Part shown: positions 1 through 64,000 of the stretch, piece after piece
How positions within the stretch are numbered: position 1 is the stretch's first letter
Layout: the number at the start of each line of letters is the position of its first letter
Assembly (NCBI RefSeq): GCF_044704955.1
Contig: NC_091981.1
Coordinates: forward strand, 226,238,001-226,302,000
Direction: 5' to 3'
From: Pristiophorus japonicus
Taxonomy: Eukaryota
Length of the DNA stretch: 64,000 nt
Notes under the pieces: generated by a model
The model's input: the letters and a program-made list of their open reading frames with translations, nothing else
Told to the model about the DNA's origin: nothing
The model's database searches: none
Translations under genes and position numbers: made by a program

Positions 1-95
1 CCTACTCTCTGTACTGCTTTAGTAGCCATGGCATTTATGTGGTTTGTTCAATTGAGTTTCTGGTCAAGTGACCTCCGAATGTCAATAGTGGTGTA
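1..95 (-). mobile_element. Fragment of an L2/CR1-group LINE RT C-terminal region (same family as 57180-57397)
   Basis: Reverse complement ...GGAGGTCACTTGACCAGAAACTCAATTGAAC...CACATAAATGCCATGGCTAC... aligns by eye with GGGGTCACCATTGACCAGAAACTTAACTGGACCAGCCAC at ~57265-57305. Confidence 0.6.
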
Positions 96-460
96 TTTTG
101 AACATGTAAGATAAGAACATAAGAATTAGGAGCAGGAGTAGGCCATTTGGCCCCTCGCGCCTGATCCCCCATTCAATAAGTTCATGGCTGATCTTCTACC
201 TCAATATCCTGCAATATCCCCATATCCCATGATTCCATTAATATTCAAAAATCTATCAATCTCTGTCTTGAATGTACTCAAAGACTGAGCTTCTACAGCC
301 CTCTGGAGTCGAGAATTCCAAAGATTCACAACCCTCCGAGTGAAGAAGTTTCTCCTCATCTCAGTCCTAATTGGCTAACCCCTTATTCTGATATTGTGAT
401 CCTTGGTTCTAGACTCCCCAGCCAGGGGAAACATCCTCCCTAAATCTACCCTGTCTAGCC

Positions 461-628
461 TGTAACATAGTTCCAGCTAGTGGCCTACTGCTCCACCTAG
501 TGGACTACTGTGGTAATGTAGCCATTGCTGTAAATGCAATAAAGACATCAGGTGAAAGGTCACCTGACAAGTTCCTGCGTTAACAGCCATCTTTGGTGTG
601 TTTGTGAGGTCATAAGGAATATATCACA
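461..628 (+). repeat. 5' LTR of Gypsy A (168 bp)
   Basis: TGTAACAT...ATATCACA, contains AATAAA (538-543), direct repeat of 3729-3864. Confidence 0.93.
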
Positions 629-3600
629 TTGGCGATAAAGAATAGGATAATTGGATTCCCGAGCTGAAATTTTTGTTGGTGGATGCTTCCAGCCAAACAA
701 CAGAGAGACTAGAGAGGTCCTTTATTTGCAGAACAGTTACAAATCCAAGGTAAACTATAAGCACACTTGGCTGAATTGCCAGAGTCAGATGGCCATGTCT
801 ATGGGAATAATAGGGCACTTGGGTGAGTTCCAACGTGACCGAGAGACTTTTGGAGCATATGTGGAGCAGCTAGAAATATTTTTCACCGCGAACAGTATCA
901 TCAAAGTGATGAAAACCATAACGTGGTGGTGTTGGAAAGAAAACGGGCTATTTTCTTGACTGAAGCAGACCCCAAGGTATATGAAACCCTGAAAAGTTTG
1001 TTTGTTCCTATCTAGCCAAAGGATACATCACTCATGGAGATTCTAAGGCATTTAGAACAGCAGTACAGTCTTGAGCCCCTGGAACTTGCTCAAAGTTATT
1101 GTTTTGGAATACGAATTCAATTGAATGACGAGAGTATCAGTGAGTACATTGTAGCTTTAAAAAAGCTATCCATTCACTGTCATTTCAGAAACTTTCAGGA
1201 TTGAGCATTGCACGACCACTTTGTTTGTGGGATGAAAAATGAAGCAATCAGGAGAACGTTGTTGACAACTCTTAACTTGACTTTTGATTTAACTTGTCAG
1301 ACAGCTATGTCGATGGACGTGGCCAATCAATACTCCCGAGAATTTCGTACCATTTCCAGTCATCAGCCAACCGAGGTGAATTGCCTGCAGGTTAAAAGTA
1401 AAAGGCAGTTGGGCCCCAAGGCCTCAGCAACTGGCCAAGGTAACAGAGCATTGAAGTCGTGCTATCGGTGTCTGGGACAACACATTGCTCAAAGTTGTAC
1501 ATATGTGAAGGCAGGATGTTTCTTCTGCAGGAAAACTGGGCACCTTGCAAAGGCATGCTGACTGAAGTGTAAGCCAACTTTCAAGGCTATAAATAGAAAT
1601 CCCCAAAGAGTACATAGCATGGAAGAAAAGCAACAGGATGAAGAGATACATATCATCAGGAGCACGAGGGTATCTAACAGCGATTCAAAAAGTATCATCA
1701 TCCAAGTAGATGTTGCAGGAACCAGGATACCCATGGAAATCGACACTGGTGCATCCATGAGTGTAGTACCGGAATCGCTATATCTCGACAAATTGCATGA
1801 TTTCCCATTGGAGAAATCCAAGATAGAGCTACGAGGATATTCAGGAGAGAACATTCCTGTGGTAAGTTGTATCACCGTACCGGTGAAATACAAGGATCAC
1901 TTTCAGAGCTTGCCTCTTTTAGTGGTGGCAGGAGATGTCTGCCTTACTAGGAAAAAATTGGTTGGGATCACTGAAGCTGGATTGGAGTGAGATTTTTCAT
2001 GTTGAAATGAGATATGCATCAAAGGATAATGTCATCAAGAATTATCTGAATGTGATCTACGAAACAGGCAGTCCGATCCAAGGCTTCAAGGCAAGTGTCA
2101 GGATACAGAAGGATGCTAGACCAGTTTACTGCAAGCCATGTGCCATACCATATGCACTCAAGGAGAAAGTTGAGCAAGAACTCAAAAGACTAGAGACTGA
2201 GAACTTTATCTCTAAGATAGATCCATGTGTTTGGGCTGCACCCATTGTTGATGTACCTAAGTCATATGGTAAGGTAAGGTTCTGTGGTGATTATAAAGTA
2301 ACCGTAAACCAAGTTCTAGAGGGTAATCTCCCCAATACCTTGCCAAATGTAGAAGATTTGTTCACAACACTGACAGGTGGTCAGATCTTCTCAAAGTTGG
2401 AGCTTACAAATGCCCAAATGCCGACTTACAACTGAAATTAGATGAGGAGTCCAAGTCATGTTTGATTATAAATACTCATCTAGACCTATATCAATTTAAA
2501 GGACTACCATTTGGAGTTTCTTTTGCCCTCGCCATATTCCACAGCGTGATGAACCAGATTTTGCAAGGTATTGAAGAGGAAGTATGTTATTTAGATGACA
2601 TACTAATTTCAGCAATAAACAGGCAAATCCAAAATAACGTATTAAATGAAATGTTCAAACGGCTAGAGAAGCACAGAGTACGAGTGACTGCTCGCAAGTG
2701 AGTTATTTCAAAACTCGGTGGAGTACTGAGGGCACAGAGTAGACAAAGATGGTTTACATCCAACCAGGGGAAAGCTGGATGCAATTAGAAATGCACCCAC
2801 TCTCAAGAATGTCACTGAACTTCGATCATTTTTGGGTCTTTTGAACTATTATGGGAGGTTCCTACCAAATTTGGTTACAATGTTACATCCACTGAATGAA
2901 CTATTGAAAACACAGGTCCAGTGGAAGTGGTCAGATGAATGCGATGCAGCATTCAAGGAGTGTAAAAGCCAGTTGATAGAGAGCACCATGTTAGTTCACT
3001 ATGACGTATCTAAGGAGATCAAGCTAGCATGTGACGCCTCCCCGTATGGAGTTGAGGCAATGATCTCTCATGTACTTCATGGGGGGAGGAGAGACCAATT
3101 GCTTCTGCTTCACACACTCTCAGTGAATGTAAAGAGAATCATGATGGAGGTAGAATAAGAGAGATAAGTGTGAAATTAAATCAAAAGATGAGAGTGAAGA
3201 ACCATCACCATAAAAGATTAAAGTGGTTACCAGGAAGAGAGGTGAAGATATGTGGTCCTCGCACATATTTGGTCAAGATGTTTGATCATGGACGGGTTAG
3301 GTTTGTTTACATTAATCAATATTTTACCTACAGATGTGGAAGGAAAGTTGGAATAATTCGATTATTTCTGATTCATAGCAAATCCTACATCAAATGTACT
3401 AGAAACAAGTCCAAGAGAAAGTCAGAATTTAAATCTGAGTCCGAGTCAGGCAGACAAAGTCTGAAGTTGTAGAGAGTTCAAATGTAAATCAAGAGCATCC
3501 CTTGGAGAAAAACTTTCCTCAAGATCAGCCTAGAAAGAGTCTGAGTTCGACACCATGTTTGGAAGGTTCTGTGCGAGAGTCAAGGTATCCTCTTCAAACA

Positions 3601-3728
3601 GAAAAACAGTGGTTAAGTTTGATTTGTAAATATGGCAAAATAAGTCCATATCTTTTATTATGCATAACCATGCAAGTTATGTATGATGATTGTTTGTTAT
3701 AGTTACCTCTTCATTAAGGAGGGAGAAA

Positions 3729-3864
3729 TGTACTGCTGTGATAAGGCAGCCATTGCTGTAAATGCAATAAAGTCATCAGGTGACAGGTCGCTTGACAAGT
3801 CCCTGTGTTATCAGCCATCTTTGGAGTCCTTGTGTGTTTGTGAGGTCGTAAGGAATATATCACA
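3729..3864 (+). repeat. 3' LTR of Gypsy A (136 bp; lacks 40 bp present in the 5' LTR)
   Basis: Follows the PPT, aligns to 505-628, ends ATATCACA followed by the TSD. Confidence 0.93.
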
Positions 3865-4091
3865 TAGCCCTGTAAGAATTGTGCATGTTTCAATGAGATC
3901 ACCTCTCATTCTTCTAAATCTAGAGGATTTAGGCCTAGTCTGCACAATCTCTCCTCATAGGACAATCCCCCCATCCCAGGAATCAGTCTGGTGAACCTTT
4001 GCTGTACTCCCTCTATGACAAGTATATCCTTCCTTATATAAGGAGACCAAAACTGTACACAACACTCCAGGTGCAGTCTCAACAGGGCATA

Positions 4092-4185
4092 ATCATCATC
4101 ATCATCATAGGCAGTCCCTCAAAACGAGGATGACTTGCTTCCACACTAAAAGAAGGATGAGTTCACAGGGTGTTTCAATGAAGCA
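4092..4185 (-). mobile_element. RTE-clade LINE 3' end with (GAT)n tail, running into an assembly gap
   Basis: (ATC)n-ATAGGCAGTCCCTC...GACTTGCTTCCAC matches the 3' end of the RTE copy at 58634 onward. Confidence 0.8.
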
Positions 4186-4385
4186 NNNNNNNNNNNNNNN
4201 NNNNNNNNNNNNNNNNNNNNNNNNNNNNNNNNNNNNNNNNNNNNNNNNNNNNNNNNNNNNNNNNNNNNNNNNNNNNNNNNNNNNNNNNNNNNNNNNNNNN
4301 NNNNNNNNNNNNNNNNNNNNNNNNNNNNNNNNNNNNNNNNNNNNNNNNNNNNNNNNNNNNNNNNNNNNNNNNNNNNNNNNNNNNN

Positions 4386-4423
<38 letters not shown>

Positions 4424-5130
4424 GGGTCGGAGGGAGAGAGGGTGGGGTCGGGGGGAGAGAGAGAGGGTGTGGGGTCAGAGAGAGAGAGAGAGAGAGAGGG
4501 GGTGGGGTCAGAGAGAGAGAGAGAGAGAGAGAGTGAGAGGGGGTGGGGTCAGAGAGAGAGGGGGTGGGGGCAGAGAGAGAGAGAGAGAGAGAGGGTGGGG
4601 TCGGGGGGGAGAGAGTGAGAGAGAGAGGGTGGGGTCGGGGGGAGAGAGAGAGAGAGAGTGTGGGGTCGGGGAGAGAGAGAGAGAGAGAGAGAGAGAGGGT
4701 GGGGTCGGGGGGAGAGAGANNNNNNNNNNNNNNNNNNNNNNNNNNNNNNNNNNNNNNNNNNNNNNNNNNNNNNNNNNNNNNNNNNNNNNNNNNNNNNNNN
4801 NNNNNNNNNNNNNNNNNNNNNNNNNNNNNNNNNNNNNNNNNNNNNNNNNNNNNNNNNNNNNNNNNNGAGAGGGTGTGGTCAGAGAGAGAGAGAGGGGGTG
4901 GGGTCAGAGAGAGAGAGAGAGAGGGGGTGGGGTCAGAGAGAGAGAGAGGGTGGGGTCAGAGAGAGAGAGGGGGTGGGGTCAGAGAGAGAGAGAGAGAGAG
5001 AGGGTGGGGTCAGAGAGAGAGAGAGAGGGGGTGTGGTCAGAGAGAGAGAGAAGGGTGTGGGGTCAGAGAGAGAGAGAGAGAGAGGGGGTGGGGTCAGAGA
5101 GAGAGAAGAGAGCGTGAGAGGGGGTGTGGG

Positions 5131-5163
<33 letters not shown>

Positions 5164-5969
5164 TGGGTCAGAGAGAGAGAGGGGGTGGGGCTGGGGGGAG
5201 AGGTGGGGTCGGGGGAGANNNNNNNNNNNNNNNNNNNNNNNNNNNNNNNNNNNNNNNNNNNNNNNNNNNNNNNNNNNNNNNNNNNNNNNNNNNNNNNNNN
5301 NNNNNNNNNNNNNNNNNNNNNNNNNNNNNNNNNNNNNNNNNNNNNNNNNNNNNNNNNNNNNNNNNNNNNNNNNNNNNNNNNNNNNNNNNNNNNNNNNNNN
5401 NNNNNNNNNNNNNNNNNNNNNNNNNNNNNNNNNNNNNNNNNNNNNNNNNNNNNNNNNNNNNNNNNNNNNNNNNNNNNGAGAGGGGGTGGGGCCGGCGGGA
5501 GAGAGAGGGTGGGGTCGGGGGGAGAGAGAGAGAGAGAGAGAGAGGGTGGGGTCGGGGGGAGAGAGAGAGGGTGAGAGAGAGGGTGGGGTCGGGGGGAGGG
5601 AGAGGGAGGGTGGGGTCGGGGGGAGAGAGAGAGAGAGAGAGAGGGTGGGGTCGGGGGGAGAGAGAGAGAGAGAGAGAGAGGGTGGGGTCGGGGGGAGAGA
5701 GGGTGGGGTCGGGGGGAGAGAGGGTGGGGTCGGGGGGAGAGAGGGTGGGGTCGGGGAAGAGAGAGAGGGTGGGGTCAGAGAGAGAGAGAGAGGGTGGGGT
5801 GAGAGAGGATGAGAGAGAGAGAGGGGGTGGGGAGAGAGAGAGGGTGGGGTCAGAGAGAGAGAGAGAGGGTGGGGTCAGAGAGAGAGAGAGAGGGTGGGGT
5901 CAGAGAGAGAGAGAGGGGGTGGGGTCAGAGAGAGAGAGGGGGTGGGGTCAGAGAGAGAGAGAGGGTGGG

Positions 5970-6004
<35 letters not shown>

Positions 6005-6060
6005 GAGAGAGAGGGTGGGGTCGGAGGGAGAGGTTGGGGTCGGAGGGAGAGAGGGTGGGG
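4386..6060 (+). repeat. Compound G-rich minisatellite GGGTGGGGTC(GGGGG/A)(GA)n, interrupted by N gaps
   Basis: Dozens of GGGTGGGGTC units separated by variable (GA)n. The ERER-rich ORFs here are artefacts. Confidence 0.95.
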
Positions 6061-7278
6061 TGGGGTCGGTGGGAGAGAGAAAGAGACTGGGAGCAGAAAG
6101 AGAGGGAGAGAGAGACTGGGGGCAGAGAGAGAAACTGGGGTTGTGGGGGAGACTGGGGGGATGGAGAGAGAGAAAGAGACAGACTAAGACTGGGGGAGGG
6201 AGGGAGGGAGAGAGTGGGGCAGTGTGGAGACTGGGAGGCAGAGTGGATCGAAGGGGAGAGAGAGACAGAGAATTCAGGGATGGCTGATCACGTTCTTCCA
6301 CCCCCACCTCCTTTACACCCACACCACATTCTCCCTCTCCTCCCCCGACAACTGGTTGATTTCTCGGAAAGCTCAGTGCATATGAGACAAGTGACATCAT
6401 TGGAGTGGACGAAATCCAGAAGTCACAACACTGTAACTATTCACTTCATACCCAATAAAATGTTAACAATTTGTGACCCGCACACAATACTCCATCTATG
6501 GCGGGGGTGGGGGGAGAGTAAGGTCAGGAACGTGTTGGAGGAGAAGGTCAAAAATTTAAGGACTTAAGGTGGGGGGGGGCGGTGGAGGTAGGTCAGAAAT
6601 GTGCAGAGGCGGAGTAGGGGGAGAAGGTCATAAAAGAGGTGAGGGCAGGAACTTGTTTGGGGGGTGGGAAAAGGTCTAAACCCATGAGAGTGAGCTCTGT
6701 CTGTCTAGAATAAAGCAGCATCTGCAGTATTTTGCTTTTATCTGTCTGGAGTCGGCAGTCAGAATGGCTCGAGTTTCACTTTGCAAAGTCACTGATTACG
6801 TAGGCAGGGCATTTCTAATTACAAATTCCAGAGAAACTGCTAGGTGTGTCTTTTCCTCCAAGGGGACCAATCAGTAATCGGGTCATGTGATCAAGGGGAC
6901 CCAATCAGAGCATTTTGCTGCTGCAAATAAGTGCGTCCATTGAACAACACATCCTTCAAATTATCATGAGGAATACTATGGGATGTGTGCATTTTTGTGC
7001 ATAAATTCTTATTTAAAATTAGTATACATTTCCTGATCCTTCTGTGTCACACTCCAAAAGAAATAAAGACACTCAGTGTCACTGGAGCCAGAATCAATCC
7101 AATTTCTGAATGCGATAACAGCCTCATATGAATTTACTACTTTACACCTTAAAACAAAGGCAAACATTTGATATAGGAGCTAGAATGTCTGTAACCAGTT
7201 TACTGGTTACTTTTTTTTTTAAAAAGGAAATAAAGCTAGTATTGTGACCTTAAGCCTTCAGAGAAATTAAACTGTGAC

Positions 7279-7489
7279 TGTTATGTATGTAATAACTCGA
7301 TAGACTGAATACTGTAAACTAACACGGGTATAAACCTGGCTCTGCTTTATTAGGGCCCAAAGTGATTGCATTTAATGATGGCTGGCCTTTTATACCTGGG
7401 CCGCACACATGTGCGTACAGCCCACGCCCAATGACTTCCGACAGTGGCGCCACCTGGTGGCTAGTAACGCCAAGCATACATGCATGACA
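7279..7489 (-). repeat. 3' LTR of Gypsy B (211 bp)
   Basis: Near-identical to 13375-13579. On the minus strand it carries a TATAAAA box and AATAAA. Confidence 0.95.
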
Positions 7490-9518
7490 ATATCCCCCTT
7501 TAAGATATTAGTAACAGTCTTTTTACAAATTGAGATAGTCCGGGGCTTTCCACTCCCGAGTTGATCGTCTCAGTCCAACTCCAGCCTTGGGTGAGTGTTC
7601 TGAGTCTGTTATGACTGGGGGCTGGGTAGCCGATCTGATGGGAGTGGCAATGACTATGTCAGGGATTGAAAGTCTGGATTCATTGATGACAGCGGAGTCC
7701 TCTGATGACTGAGGGTAGGTTGGTTGGTCACCGATTGATTGTGTCTTCCTCAGACTGTTCCGGTTCATCCGTCTGCCGCAGTTTTATCTAATCGACATGT
7801 TTCCTGCGTGTCTGCCCATTCTTGAGCTTGACGATAAACACACTGTTACCCTCTTGGCTGTAACAGTACAAGCGGTCCACTTGGGACCTTGACCTTAATT
7901 TAGTACATACACAGGATTGTTAACAGAAATGTCGCGTGACACTGCTAACTTTGATGTCTTTATTCAACATGATCGTTCAAGTCAGGGTGGACAAGAGAGA
8001 GCGTGGTCTTGAGATGTCTCTTCATCAATAGTTCAGCAGGGGAGACCCCGGTAAGCGTGTGGGGTTTTGTCCTCTTGTAACTAAGCAATATGTATGACAA
8101 ATGAGTCTGCAGTGAACCTTGAGTTACATGTTGCATACTCTGCTTGATGGTTCGGATAGCACGCTCTGCTTGACAATTAGACGTGGATTTGAATGGTACT
8201 GACCTCACGTGTTTGATACCATTGAGTTTCATGAACTCTTGAAACTCCAGACTAGGTGAAGCAAGGTCCTTGTCGCTTACAATGATGTCGGGCAGACCAT
8301 GAGTGGCAAACATGACACCACAGCTCTCAATGGTAGCTGTGATGTACTGGATGACATGATTATACACTCTATCCACTTGGAATATGCATCCACCACAACT
8401 AAAAACATCTTTCCCAGGGAGGGACCTGCAAAGTCGATGTGGATCTTGGACCATGGTTTAGATGGCCACGACCACAGACTCAGCGGTGATTCCGCTGGTG
8501 CTTTACTTAGCTGCATGCAAGTGTTTCACTGATGCACACGTGATTCCAGATCAGAGTCAATTCCAGGCCACCTCACATGAGACCTGGCGATGGCTTTCAT
8601 CATGACAATACTGGGATGAGTGCTATGTAGATCAGGTACAAATTTCTCTCTGCCTTTCTTAAGCACAACAACATGATTACCCCCCAGTAAACAATCTGAC
8701 TGAATGGATAGTTCGTCTTTTTAACGGTTGTAAGGTTTGGTCTCATCATCCATTTGCTTGGGTGTGGCAGACCAATCACCAGTAAGGACACAACGTTTCA
8801 CAACCGATAATATCGGGTCCTGGCTGGTCCAGGTCTTAACTTGTTGAGCCGTGACAGGGGTTCCTTCACTTTCAAAAGCATCCATAACTCACAGTAGGTC
8901 TGCAGGTTGTGGCATCTCCACCTAATCATAGGCAGATAATGTCAGCGCCCACCTTGATGCGGGCCGATGCATTGGTATTGATACCTTTATTTTCGGAAAA
9001 CAAATGAAATGAGTGACTTGTGATCTGCTTCCAGTTCAAACCGAAGACCAAACAGGTACTGATGCATCTTTTTAACCCCATACACACAGGCTAATGCTTC
9101 TTTTTCTACCATGCTGTAGGCTCTTTCTGCCTTTGGCAAACTTTTAGAAGCATACACAACAGGTTGTAGTTTACCCGACTCATTAGCTTGTTGGAGCACG
9201 CAACCAACTCCATATGACGAAGCATCATAGGCCAATACTAGATGCTTACATGGATCATAATGTACCAGCAGCTTGTTGGAGAAAAGCAGATTAGTAGCTT
9301 TCTCAAAAGCTCTATCTTGAGACGCAGCCCAAACCCAGTTGTCGCCCTTTTCTTAGCAGCATGTGCAGTGGCTCTAACGAAGTGCTCAATCTAGGTAGGA
9401 AATTACCGAAGTAGTTGAGTAGACCAAGGAACGAATACAGCTCCGTCACATTCTGAGGCTTGGGTGCATTTTTGATGGTCTTGGTTTTCGAGTCCATAGG
9501 CCTGATGCCTATGGACTC

Positions 9519-11360
9519 AACAAAGCTTTCACAGATATATAAAATGGAAAAGAGTGACTAAAGTAAATGTTGTTCCCTTAGAAGATGAGAAGGGGGATTT
9601 AATAATGGGAAATGTGGAAATGGCTAAGACCTTAAACAATTATTTTTCTTCGGTCTTCACAGTGGAAGACACAAAAACCATGCCAAAAATTGCTGGTCAC
9701 AGGAATGTGGGAAGGAAGGACCTTGAGACAATCACCATCACTAGGGGGGTAGTGCTGGACAGGCTAATGGGACTCAAGGTAGACAAGTCCCCTGGTCCTG
9801 ATGAAATGCATCCCAGGGTATTAAAAGAGATGGCGGAAGTTAAAGCAAATGCATTCATTATAATCTACCAAAATTCTCTGGACTCTGGGGAGGTACCAGC
9901 GGATTGGAAAACAGCTAATGTAACGCCTCTGTTTAAAAAAGGGGGCAGACAAAAGGCAGGTAACTATAGGCCGGTTAGTTTAACATCTGTAGTGGGGAAA
10001 ATGTTTGAAACTATCATTAAGGAAGAAATAGCGGGACATCTAGATAGGAATAGTGCAATCAAGCAGACGCAGCATGGATTCATGAAGGGGAAATCATGTT
10101 TAACTAATTTACTGGAATTCTTTGAGGATATAACGAGCATGGTGTATAGAAATGTACCGATGAATGTGGTGTATTTAGATTTTCAAAAGGCATTCGATAA
10201 GATGCCACTCAAAAGGTTACTGCAGAAGATAAGGGTACGCGGAGTCAGAGGAAATGTATTAGCATGGATAGAGAATTGGCTGGCTAACAGAAAGCAGAGA
10301 GTCGGGATAAATGGGTCCTTTTCGGGTTGGAAATTGGTGGTTAGTGGTGTGGTGCAGGGACCATAACTGTTTATAATATACATAGATGACCTGGAAGAGG
10401 GGACAGAGTGTAGTGTAACAAAATTTGCAGATGACACAAAGATTAGTGGGAAAGCGGGTTGTGTAGAGGATACAGAAAGGCTGCAAAGAGATTTGGATAG
10501 GTTAAGCGAATGGGCTAAGGTTTGGCAGATGGAATACAATGTCGGAAAGAGTGAGGTCATCCACCTTGGGAAAAAAAACAGTAAAAGGGAATATTATTTG
10601 AATGGGGAGAAATTACAACATGCTGAGGTGCAGAGGGACCTGGGGGTCCATGAATCCCAAAAAGTTAGTTTGCAGGTGCAGGTAATCAGGAAGGCGAATG
10701 GAATGTTGGCCTTCATTGCGAGAGGGATGGAGTACAAAAGCAGGGAGGTCCTTCTGCAACCGTACAGGATATTGGTAAGGCCGCATCTGGAGTACTGCGT
10801 GCAGTTTTGGTCACCTTACTTAAGGAAGGATATACTAGCTTTGGAGGGGGTAGAGAGACGATTCACGAGGCTGATTCCAGAGATGAGGGGGTTACCTTAT
10901 GATGATAGATTGAGTAGACTGGGTTTTTACTCGTTGGAGTTCAGAAGAATGAGGTGGGGATCTTATAGAAACATTTAAAATAATGAAAGGGATAGACAAG
11001 GTAGAGGCAGAGAGGTTGTTTCCACTGGTCGGGGAGACTAGAACTAGGGGGCACAACCTCAAAATACGGGGGAGCCAATTTAAAACTGAGTTGAGAAGGA
11101 ATTTCTTCTCCCAGAGGCTTGGGAATCTGTGGAATTCTCTGCCCAAGGAAGCAGTTGAGGCTAGCTCATTGAATGTATTCAAGTCACAGATAGATAGATT
11201 TTTAACCAATAAGGGAATTAAGGGTTACGGGGAGCGGGCGGGTAAGTGGAGCTGAGTCCACGGCCAGATCAGCCATGATCTTGTTGAATGGCGGAGCAGG
11301 CTCGAGGGGCTAGATGGCCTACTCCTTTTCCTAATTCTTATGTTCTTATTATGTTCTTAT
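9519..11360 (+). mobile_element. 5'-truncated CR1 LINE (RT domain to 3' tail) nested in the Gypsy B pol region
   Basis: ORFs 9554-10366 ([34 protein letters not shown]), 10493-10978 and 10983-11255; (TTCTTATG)n tail; ATGCC duplicated at 9505-9509 and 11359-11363. Confidence 0.96.
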
Positions 11361-13374
11361 GCCGTCAGCAGCGATTTTCCTCCCAGGAATTTGACTTGCG
11401 GTGCCATGAAGACTCACTTCGAACGTTTCAGTCTGAGTCCCACTTTGTCCAGACAATGTAGAACCTCTTCCAGATTGTTCAGATGTTCGGCAGTGTCACG
11501 ACCTGTAACCAGGATGTCATCTTGGAACACAACGGTTCTAGGGATGGACTTCAGTAGACTCTCCATGTTCCTCTGAAATATGGCTGCAGCCAAGCGAATT
11601 CCGAAAGGACACCTGTTGTAGATAAACAGTCCTTTGAGTGTTGATGCATATAAGTTTCATTGACGTCTCAACCAGCTCCTGTGCCATGTAGGCTGACGTC
11701 GGATCCAGTTTAGTGAATGACTTCCCCGCCCCACCCCTGGCTAGGGTTGCAAACAGGTCATCAGCCTTCGGTAAATGGTATTGATCCTGTTTCGAAACTC
11801 GGTTGATCGTAACCTTGTAGTCTCCACAAATCCTGACAGTGCCTTCACTCTTCAACACAGGAACAATGGGGCTGGCCCATTCGTTAAATTCGACCAGTGA
11901 TATGACCCCTTCACACTGGAGTCTGTCCAATTCGATTTCGACCTTCTCCCTCATCGTGTATGCAACCGCCCGAGCTTTATGATTGGCGGGTCTTGCATCC
12001 GAGTCCATGTGGATCTGCAGCTTGTCTCCCGTGAAATTGCTGATGCCTGGTTCAAACAGCGAGAGGAACTTGCTCAGCACTTGAGCAAATGGAGTATCAC
12101 CCTCTGATGACAACGCTTTGATATCGTTCCAATTCCATTTGATTTTTTTCTAGCCAATTCCTGCCGAACAGCGTTGGACCATTGCTTGAAACAATCCATA
12201 ACGGTAAATCATGAACCGCACCATCATACGACACCTTGACTACTGCACTGCCAATCACCGTTATGAGTTCTTTGGTGTACGTACGCAACTTGGCATTGAC
12301 TGGACTCGGCTTAGGCCTCACCGCCTTCGTATCCCACAGCTTGTCGAATGTCCTCTGGCTCATTATTGATTGATCGCACCCGTGATCAATTCCATCGGTA
12401 ACGGCACACTGTTAAGTTATCATTAATCATTATCAGTTGGCTCTTTGTTAGAAATGAATAGAGTCCATACACTTCCTTCTCTGGTATCTCGGATTGCATA
12501 TCCGGATTCGCGTTATACTGGTCATCATCCTCCATGTGGTGTGTCGCAGCACGCTTGCTCAGTTGCAGACACATGTGCTGGAGATGCCCCAGTCTCGAAC
12601 AACCTTTAAAATGTACTGTTTAAACCGACACTGATGAGGCCGATGATTGCCCCCACAATGCCAACACGGTGAAATCGGATTAATTCCCGTTGACGGACTT
12701 TGGGCGGCCACAGGTTTTGTATACACAGTCGAATAGGCCCTGCCATATGCAGCCCTGCCAAATGATGATACAATCTTGTTTACAGTACTTGTCGAGTTTT
12801 GATTTTTTGATGATATCTGCTTTAAGTTTTTGTCCGTTATCATGCATGCCTGGGCAATCGTGATGGTCTTGCTCAAATCCAGCATCTCCGCCGCCCGTAG
12901 CTTACACAGGATCACCTCGAGGTTGATGCTGCTTACAAAGAAGTCCTGCAGCATGTCTCCCAATGCATTTTCGAACTTACATAGTTCAGCTAGACGTCTT
13001 GGGTCGGCAAAGAATTCTGACACATCCTGGCCCTCAGAACGAACGTGCTTGTAGAATCGATATCGTGAGATGATGATGCTGCCTTCTGGTTTGAGATGGT
13101 CACGTACCAGAGCACACAATTCCTCATAGTCCTTGTCCGTTGAACTTGCAGGCGAGAGAAGATTCTTTGAGTCCATAGATTTTCGGACCACAAACCGTGA
13201 GGAAGACCACCTACACCTAACTGCGTCAGTGGGTTCCTCCATTTTGTTGGCCACGAATTACTGGTCCAGGCAAGCTACAAAATCTACCCAGTCCTCTCCC
13301 TCTATGAATCTCTCCAGAATTCCAATTGTGCTCATTTTTGCATGCGAACGTTCTTAAGTTACTTCGTCGCCAAA

Positions 13375-13579
13375 TGTTATGTATGTAATAACTCGATAAA
13401 CTGAATACTGTAAACTAACACAGGTACAAACTTGGCTCTGCTTTATTAGGGCCCAAAGTGATTACAATACATGATGGCTTGCCTTTTATACCTGAGCCGC
13501 GCACACGTGCGTACAGCCCAATGACCTCCAACAGTGGTGCCACCTGGTGGCTAGTAACCCCAAGCATACATACATGACA
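13375..13579 (-). repeat. 5' LTR of Gypsy B (205 bp)
   Basis: TGTTATGTATG...CATGACA, adjacent to the PBS and the TSD. Confidence 0.95.
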
Positions 13580-13706
13580 GTGACAATATGCAGTGTTTAC
13601 TTAAAATTATTAGGCTTTCTTGACTTAGAGTTATAGCTTCACCTTGTCAGCAGTTTAAAACATCGTACACCACGTGGTATAATGGTCCTTATAAACACTG
13701 TATCCT

Positions 13707-14954
13707 ACATAAGAACATAAGAACAGGAGTAGGCCATATGGCCCCTCGAGCCTGCTCCGCCATTCAATAAGATCATGGCTTATCTGATCATGGACTCAGC
13801 TCCACTTTCCTGCCCGCTCCCCATAACCCCTTATCCCCTTATCGTTTGAATAAATTTAAGACAAAAATAGACAGTTTTTTAATGTCCCAGCTTCCACAGC
13901 TCTCTGAGGCAGCGAATTCCACAGATTTACAACCCTCTGAGAGAAGACATTTCTCCTCCTCTCTGTTTTAAATGGGCGGCCCCTTATTCTAAGATCATGC
14001 CCTCTAGTTCTAGTCTCCCCCATTAGTGGAAACATCCTCTCTGCAGCCACCTTGTCTCAAGCCCCCTCATAATCTTACACATTTCGATAAGATCACCTCT
14101 CATTCTTCTGAATTCCAATGAGTAAAGGCCCAACCTACTCAAACTTTCCTCATAAGTCAACCCCCTCATCCCTGGAATCAACCTAGTGAGCCTTCTCAGA
14201 ACTGCCTCCAAAGCAAGTATATCCTTTCATAAATATGGAAACGAAAACTGCATGCAGTATTCCAGGTGTGGCATCACCGATACCTTTTATATAGCTGTAA
14301 CAAGTCTTCCCTGCTTTTATACTCCATCCTCTTTGCAATAAAGGCCAAGATACCATTGGCCTTCCTGATTAATTGGTATATCTGCATACTATCCTTTTGT
14401 GTTTTATGCACAAGTGCCCCCAGGTCCCACTGTACTGCGGCACTTTGCAATCTTTCTCCATTTAAATAATAACTTGTTCTTTGACTTTTTTTTCTGCCAA
14501 AGTGCATGACCTCACACTTTCCAACATTACATTCCATCTGCCAAATTTTTGCCCACTCACTTAGCCTGTCTATGTCCTTTTGCAGATTTTTTGTGTCCTC
14601 CTCACACATTGCTTTTCCTCCCATCTTTGTATCGTCAGCAACGTTGGCTACGTTACACTCAGTCCCTTCTTCCAAGTCGTTAATATAGATTGTAAATAGT
14701 TGGGGTCCCATCACTGATCCCTGCGGCACCCCACTAGTTACTGATTGCCAACCAGAGAATGTACCATTTATCCCGACTCTCTGTTTCCTGTTAGTTAGCC
14801 AATCCTCTATCCATGCTAATATATTATCCCCAAACCTGTGAACTTTTATCTTGTGCAGTAACCTTTTATGTGGCACCTTGTCAAATGACTTCTGGAAGTC
14901 CAAATACAACACATTCACTGGTTCCCCTTTATCCACCCTGTTTGTTACATCCTC
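13707..14954 (-). mobile_element. 5'-truncated CR1 LINE
   Basis: ORF 14274-14936 (YLDFQKSFDKVPH, GVPQGSVMGP, VADDTK); tail complement (CATAAGAA)n at 13707. Confidence 0.95.
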
Positions 14955-15228
14955 TGACCTATCTGAGCAATCCTATGGTAGATCTTGTACTTGTAATAAC
15001 ATGTTAGCATACATTATTTGTCCATCTCTCTTCAAGGGTTGCATGGACATTTCTAAAGTTTTTTTAAAGTATTAAGTCAGTTGAAATGTAGAAAATAAAA
15101 CTCTCACCAATTGAAAATACCTTTAGTAACACAGAAGCCAGAATGCCTGTAACCTATGACTGACCTTAACAATCACAGAATAACGCAGGATTCTGACTTG
15201 CCAAAAAAGCATTCAAATGCTAATTTTG

Positions 15229-15332
15229 TCCACATTACAAAAGTGACTACATGTCAGAAGTACCTCATTTGGCTGTGAAACATTGTGGGGTGTTCTGAGG
15301 ATGCAGCAGGTGCTATATAAGTACAAGTTCTT
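15229..15332 (+). mobile_element. DeuSINE/SacSINE-like SINE 3' fragment with an L2-type tail
   Basis: CATTACAAAAGTGACTACA..AAGTAC..TTGGCTGTGAAA..GGTGCTATATAAGTACAAG is the reverse complement of the motif at 55445-55545. Confidence 0.6.
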
Positions 15333-15401
15333 GTTTCCTTCTTGGTTTCATCCTCTGTTTGCTTTACAACAATTAGACTGTAACCTTTGCAGCAGGATAA
15401 T

Positions 15402-16916
15402 GGGCCCAAGTTTCCACAAGAAAAAAAACGGGTGCCCCTCCGAGCTGGGCGCCCGTTTTTCGCGCCTAAAACGGCGCCTAAAAAAATCCTCAGTATTCTC
15501 CACCTCCCTGCAGGTCCTCTGGCCCTCGGCGCAGCCGGCACGAGCTGTGGGGGGGAGGAGCCAGGTCCCGGTGCTGAAAACAGTGCCGGGACCTCTGCAC
15601 ATGCGCGCTACAGTCGGCATGCAAGTGCAGTAGCTCCAGGCGCCGAACTGTGTGGGAGGGGCCCGAAGCACGCAGCCCCTAGCCCTGGCTGAATGGCCTC
15701 ACTGGGGCTGCGTGAATAAGGCTCCTCCCACGGCCAGCTCCTGCTCTCCCCCCCCCCCCCCCCCCCGACCCAACCCGAGACCCGCTCCTCCCCCCCCCCC
15801 CGCCCCGACCCGACACCGACACCCGCTCTTCCCCCCCCCCCCCCGACTGACCTGACCCACNNNNNNNNNNNNNNNNNNNNNNNNNNNNNNNNNNNNNNNN
15901 NNNNNNNNNNNNNNNNNNNNNNNNNNNNNNNNNNNNNNNNNNNNNNNNNNNNNNNNNNNNNNNNNNNNNNNNNNNNNNNNNNNNNNNNNNNNNNNNNNNN
16001 NNNNNNNNNNNNNNNNNNNNNNNNNNNNNNNNNNNNNNNNNNNNNNNNNNNNNNNNNNNNNNNNNNNNNNNNNNNNNNNNNNNNNNNNNNNNNNNNNNNN
16101 NNNNNNNNNNNNNNNNNNNNNNNNNNNNNNNNNNNNNNNNNNNNNNNNNNNNNNNNNNNNNNNNNNNNNNNNNNNNNNNNNNNNNNNNNNNNNNNNNNNN
16201 NNNNNNNNNNNNNNNNNNNNNNNNNNNNNNNNNNNNNNNNNNNNNNNNNNNNNNNNNNNNNNNNNNNNNNNNNNNNNNNNNNNNNNNNNNNNNNNNNNNN
16301 NNNNNNNNNNNNNNNNNNNNNNNNNNNNNNNNNNNNNNNNNNNNNNNNNNNNNNNNNNNNNNNNNNNNNNNNNNNNNNNNNNNNNNNNNNNNNNNNNNNN
16401 NNNNNNNNNNNNNNNNNNNNNNNNNNNACGGCTGCAGAATTCTCCCTGGCTGAAGCACTTTCACACAGGTAGGAAGATGGTTTATTTAATCTTTTCTTGG
16501 CTTATAAATGTTTATTCAGGTTGGATTTATTTGTATAATATTTGTAGAAGTATAAATAAGGATTTATTGTCGAATTTAATGAGTTCCCTTCCCCCCCACC
16601 TCATTCTGGACGCCTAATTTGTAACCTGCGCCTGATTTTTTAATGTGTAGAACAGGTTTTTTCAGGTCTACAAAAATCTTCACTGGCTCCATTCTACTTT
16701 AGTTTGGAGTACATTTTCACTGTGGAAACTTTCAAATCAGGCGTCAGTGGCCGGACACGCCCTCTTTTGAAGAAAAAATTCTGTTCTAAACTAGAACTGT
16801 TCTACCTGACTAGAACAGCAGAAAAAAAAATGTGGAGAATTGCGATTTCTAAAATAGTCCGTTCTCCACCAGTTGCTCCTAAAAATCAGGCGCGAATCAT
16901 GTGGAAACTTGGGCCC
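15402..16916. mobile_element. Non-autonomous TIR DNA transposon, PIF/Harbinger-like (spans a gap)
   Basis: Perfect 17-bp TIR GGGCCCAAGTTTCCACA (15402-15418 and 16900-16916); 3-bp TSD AAT (15399-15401 and 16917-16919); GC/CpG-rich interior; no transposase visible. Confidence 0.85.
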
Positions 16917-18026
16917 AATAAGTTGTGCATTATATGATATAACAATGCTGTCAAGGTATAAAACAGTAAATGATTTACCATAAGCAACACCACAGATTTG
17001 CTGTTTTAATATTTTAAAAATCTTATGTCTGTTTGGTGTATGTCACACTTTGATACAGATATGTAACAATACTTTTTTTAACCTAAAAAGAAAACAGTCA
17101 CTGACCTGGAGCCTGAAATTTACCAGCAATTAGGAAATCTCAGCAATATCTAAGTAGCTACAAATACCTAGAATTGTTTACTGAGACAAGTGGTCTTAAA
17201 TAGGATAAGCCAAGTTAGCAATTACAGAATAACAACAATGCTCTTGACTATCCATAGGTAATACAGGGTACTAGGGAAGATCTGCTTGTATCTGTAACTA
17301 TTTAACTGTCGATGAAGCTTGGAAGTTATTTGCACAGTTGTCTGTTTAGCACTTGTAATCGTTTACTTGGCTGTTTCACTTGGATTAAGAAGTAAAGAAA
17401 TTTAAGTTTAAAAGTTAACAGAAGGAGATGTGCAGAAACTGGGTTATGTCAATCATTCACTGTCCTTCTTTGAGGTAGAATCTACATTTTATGGGTGTAG
17501 CTAGAAATTGCCTTGAGGAAAACCAGTTCCAAAGTCTATTCTGCTGTAGATGGCTACTAGGATCCCAGTCGGCCTTGATATGTTGATACTTTTTAATTGC
17601 AAAATCATTAGTGTTGATCTCGCCAGAAGTACGTCTTGATAATTATCAATATAGTCAACAATCCATTTTATCGGGCTGATAGTCAACTTGTCACATTGAT
17701 AGCTGGAGTTAGGCTTCTGAGGTCCCTGTTACTTTGAAGGCTGATTGATGGACAACTCAGTTACCTGAAGATACTGATTCTGAAGCATAAATGGAACAGC
17801 CTTTCCCAGTTCATCCATTGTGAAGGTGGTGTGTTAGATAAAACCTTGCACACACATTTTAGATTACAGGTGCTGATTTAGTATTATGAAGAGAGTTAGC
17901 AAAGTATCATTTTTAAATATATTTTGTATTTGAAGGGACGAATTAGAAATTCTGTAAGCAAGTGAAATCTGCCACCTTAAATATTTGCTGCTTTTAATCT
18001 TTGCTTTTAATAAACTTGATTTCATA

Positions 18027-18165
18027 GAGGCCAGTTTTTACTTTCAGCGGGGTTGGAAAAACTAGTGGTAGTGGATAAGCTGCCCGATTATGCACCCGCC
18101 TGTATTTCCTTTCCTTTGAGGTCTACTGCTAGTGTTCCCCCTCCCACTGAAAGTGAAAATCTCCC
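18027..18165. mobile_element. Short MITE-like element
   Basis: TTTTTACTTTCAGCGGGG ... CCCACTGAAAGTGAAAA inverted ends; interior similar to 19053-19142. Confidence 0.55.
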
Positions 18166-19052
18166 ACACCGTAGTTTATGGTCCAAGCATCACAGTCTGG
18201 TAGAATATTTATTCTTCCATTATCCAAATATTAGAAGAACTTGAGAGTGCTCATGTCACTTGGTAAGATATTACAATATCAAGACCTCCTTGCAGTTTTG
18301 CGTTGCCAGATAAAGTTGCACTCTGGTTCGTAGGGACTGAAGGCTTGCTTTTGGTGTCAGGCACTAGAAGTATCTATTTTAAAGTCTAAACACATAACAC
18401 TAGTAGCTGTCTTCCTCCTTCACTTTCAGAACCCTGTGGCTCTAATAGATATCCCACTTAATAATTAATAAACATTTTCAAATAGACTAAATTTATAAAT
18501 GTTATAAATAAAGCCACAATTTCTCTGTGTGCATCTAGCATAGTGAAAGCAGTATTGTTCAATAATTTCCTTTTTATTTTGTGTCCGTATAGCAGGACTC
18601 TTCTGAATGTGACAGATAGGTAATCACATCCTTGAGAAAAGGAAAGTTCAACGGTTGCTGCTGATGTGCTTGATCCAGCATGAATATAAAGAAAATCAGT
18701 GCAAATTAACTAATTCTAGCAAGTGACTGTATCATGGGCATGCTTCATTGAATGTTTCCTTTGGTACTTTCAAAACCTAGTCATCCTACAAACCTAGAAA
18801 CTCACTTAATAGGGTATAAATATTAAAACCATTTATATGCATTTTCTGTTTTTAAAAATTGCTTATTATTAGTCTATCTTCTTCTTTCCAATACAATCAT
18901 TTAGATGCCAGACTGATAAATGATTGCCCCCATCACTGACTATGGATTTATTGGTTAATGAATCATTCAACTGTCATTTTGGTAAAATACAGTTGCGCGG
19001 CAACTAAGTTAGAAGGGCATTCTTTATATCGCAAAATGTCATGCAACTCTTA

Positions 19053-19265
19053 GGGAAGTCATTTTAACTTTCAGCAGGGGCACAAAATTGGTGGTAATGG
19101 ATCAGCTGCCCGTTACACAGCCGCCTGATTTTCCTTTCCATTGGGACGATTTTCTCTTCTGGGGAGGGTGGAAAACTGGCAGGAGTGGATTGGGTGGGTT
19201 ATACAACAGGCAGCCAATCCGATTCTGCCAGTTTTCCACCGCCACCAAAAGTGAAAATCTGTCCC
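19053..19265. mobile_element. MITE-like element of the same family: half copy plus a fold-back unit (19143-19265)
   Basis: GGGACGATTTTC...GGTGGAAAACTGGCAG pairs with CTGCCAGTTTTCCACC...GAAAATCTGTCCC. Confidence 0.6.
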
Positions 19266-20212
19266 TTGCATAGTCACTTAGATCATTGAATCATCAGGTT
19301 CTATTGTTTAGTTTTCAAAATATTGCTGAGCATTTCTGAAGAGTGCACCTAGTGAAATTGTGAATCCCATCACATGAAATTGATTAGGAAGAACAAAATA
19401 GTTTTGCAAACAGTGTGACAAAATGTCATGCAAATATTAAAATTGATCTGAATAGATAATTTAACCAGTTAAATTTCTCACATGGAGCACAATCATTCCA
19501 ACTGAGTATTTTCATAATGTAAAATGTTAATATTCTGTTCATGTGAAATTAAACAAACATACATAATTGAATTGACTAGGGTACAGAAGTGCACAGATCA
19601 TCAAGAGATTTTAATTCAGCCTCCTTGCCTTATTGGGCTCAGTAACTTCACCAGGTCAGTTCCCCAGATTAGCTACATATAGTTAAATAGAGAGCCATTG
19701 AAGATTAGTGACATGAAAATTTATTGGTTGAGGTGGAGCAATGGAGAGCAATATAACTGTCTTCATGACCCTGTAGCTGCTGAAATTGTTAGTGTAGTGC
19801 CACCGGGGGTGTTGATTTACAGATTGTGTTTTATTACCTCATCCCTCTCCCCGATTAGTCTACTATAGCTCAAGGAAAGTATTCAATGAAAGTGCAGTTT
19901 GCTTCATAGATGATAGTGCCTGGATGTTGTGCTGGTAAGAATGCAATCACCACCTTGAAATAGTCTTCTTTACCCCACTGAAGTAAAGGTCAGCACAGAA
20001 ACATGGGCACGTAATTGCACTATTAGAATGGGCTTGAGAAAAGCATTGTCCGGTCGGTACAGGCCTGGAAGATGCATTTTAATGTCAATGAGGGACAACA
20101 TCAATGAGGAATAGGAAGGGTCCAAGGGTGGTATGTTATGGCAGCCATGTGTAACTTTGCAAGCACACAAAACGCCGTTCCCGGTAATATGCTGACTAAA
20201 TTAAACAGGTAA

Positions 20213-20350
20213 AGAAATTAATTTGTATTTATATAGCACCTTTCACATCCTCGCGATGTATCAAAGCCAATGGGTTACATTTGACACAAAACCGGTTTGT
20301 AGGCAAACACAGCAGCCAATTTGCAGACAGGTCTTACAAACAGCAATAAG
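20213..20350 (-). mobile_element. DeuSINE-like SINE 3' fragment
   Basis: TTGTATTTATATAGCACCTTTCAC...GCAGCCAATTTGCA...CAAACAGCAA. Confidence 0.55.
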
Positions 20351-20359
20351 ACAAAAAAT

Positions 20360-20820
20360 AGCACCAGATTCATGAGCGCGCAGCGCCAAGGAGGTGAATC
20401 ATGGACGAGAGACATTGGAGGAGCATGGTGTGGTTGATCACGTTGAAGGCAACAGAAATGTCAAGGAGGATGAAGAAGAATAAAGCATCCCAATCATGTT
20501 GAATGTTATTGGTGACTGATCATGGGGGTCTCAATGCGGTGAGTAGGATTCAAGTAAGGGATGGTGAGGGGGATAAGCACAGAGTTGAATGACAACACAT
20601 CAAAGTTTTACAGAGTAAAGGGATGTTGAAGATGGGGCAGTAGTTTGAGCAGTTAGGGTAGGTTTTTTAAGAAGTAGGGTAAATGTAGTTTGGAAAGGGA
20701 AAGGAAACATTTCCTGAGGAGAGGGAGCAGCTGAAGATGCGTATGAGCATTGGGCTGAGGAGGGGTAGCTGAATAGTCAGGAGCTGAGTCAAGGTCAAGG
20801 AAACTGGAAGTGGAAGAGAT
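20360..20820 (-). mobile_element. Old L2-like LINE fragment (probably continues at ~29805-30340)
   Basis: Purine-rich decayed RT-like sequence (GTGGTTGATCACGTTGAAGGCA resembles the antisense of the AFD.VDH motif). Confidence 0.4.
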
Positions 20821-20822
20821 TC

Positions 20823-21286
20823 GGTGCAGAAATTGCGGGCCGAGGCTTCCTGCTGGTGGATGCCTCTGATCTGAAAAATATCTATGAACTTGCCTGGTGG
20901 TTCGAGACTTGCAGTCCTGGGCCTCTGTGTAGAGGCCCACGTAGGTGCTCACATGGGCCGACCCAACCAATCTAAATAGGGGTATCCCCATTCATATTTG
21001 TGCTGAGTTCACAGAATTAGTAAGTATGAATGGGAATACTCTTTAAAAAAAAATACACACACTTAAAATATTTTTTCTTAAAACATAATATATTTAACAT
21101 TAATCAAAATGGAATGTAATTAATTATGTAAAACAAAAATTTTATTTTTGAAAAATAAATTTACATATCTTAAAGGGTTAAAAATAACCTTACCTTATTT
21201 CACCGGTTTTTAACTGTTTAAATTATTTTAAAAATTTATTTTTCTGCACTTTCAAAAGTCTTCCGCTGATAAAAGCAGGTCCGTAT
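20823..21286. mobile_element. Left part of a probable non-autonomous DNA element split by CR1-A
   Basis: GC-rich start followed by an AT-rich tract; ends in GTAT, which recurs at 29184-29187 on the far side of CR1-A. Confidence 0.4.
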
Positions 21287-24200
21287 AGAAACATAGAAAA
21301 TAGGTATAGGAGTAGGCCATTCGAGCCTGCACCGACATTCAATAAGATCATGGCTGAACATTCACCTCAGTACCCCATTCCTGCTTTCTCTCCATACCCC
21401 TTGATCCCTTTAGCCATAAGGGCCATATCTAACTCCCTCTTGAATATATCCAATGAACTGAAATCAACAACTCTCTGCGGTAGGGAATTCCACAGGTTAA
21501 CAACTCTCTGAGTGAAAATGTTTCTCTTCATCTCAGTCCTAAATGGCTTACCCCTTATCCTTAGACTATGTCCACTAGTTCTGGACTTCCCCAACATCGG
21601 GAACATTCTTCCTGCATCTAACCTATCCAGTCACGTCATAATTTTATATATTTCTATGAGATCCCCTCTCATCCTTCTAAACTCCACTGAATATAGGCCC
21701 AGTCGATCCAGTCTTTCCTCATATGTCAGTCCTGCCATCCCGGGAATCAGTCTAGTGAACCTTCACTGCACTCCCTCAATAGCAAGAACGTCCTTCCTCA
21801 TATTTGGAGACCAAAACTGAACGCAATATTCCAGGTGCTGCCTCACTAAGGACCTGTACAACTGCAGTAAGACCTCCCTGCTCCTATACTCAAGTCCCCT
21901 AGCTATGAAGGCCAACATACCATTTGCCGCCTTCACCGCCTGCTGTACCTGCATGCCAACTTTCAATGACTGATGTACTATGACACCCAGGTCTCGCTGC
22001 ACCTCCCCTTTTTCTAATCTGTCGCCATTCAGCTGTTCGACTGGTAAGTATAACTCTCTTTTAGACTGACTTTTAGATTGGTTTAATTAGCAGCAAACTA
22101 CTACTGTTTGGTGTTTAAGTAAATTTTAGTAAGTAAATTAATTTAAGGCTTAAGTCATGGCAGGAGAGCTCAGACCCGTGTCATGCTCCTCCTGTGCTAT
22201 GTGTCCCTGACTACTATGTGTGCAGGAAGTGTGTCCAGCTGCAGCTCCTGACAGACCGCATGACGGCACTGGAGCTGTGGATGGACTCACTCTGGAGCAT
22301 GTGCGATGCTGAGAATGTTGTGGATAGCACATTTAGTGAGTTGGTCACACCGCAGGTAAGTGTTAGGACAGATAGTGAATGGGTGACCAAGAGACAAGGG
22401 AAGAGCAGGAAAGTAGTACAGGAGTCCCCTGCGGTCATCTCCCTCCAAAGCAGATATACTGTTTTGGATACTGTTGGGAGAGATGACTTACCAGGGGAAG
22501 GTACCAGCAGCCAGGTTCATGGCACCATGGGTGGCTCTGCTGCACAGAAGGGCGGGAAAAAGAGTGGGAGAGCTATAATGATAGGGGACTCTATTGTAAG
22601 GGGAATAGATAGGAGTTTCTGCGGCCGCAACCGAGACTCTAGGATGGTATGTTGCCTCCCTGGTGCAAGGGTCAAGGATGTCTCGGAGCGGCTGCAGAGC
22701 ATTCTAGAGAGGGAGGGTGAACAGCCAGTTGTTGTGGTACATGTAGAGACCAACGATATAGGTAAGAAGCGGGAAGAGGTCCTACAAGCTGAATTTAGGG
22801 AGCTAGGAGTTAAATTTAAAAAGTAGGACCTCAAAAGTAGTAATCTCTGGATTGCTACGAGTGCCACGTGCTAATCAGAGTAGAGGGAGCAGGATCGTTA
22901 GAATAAATACATGGCTTGAGTAGTGGTGCAAGAGGGAGAGATCCAAATTCCTGGGATATTGGAACCAGTTCTGGGGGAAGTGGGACCTATACAAAAGGGA
23001 CTGTCTGCACTTGGGCAGGACTGGAACTGATGACCTTGGGGTAACATTTGCTAATGCAGTTCGGGAGTCTTCAAACTAATGTGGCAGAGTGATGGGATCC
23101 TATGCAGCGAGACAGGGCGAAGTAATATGGAGTCAGGAACAGATGGTAGAAAGGTAAAAAGCAACAGTGGAAGGCCGAGTAAACAAAGGCAAGAAAGAAA
23201 AAGGGCCACACTACATCATAATTCTAAAAGGACAAAGAGTGTTAAAAAAACAAGCCTGAAGGCTTTGTGTCTTAATCCGTAATAAGGTGGATGAATTAAC
23301 TGTGCAAATAGATGTTAACAGATATGATGTGATTGGGATTACAGAGACGTGGCTCCAGGATGATCAGGGCTGGGAACTCAACATCCAAGGGTATTCAACA
23401 TTCAGGAAGGATAGAATAAAAGGAAAAGGAGGTGGGATAGCATTGCTGGTTAAAGAGGAGATGAATGCAATAGTTAGGAAGGACATTAGCTTGGATGATG
23501 TGGAATCTATATGGGTAGAGCTGCAGAACACCAAAGGGCAAAAAACGTTAGTGGGAGTTGTGTACAGACCTCCAAACGGTAGTAGTGATGTTGGGGAGGG
23601 CATCAAACAGGAAATTAGGGGTGCATGCAATAAAGGTGCAGCAGTTATCATGGGTGACTTTAAAATACATTTGGATTGGGCTAACCAAACTGGTAGCAAT
23701 ACAGTGGAGGAGGATTTCCTGGAGTGCATAAGGGATGGTTTTCTCGACCAATATGTCGAGGAACCAACTAGGGGGGAGGCCATCTTAGACTAGGTTTTGT
23801 GTAATGAGAGAGGATTAATTAGCAATCTCGTGCGAGGCCCCTTGGGGAAGAGTGACCATAATATGGTGGAATTCTACATTAGAATGAAGAATGAAACAGT
23901 TAATTCAGAGACCCCATGGTCCAGAACTTAAAGAAGGGTAACTTTGAAGGTATGAGGCGTGAATTGGCTAGGATAGATTGGTGAATGATACTTAAGGGGT
24001 TGACAGTGGATGGGCAATGGCAGACATTTAGAGACCGCATGGATGAACTACAACAATTGTACATCCCTGTCTGGCGTAAAAATCAAAAAGGGAAGGTGGC
24101 TCAACCGTGGCTATCAAGGGAAATCAGGGATAGTATTAAAGCCAAGGAAGTGGCATACAAATTGGCCAGAAATAGCAGCGAACCCGGGGACTGGGAGAAA

Positions 24201-27200
24201 TTTAGAACTCAGCAGAGGAGGACAAAGGGTTTGATCAGGGCAGAGAAAATAGAGTACGAGAGGAAGCTTGCAGGGAACATTAAGACGGACTGCAAAAGCT
24301 TCTATAGATATGTAAAGAGAAAAAGGTTAGTAAAGACAAACGTAGGTCCCCTGCAGTCAGAATCAGGGGAAGTCATAATGGGGAACAAAGAAATGGCAGA
24401 CCAATTGAACAAGTACTTTGGTTCGGTATTCACTAAGGAGGACACAAACAACCTTCCGGATATAAAAGGGGTCAGAGGGTCTAGTAAGAAGGATGAACTG
24501 AGGAAAATCCTTATTAGTCGGGAAATTGTGTTGGGGAAATTGATGGACTTGAAGGCCGATTAAATCCCCAGGGCCTGATGGACTGCATCCCAGAGTACTT
24601 AAGGATGTGGCCTTGGAAATAGCGGATGCATTGACAGTCATTTTCCAATATTCCATAGAATCTGGATCAGTTCCTATGGAGTGGAGGGTAGCCAATGTAA
24701 CCCCACTTTTTAAAAAAGGAGGGAGAAAACAGGAATTATCGACCAGTCAGCCTGACATTGGTAGTGGGTAAAATGATGGAATCAATTATTAAGGATGTCA
24801 TAGCAGTGCATTTGGAAAGAGGTGACATGATAGGTCCAAGTCAGCATGGATTTGTGAAAGGGAAATCATGCTTGACAAATCTTCTGGAATTTTTTGAGGA
24901 TGTTTCCAGTAGAGTGGATAAGGGAGAACCAGTTGATGTGGTGTATTTGGACTTTCAGAAGGCTTTCGACAAGGTCCCACACAAGAGATTAATGTGCAAA
25001 GTTAAAGCACATGGGATTCGGGGTAGTGTGCTGATGTGGATTGAGAACTGGTTGGCAGACAGGAAGCAAAGAGTCGGAGTAAATGGGTACTTTTCAGAAT
25101 GGCAGTGACTAGTGGGGTACCGCAAGGTTCTGTGCTGGGGCCCCAGCTGTTTACATTGTACATTAATGATTTAGACGAGGGGATTAAATGTAGTGTCTCC
25201 AAGTTTGCAGATGACACTAAGTTGGGTGGCAGTGTGAGCTGCGAGGAGGATGCTATGAGGCTGCAGAGTGACTTGGATAGGTTAGATGAGTGTGCAAATG
25301 CATGGCAGATGAAGTATAATGTGGATAAATGTGAGGTTATCCACTTTGGCGGTAAAAACAGAGAGACAGATTAGGAAAAGGGAAGGTGCAATGAGACCTG
25401 GGTGTCATGGTACATCAGTCATTGAAGGTTGGCATGCAGGTACAGCAGGCGGTTAAGAAAGCAAATGGCATGTTGGCCTTCATAGCGAGGGGATTTGAGT
25501 ACAAGGGCAGGGAGGTCTTACTACAGTTATACGGGGCCTTGGTGAGGCCACACCTGGAGTATTGTGTACAGTTTTGGTCTCCTAACCTGAGGAAGGACAT
25601 TCTTGCTATTGAGGGAGTGCAGCGAAGGTTCACCAGACTGATTCCCGGGATGGCGTGACTTACATATCAAGAAAGACTGGATCAACTGGGCTTGTATTCA
25701 CTGGAGTTCAGAAGAATGAGAGGGGATCTCATAGAAACGTTTAAAATTCTGATGGGTTTCGAGAGGTTAGATGCAGGAAGAATGTTCCCAATGTTGGGGA
25801 AGTCCAGAACCAAGGGTCACAGTCTAAGGATAAGGGGTAAGCTGTTTAGGACCGAGATGAGGAGAAACTTCTTCACCCAGAGAGTAGTGAACCTGTGGAA
25901 TTCTCTACCACAGAAAGTTGTTGAGGCCAATTCACTAAATATATTCAAAAAGGAGTTAGATGTAGTCCTTACTACTCGGGGGATCAAGGGGTATGGCGAG
26001 AAAGCAGGAATGGGGTACTGAAGTTGCATGTTCAGCCATGACCTCATTGAATGGCGATGCAGGCTCAAAGGGCCGAATGGACTACTGCACCTATTTTCTA
26101 TGTTTCTATATTCTGCCTTTGTGTTTTTGCCACCAAAATGGATAATCTCACGTTTATCCACATTATACTGCATCTGCCACGTGTTTTCCCACTCACCTAA
26201 CCTGTCCAAGTCACCCTGCAGCCTTTTAGTGTCCTCCTCACAGCTCACACTGCCACCCAGTGTTATCTGCAAACTTGGAGATATTACACTCAATTCCCTC
26301 CTCCAAATCATTAATGTATATTGTAAATAGCTGGGGTCCCAGCACTGAGCCCTGCAGCACCCCACTAGTCACTGCCTGCCACTCTGAAAAGGACCCGTTT
26401 ATCCCAACTCTCTGCTTCCTGTCTGCCAACCAGTTCTCTATCCACGTCAGTACATTACCCCCAATACTATGTGCTCTAATTTTGTACACCAATCTCTTGT
26501 GTGGGACCTTGTCAAAAACCTTTTGAAAGTCCAAATACACCACATCCACTAGTTCTCCCTTGTCCACTCTACCAGTTACATCCTCAAAAAATTGAAGAAG
26601 ATTTGTCAAGCAGGATTTCCCTTTCATAAATCCATACTGATTTGGACCAATCCCGTCACTGCTTTCCAAATGTTCTGCTATTTCATTTTTAATAATTGAT
26701 TCCAACATTTTGCCCACTACTGATGTCAGGCTAACCGGCCTATACTTACCCATTTTCTCTCTTCCTTCCTTTCTTAAAAAGTGGTGTGACATTAGCTATC
26801 TTCCAGTCCAGAGGAACCGATCCAGAGTCGATAGACTGTTGGAAAATGATCACCAATGCATCCACTATTTCTAGGGCTACTTCCTTAAGTATTCTGGGAT
26901 GCAGACTATCAAGCCCCGGGGATTTATCGACCTTCAATCCCATCAATTTCCCTTACACAATTTCCTGATAAGGATTTCCTTCAGTTCCTCCTCCTCACGA
27001 GACCCTTGGTCCCCTAGTATTTCCGGAAGGTTATTTGTGTCTTCCTTCGTGAAGAGAGAAACAAAGTATTTGTTTAATTGGTCTGCCATTTCTTTGTTCC
27101 CCATTATAAATTCACCTGAATCTGACTGCAAGGGACCTATGTTTGTTTTAATAATCTTTTCTTTTCACATTTTCTATAGTAGCTTTTGCAGTCAATTTTT

Positions 27201-29183
27201 ATGTTCCCAGCAATCTTCCACTCATACTCTATTTTCCCCCTCCTAATTAAATCCTTTGTCCTCTGCTGTATTACAAAATTCTCCCAGTCCTCAGGTTTGC
27301 TGCTTTTCCTGGCCAATTTTTATGCCTCTTCCTTGGATTTAATACTCTCCTTAGTTTCCCTTGTTAGCCACGATTGAGCCACCTTTCCCGTTTTATTTTT
27401 ACTCTAGATAGGGATGTACAATTGTTGAAGTTCATCCATGTGATCTTTAAATGTTTGCCATTGCCTATCCACCGTCAACCCTTTAAGTATCACTCGCCAG
27501 TCTATTCTAGCCAATTCATGTCTCATACCATCGAAGTTACCTTTCCTTAAGTTCAGGACCCTAGTTTCTGAATTAACTGTGTCACTCTCCATCTTAATAA
27601 AAAATTCTACCATATTATGGTCACTCTTCCCCAAGAGGCCTCGCACAACAAGATTGTTAGTTAGACCTTTCTCATTGCACATCACCCAGTCGAGGATTGC
27701 CAGCCCTCTAGTTGGTTACTCGACATATTGGTCTAGAAAACCATCCCTATTACACTCCAGGAAATCCTCCTCCACCGCATTGCTACCAGTTTGATTAGCC
27801 CAATCAATATGTAGATAAAGTCGCCCATGATAACTGCTGTATCTTTATTGCACACATCCCTAATTTCTTGTTTGATGCTGATCCCAACCTCACTACTACT
27901 GTTTAGTGATCTGTAAACAACTCCCATTAGCATTTTCTGCCCTTTGATATTCCATAGCTCCACCCACACCAATTCCACATCAACCATGCTAATGTCTCTC
28001 CTTACTATTGCATTAATATCCTCTTTCACCAGCAATGCCACCCCACCTCCTTTTACGTTCTGTCTATCCTTCCTAAATGTTGAATACCCCTGGATGTTGA
28101 GTTCCCAGCCTTGGTCACCCTGGAGCCATGTCTCCGTGATTCCAATTACATCATATCCGTTAACTGCTATCTGCACAGTTAATTCATCCACCTTATTCCG
28201 AATATTCCTTGCATTGAGGCACAGAGCCTTCAGGCTTTTTTTTTTTAAACACACTTTCCCCCTTTAGAAATTTGCAGTAATGTGGCCCTTTTTGCATTTT
28301 CCCTTGGGTTTCTCTGCCCTCCACTTTTACTTTTCTTCTTTCTATCTTTAACTTCTGCCCCCATTCTAATTCCCTCTGTCTTCCCGCATAGGTTCCCATC
28401 CCCCTGCTGTATTAATTTAACACCTCCCCAACAGCAATAGCAAACACTCCCCCTAGGACATTGGTTCCAGTCCTGCCCAGGTGCAGACCGTCCAGTTTGT
28501 ACTGGTCCCACCTCCCCCAGAACCGTTCTAATGTCCCAGGAATTTGAATCCCTCCCTTCGTCACCACTCCTCAAGCCACGTACTCATCTGAGCTATCCTG
28601 CGATTCCTACTCTGACTAGCACATGGCACTGGTAGCAATCCTGAGATTACTACTTTTGAGGTCCTACTTTTTAATTTAGCTCCTAGCTCCCTAAATTCAT
28701 CATGTAGGACCTCATCCCGTTTTTTACCTATATAGTTGGTACTTATATTCACCGCGACAACTGGCTGTTCACCCTCCCTCTTCAAAATGTCCTGCACCCG
28801 CTCCGAGACATCCTTGACTCTTGCACCAGGGAGGCAACATACCATCCTGGAGTCTCAGTTGCGGCCGCAGAAACGTCTACCTATTCCCCTTATAATAGAA
28901 TCCCCTATCACTATAGCTCTCCCACTCTTTCCTGCCCTCCTGTGCAGCGGAGCCACCCATGGTGCCATGAACTTGGCTGCTGCTCCTCTCCCCTGATGAG
29001 TCATCCCCCTCAACAGTACCCAAAGTAGTGTATCAGTTTTGCAGGGGGTTGACCGCAGGGGACCCTTGCACTACCTTCCTTCCATTGTTCTTCTTGGTCA
29101 CCCATCCCCTGTCTGGTGTACCCTTTACCTGCGGTTTGGCCAACTCACTAAACGTGCTATTCACGACATCCTCAGCATCCTCA
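21287..29183 (-). mobile_element. CR1-A: near full-length CR1 (ORF1 esterase, APE endonuclease, RT), split by CR1-B; segments 21287-22032 and 26110-29183
   Basis: Tail complement (CATAGAAA)n at 21287; RT ORF 26238-26792; endonuclease ORF 27733-28254 (LCLNARNIRNK, GITETWL, VIMGDF); ORF1 28561-28845 (CCLPGARVKDV); possible TSD GTAT. Confidence 0.93.
22033..26109 (+). mobile_element. CR1-B: essentially full-length CR1 with ORF1 (zinc finger/leucine zipper plus SGNH esterase) and ORF2 (APE-RT), disrupted by frameshifts
   Basis: ORF1 ATG at 22157 (MAGELRPVSCSSCAM..YVCRKCVQL; IGDS; VHVETND); endonuclease 23287-23793; RT 24758-25374 (FADD); (TTTCTATG)n tail ending ~26109. Confidence 0.95.
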
Positions 29184-29187
29184 GTAT

Positions 29188-29802
29188 GGGCCGTGAATTT
29201 ATTCCTGATGATGGGAGAGAAGGTTAGGCTGGATTTTCCGCTCATTTGTACTCCAATTTGCACCCCGGAGCAGCGTGAAAGGTGGTGGCGATGAGGTGTC
29301 CAGCACACCGCCACTGATGCCCTGGTCGAGTTTTGCGGTGGCGCTGAACGGCACTGCCATGAAGAGCTGCGTGGGTGTGCAATGACCCTGGTTGCGACAC
29401 CAGCGTGAGCTTGAGCTCCTGCCTGGAAGTGCGGCCGCAATAACCACCTGGGAAACCAGCCATGCCGGCAGTAGAGAGGAAGGTACAAAAGTAACCGCGA
29501 GTGTTTTTTATTTTTACTTTATGATGTCGTGGCATGGGCAATGTTTTAGGAATGTTTTTGTGGCTTTTTAAAAGTTTTTTCTCCCCCCTGCCACCCCCAG
29601 GTCTATCTCGGAGCGCTCACGGCCCAGCTCTTTAGCTGGAAGTTTCCCTTCTTTGTGCCATGAGAGGTATACAGCGCCTTCCCCTGACGCAGGGCCCAGG
29701 TGCCCAGACTTGCATACTAAAGCGCAGACTATTCCCAGCCGCTATCTTTCTTGCCCTGTACCATTATCGACCCGAAAACAGAACAGCCGAGAGTCCAGCC
29801 CC
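29188..29802. mobile_element. GC/CpG-rich non-autonomous DNA element segment, probably the right part of 20823-21286
   Basis: CpG-rich, non-coding, ends ...GAGTCCAGCCCC like GGG-terminated TIR elements. Confidence 0.4.
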
Positions 29803-29804
29803 TA

Positions 29805-30340
29805 CAGTTTGCTGCATTTTAAGCTGATATCTGGTGAACTTGGAGTGGTCAAGGAGGGTAGGGAAGCTGGAGGAGGCTAGTGTCAGGTGTATGGATCGTG
29901 GGAGGAGATGGCTTCTAATTGAGAATGAAGTTTGAGATTTCCCTTACATTCCAAAATGATGCTTAAATAATGATGTGATTTGACATAATGCAAGAGAGGC
30001 ACTATTTTTCCAGGTGATTAAGCCTGGTGGTCATTGGCCAGGTTGATCATGCACCAAACATACCTGAGCATGTAGCTCCTGAATTTGAGGATATGAAGGT
30101 GAGTAGTGGGAGATTGCGGGGTGTTCTGGTGCAAAGTGGAGAAAGGTGAGATGAAGGTGAGCTCAGTGGATGATGGTGGAGGGATTGGGTGGACAGGAGC
30201 ATGTGGATAGTGTGGGAGAATGAAGAAGTGGTTAGAGATGGTCTTGTCACGTGTTAGAAACCTTAGAAGTGGTGAGCTTGAGGGGAAGGCATGGATATTG
30301 CTGAGGTTGATTGACCACATGAGAGCAGAAAGACTCCAAG
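29805..30340 (-). mobile_element. Old L2-like LINE fragment
   Basis: Purine-rich decayed sequence typical of antisense L2 ORF2. Confidence 0.35.
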
Positions 30341-30344
30341 AGAA

Positions 30345-32306
30345 GGATGAACCATCCGTGGCTAACCAAGGAAGTTAAGGATGGTATCAAATTAAAATCA
30401 AAGGCATACAATGTTGTGAAGATTAGTGATAGGCCAGAGGATTGGGAAAGTTTTTAAAACCAGCAAAGGACAACTAATAAAATAATAAAGAAAGAGAAGA
30501 TAGATTGAGAGTAAACTAGCAAGAAATATAAAAACAGAAAGTATATAAAAAGGAAGAGAGTAGTTAAAGTAAATGTTGGTCCATTAGAAGATGAGACTGG
30601 GGAATTAATAATGGGAAACCGGGAAATGGCAGAGACTTTGAACAAATATTTTGTATCGGTCTTCACGGTAGAAGACACTAAAAGCATCCCAATAATTGAT
30701 AATCAAGGGACTATTGGGAGGGAGGAACTTACAACAATCAGTATCACTAAAGAAAAAGTACTAGGCAAACTAATGGGACTAAAGGTGGACAAGTCCCATG
30801 GACCTGATCGCCTGCATCCTAGGGTATTAAAAGAAGTGACTGCAGAGATAGTGGATTCATTGGTTGTAATCTACAAAAGTTCCCTGGATTCTGGAGAGGT
30901 CCCAGGGGATTGGAAAACCGCAAATGTAATGCCCCTATTCGAGAAAGGAGGGAGACAGAAAGCAGGAAACTATAGACCAGTTAGCCTAACATCTGTCATT
31001 GGAAAAATGTTGGAGTCCATTATTAAGGAAGTAATAGCAGGACATTTAGAAAATCATAATGCAGTCAAGCAGATTCAGCATGGTTTTATGAAAGGGAAAT
31101 CATGTTTGACAAATTTGCTTGAGTTTTCTGAGGATATAACAAGCAGCGTGGACAAAGGGAAACTAGTAGATGTAGTGTATTTGGATTTCCAGAAGGCATT
31201 TGACAAGGTGCCACATAAAAGGTTACTGCACAAGATAAAAGTTCACTGGGTTGGCAATAATTTATTAGCATGGATAGAGGATTGGCTAACTAACAGAAAA
31301 CAAAGTCAGGATAAATGGGTCCTTTTCAGGTTGGATCAATGCTCGGGCCTCAACTATTCACAATCTATATTAATGATTTGAATGAAGGGACTGAGTGTAA
31401 TGTAGCCAAATTTGCTGCTGATACAAAGATAGGTGGGAAAGCAAGTTTTGAAGAGGATACACAGAATCTGCAAAAGGATATAGATAGGTTAAATGAGTGG
31501 GCAAAAATTTGGCAGATGAAATATAATGTGGGAAAATGTGAGGTTATCCACTTTGGTAGGAAGAATTAAAAAGCTAATTATTACTTAAATGGAGAGAGAT
31601 GACAAAATGCTGCAGTACAGAGGGATGTGGGGGTCCTTGTACATGAAACACTAAAATTTAGTATGCAGGTACAGCAAGTAATTAGGAAGGCAAATGGAAT
31701 GTTGGCCTTTGTTGCAAAGGGGATGGAGTATAAAAGTAGGGATGTCTTGCTACAACTGTACAGGGTGTTGGTGAGAACACACCTGGAGTACTGCGTACAG
31801 TTTTGGTCTCCTTATTTAAGGAGGGATATACTTGCATTGGAGGTAATTCAGAGAAGGTTCACTAGATTGATTCCTGAGATGAAGGGTTTGTCTTATGAAG
31901 AAAGGTTGGGCCTATACTCATTGGCATTTAGAAGAATGAGGGGTGATCTTGTTGAAACATTGAAGATTCTGAGGGGGCTCGATAGGGTAGATGCAGTGAG
32001 GATATTTCCCCTTGTGGGAGAATCTAGAACTAGTGGGCATAGTTTCAGAATAAGGGGTTGCCCATTTAAAATGGAGATGACGAGGAATTTCTTCACTCAG
32101 AGGGTCGTGAATTTTTGGAATTCTCTACCCCAGAGAGCTGTATTTAAATATATTTAAGTGGAGATAGACAGTTTTTAACTATAGGGGAGTCGAGGGTTAT
32201 GGGGAGCGGGAAGGAACATGGAATTGAGGCCAAGACCAGATCAGCCATGATCTTACTGAAGGGGGTCAAATGGCCTACTCCTGCTCTTATTTCTTATGTT
32301 CTTATG
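30345..32306 (+). mobile_element. 5'-truncated CR1 LINE
   Basis: ORFs 30611-31381, 31315-31569 and 31627-32157 carry CR1 RT motifs; (TTCTTATG)n tail at ~32291-32306. Confidence 0.95.
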
Positions 32307-32449
32307 TAATAATCAAGGCAAACATTTGGGGTGTTGGTGGCAATCACTGAACAATCTACAAGAGTTATATTTGTCATGAGCCCTATTTTTAACAGCATGG
32401 TTTGTTGTGGGATGATGATTTAATTATCCCACCGTTTAATTTGTTGTAG

Positions 32450-32715
32450 TTAACAGATATTCTAGTGAATGAAGTTCTCCATGGAGCTGATGGAACTGAC
32501 ATCAAATGTGGCGTGATCGGAGAAATTGGCTGCTCTTGGCCAATGATGGAGAGTGAGAAAAAAGTTCTTCAAGCCACTGCTGAGGCACAGGTACAGCTTG
32601 GCTGCCCTGTCATCATTCACCCAGGCAGAAAATGTGACTCACCTTTCCAGATCATCCGAATACTACAAGAGGCTGGGGCTGACATCTCTAAAACAGTCAT
32701 GTCCCATCTAGACCG
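32450..32715 (+). CDS. PTER: Phosphotriesterase-related protein (N-acetyltaurine hydrolase), internal coding exon, 266 bp
   Basis: TAG acceptor at 32447-32449; [31 protein letters not shown]...IIHPGR...VMSHLDR; donor GTAAG at 32716; contains the metal-ligand motifs GEIG, IHPG and SHLD. Confidence 0.96.
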
Positions 32716-33379
32716 GTAAGTGGAGAATATTGTCGAAGAGCATAGCTTATGTCCAAAACTGTTTCTTCAAATTACATTTATTCAATGAGGTGGGTTTATG
32801 GAAGAAAATTAAGATTTGACTGGCTTGACATTGTCCAAATTATACAACTAACTACGAAAGGAGAGTAATTTAAAAAGTCAATATATTTGGGTAAGTGGGA
32901 TCAAAACAACAGAGGAATGATTATTTGTGAAGCTGATACAATGTAATGGCAATATATTTAGTGCTTCAGTTTCTGTGTGTCCTCTTTGGACAGGTATAAT
33001 AAAGTACATGAAATATTTTTGCCTTATTCTGTACACAACTATATAATTCTAGCAACTCCAGATTTATGCTGTGATTATAAGGTGGTGCTTAAGATGGTAC
33101 ATAAGATGGTATGTAGCTTGCATGTTAGAAAGTGCACTATGCTTCACAATCTTTCCAGAAATAGAAACTCAACTGGTGCTATTAATACATACCATTGGAT
33201 AGTGCTGCAGGAAGTTAGAATAACAAGTTTCAGTAGAAATAATAGCATGAATAGTTTTTTTGAAATTAGTACACCTAGTCTGTCATTTTTAATGCATGAC
33301 TAACAATTGAATATACAATGTAAATTGTATTAATTGAAGTATGATCAGTTTAGTGCTCATGCCTATCGAATAGGCAAAT

Positions 33380-33700
33380 GAACCAGTGGCAGAAGGGTCG
33401 ATAACCAGAGTGCACAGATTTAAGGCGATTGGCAAAAGGATCAGAGGCAACATAAGGAAATATTTTTAATACACTGAGTTGTGATCCGGAATGCACTGCC
33501 TGAAAGTGTGATGGAATGATGTGATTCAGTAGTAACGTTCAAAAGAGAATTGGTTAAATACTTGAAGGGGAAAAAAATTAGAGGGCTATGAGGAAAGAGC
33601 AGAGGAGTGGGATTAATTGGACAGCTCTACCAAAGAACCAGCACATGCTCAGTAGGCCGATTGGCCTCCATCTGTGCTGTATCATTCCATGATTCCATGA
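33380..33700 (+). mobile_element. Old CR1 3' fragment
   Basis: ACCAGAGTGCACAGATTTAAG...GGAATGCACTGCCTGAAAG...TTCCATGATTCCATGA tail. Confidence 0.7.
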
Positions 33701-33704
33701 TTAA

Positions 33705-34697
33705 TATATATCAAAAAGAGCAATGATCCCAAAAACAACCCCTGGGGTACAATATGCATTCTTGCCTCCAATCTGAAAAACAACCATTCACCACTGCTCT
33801 CTACTTTCTGTCCCTTAGCCAATTTTGTATCCACACAGTCCCTTTAATCCCATGGGTTTCAATTTCACTAATATATCTATAATATGGTATTTTATTCAAC
33901 GACTTTTGGAAGTCCATATACATCGCACTACCTTCATCCACCCTCCCTGTAACTTCATCAAAGAACCAATCAAGTTAATCAAACACTTTTATTTGCCTTT
34001 AACAAATTAGTGCTGGCTTTCATTTATTAACCCATATTTTTTCCAAGTGCCAATTAATTTTTCCCCCAGTTAATGTGTCTCAAAGTTTCCCTGCCACCAA
34101 TGGTAGGCTGACTGGCCTGTAATTGCCAGGTTTATCCCTCTCACCTTTTTTTGAACAATGGTGTAACATTTGTAATCCTCCAGACCACTGGCACCACTCC
34201 CATATCTCAAGAGGATAGGAAGGTTGTGGTCAGAGCCTCTGCAACTTCCATCCTTACTTCCCTCAGCATCCCATACAGACCAGATGACTTTCCTACTTTG
34301 AGCGCTGCCAACCTTTTAAGTATCTCTTTATTTTTATCCGTTTCAGTTTCTCTACTACCTCCTCCTCTACTGTGACATTGGCAGTATCCTGTTTAGTGAA
34401 GACAGATGCAAAGTACTTATTTAGTACCTCAGCCATGCCCTCTGCCTTCACAAGAAGACCTTTTTGGTCCCTAATCAGCCACACCTTCCTTCAACTTCCC
34501 TTTTACTATTTATACGTTTATAAAAGATCTTTGGGTTCCCCTTTATGTTGCACGCTTATCTATTCTCATACATTCTCTTTGCCTCTCATTTTCTTTTTCT
34601 GTTCTCCCCTGTACTTTTGATATTCAGCTTGGATCTCTACTGAATTATTAACCTAACATTTATCATAAACTTCCTTTTTCTGTTTCATTTTAATCTC
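33705..34697 (-). mobile_element. Old CR1 RT fragment
   Basis: ORF 34293-34484 (MAEVLNKYFASVFT) and antisense RT motifs. Confidence 0.75.
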
Positions 34698-35094
34698 TTG
34701 GGCCTAGAAAGTGGATACCGCTGGAAAACGGGCACAGGAACCTCAGTGCAAGATATGCCCATGCCCGTTCGAAAAGTGCAGGCAGCACGTCCGCTTCATG
34801 CTGCCTGCTAATTACCATGATTGCAGCGCACAGCCTAGTGCAGAACATGCTGCTGACAGACTGCACTCAACAGGGGACCAAAGTTTCCACTGCTGAAGTG
34901 AAGCTAGCTTTACTTAAAGCTAGCCTGCTCCTCTTCAATGCAGTCTGCAACTCTTAAAGCTGAGCTGCCTTCTGCAGATTAAAAAAATTAAATTGCTTCT
35001 GTACTAGGCAAACTGCACCTCTTAAAGGTAAACTGCCTTCTGCTGATCAAAAATGCTAAAAGTGCTTCAGCACTAACACAAATGGCTCAAAGGA

Positions 35095-35760
35095 TTCTCG
35101 GAGTACAAATACACAAATCATTAAAAGTAGCAACACAGGTTAATAAGGCCACTAAAAATCAAGAACCAAACACTAGGTTTTATTTCTAGAGATTAGACCA
35201 TACTTGGAGTTTTGAGTGCAATTCTGGTTGCCATATTATAAAAAGGATATAGATGCACTGGAGAAGGTGCAAAAAAGATTTACAAGGATGATACCAGAAA
35301 TGCAAGGGTATACCTATCAAGAAAGGTTGAACGGGCTGCGTCTCTTTTCTCTTGAAAAGAGAAGGTGGAGGGGTGACCTAATAGAAATCTTTAAAATCAT
35401 GAAAGGTTTTGATAGCATAGATACAGAGAGCGTGTTTCCACTTGTGGGAAAGAGCAAAACTAGAGGCCATCAATATAATATAGTCATCAAGAAATCAAAT
35501 AGGGAATTCAGAAGAAATTTCTTTACTCAGAGTGGTGAGAATGTGGAACTTGCTATCACAGCGAATGGTTGAAGCAAATAGTATAGATGCATTTAAGGGG
35601 AGGCTAGATAAGCATACGAGGGAGAAGGGAATAGAGGGTAATGCTGATAGTTAAATGAGGAAAGACAGGAAGAGGCTCGAGTGGAGCATAAATGCCAGCA
35701 TAGACTGGTTGAGCCAAATGGCCAGTTTCTGTGCTGTATATGCTATGTAATCTTATGTAA
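35095..35760 (+). mobile_element. CR1 3' fragment
   Basis: ORF 35216-35572 (QFWLPYYKKDIDALEKVQKRFTRMIP...RRNFFTQ); tail TATGTAATCTTATG. Confidence 0.85.
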
Positions 35761-35834
35761 AATGACAAAAGGTATGATTGTACAAGCAAAAGGAGATGGT
35801 AATGCTTTGTACTTTGTAAGCAAGCTTTGGCCCA

Positions 35835-36100
35835 TTCTGTTTTTAGATGGCATTGGTTAAGGGAGAAATGTTGGCCAGAACACTGGGTGAACTTCCTCAT
35901 CTTCTTTGATTAGTGCATGGGGCTTTAATAACATCACCTGCACCAACAGAACAATCAGACAGAATCTCATTTGCAGGACAGAACTTTCATCAATGTAGCA
36001 CTCCTTCAATATTACACTAGGAGTGTCCGCCTCGATAATGTGCTGAAGTCCTAGATTGGTGCCTTTTAAGCCACAACCTTTTGACCCAAGGGAGAGAGTG
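35835..36100 (-). mobile_element. DeuSINE-like SINE (Deu core plus tRNA-like head)
   Basis: GTAGCACTCCTTCAATATTACACTAGGAGTGTC.GCCT.GAT.ATGTGCT.AAGTC...CCACAACCTTTTGAC resembles the antisense Deu domain. Confidence 0.55.
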
Positions 36101-37014
36101 GTGCTTCATAATAAACTTAAATAATTCTAAGCATTTAACATTTCTAACTGAAATTTCAAATTAACTTACCTGTAACTGAAAGTTAAGTAGCCACAGACCA
36201 GACAGACAACTGGGAGAAATAACAAACTGGATTCATAAGCAGTCCAATGAATGAACAATAAGGGCAGCTTCTGAGGTCTACTTGATTCCCAACATTTTTA
36301 CCTGACGGAGATGTTTTAACTCTTTTCTCTTTGTCTTTTCACTGCCTGAGAAGATCTTTATAGATCATCCAATCACCTTTTACTTCCATTCAGTGTTTTA
36401 AAATAAATATTCACAGGAGATCTTTGTGATGGCAGTTAGCATACGCAATTCTACTTTTACCTATTGTTCCATATTCCCCAGTGGGTTTTGTTCAGTTATA
36501 TGAAGTGGATCACTTACCTCCTGGTTCTGATACAGCATTCTGTATCTAAGATGTTAACCCATTTCCCCTTTCTGATGCTAATAGATCTGCTGTGTATTTG
36601 TAACATTTTGCATTTTATTTCAGATTTCCAACAATTGCAGTTTTTTTTTCTTTTTATCTCTTCCTTTTGCCTCCATTTTCTTTTTAAATTGGTTCATGAG
36701 AATTGCTGTGAGGTGATCTAGTTTTTTTTTTTATTATTCCCCTTTAGGTCCAGCCTTTCCCTAGGTTAATGAAAGGACAAGTGGCCTATTCCTAGGCTTT
36801 TATCAAATAGCCATTATGAAGTGCATGAAAGATTGGGCTCATAAGATTTACTGCAAACTTTATTTTTCCATTTTGCTCCTGCCTGCCTCATCCTCCTGCC
36901 GCCTTCCCCCATCATCAATGGTTAAAGGACCTCATCTAATGGTGGCCATGGTACTTCATCCTACTAGTCTGTGACACACCATATTGGTACTCCCAGTGCA
37001 GTGTGCTACCAGAA

Positions 37015-38060
37015 AGGTCATACTTTCTACTCAACTTCCACCCCACCAGCCCCCACATTCAATGGATCATCCTCAGCCATTTCTGCCAACTCCAGCATGA
37101 TCCCACCACCAAATACATCTTCCCCTCTCCTCCCCTTTCAGCATTCCAAAGGGACCATTCCTTCCACGACACCCTGGTTTACTCTATCACCCCCAATACC
37201 CTTCCCACACCAGCTTCCCGTGCAAGTGCAGAAAATGCAACACCTGTCCTTTTACATCCTCCCTTCCCACTGAAGTTTCATGTTCAGCCATAAACTCATT
37301 GAATGGTGGTGCAGGCTAGAAGGGCTGAATGGCCTACTCCTGCACCTATTTTCTATGTTTCTATGTTTCAATCCAGAGCCCCAAATGCTCCTTCCAGTTG
37401 AAACAGTGACTTACTTGTACTTCTTTCAATTTAGTATACTGCATTCGCTGCTCACGATTGGGTCTCCTGTACATTGAGGAGACTAAACGCAGATTGGATG
37501 ACTGCTTTGTGGAACACCTCCATTCAGTCTGCAGCCATGACCCCGAGCTTCCGGTCGCCTGTCGTTTTAATTCTTCAGACTGCTCCCACTCTGACCTCGG
37601 CCTCCTACACCATTCCAATGAAGCTCAATGTAAGCTCGAGGAACAGCACCTCATCTTTCGAGTAGGCAATTTACAGCCTTCCAGACTCAACTTTGAGTTC
37701 AACAATTTAAGATCATAACCTCTGCCCCCATTTTTTCAGATGGGAGCTGTTGCTGATGATTCTGATAATCCCATTTACATCTCCTCCAGAGCTATCTTTT
37801 GTTTCTTTACTTGTCCCATTACCATCTCTTTTCAACTTGCACCATCATCCTGTTTGTAATTTAACCTCTCCTGCCTTTCATCCTATCATATAACTTCCCC
37901 TTTGTTCTTTCCTCCCTCCCCCCTTTCCCTGCCTCTGTACTTGCTTAAAACCTGTTGCATCTCTAACTTTTTCCAGTTCTGACAAAACGTTATCTCTTTC
38001 TCTCTCTCCACAGATGCTGTCTGACTTGCTGAGTATTTCCAGCATTTTCTGTTTTTATTC
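37015..38060 (+). mobile_element. Penelope-like retroelement 3' part (GIY-YIG endonuclease and tail), interrupted by a ~100-bp CR1 tail at ~37269-37368
   Basis: ORF 37458-37718 YIEETKRRLDDCFVEH...PVACRFN...KLEEQHLIFRVGNLQPSRLN is typical of PLE GIY-YIG; tail CCACAGATGCTGTCTGACTTGCTGAGTATTTCCAGCATTTTCTG. Confidence 0.8.
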
Positions 38061-38944
38061 CACTCCTAACCTATTTAAAATAAAGTATTAATTCAATTTA
38101 AATTAGTAGTAAATTAATATTGAGATGGCCTCACTATAATGACAAAGATTGAATTAATGCATTGTTTGAAATTTTGTTGCTTTTTTATTAACAAAAAATC
38201 GGTTTTCCAGCTTGCCAATAGTGACTGAACATCAGATTAATGCTAAAGAGGATGCAGATGTCTCAAGAATTAACCTTGATTTCTGGGTACAGAAATGCCA
38301 TAAGAATTTATTCTAGGCTTCTAAGGGGGAAGCTAGAGCTCTCCTGTGACTTGCATCCTTAATGTCAACAACTCTGGTTCATTAGCTGCATTTGAAGCAT
38401 CCAGAAAATGAGGTTCAGACAACAGCACTAATATCGGGAGGGGAAAAAATGGATGAATAAGTTAAGCTAGCAGCTGTTGCCCTGGTCTTCGTTATTATAT
38501 TGTAGAAGACTGATGGCCCTGCCAGCATTGTACAGCAGTAGGTCTTCTGCATTGATTTTCAGCTTTTCCACAGCACAGCAAAGGCTGTTTCATCCGTGTG
38601 TAGTGTTTGTCCAACAGTTGAGCAGCAGCACGCAATGCAAAAATTCTGCATGAATGGTTTAACCTAGTCATGCTTCAGTCTGAATTACCATTTCGAGTTG
38701 TATTCTTGTTTTAAATTAAAATTTTAGCAACAACTGAGGGAGGTTTATTGAGGGAATAAGTAGTTCAAAATATTAAAAGTAGAAAGCACATGGGGAAAAG
38801 AGATGAAAATAATTAAATACATTTTTATTTAAAATTGTTTGTGTATTGTAGTCTTAGAATTCATATTACAATAATAAAGATATTACTTACATTTGACTAT
38901 CTTACTAATTTTACTCCGTGTCTGTGTATTGGCTTAAAACGTAC

Positions 38945-40000
38945 AACTTCTAGGAAACATGGATTACCTACTTTTATCCTTTCATAAGGACTTTGCCAAC
39001 CCATTTTTTAAAATTTATGAGCTGCTTCATATGATTCTACAGCCCTGCCCAGTTTGGAACCATCAGCAAATTTGATCACTTTGCATTCAGCTTCTGAGCT
39101 CAGGTCATTTATATAAATGAGAAACTGTAGTGGTACAACACCAAGCTCTTGGACCCCCCCCCGCCCCCCTGCCCCTCTTCTGAGAGAAATCCAGTAATGA
39201 GTAGTCTTTATTTTCTACCTATCAGCCAGTTCCTTATCCATTCCCAGGGTTTACCCTGAATTCAGAATGAGCTGGGCAAAATGTGAATGGGCATAACAAT
39301 TGCAGATGAAATTTAAGACAAATGCAAAGTACCTGTTCTTCACATCGGATGGGAATATTATCATCACACGTACTCAATGAATGCTGTTGAAATTGCTGAA
39401 GATAAAGTGGAAAGCGACCTGAGAGTACTAGTAGTCTCAATATTCATGCCCTACTAGTACAGAGCAGCAATCGTCAAAGCAATTAGAACATTCACTACAT
39501 AGCTAATAAAGTAGAAAACAAGTCAGAAGAAGTCATGATCAAACTATGTCCAGTTCTGATCACTGAGACACAAGACAGACATTGAAGCAGTAGAGGCAGC
39601 GGAAAGACGAGCTATGAGACATATCCTGGTGTCATAGGCCTGAGTTATGAGGAAAAGCTGAGACACTTGTGCTTTTTAACCTCGAAAGAAGGTGTCGGAG
39701 GTGATCTTAGAGGTATACAAGATGGTAAATGTTATGGAAAAGGTTAATCTGGAATGTTACTTTAAATTTGTGGGAGTAGGACAAGTGGATGTAGGTTCAG
39801 CCACTAAGGATTCATTTTTAAGAGTGGAAGCAAGTCTTTTCCGAGGGAATGCCTATGATGATTTACAGAGTGATCAGAGTGGTGCAGGCAAAGAGCCTGG
39901 CTGCATTTGAGAAACAATTGGATGATGCAGTGGGGGGGGGACTGTGAGTTGCTACTGGATGAACTAATATCATTGTCTTCCACATCCCGAATTATCATGT
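38945..40000. mobile_element. Highly decayed CR1 fragments (minus ~38945-39250, plus ~39270-40000)
   Basis: Degenerate FADD-like, WQM.FN..KCKV and GDL.EVYK motifs. Confidence 0.55.
39795..39862 (+). mobile_element. Very short RTE 3' tail insertion
   Basis: GTTCAGCCACTAAGGATTCATTTTTAAGAGTGGAAGCAAGTCTT...GCCTATGATGAT matches the RTE 3' end at 58634-58718 (reverse complement). Confidence 0.75.
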
Positions 40001-41170
40001 GATCTACCAGCAGTTTAAGGGTTCATAGCTTTGGAGTATACTGAGTCTAGGAACAAGAGATCATTTTTCAGCATCTCAAACGGGCCAGTGATATTACATC
40101 ACTGGGCAAATACAGACTATGGAGGGCAAATAATTCGTCTGACGTTTTAGTTGTCTTGGGGTTCTACATGGACTACTATTGAAGCACAGATATTAATAGC
40201 TCATGTCAAATTTAGGTCTTGCATTGTGTTGGCTGCTCCATTTGGCGCTTACCTGCCACTTGACTATTTCAATGTATTTAGCGCTATTCTAAAAGAAAAT
40301 GCAGGCGCCTTAAATTGGATGTTACTGATATCAGTAAGACATCTTTTGAAAACCGTTTTAATTAGGATTGTAAGAATAATTCGACGTTGCGTGGTGGCTT
40401 GATTAATTTTTAGTAACACAATTCTTCAAGTGCAAATGAGCTTCTGGACTGCAGCACAGGAGTACCGGGAATCGAGACTTTGCTGGCGAACTGGCTCCTG
40501 TAGTCGACCATCGTCATGTTACATTCCAGTGCTTGCTGAGCCCCTGAGAATCCGTTTAACCTGTGAATATTAAATCTGTCTCGTCGTAATCTACTGCTCT
40601 ATTATAATATGTTAATTGCTTATACTTTTTCGCAATCGTACCATTAAACCATGAGAAGTCTAACAAACGGGATGTCATTTATGCTTTCAAAATCAATGTA
40701 AACACTATTATGTTGTAATAAAGCATACTGTACATTCAAGAACGTCCTCAACAATTAAGATCACAAGACCAGGTGACCCAATACGTGCAACCAATTACCT
40801 TTTTAAGTATGTTTAGATTAAGGATGGAGAAAGTCATTCAGTTGTAAACTCCACCCGGGTAACATCGTGTGTCTGACTGAACAAAACTTCGTCCAGTGTT
40901 TCAAACGGACGCGGCAGAATCCAGTGATCAGGAACCTGCAGGAACGTTGATGGTGCTGGGAGTGTACAGCTTGATTTTTTTTTTAATGCGCTTTGGTATG
41001 ATGAGCCTTTAGAGCCCACATGTCTTTTGAAACTTGCATAATTCGCTTCAATGCAATTGGCAGAGTGTAAAAAAAATGCCCATTGGGCATAAAGGGTACA
41101 GATAGGTGATCCAGCTGGAGCAGATGGTGCAAACATGCATTTTCATATGTGACCTTTGTTTCTTTATTAG

Positions 41171-41311
41171 GACCATACTTGAGCAGGATAAGCTGCTAGA
41201 GTTTGCCAAACTGGGGAGTTACCTGGAGTATGATCTGTTCGGCACTGAAATGCTGAATTACGCTTTTAACCCGGCCGTGGATATGCCCTGTGACACTGAA
41301 AGGATTCATCG
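41171..41311 (+). CDS. PTER: Phosphotriesterase-related protein, internal coding exon, 141 bp
   Basis: TTTATTAG acceptor; (R)[46 protein letters not shown](R); GTAGGT donor; splice phase matches both neighbouring exons. Confidence 0.96.
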
Positions 41312-41619
41312 GTAGGTAGAAAGCTAGACTGGCGTCATATGGAGACAGCCCTGGGCTGTGTGTTATGGGAAATTAGATTTACTTTAATGAGTTAGCATAT
41401 ATATCGATAAAAAAAGTCTAAAGTCTATTCGATGAGATTTTTTTATTAACCTTTCCTATTTGAATATTCCTATTCGACAATTAGAGAATAGCTCTTGAAG
41501 CTTTTAAATAAAAAGCGATGTTTTTATTTCAATTTCTATACAATTCATTTCGATTGTCAAGTATCGCCACAAGGTAAACCATAATTTCTTACTTTTTGCA
41601 ATGACACTTAAATTGTAAC

Positions 41620-41822
41620 ACAAAAGCAAAATACTGCGGATGCTGGAATCTGAAATAAAAACAAAATACTGGAAATACTCAGCAAGTCAGGCAGTATCTG
41701 TGGAGAGAGAAACAGAGTTAACGCTTCAGCTCGATGACGCAGGGTCTGACCTGAATCGTTAACTCTGTTTCTTTCCACAGATGCTGCCTGACCTGCTGAG
41801 TATTTCCAGCATTTTGTTTTTT
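41620..41822. mobile_element. Fold-back element made of two inverted Penelope-tail sequences
   Basis: CTGGAAATACTCAGCAAGTCAGGCAGTATCTGTGGAGAGAGAAACAGAGTTAACG pairs with CGTTAACTCTGTTTCTTTCCACAGATGCTGCCTGACCTGCTGAGTATTTCCAG; the right arm matches 37986-38060. Confidence 0.8.
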
Positions 41823-42659
41823 AATCTTGAATTGCGATAGTCATGTTCGCGGAGTACCGATTTTCATCTGTAGAGCGATTTTACGGTGCGAATTCGTGGA
41901 ATTTCCCACGATGTCCTATTACGAAATACTGAAATCAGAAAACTTTGTGTAACTCGTAAGGAAACCTGCCGGATGTTCGTTGCAAAACGTACGTTAATTT
42001 CTCTGGTAGACCAGTGGTTCTCGCTGCTCTGTAAAACAAGCTGCATTTTGATGTGGGGAACAAAACCAGTTCAAGATTCACTGTGTATCAGCATGTAGTA
42101 TGCAAGAGAGCGCCATGTTCTAAAGAAAAGTTCATGTTTCTCTTTACTGTAAAACTGTAATCTAAAGTGCACCCCTACTTTAAACAAAAGCAGTAATGAA
42201 CACCCATTGCATTGGAAAGGTAACTGCTATCTCAAACACTACCTGCGAAACTGGCTGTGATCTGAATTGGGTGGATGCCTTTTATCATTCATTCTATCAC
42301 TGCTATTTGCTGTTTGTCTTTGCTGCAGTATAATACAATTGAAAGTAACGTTTAGTTCTACATAAGTAGAATATTTATTTATTATATACAAGCTTGCGAA
42401 GTATTTCCGTATTTAAAGCACTGGCCCATCAATGAATAGCGCCTTTCTTTTTCCACAAACGCTAAATTCTCTCTTTTCTCTCTAAATTCCATTGTCTTTT
42501 TGATAGTACTGCACAATTAATTTAATATTAACAAGGAACATCTCAATCTAGTCAGACGTCATTTGTAATCGTGTCTCTAGTTTTGCTAGAAGGGAGTAAG
42601 GGTCGAAGTAAAGCAACTTTAGAAGTCTAGGCATTTGGGGTATATCTAAGAGTCCGACT

Positions 42660-43225
42660 GTGCCCCGCCTCAGCCCATCTGCTGCTGAAACCCTCATCCA
42701 TGTCTTTGATACCGCGAGACGATTATTCCAACGCACTCCTGGCCAGAGTCACATCTTCCATCATCCAAAACTCGGCTGCTCATGCCCTAACTGGCAAAAA
42801 GTCCAGTCTGCCCATCACCCCTGTGCTGGCTGACCGACATTGGCTCCCGGTTGAGCAACGCCTGGATTTCAAAATTCTCATCCTGGTTTTCAAATCCTTC
42901 CATGGCCTCACCCCTCCTTATCTCTCTCATCTCCTCCAACCTTACAATCCTCAGCGATCTGCGCTCTTCTAATGCTGGTCTCTTGTGCATCCCTGATTTC
43001 AATTGTTCCACCATTGGTGGCTGCCAAGGCCCTAAGCTTGGGAATTCCCTCCCTAAACCCCTCTATCTTTCTTTCATCATTTAAGACACTCGTTAAAACC
43101 TACCTCTTTGACCATGCTTTTGGTCATCTGCACTAATATCTCCTTATGTGGCTCAGTGTCAGATTTTGTTTGGTAACGCACCTGTGAAGCGCTTTGGGAA
43201 TGTTTTATTACATTAAAGGCTCTAT
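42660..43225 (+). mobile_element. L2 LINE 3' fragment
   Basis: ORF 42700-42972 (IQNSAA...ITPVLA..HWLPV.QRLDFKILILVFKS.HGLTPPYLS); L2 tail AAAGGCTCTATACAAATG-GAAGTTGTTG. Confidence 0.88.
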
Positions 43226-43405
43226 ACAAATGGAAGTTGTTGAGTCAAGTGGTGGGTTTCGAGTTTCTGTGCTGTATACATTTTGCTTGAAGAAAGCTAC
43301 TATGCCTGACTGTGTTTTAAAAAAAAAGTTACATAAAGAAGTGGATGCTCGGGTACTGGCAAATGTTCTGACTTGAATTTACCACGAATGGATTTATATT
43401 TTCAG

Positions 43406-43616
43406 GATCCGTTTGCTGGTTGAAGAGGGGTATGGAGACAACGTGCTGATCGCCCACGATATTCACACTAAGCACAGGTTGACAAAGTACGGAGGACACG
43501 GCTATTCCCACATTCTGATCAACATAGTCCCGAAAATGAAGCAGCGTGGCTTCCCCCAGTCTGCAATAGACAAGATTTTAGTGGAAAACCCGAAACGATG
43601 GCTAACGTTCAAATAA
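43406..43616 (+). CDS. PTER: Phosphotriesterase-related protein, last coding exon
   Basis: TTTTCAG acceptor; (R)[44 protein letters not shown]...[10 protein letters not shown]; contains the AHD metal-ligand motif. Confidence 0.97.
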
Positions 43617-44257
43617 TTAAATGGACACTATCCGATTGTCTTAAAGTAATTTACAATTGATTTTAAGGCCTATGTTTCCCAATGGACTGATTTACAGTTG
43701 ATTTAAGGGCAGCGTTGTCTCTATAAAATCTTAATTCCTAAGAAAATTCAGAAAACGCGGTGGACCAGTACCATAATTTGAAGAGTACCCGTTCTGTGAT
43801 GATCTCTTATTATTTAGTTGTGTCGCGATAAAGAAACGTTTAGCAAAGTTAATGAGGTAGATCGTACAATTTGTTGCAGCATTTACTGTAGTATAAGGGG
43901 TTTCTAGCAATTAAAACAACCCACTTGGGGCTAATTCGACTCGGGCGATAATTTGTCAATTTGTTGCCTGCCTTCTTCCACAGCGTGTAATATCGGTGCT
44001 ATGGATAAGGCAAACGTCAAAGTTCAGCTAAAGTATAGAATATTTCTGAAATGTAAACTACTTGGCTACATAACTTTAAAGTACAGCAACTATTGTTAAC
44101 TGTTGACTGCAAAACACAATGGGACGTCCCGAGGACGTGATAAAGTGCTGTATAAAAACGAATTATTTCTATTATTGAGTCCGCGTTTGTTTCCTATCGA
44201 TTACTTTCATATTTAAATGTTAATACCATATTAGCTTCTAATAATCCATTAATTTGT

Positions 44258-44263
44258 AATAAA
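44258..44263 (+). terminator. Candidate PTER polyadenylation signal AATAAA
   Basis: AATAAA ~640 nt after the stop with GT-rich sequence downstream; other candidate hexamers exist nearby. Confidence 0.35.
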
Positions 44264-45820
44264 AACAGTCTGGTTGTATCAACCCTGTATTATGAGGGCG
44301 AGGAAATGAAAGTTGAAATTAAAGTGCATCTCTTGCTTAAGATTGTTTTACTACTTGTTTCAAAATATTTATTTGAAAAATGTTTCTTCTTCTAACCTCT
44401 GGCACAAAGTGTAAGATGATATTTCCATGCGCAGTAAAGGAATTTTGAATATTTACGAATTGAAGCAATGCTACTTTTACATCAAATCAAAGAGAAGTTG
44501 GGTTCTGAAACAAGATAGACCAGGCGTAGGAAGGTGTTGTATCTTTTAATAAACAGCAATATTGTATAACAGTAATCTGGGCCCAAAACAGTAACGGAGT
44601 TATTGTAATAAATCGCGTAAATTAACGTATAAATGGGGAAAGGAAATGTCTGCCTTATTTATACCAGACTTCAAATTGAGTGCTGTTGCTAAACTAAACT
44701 TAAAAGTGAAAGTTGTGGAAATAATTGTCTGTAAAATCTTATTTATTTGTACTGAATTTAATATAGAGGCCTAAAGCTGGAAGCACATTTTAACATGGCC
44801 CTAACATTGCATGATAGGTTCTCGTATGTAATCCCACCGCACTCAATCATGTGTGCGGGGGGGATTATTTATCAGCCACGTAGAGTATATCCAATTAAGA
44901 CTTAAGAATACCGCGAAGGAACTTGCACGATTGAATGGCTTCCATCATACAGTTTGGTCAATCGGTCTAATAAGGTCTTTATTTGTGGTATGAAACGTTA
45001 GCTAATAATCGAAATATAAGCAGTCAAATCAATGTTAAATAATGATAGTCCTAATAATTATTGTGTATTGCATGAAAATACTTTAACACATATATGATCA
45101 AAAGATTTATTTTTAAAATTTATGGCATCTTATTGCATATACATATATGTCGAACTTGAAATTCATGCCACAGCGATCAGAAAGCTGCACAGTATCTATT
45201 GCACGCACGTTATTCTTTATATGAATCTCTGGTTGTTAAATGCAAAGAATGACTCCAATAGAAGGCAAACACTGACCTTATTAAAACAGCAGCATACTCA
45301 TTTAACAATGCAATTATAATAGTTGGCGGGAAATCGTCGCTCACCACAGCGATTAATGCGGAACTCCAAGCAGAGAAATGGCTAGTCACGACAACCAAAG
45401 AGGCGCTGCATGGATAAAGCTGTGAGTTCAATACATCAAAGCAGCAGAGAATGAAGAACACTTGGAAATCCTGCTTTGTCTCCCTACACGATCTTGAGGT
45501 TTTATAGAGAAATTGAGCATTGTGCCCAGCACTGGACAGACGTCCTCTCACAAACACCATGCTAACATTGAGAAATTTCTTTGGGTGGAGAAGTCAGACT
45601 GACCCAAACTGAGCCTATTTACATGGACATGGTCTTTTCAAGGTGTGCAAGTATGTTTCAAATAGCAAAACGGCTGGTTGCATCCAGAAGCACGGTGCAC
45701 AGCTGGCGACCGTCCATTTGGTTTATGCACTGATCTTCTAGGCCGTGGGAATCCCGCCCTCAGTCGTTCACGCAGGGAGGTGATTTGATTTGGTTGTTTC
45801 TTTATTTGTTCGCTCTTCCC

Positions 45821-46105
<285 letters not shown>

Positions 46106-46578
46106 TCATATCCTTTATCTGATCTCTTTCGTCAACATCTGTCTTGTCTCGCCTGTTCTAGCTGTATAATTTGTGTTTATAAATGCCTATTTGCACGTCT
46201 CTTGTCCTTTGGCTTGTATGATTATTCAGGTTCAAACTCTCGTTCTATCATTTTAATCTTAAGCATAAATAAATATTTTCTTTCCCGCCCCAACGCAAAC
46301 ACACTTACTCATAGTTCACCTGTCCCTCTTTGATTACTATTCGTGGTAAATGTTACAATTATATCAACCATTTCCTTATTAAAATGACCGTTACCTATAC
46401 CACAGCATAGATGCACTCCATTGTTTCGAAGCTGGACCTTTCCTGGGCGCCTTGTGTAACTGACAAGTAACTTGTACTAAACGCGGGAATCATCCGGTTC
46501 AATTCATTGGGAGGCCATCAACGAATTGGAAACCGACGCGGCGTGGCTTGTCGGCACACACATACAATGATAGAGTCA

Positions 46579-47457
<879 letters not shown>

Positions 47458-47624
47458 TCAAGCCTGGTCTTGAACTGTTGAATGAGACGGTGGTTAGACG
47501 GTGCCTGGAATTTAAGCGGGGAGGGGGCACGGACGAAAAGCAGTTTCTTCTCACGCCTCCAGCCAGTTTCCACCTGTCCCGATCCTAGATTCACGTGTGA
47601 GTAGAAGAACAAATCATCTCAAAG

Positions 47625-47648
47625 CACACACACACACACACACACACA
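47625..47648. repeat. (CA)12 microsatellite in the C1QL3 5' region
   Basis: Read directly from the sequence. Confidence 0.95.
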
Positions 47649-49249
47649 AAAAGGTTCCTCAGTCCTTATCGAATTAGTGGCGATCGACTCTTTCAACTGT
47701 GTCACTCCACCTGACACTTCACACAGCCCTGCCGGCACAGCAGCAAAGCCTGAACGTAAGGCTTGAGCAACCTGTTGGACCTCACCGATTCACGCCAGGG
47801 CTGTTATTGACAAACACTCACTGAAAGTTCCTCCCAGCAGATCCAATGACCAGAGCAGGAGAGAGGCAGAGACTCAAATACCTAAGCACACAAATAAATT
47901 CCGAAACACAGCGACACTGAAAACCTGCTTCGCGATTCACCAACCAGCGATCTGAATGGAAGGCTAACTGCAGCCTCCCACCGGGGAAGGGTAATTTGAA
48001 AGTCTAATATCAAGAAAAAGAAGCACCCCTGTCATTCGTGGCAGCGCCTGTAAAAAAAAATATTTCCTGCCAAATGAATGCTGAATCTGAGTTAGCGGAG
48101 TACTGTACAGTGAGTGCCGTACACTGTGCAGAAATATTTAACACTCTCCATCGACATGCAAGGATACTTTAGCTGCGCTACCCTCACATTTTTATGTGAT
48201 ATGTTAAGGTCATGTTCCGTGACACTAGGAAACAAAGATAAATCGATTGTTTATCCTGAAGAATAAATGTCAGATTCCCCTGTTTACAGGCGCTGGAGTG
48301 AGCTATAAAGCTGCCCAGTTCGGCATGTGGGAAGGACACAGGCAAGTGCTTGATATTACTGTACCACTCACTCTATGTTCGCCAGGTCAAAGCCGATCAG
48401 AACTGATAAGACTTGACAGTTATTTTTACAAACGTTAATGCAATGTAGAAAAATCACATATTTAAGTGTGAAAGTGCTGAATGCGATTATTTCCCGAAAC
48501 AGGGCTGCGGGTAAGGCGCCATCGAAAAATGCCTCAAGTGTCAATTAAGATCCACCTCTTCATTCGAACTGATATCATTGTTGGACGGTTCCCCCTATAC
48601 TAAGCAATGACGAGCTTCGGTAAATATGTTACAAGTCACGTTAACAAAATTGGGAGTATCGCAATGTGGGTTTAATTTTTAAAGAGGCCAGAGTATAACA
48701 TACTGAATATTGCAAAAGTGGTTCGTTTGATATTTAAAGATTGGATGTGTGATGGAGTTGCTATTTTTTGCAAGTCAGAATGTAAATAAGGTACGGCCCA
48801 ATTCTCGGTTCTCTTTATCTTTCTCATACGAGCATAAAATAGGATTTTGAACTTCACGCCTTACCCATGTAATTGTGGACAATCAAAAGAGCAATTGGCC
48901 TTATTCACATGTTTGATAAGATTTCACACAGGCTGCACCACATAAGAACTTAGTTGCCAACCTTACCAGATCCGCCTTCTGATAGGTGTTAGATCGCAGT
49001 TTCGAATCTCTTGGAGGGGAGAGGGAAGTCGCAAATGCCGAATCCATTAGTGCAGTATTTGGGAAATATGTTGCGAAATGGTATTCTGTGCATTCACGTA
49101 GCCCCATTGTTTTATACATGTGACATGAACTGAATAGGGAACAGACAGGACTGTTGTGGTCTTTTCTAATAACTGACGTACCGATTAATACAGAGACCTG
49201 TTTGCTCAATAAGAACTTACTTACACAAAGGTTATAATACGGAAGCAGA

Positions 49250-49500
49250 ACATTGGGCCTAAACAGTCCCTGTGGGCTTACCCTCCATTGGGAGGAACTA
49301 ATCTTAATCACATTTACCCATCCTGTTCCCATACTCCTTCCCCCCTTTTTTCTTCAGCTAGCTATCCAATCTAATCTTGAATGTTGATATAGTTTCTGCC
49401 TCAACCATTAACTCTGGAAGTGAATTCCACAGTTTACAACTCAGTGTGTAAAGAGTTCTCTTGCTATCTGTTCTAAATATCTTACAATTAATATTTTACT
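49250..49500 (-). mobile_element. Old CR1 3' fragment
   Basis: TATCCAATCTAATCTTGAATG...GCCTCAACCA...TGGAAGTGAATTCCACAG antisense CR1 end. Confidence 0.6.
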
Positions 49501-49599
49501 TTATTTAATTTCTCTCCGTTTTTTTGGCCAATTTTTCTCCCCCTCCCCTTCCATCCTGAAGGCATTGGCTTTTTCTTGGTGTAGGGTTCCATGATGATC

Positions 49600-49985
49600 A
49601 CCTGGTCCAAGTCACCATTATTCATGTGTGAGCCTTCACAGTGAGTGTTGGAAGACTACTCAACTAGAAGGATGTATTCCAGCTAAGCCCAATATTGTTC
49701 TCAGTCAACCTCCATACACACACATGCAGGCACACACACACATGCACACACATGCACACACACACACGCACCACACATGGGCACATGGACACACATCCAG
49801 CAGGGGCTGCTGGTTAGTGACCAGGAGTGGGAACCCTGGAAGACTTCCCCCTCTCAAGTCCAAAGCACTGAGACAAGTTATAACACTGCAGCTCGGTTGA
49901 CATCAGCTAACTCAGCACAGACCAGGAATTGAACCTGGGATCATTCTGGTCTCTAGGGCTCAACTATTTGCTGGATGAGCTCCTT
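49600..49985 (-). mobile_element. tRNA-derived SINE with an internal (CA/CATG)n tract
   Basis: Antisense B-box-like TCCCAGGTTCAATTCCTGGTCTGTGCTGAGTTAGCTGATG at ~49900-49940. Confidence 0.5.
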
Positions 49986-50359
49986 GAGGCTTTACAATTT
50001 TGTTTCACTTTCTGTTATAATTGACTTGGGAGCACTTAGTGGTGATATTGGCTAACAAAAAGTTAAAATGTGTTTTTTTTCTCCTTAGCATTGAAACTCC
50101 TGACCATGAATGACAAAAAAAAAACCCACAAAACATTTTGAAGAAAAACGATTCAAAAACTTTAGAATTGTTCAATCTATTCTTCAATCTGAAATATGTC
50201 AGAGTATATCATCTCAATTCTAATGGTATATAAGAAAGTCCAATGCCTGCCTTCGAAATGAGGGAATTATTGGTGGTGACAATTATGTGTGGTAAAAGTG
50301 ACAAAGATGTGAACACGTATTTGAATGCATGGAGCTGTTTTTAAACTAAAAAGACAGAA

Positions 50360-50442
50360 AGACTTGCATTTCACAACCACTGGACATCCCAAAGCATTTT
50401 ACACCCAATGGAGTACTTTTGAAGCATAGTCACTGTTGTAAC
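50360..50442 (-). mobile_element. DeuSINE-like SINE 3' fragment
   Basis: GACATCCCAAAGCATTTTACACCCAATGGAGTACTTTTGAAGCATAGTCACTGTTGTAA, similar to 55445-55545. Confidence 0.6.
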
Positions 50443-51280
50443 TAAAGTAAATGATTGTAATTCCTACTGAGTGAATATTAATAGGTCTCGAGTTGGGCAT
50501 TATGAAAGATTACAGACTTGGTTTCAGTTTTATCAGTGACGGAGCTAGGTCTAACCAACTGGGGACAGAGGTCAAAACCAAAATTTGGCCAACTTCGCAG
50601 AAGTGAACTGAGCTGGTAATTGGGGAATGCTGACTTACCTAGTCCAAAAACAAGCCGGGAAGCACACAAACCTGAAGGTCAAAGCCTGGTGACAGAGGTT
50701 CCTGGCAGCGAAATGCAGGCGATTCTCCAAAGCTGTGTTAGCTGACATCAAAATGATTCGGGGTTCATGACCCCCTTTGGCTCTGCCACTGGTTGGGATT
50801 ATTTCAGAATATTCACATTTTGTTCAAATATGGACCATCTCTATTTGACATTTATATTGTCCCTTNNNNNNNNNNNNNNNNNNNNNNNNNNNNNNNNNNN
50901 NNNNNNNNNNNNNNNNNNNNNNNNNNNNNNNNNNNNNNNNNNNNNNNNNNNNNNNNNNNNNNNNNNNNNNNNNNNNNNNNNNNNNNNNNNNNNNNNNNNN
51001 NNNNNNNNNNNNNNNNNTGCTCCCTTTCCTCCTTTCTATCTTTTATGTTTTTCCATAAATTTCCCACAACAAAAAACTTAGTTTTTTTTTCATGATCATT
51101 GAGAGTAAACATTCTCTTGTGAGGAATTATTTTGTGTATTTGCATTGAGTGATACGTATAATCAGGGCACAAAGCAAAAGCCAACGTCAAAATATCCAAG
51201 AAACTCGGGCATAGGTGTTCTACCATATGTAGTTACACTATGCCTGAAACTCTTCACTCTTTCAAGCCCATCATTATTAT

Positions 51281-52279
51281 GGCCCTGAATTAACAGTCAG
51301 AATGACAGCATACTCTCAGAGTCAAGTTCCGACTCCGCATCGGCTTCACTGCACATTTCACATTGAAATCAACGCGCTGGCGAAAAGTTGGGCTAATTGT
51401 CCACCTATTGCGCATTAATTGCCATGAAAATTTTTACAACTGGTGTAAACAGGCGCAGGAGCCTGTTGCACAGTGCAAGGGGAGGGGGTGGGCGGGGGGT
51501 GAGAAAATTGTATTAGTTGGCAGCTGCTGATTGACTTGTTGAGTGTTTCCAGCATTTTCTGATTAGAAATATACTGGCCAGGCAGAAAGCTCTTTTCATG
51601 TAATCTTTCCTGATGAGTTTTTGAACTCAGAAATTAAGCTCAGTTAACACCAGCAATAGGCACTCGATAGATTGGATATCGGTTTAAGGGCAAAGTTTTT
51701 GTGTGCCGATTATTTCTCAACATATTACAATACAAAATCCTACTGGTTTATAGAAACATTTTATACTGGGCTTTACTACTTTATGGGCACAATTCAAATA
51801 ATGGAGTGTCTAATCTAATACTGAATAGGTAAGAACCATTTTTCTAACAAATGCAGTATTATTATTTCCACATAGCTATGAAAGATGTTTGTTCAAATGT
51901 ATCTCTGGCATAACTAAAATATATATACCTATCTTTTTAAATCCCTTCAACCAACATTTCTAATTATGACTGGCTGTTAAACGCTATGTAGATTATAAAT
52001 ATATGCCAGTAGAAAACTTCTGTCTTCTATTGACATATATTTACAATAGCAATCTCTTCTGTTTCTTGATTGGCTGAGACTCAGGAAGTGAAAGGAACAT
52101 TCCCCCATGTGATCCCAGAGTGCATACACACAACAATGCAGCCCTGAGATCCGTGGGCCACTACCCTGCGCACAACACTGTAGCGTCTGATAGCAACTTC
52201 TCAAAGTGGTAAGTGCGGATTTCGTTCGGATATCGGTGGGATACTCCTTAACTGCGCTGCCGACTACGAATTCAAGGCC
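51281..52279. mobile_element. Possible old non-autonomous TIR element
   Basis: Imperfect TIR: GGCCCTGAATTAACAGTCAG versus (reverse complement) GGCCTTGAATTCGTAGTCGG; CpG-richer subterminal arms. Confidence 0.4.
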
Positions 52280-52947
52280 AATGGCTCTGCCTCACAGACT
52301 AGAGAGCCAAATGCGGCAATCCCCTGCTGGTTCAAAATGGGTGTAAAACTAAGCCCAAAATTTTATGCACAACAGGAAACAAAGTCAGTTTTAAGGTGTT
52401 TTACTGTGGTAATTTGAACAATTTTAATAAAATTTATCCTCATTGAGACCTGCACGTTATTTTCTGATTTTTGAATGCAATTTTATGGCATCAGTATAAG
52501 TCACATTAAAAATTGAAAAGCCTCCACAATTGCAGGTTCTTAAGCATGTTGTGCCTAATGTGTATGAATGGCTAGAAATTTTAATTTTCATATTTAAAGA
52601 TGGAACATATGTGTGAGTTCAGCAGTTTCCTTGGGCCCCAATTGTTTATGCAATTTTTGTTTGTTTATGCTCAATCCTATGTTTTGTTGTATGTTAATGG
52701 GTTTGGCTGGTAATTTGGGTGTAAATAGACATTGGCAAAATGCATGCACGAATGGATGTAATTCCGGGTGTAACTTTTTGAATCATACCCCCACAGGAAA
52801 TTCCAGCCCTGAATGATTACTTCTTCCAGGTATTCATGAGAAGACATGAGCAACGTTCCCTTTCCAAACAGATATATCCCAATCAAAATTAAAATCTTTG
52901 AACTAAATGAGATACCATTCCTAAACAAGTTAAATGAGCTCAAAATA

Positions 52948-53395
52948 GGGGTACTGTAGCACTGTGGTTATTCTACTGGACTAGTAGTCCAGAATCCTGG
53001 ACTAATGATCCAAAGACATGAATTCAAATACCACCACAGCAGCGGGGGAATTTAACTTCAGATAATTAAATAAATCTGTAATAAAAAGCTAGTATCATAA
53101 TGGTGACCATGAAACTATTGGATTGGCGTAAAAACCCATCTGATTCACTAATGTCCTTTAGAGAATGAAATCTGCCATTCTTACCTGGTCTCATCTATAT
53201 GTGACTCCAACAGCAATGTGGTTGACTCTTAACTGCCCTCTGAAATGAGTTAGCACTCAGTTATACCAAACTGCTACAAAGAAGTATCATGGATTGCAGC
53301 GGTTCAATAAGGTACCTTCTCAAGGGCAATTAGGGATGGGCAATAATGCTGGCCTTGCCAGCAACACCCACATCCCACGAACAAATGAAAAAAAG
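52948..53395 (+). mobile_element. Full-length tRNA-derived SINE (conserved core resembling MetaSINE) with a LINE-derived 3' tail
   Basis: A-box-like GTAGCACTGTGG and B-box-like GAATTCAAATACC; core TTCACTAATGTCCTTTAG..GAAATCTGCC...GCAATGTGGTTGACTCTTAACTGCCCTCTGAAATG; tail shared with 60262-60365; A-rich end. Confidence 0.75.
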
Positions 53396-53885
53396 CCAAT
53401 AAATCTCCAGGTCGTAAATTGCGGATGAACACCAAGAAGGAGATTTGTGAACAATAACAATCATTATAAAAGAGTTACTGGATACTGGAAGCAGATTGAA
53501 ATCAGGTCAACATAGTACCCATATTCAAAGAGAACAAACAGGCACATGCAACTATAGACCCAGTAGTCTTTCATCAATCCCATGTAAAATAAGGGAATCA
53601 ATTACCAGTTGTAAACTTGAAAATTATCTGTACAATAATAACTTAGTTATCAGCAGTCAACAGAGATTTTGAAGGGGAAAATCCTAGCTAACCAAACTTC
53701 TTTACTTCTTTGAGGAAGTGACAACTTCATGGGCTTCAGAAAACCCTACAATATATTGTACCTAGATTTCCCAAAGACATTTAACAATGTTCCACACAAA
53801 AGGCTATTAGTTAAGCTTAAAAGTGTGGGCATTCAGAGTAAATTCTGGGTATGGTTAATAAATTGGTTGAAGGGTAGAGAACATT
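53396..53885 (+). mobile_element. Old CR1 RT fragment
   Basis: ORF 53729-53911 (ILYLDFPKTFNNVPHKRLL..WLINWL). Confidence 0.75.
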
Positions 53886-54719
53886 GGCCGAGAATTTGCG
53901 GTCAGTGGTGAAGCAATAGCATTCACCGCTGACCTCAAAGAAAGTTGCCCACAAAGATCATTGTGGCATGAATTTCAGCTCTGCCAATTTTAGTTTGAAT
54001 CTGGCAACAAATCAAGTGAATCTCCAGCATTCAGCAACAGTGATGTCATCAAGCTGGCTAAGTAGGCAATCACATTGAAGAATTCTCACAGACAGTAATC
54101 CAGGAAGTATGTCCTAGAATACAGGGTACATACTGGAATATATATAATTTGTTGTTTCAGCATAATTGGATTTTAAGAAAATGAATGATGTATTTGATGA
54201 ATTGTCTCTGAAGCCGTTTAATAGATTGAATTATGCATTGGCATTGCAATCATTGCATTATGAATATGGAGGTGTAATGTCAATACTTTTTGAAATAAGG
54301 CCCATAACCCAATGCTAGCCACTAATTAAACTCCAGTCCTCGTACTGCCAGATAGCTTGTGGCCAAGATCTTTAAAATTCCATTTTGAAATGCCCAATAT
54401 TTGATACTTTGGAAAAATCAAAGCCAAGTCTACACCTCCAAATGGGTTTATTTAGTTCTGCTAATTAATGTGGCTTTCATAAATTAGACTGTCAAGGATC
54501 CTTTTGCACTCTTCAAATAACCAATAAAGCTTTTCATGGCCAGAGAGATTTTATTCCACCAGACTATCAAGATTAGGTATCCAGTACCAGACAGCTAGGA
54601 ATTCCAACACCAGAGATGCACACCTATTACCCAGACTGTAAGAGATTATAGTTAAATAACTATCACTGGACTGCCAGAGGTGATCAGATCACAAGGTAAT
54701 TGTGGATGAGAAAGGCCAT

Positions 54720-55200
54720 GCAATTCATCCAAGTAATCCATCTGGAAATACCCTACAGTGCCTCCATTGCAGCATCCAATTATACTGTAAATGGTTCTGG
54801 GTTTTTGCCTCCACTACTCTATAGTAGGCTGCTCCATGTGTTGAGCATGATTTGTGTGAAGATGAACTTCCTGATATCAATCCTAAATGTTCCTTTTACT
54901 AATTTGAACATTTATCCCTTTCTTACATTTACAATTTAGTTTACAGTAATTTTCTGGATTTATCATTACCATATCTTTTACTATCTTGTAAACCTCTATG
55001 AGATCACCTCTCAGACATCTCCTTTCAAGGGTAAAAAGCCCTACTTTTTCACGTGCTTCTTCGTAAATCATACCTTTGATGCCAGGGACCAGCCTTGTGG
55101 CTTTATTCTACACTGCCTCCAGTGCTAGAATGTCTCTCCTGTACTGCGATGATGAGAACTGCACAACGTAATCAAGGTATGTTGTGACTATACAGTTTCA
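54720..55200 (-). mobile_element. Old CR1 3' fragment
   Basis: ORF 54883-55071 (GLFTLERRCLRGDLIEVYKI). Confidence 0.75.
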
Positions 55201-55444
55201 GCATGACTTCCTTTCATTTGTATTCTATGTTGTATGTCGAGTGTCCAGTCGACAAAGACTCCTAGGTCTACAACGTTACCAACAGAACTGAATGCTAGAA
55301 AGAAAAACACAGCGTAGTGACCTGATCCAAGGAGGGATTAAATGAAATTTGCAAGAAGGTATGATAAGACAAAACTGTTGTTAGCTTGATTTTTCAAAGG
55401 AATGAGACATCACAATGTGTAGATATTAATCTTGCTAATTTGAG

Positions 55445-55545
55445 AACTTGCATTTATATAGCGCCTTTCATGACCTCAGGACGTTCCAATGCGCTTCACA
55501 GCCAATTAAGTACTTTTGAAGTGTAGTCACTGTTGCAATGTAGGT
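55445..55545 (-). mobile_element. DeuSINE-like SINE 3' fragment
   Basis: ACTTGCATTTATATAGCGCCTTTCATGACCTCAGGACGTTCC...AAGTACTTTTGAAGTGTAGTCACTGTTGCAATGTAGG. Confidence 0.7.
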
Positions 55546-56724
55546 AACATTTGTTCGGAAAATAAAAACAATCATTTGAGTCAGTTGAAACATGGTTGGA
55601 CAAAGAGTTACTTTGCTAATCTTTGCTGAACTAATTGCTGCAGACATTTCTACTGTCACAACATAAATTAAATATTTCAAAAGGAAAACTACAGCCCTAG
55701 GTGTGATACATAGTGGATCAGACAATTTGGGCGTCATTAGACACCCTTGAAAAATACAGTTATTGTCTCAGTTTTCCCTTTAAACGTCTCCACCGTGTCT
55801 CTGACATGTAGCAATCGTGGGGATTTATGCAGAGGGATCTAATCCACGGGCTATGCAAAAACCATAAATCACCGACTGAAAATCAATACATCTTGGTCAG
55901 AATGGATTTCTGCGCCCTTGAAATGTAAACCGAGTAAATGAAAATGACAATTTCCCAAAAAGACTTCAGCAATTGAGCAAACACAAAGTGTTTTGTCATC
56001 TCTCGATTGAAGCTGAATCATATTTGAACACATTGATTAATTTCCATTGACTGCACATGAATTATGTTAAGCACGGCATTTAACTTGATCTTAAGTATAA
56101 TTTCTTGTTAAAATCGATTGAGGGTTGAATATCGAACCTGCTTTACGGCGCTTGAAAAAGACACAAAGTACAATATGAACTAAACCCCGTGATGATTTTG
56201 TCCACACGTTTGTGTTAAGAATTCAACTACTTTAAAATTCTTAACTGAAAACAGACAACGCTACGAAGACATAGCAGGTTCGTCAGCACCTGCACAGAGA
56301 AAATATTCTCAATTTGTTTCCGGGTGATTATAATCTAGCCAGGGTTGTTTTGAGTATCGGACCGTCTATATTCTGATTGCAAACAAATTACACCAATAAG
56401 AAAGACACAACTAAATTACTGGGAAATGTGTATTTTACCATAATAACTAACATCCCGTGGTACCTGGAGTATAGATGGTAATTCATATTAAACTTTTTGC
56501 ATTAAAAATGGAGATATGTTCCCAATTTTTTTGTTGATTTCGTCATCACATCCCGCTGAACGTGGCTGGTAGCCAGTTCATTTCCATCGCTACTTCTTTA
56601 GATAATGGTGAGGAAATAGGAATTAAAACAATTGTCGTTTAAGGAGTTGTCTTCTGAGTAGAAAGTTTCTTTTTTTTTGTTCATTCTTGTCAGATCAACT
56701 CCAGCGCCAAAGATCACTTTGCGC

Positions 56725-56835
56725 TACTACACTTGATCTTAGCCAAAAGGCCGAGAGGGGAAACTGCACCATTCCTGGAAACACTGCAATACCAGATCGA
56801 TGTGTGGAGTGGACGGAGCAAGCCCCTGTTCCATC
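56725..56835 (-). pseudogene. RNU2: Rearranged (circularly permuted) U2 snRNA-derived sequence: U2 3' part followed by U2 nt 7-38
   Basis: Reverse complement of 56765-56835 is GATGGAACAGGGGCTTGCTCCGTCCACTCCACACATCGATCTGGTATTGCAGTGTTTCCAGGAATGGTGCA (U2 stem-loops III/IV). Reverse complement of 56725-56756 is TCTCGGCCTTTTGGCTAAGATCAAGTGTAGTA (U2 stem I plus the branch-point pairing GUAGUA). Confidence 0.9.
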
Positions 56836-57397
56836 CCAGGCTGAACCTTAAGCACGCAATACAGTGGATGGTGTGGTATTTCACGGAACGATGTGAATAT
56901 AGTATATACTGTTCACATGAAAGAATGACTGTTCGGTTTAGCCAACCGTCATCAGGGACATTTGATCATTATTAACAAGACAATGGAAAGGAAAGTAGCC
57001 TCGGTGATATAGAGAAAAACACAGTGACTTTATATTCCTTCAGAGTACAAGGTATTTAATAGAAATCATAAAGCTTGAAGCAATTATTAGTTTCTCCGAG
57101 ACTGTTAAGCTTGGAGTAGAGTATTATACTTAGAATAAAATTTCTAAATTGTACTTGGAGTGGAGTTCCATATTGAACTCATCGCCAACAAGAGAGAGCC
57201 TAACCACCGCCCCTTTACATTCAATGAAATTACCATTGCAGAATCCCCCACCGTCAACATGCTGGGGGTCACCATTGACCAGAAACTTAACTGGACCAGC
57301 CACAAAAATACTGTGGCAACAAGAGCAGGACAGAGGCTGGGTATTCTACGGTGAATGTCTCACCTCCTGATTCCTCAAAGCCTTTCCACCATCTACA

Positions 57398-58508
57398 TGG
57401 TAATATATTAACATGGATAGAGGATTGGCTAACTAACAGAAAACAGAGAGTCAGGATAAATGGGTCATTTTCCGGTTGGCAAACGGTAACTAGTGGGGTG
57501 CCGCAGGGATCAGTGCTGGGGCCTCAACTAGTTACATGACTTATATGAAGAGACCGAGTGTAATGTTGCCAAGTTTGCTGATGATACAAAAATGGGTGGG
57601 AAAGCAAATTGTGAGGAGGATACAAAATATCTGCAAAGGGATATAGACATGCTAAATGAGTGGGCAAAAATTTGACAGATGGAGTATAATGTGGGAAAAT
57701 ATGAGGTTATCCACTTTGGTAGAAATAATAGAAAAGCAAATTATAATTTAAATGGAGAAAAATTGCAAAGTGCTGCAATACAGAGGGACCTGAGGGTCCT
57801 TGTGCATGAAATACAAAAAGTTAGTATGCAGGTACAGCAAGTGATCAGGAAGGCAAATGGAATGTTGGCCTTTATTGCAAGGGGAATAGAGTATAAAAGC
57901 AGAGAAGTCCTACTACAACTGTACAGGATATTGGTGAGGCCACGTCTGGAGTACTGCATACAGTTTTGGTCTCCATATTTAAAGAAGGATATACTTGCAT
58001 TGCAGGCTGTTCAGAGAAGGTTCACTAGGTTGATTCCAGAGATGAGGGGGTTGACTTATGATGATAGGTTGAGTAGGTAGGGCCTATACTCATTGGAGTT
58101 CAGAAGAATGAGAGGTGATCTTATCGAAACAAATAAGATAATGAGGGGGCTATACTAGGTGGATGCAGAGGGGATATTTCCACTCTTAGGGGAAACTAAA
58201 ACTAGGGGACATAGTCTCAGAATAAAGGGCCGCCCATTTAAAACTGAGATGAGGAGAAATTTCTTCTCTCAGAGGATTGTAAATCTATGTAATTCTCTGC
58301 TCCAGAGAGCTGTGGAGGCTGGGTCATTGAATATATTTAAAGTGGAGATAGACAGATTTTTGAGCGATAGGGGAATAAAGGGTTATGGGGAGAGGGCAGG
58401 GAAGTTTAGCTGAGTCCATGATCAGATCAGCCATGATCTTATTAAATGATGGAGCAGGCTCGAGGGGCCAGGTGGCCTACTCCTGCTCCTATTTCTTATG
58501 TTCGCATG
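57398..58508 (+). mobile_element. 5'-truncated CR1 nested in the host LINE
   Basis: ORFs 57679-58080 and 58159-58413; TTCTTATG tail; TACA duplicated at 57394-57397 and 58509-58512. Confidence 0.93.
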
Positions 58509-58632
58509 TACAATGCACAAGTCAGGAGTGTGATGGAATACTCTCCACTTACCTGGATGAGTGCCGCTCCGACAACACTCAAGAAACTCGTCACCATCCA
58601 GGACAAAGCAGCCCGCCTGATTGGCACAGCAT

Positions 58633-59719
58633 GCATCATCATCATCATCATAGGCAGACCCTCAGAATCGAGGAAGATTTGCTTCCACTCTAAAAATGAG
58701 TCCTTTGGTGGCTGAACAGTCCAATATGAGAACCACAGTCCCTGTCTCAGGTGGGACAGAATCTCGTTGAGGGAAAGGATGGGTGGGACTGGTTTGCCGC
58801 ACGCTCTTTCCGCTGCCTGCGCTTGATTTCTGCATGCTCTCGGCATTGAGACTCGAGGTGCTCAGCGCCCCCCGGATGCACTTCCTCTACTTAGGGCGAT
58901 CTTTCACCAGGGACTCCCTGGTGACAGTGGGGATGTTGCACTTTATCAGGGAGGCTTTGAGGGTGTCCTTGTAACATTTCCTCTGCCCACCTTTGGCTCA
59001 TTTGCCGTGAAGGAGTTCCGAGTAGAGCGTTTGCTTTGGGAGTCTCGTGTCTGACATGCGAACAATATGGCCTGCCCAGCGGAACTGATCAAGTGTGGTC
59101 AGTGCTTCAATGCTGGGGATGTTGGTCTGGTCATGGATGCTAACATTGGTGCGTCTGTCCTCCCAGGGGATTTGCAGGATCTTGCGGAGACATCGCTGGT
59201 GATATTTCTCCAGTGATTTGAGGTGTCTACTGTATATGGTCCATGTCTCTGAGCCATACAGGAGGGAGGGTATTACTACATCCCTGTAGACCATGAGCTT
59301 GGTGGCAGATTTGAGGGCCTGGTCTTCGAACACTCTTTTCCTCAGGTGGCCGAAGGTTGCACTGGCGCACTGGAGGCGGTGTTGAATCTCGATATCAATG
59401 TCTGCTCTTGTTGATAAGAGGCTCCCAAGGTATGCGAAATGGTCCACGTTGTCCAGGGCCGCGCCGTGGACCTTGATGACTGGGGGGCAGTGCTGTGCAG
59501 TGAGGACAGGCTGGTGGAGGACCTTTGTCTTACAGATGTTTAGCGTAAGGCCCAAGTTTTCGTGTCCTCAGTGAGTACGTTGATTATGACTTGGAGTTCA
59601 GCTTCTGTATGTGCGCAGATGCAGGTATCGTCCGCGTACGGTAGCTCGATGACAGAGGTTGGGGTGGTCTTGGACCTGGCCTGGAGATGACGAAGGTTGA
59701 ACAGGTTCCCACTGGTTCT
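58633..59719 (-). mobile_element. 5'-truncated RTE-clade LINE with (GAT)n tail
   Basis: ORFs 59540-59737 (ELPYADD) and 58998-59555 (GLTLNICKTKV, F.YLGS, LLYGSETW, RWAGHIVRM..RLPK) are typical of RTE; flanked by a 72-bp duplication. Confidence 0.92.
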
Positions 59720-60076
59720 GTGCAGCTCCAACAACACTCAAGAAACTCAACACCATCCAGGACAAAGCAGCCCGCTTGATTGGCACAGCATCCACCACCT
59801 TAAACATTCACTCCCTCCACTCCTGTCGCACTGTGGCTGCAGTGTTTACCATCTACAAGCTGCACTACAGCAACTCGCTAAGGTTTCTTCAACAGCATCT
59901 TCCAAACTTGCAATCTCTACCCACTAGAAGGTGAAAGGCAGCAGACGCATGGGAACACCATCACCTGCAAATTCCTCCAGAAGTCACACACCACCCTAAC
60001 TTGGAAATATATCGGCGTTCCTTCATTGTCGCTGGCTAAAACTCCCTGAACTCCTTACCTAACAGCACTGTGGAAG

Positions 60077-60240
60077 AGCGTGCGGCAAACCAGTCCCACC
60101 CACCACTTCCCTCAACGACTATCTGTCCCAGCCGTGACAGAGTCTGTGGCTCTCGTATTGGACTGTTCAGCCACAAAAGAACTCACTTCAGGAGTGGAAG
60201 CAAGTCTTCCTCGATTCCGAAGGAATGCCTATGATGATGA
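60077..60240 (+). mobile_element. Short RTE 3' fragment
   Basis: Reverse complement of ~58634-58805; GATGATGA tail; TSD TGGAAG at 60071-60076 and 60241-60246. Confidence 0.88.
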
Positions 60241-60372
60241 TGGAAGTACCTTCATGACATTGATTGCAGCAGTTTAAGTAAGTGGCTCACCACCACCGTC
60301 TCAAGGGCAGGATGGGCAATAAATGATGGTCTTGCGAGCATCACCCACATCCCACGAACAAATTTTTAAAAA

Positions 60373-63300
60373 GGTTTCTATATTATACTTGGACTAGGAT
60401 TTCTATATTGTACTTTGAGTGGGGTTTCTGCATTGTACTTGGAGTGGGGTTTCTATATTGTACTTGGAGTGGGGTTTCTATAGTGTACTTGGAGTGGGGT
60501 TTCTATATTGTACTTGGAGTGGGGTTTCTACATTGTACTTGGAGTAGGGTTTCTATATTGAACTTGGAGTGGGGTTTCTGTATTGTACTTTGAGTAGGGT
60601 TTCTGCATTGTACTTTGATTAGGGTTTCTGTATTGTATTTTGAGTGGGGTTTCTATATTGTACTTTGAGTGGGGTTGCTGTATTGTACTTTGAGTGGCAT
60701 TTCTGTCTTGTACTTTGAGTGGCGTGTCTGTATTGTACTTGGTGTGGGGTTTATATATTGTACTTTGAGTGGGGTGTCTGTATTGCACTTTGAGTGGGGT
60801 TTCTGTATTGTGCTTTGAGTGGGGTTGCTGTATTGTACTTGGAGTAGGGTTTCTATATTGTACTTGGAGTGGGGTTTCTATATTTTACTTGCAGTGTGGT
60901 TTCTGTATTGTACTTTGAGAGGGGTTTCTGTATTGTTCTTTGAGTGGGGTTTCTATATTGTACTTGGAGTGGGGTTTATATATTGTACTTTGAGTGGGGT
61001 GTCTGTATTGCACTTTGAGTGGGGTTTCTGTATTGTACTTGGAGTGGTGTTTCTGTATTGTACTTGGGTTGGGGTTTATATATTGTACTTTGAGTGTGGA
61101 TTCTGTATTGTAGTTTGAATGGGGTTTCTGTATTATACTTGGGGTGGGGTTTCTATATTGTACTTTGAGTGGGGTATCTAGATTGCACTTTGAGTGGGGT
61201 TTCTGTATAGTACTTGGAGTGGGGTTTCTATATTGTACTTTGAGTGGGGTTTCTGTATAGTACTTTGAGTGGGGTTTCTGTATTGTACTTTGAGTGGGGT
61301 TTCTGTATTGTACTTGGAGTGGGGTTTCTGTATAGTACTTGGAGTGGGGTTTCTGTATTGTACTTGGGGTGGGGTTGCTGTATTGTACTTGGAGTAGGGT
61401 TTCTATATTGTACTTAGGGTGGGGTTTCTATATTGTACTTTGAGTGGGGTATCTAGATTGCACTTTGAGTGGGGTTTCTGTATTGTACTTGGAGTGGGAT
61501 TTCTGTGTTGTACTTTAAGTGGGGTTTCTAGATTGTACTTTGAGTGGGGTTTCTATATTGTGCTTGGAGAGGGGTTTCTATTATTGTACTTTGAGTGGGG
61601 TTTCTTTATTGTCCTTGCGGTGGGGTTTCTGTATTGTACTTTGTGTGGAGTTTCTATATTGTACTTGGAGTGGGTTTCTATATAGTACTTGGAGTGGGTT
61701 TCTATATAGTACTTGGAGTGTGGTTTCTCTATTATACTTTGAGTGGGGTTTCTGTATTGTACTTTGAGTGGAGTTTCTATGTTGTACTTGGAGTGGGGTT
61801 TCTGTACTGTACTTGGAGTTGGTTTCTATATTGTACTTGGAGTAGGGTTTCTATATTGTACTTTGAGTGTGGTTCCTATATTGTACTTGGAGTGGGGTTT
61901 CTGTATTGTACTTGGGGTGAGGTTTCTGTATTGTACTTTGGGTGGAGTTTCTGTATTGTACTTGGGGTGGGTTTTCTGTATTGTACTTGGAGTGGGATTT
62001 CTGTATTGTACTTGGAGTGGGATTTCTGTATTGTACTTTAAGTGGGGTTTCTATCTTGTACTTTGAGTGGGGTTTCTGTATTGTACTTGGAGAGGTGTTT
62101 CTAATATTGTACTTGGGGTGAGATTTCTGTATTGTATTTGGAGAGGGGTTTCTATATTTTGCTTGGAGTGGGGTTTGTATATTGTACTTTGAGTGGAGTT
62201 TCTATATTGTAATTGGTGGGAATTCTATATTGCACTTGGTGGTGTTTCTATATAGTACTTTGAGTGGCTTTTCTGTATTGTACTTGGAGAGGGGTTTCTG
62301 TATTGTACTTTGAGTGGGGTTTCTATATTGTACTTTGAGTGGGGTTTCTATATTGTACTTTGAGTGGGGTTTCTGCATTGTACTTTGAGTGGGGTTTCTG
62401 TATTGTACTTTGAGTGGGGTTTCTATATTGGACTTTGAGTGGGGTTTCTCTACTTTACTTTGAGTGGGGTTTTTATATTGTACTTTGAGTGGGGTTTCTA
62501 TATTGTACTTTAAGTGGGGTTTCTGTATTGTACTTTGAGTGGGGTTTCTATATAATGCTTTGAGTGGGGTTTCTCTATTATACTTTGAGTGGGGTTTTTA
62601 TATTGTACTTTGATTGGGGTTTCTATATTGTACTTTGAGTGGAGTTTCTATATTGTACTTGGAGAGGGATTTCTGTATTGTACTTGGAGTGTGGTTTCTG
62701 TATTGTACTTTGAGTGGGGTTTCTATATTGTACTTTGAGTGGAGTTTCTATATTGTACTTGGAGAGGGGTTTCTATATTGTACTTTGAGTGGGGTTATTA
62801 TATTGTACTTGGAGTGGGGTTTCTGTATAGTACTTGGAGAGGGGTTTCTGTATTGTACTTTTTGTGGAGTTTCTGTATTGTACTTTGAGTGGGGTTTCTG
62901 TATTGTACTTGCCGTGAGATTTCTGTATTGTACTTGGAGTGGGATTTCTGTATTGTACTTAAAGTGGGGTTTCTATATTGTACTTTGAGTGGGGTTTCTA
63001 TATTGTACTTGGAGTGGGGTTTCTGTATAGTACTTGGAGTGGGGTTTCTGTATTGTACTTGGAGTGGTGTTTCTGTATTGTACTTTGAGTGGGTTTTCTA
63101 TATTGTACTTTGAGTGGGGTTGCTGTATTGTACTTTGAGTGGCATTTCTGTCTTGTACTTTGAGTGGCGTGTCTGTATTGTACTTGGTGTGGGGTTTATA
63201 TATTGTACTTTGAGTGGGGTGTCTGTATTGCACTTTGAGTGGGGTTTCTGTATTGTGCTTTGAGTGGGGTTGCTGTATTGTACTTGGAGTAGGGTTTCTA

Positions 63301-64000
63301 TATTGTACTTGGAGTGGGGTTTCTATATTTTACTTGCAGTGTGGTTTCTGTATTGTACTTTGAGTGGGGTTTCTGTATTGTTCTTTGAGTGGGGTTTCTA
63401 TATTGTACTTCGAGTGGGGTTTATATATTGTACTTTGAGTGGGGTGTCTGTATTGCACTTTGAGTGGGGTTTCTGTATTGTACTTGGAGTGGTGTTTCTG
63501 TATTGTACTTGGGTTGGGGTTTATATATTGTACTTTGAGTGGGGTGTCTGTACTGCACTTTGAGTAGGGTTTCTGTTTTGTACTTTGAGTGGGGTTTCTA
63601 TATTGTACTTTGAGTGGGTTTGCTATATTGTACTTGGAGTGGGCTTTCTACATTGTACTTTGAGTGGGTTTGCTGCATTGTCCTTTGAGTGGCGTTTCTG
63701 TCTTATACTTGGAGTGGGGTTTCTATATTGTACTTGGGGTGGGGTTTCTATATTGTACTTGGAGTGGGTTTTCTGTATTTTACTTGCAGTGTGGTTTCTG
63801 TATTGTACTTTGAGTGGGGTTTCTATATTGTACCTGGAGTGGGGTTTCTATATTGTACCTGGAGTGGGGTTTCTATATTGTACTTGGAGTGTGGTTTCTA
63901 TGTTGTACTTTGAGTGGGGTTTCGATATTGTAGTTGGAGTGGGGTTTCTGTATGGTACTTGGAGTGGGGTTTCTGTATTGTACTTGGGGTGGGGTTTCTA
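60373..64000. repeat. 25-bp tandem satellite, consensus TATTGTACTT(T/G)GAGTGGGGTTTCT(A/G), continuing past the window end
   Basis: GGGGTTTCT recurs at 60421, 60446, 60471 and onward with period 25; the LYCTWSG-type ORFs are repeat artefacts. Confidence 0.97.

Follow-up and report, generated by a model that had tools for sequence, protein, structure and literature searches.

On the minus strand of the window (the whole stretch of DNA that was analysed, 64,000 bases long), three pieces of U2 snRNA stand in a permuted order. Read along that strand, the unit consists of U2 nt 133-185 (piece A), nt 107-185 (piece B), an 8-nt linker, nt 7-38 (piece C), a 46-nt tail and a run of nine adenines (A9). 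All three U2 pieces have the same orientation. The unit can be read, with a probability of roughly 0.55, as a non-functional and probably single-locus chimeric retrocopy, produced by a LINE reverse transcriptase (RT) that changed template several times. Its parts and the processes involved are already known; the three-piece permuted U2 arrangement itself was not found in the literature searched.

The U2 Pieces

Two matches to the Rfam U2 model RF00004 are found in 55500-58000, and they place the U2 pieces in reversed order. Piece C scores 43.4 bits (E 8.6e-7), with only about the first 38 model positions well aligned, and piece B scores 33.2 bits (E 2.5e-4; model 105-185 at 56845-56766). Both fall short of the gathering score, which is 46, and no match at gathering level is present across all 64,000 bases. 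The match of the pieces to U2 is far beyond chance. A first-pass annotation had noticed the 3' part of U2 lying before the 5' part and had proposed a comparison with this profile; the two sub-gathering matches, together with their minus-strand coordinates, confirm the permuted order.

Piece C (56725-56756, minus strand) is identical to U2 nt 7-38 and contains stem I, the U6-pairing region and the branch-point recognition sequence. Compared by eye with human U2, of which the supplement of PMC4640811 gives nt 1-75, it agrees at 32 of 32 positions, so that the exact match claimed earlier holds.

Piece B (56765-56841, minus strand) spans U2 nt ~107-185, that is, stem-loops III and IV without the last two U2 bases. 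Its numbering follows the tetrapod U2 consensus rows in Table S10 of PMC5322556 and not the U2 of the host. By eye against the anole consensus in that table, it starts at nt 107 (position 56841), two bases past the Sm site, instead of at about nt 114 as first thought; this boundary is approximate, because nt 106-110 differ among species. There is a 2-nt deletion near nt 114-115. Five sites differ from all 10 tetrapod consensus rows of the table, all of them by transitions and two of them at CpG. Over nt 115-185, counted by eye against the same rows, there are 6 mismatches to platypus, 7 to anole and 9 to dog and to mouse. With these five transitions and with a fold that is poor when the piece stands alone (equalled by 185 of 200 shuffles), piece B looks decayed. 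Faster decay of piece B than of piece C is not significant (Fisher 0.18).

Piece A (56842-56887, minus strand) is a degenerate copy of U2 nt ~133-185, comprising the end of stem III and stem-loop IV, and it adjoins piece B without a linker. It was found by aligning the upstream flank to the U2 3' domain, which was prompted by short repeats. The annotation had overlooked it, and the extent of 56670-56835 given there for the unit is too small. Aligned to piece B, piece A has 39 matches in 45 aligned columns (one of them the shared base 56841) and 7 gaps. Its score is reached by 9 of 10,000 dinucleotide shuffles, and under BLASTN-like scores 0.0024 of 5394 windows do as well. With the end of the alignment fixed in register at nt 185, right before piece B, the score is reached by none of 1758 control windows under either scoring. 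If gaps are scored leniently, piece A is equalled by two unrelated windows (3751-3810 and 38001-38060) out of 12,464. The case for it therefore lies in position and register, not in score alone. Rfam, run on 56838-57120 at E<=10, leaves piece A undetected and returns four chance-level matches, none of them to U2.

The damage in piece A amounts to 6 mismatches and 7 gaps in 46 nt, compared with 5 substitutions and 1 gap in 77 nt of piece B. At nt 169, piece A has the base of the tetrapod consensus rows, while piece B is changed there; this single site argues that piece A was not copied from the present-day piece B. Both pieces end at nt 185, two bases short of the mature U2 3' end. A U2 5' remnant at 56945-56928 was also considered and was rejected, 0.106 of 2000 shuffles being as good. 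Elsewhere in the window, 3741-3820 (minus strand) aligns with most of the U2 3' domain (53 of 64 columns, 10 blocks) if gaps are scored leniently; it has no gathering-level Rfam match and is probably a chance likeness.

The linker (56757-56764, minus strand) is 8 nt long and pyrimidine-rich, and joins U2 nt 185 to nt 7. Its last six bases are put on model positions 1-6 by Rfam, with poor identity. Candidate sources are non-templated addition, altered nt 1-6, or the 3' flank of a U2 gene of the host.

U2 nt 39-106, which hold stem II and the Sm site, are missing from the unit, as had been reported. Lacking both, the unit cannot act as U2. A functional U2 gene is colinear over nt 1-187, has stem II and the Sm site and scores at or above the gathering level; the unit is not such a gene. 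Within the 64-kb window there is no second copy of the tail, of piece B or of piece C, and no other U2 gene.

The Tail and the A-Tract

The tail (56679-56724, minus strand) consists of 46 nt of non-U2 sequence. It carries a local stem-loop at 56725-56703, and its bases 56706-56692 pair with U2 nt 24-37. Tail and piece C together are predicted to form a 19-pair hairpin (56739-56692), with modelled pair probabilities of 0.81-1.0. With piece C held fixed, this fold, which was noticed post hoc, is matched by 11 of 2000 tail shuffles and by 0.0146 of 4794 random 46-mers. Judged only by complementarity at the DNA level, it lacks significance (0.073). The short hairpin that had been singled out before is correctly placed, but alone it is unremarkable (13 of 200 shuffles; for the tail alone, 0.161 of 2000), being the top of the longer fold-back.

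A9 (56670-56678, minus strand) is short and is a candidate remnant of a poly(A) tail. Such a run is found in 105 of 15,156 random 68-nt strand-stretches of the window. Its position, like those of the linker and the hairpin, had been given correctly. Taken together, the fold-back and the nearby A9 suggest that the tail was RNA that arrived as part of the insert.

The tail has no match among the repeat ends in the window, and the common SINE/LINE tail of the window, compared in two copies, gives no clear match either. The best of 63 other A-tracts in the window scores 22 against the tail, a value reached by 11 of 1480 random sites. About 20 bases loosely resembling the tail precede the A-tracts at 50091-50124 (plus strand) and 56556-56526 (minus strand); their scores of 22 and 21, of which about 0.5 are expected among 63 A-tracts, are not significant. 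A second degenerate copy of head and tail at 56616-56526 was rejected (14 of 2000 shuffles as good with the A-tract, 335 of 2000 without it).

No target-site duplication (TSD) is seen between 56930-56830 and 56700-56600, in agreement with the annotation. The comparison yields only a 9-mer with one mismatch, which lies inside piece A, and two 6-mers.

Genomic Setting

The window consists of vertebrate DNA rich in repeats, among them fragments of LINE and LTR elements; to judge by HER1/HE1-like repeat ends, the host is presumably an elasmobranch. A tRNA scan gives no hits. The U2 locus falls within 55540-57110, a stretch without self-match in the window. Observed/expected CpG is 0.98 and 0.69 in 56001-57000, compared with 0-0.17 in 53501-55000 and 0.17-0.19 in 57501-58500. 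For the AT-rich, CpG-retaining segment 56001-57000, two possible identities are a regulatory region free of methylation and a repeat that is young and unclassified.

The first coding exon of a C1q-like gene, with collagen and C1q domains, is located on the same strand (46576-47457, minus), about 9 kb from the U2 unit. It sits in an 8.5-kb CpG-retaining stretch without self-repeats. A 25-bp satellite of at least 145 copies occupies 60373-64000 and runs past the end of the window, and a short remnant of the same satellite is found at 57110-57180, about 230 bases upstream of the U2 unit.

Proposed Serial Template Switching

The ends of the pieces coincide with landmarks of the RNA: pieces A and B end at nt 185, piece B starts 3' of the Sm site, and piece C starts near the 5' end. 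Joins that track the ends of the RNA make it likely that the unit was templated by RNA. Points counted for a chimeric retrocopy are the nearby A9, which is uncommon, the decay of piece B and the lack of a second copy in the window. The two consecutive U2 3' ends are in keeping with serial template switching onto U2 3' ends, not with one circle. The annotation had attributed the 3'-to-5' join either to a circular U2 or to an RT template jump between U2 molecules; piece A strengthens the jump, and the single circle is not supported.

The steps of such a process, like the identity of the tail and the single-locus status of the unit, are what we infer. Reverse transcription would have been primed on a polyadenylated RNA, and the tail would correspond to its A-tract together with the ~46 nt before it; these probably derive from the 3' tip of a LINE or SINE. 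The RT may then have switched to U2 snRNA, entering it at nt 38 where the branch-point region is single-stranded, with pairing between the tail RNA and nt 24-37 possibly helping. Copying would have continued to nt 7, followed by an end-to-end jump to nt 185 of a second U2 that left 8 extra bases. From there the RT would have copied back to nt 107, where it may have been stopped by the Sm ring or by the 5' end of a 3' fragment. A further jump to a U2 3' end at nt 185 would have led to the copying of about 50 nt, and then to integration.

Each of these steps has a precedent in the literature. Chimeras of snRNA and LINE sequence arise with L1, L2 and RTE, triple chimeras are known, and truncation of snRNA retrocopies in single-stranded purine-rich segments is the rule (PMC4476161). 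In SINEU elements, pieces of U1 and U2 were added recurrently at the 5' end (PMC4494074). The R2 RT performs serial end-to-end jumping with non-templated additions (PMC8594491). According to the same paper, R2 RT jumps from the 5' end of a template only and not from a pause, so that the last jump proposed here requires a U2 3' fragment or a different enzyme. Template switching in humans mostly involves U6 and U6atac and rarely U2 (PMC4476161). The far greater damage in piece A than in piece B is not explained by one event unless copying was error-prone, and the chimeric retrocopy also has to do without a TSD and, for its priming step, without a named tail donor in the window.

Among described retrocopies, the snRNA/LINE chimeras (Doucet et al. 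2015, PMC4476161) resemble the unit in that a piece of snRNA is followed, in the same orientation, by a short segment of other sequence and an A-tract, with multiple switches possible. In contrast to them, the unit has three out-of-order U2 pieces, a tail without an assigned donor, no TSD, and U2 in place of U6. Tailless U2 retropseudogenes (Noll et al. 2015, PMC5322556) share a U2 5' piece that ends at nt 33-39. They differ in that the unit starts at nt 7, has U2 3' ends in front, lacks a TSD and is located in a non-therian genome. Piece C misses 6 bases at the 5' end, where that paper allowed 5; its 3' end fits.

Other Explanations

The chief rival of the chimeric retrocopy, possible yet doubtful, is that the unit represents a copy of a U2-headed SINEU-like family. 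The master RNA of this family would consist of U2 7-38, the tail and poly(A), with or without a leading 3' domain. Pieces A and B would be 5' additions as in SINEU-1 and SINEU-2, and the tail would be a LINE-recognition stem-loop that clamps the branch-point recognition region. The anatomy of head, tail and A-tract agrees with this, and the tail folds with the head above chance at the frequencies given above. Of the features that define SINEU, a U2-derived head and a 3' poly(A), in the form of the short A9, are present. The elements SINEU-1, -2 and -3 of crocodilians (Kojima 2015, PMC4494074) share with the unit the U2 head, a short unique tail, the A-tract and repeated 5' snRNA additions. The U2 head of SINEU-1J is short, and subfamilies that came later grew by adding U1 and U2 pieces; SINEU-3 combines a ~40-bp non-U2 end with a 32-bp U2 5' piece, as found in the unit too. 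Unlike SINEU, however, the unit has the 3' domain before the 5' piece, whereas SINEU-3 is colinear with an internal deletion. Moreover, the host is apparently an elasmobranch, and the 2015 survey did not detect SINEU outside crocodilians. No Mariner target is seen: no inverted repeat bounds the unit among the best 25 of 28 pairs, three frames in the flanks and the locus have no Pfam match, and the flanks lack transposon-like terminal repeats. The fold-back, as stated, is a post hoc observation that is non-significant as DNA complementarity. The window holds no second copy, but finding one copy per 64 kb is hardly informative where a family may number up to a few thousand members.

The end of piece C at nt 38 matches the junction 38|39 of Keno (Tx1) and Utopia (NeSL), and a relic of such a junction is an improbable explanation of the unit. 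A U2 gene cut at 38|39 would have received a heavily 5'-truncated element, now the tail and A-tract, and the fusion would have been transcribed from the U2 promoter and moved here; alternately, the tail would be the 5' end of the element. The break lies exactly at the shared target site. Both Keno and Utopia have U2 from nt 39 after them, and a crocodilian Utopia copy meets U2-like sequence at the identical base, nt 38 (PMC4640811). In the unit, 8 of 10 bases that sit 6 nt past A9 are like U2 nt 43-52, but this likeness is weak (0.038 to 0.244 of ~21,100 control windows over nine settings), and U2 nt 39 onwards is not clearly resumed after A9. Nor is the end at nt 38 diagnostic of Keno or Utopia, since U2 retrocopies are ordinarily truncated in this region: the common form ends at nt 33-39, and in the first 24 rows of human tailless U2 copies in PMC5322556, 21 are 33-39 nt long and 7 are 37-39 nt long. 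Three motifs of the tail do not occur in 10 Utopia supplement files of PMC4640811. There is no RT or endonuclease (APE or RLE) frame nearby; downstream, in 55540-56669, the longest frame has 55 aa, except for one of 99 aa without a Pfam match. Compared with Keno and Utopia, the unit is without a coding remnant, without a clear nt 39+ behind it and outside a U2 gene. The link to these elements made in the annotation stands as far as nt 38 is their true target site, and is weakened by the same base being a common truncation point with no clear resumption behind it.

Less probable again is a patchwork made at the DNA level, in which a tailless U2 retrocopy or pseudogene was rearranged by local duplication and by templated insertion in break repair, and in which the tail would be flank or a snap-back product. 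Templated insertion of this kind is of the polymerase theta type. Piece A is rich in indels, and short stretches of flank and tail match the U2 pieces in several places, directly or inverted: 32 of 50 upstream bases lie within shared 6-mers (0.0085 of 18,885 windows), as do 24 of 46 bases of the tail (0.049). Yet piece A itself accounts for the excess upstream and keeps the consensus base at nt 169, and the joins lie at RNA ends, to which DNA repair should be indifferent.

A circle of whole U2 is excluded. If one U2 circle had been copied, nt 39-106 should lie upstream of nt 107, but nt 133-185 are found there; neither the absence of nt 39-106 nor the 8-nt linker is compatible with one circle. 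Pieces A and B could instead come from a minicircle formed by the 3' domain (nt 107-185) through rolling-circle reverse transcription, with piece C and the tail joined by a separate switch; this ranks below the patchwork in probability. It agrees with the A|B join, which leads without a linker from nt 185 directly to nt 107, and with the common end of both copies, but it needs an extra event for piece C and does not account for the unequal damage in A and B. By title and abstract, the literature matches listed include no circular U2.

An assembly chimera is the least likely explanation, and a very improbable one. The scaffold has five N gaps, but the nearest is 5.7 kb off, and the decayed bases in A and B point to old genomic sequence. 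Four DNA runs from one sample contain 0.91 of 114 sampled words of 56000-57100, with ~10 words missing where ~17-22 would be expected without the element (P 0.034 to 0.0025 under random sampling). These runs may come from the assembly's own sample, and their word content speaks mildly against an artefact. Nine other runs, from three organisms, contain 0.04 of the words and two contain 0.00, which carries no evidential weight. Among the runs listed as containing the words, none is an RNA run.

Implications

By title and abstract, the literature searched contains neither a permuted U2 retrocopy nor a shark SINEU; Repbase, Dfam and the SINEU supplement lie outside this scope and may hold a matching consensus. 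The three-piece permuted U2 is also absent from the available parts of PMC2912911, PMC6136364, PMC13019295 and bioRxiv 2025.02.02.635956.

As a one-off, the unit is a modest in vivo record of serial template switching on U2 snRNA. It also hints at the border of the Sm site as a place where RT is halted or where fragments of U2 start.

The importance would be greater if the unit were one copy of a mobile family. A specific form of this idea, slightly less probable than the general one above, is that it belongs to an undescribed snRNA-headed retroposon family of elasmobranchs. Such a family would be based on a permuted, Sm-less U2 RNA whose tail locks the branch-point recognition region in the 19-pair hairpin, and it would have grown by serial 5' capture of Sm-cut U2 3' domains. 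If true, the literature searched would have no earlier SINEU-like family from any host but crocodilians, and the genome would document that stable U2 3'-domain RNAs, which may be circular, existed in the germ line. Should the family exist, snRNA-headed SINEs would have arisen independently in cartilaginous fish, and the unit would offer a handle on how such elements are transcribed and how they avoid interfering with splicing.
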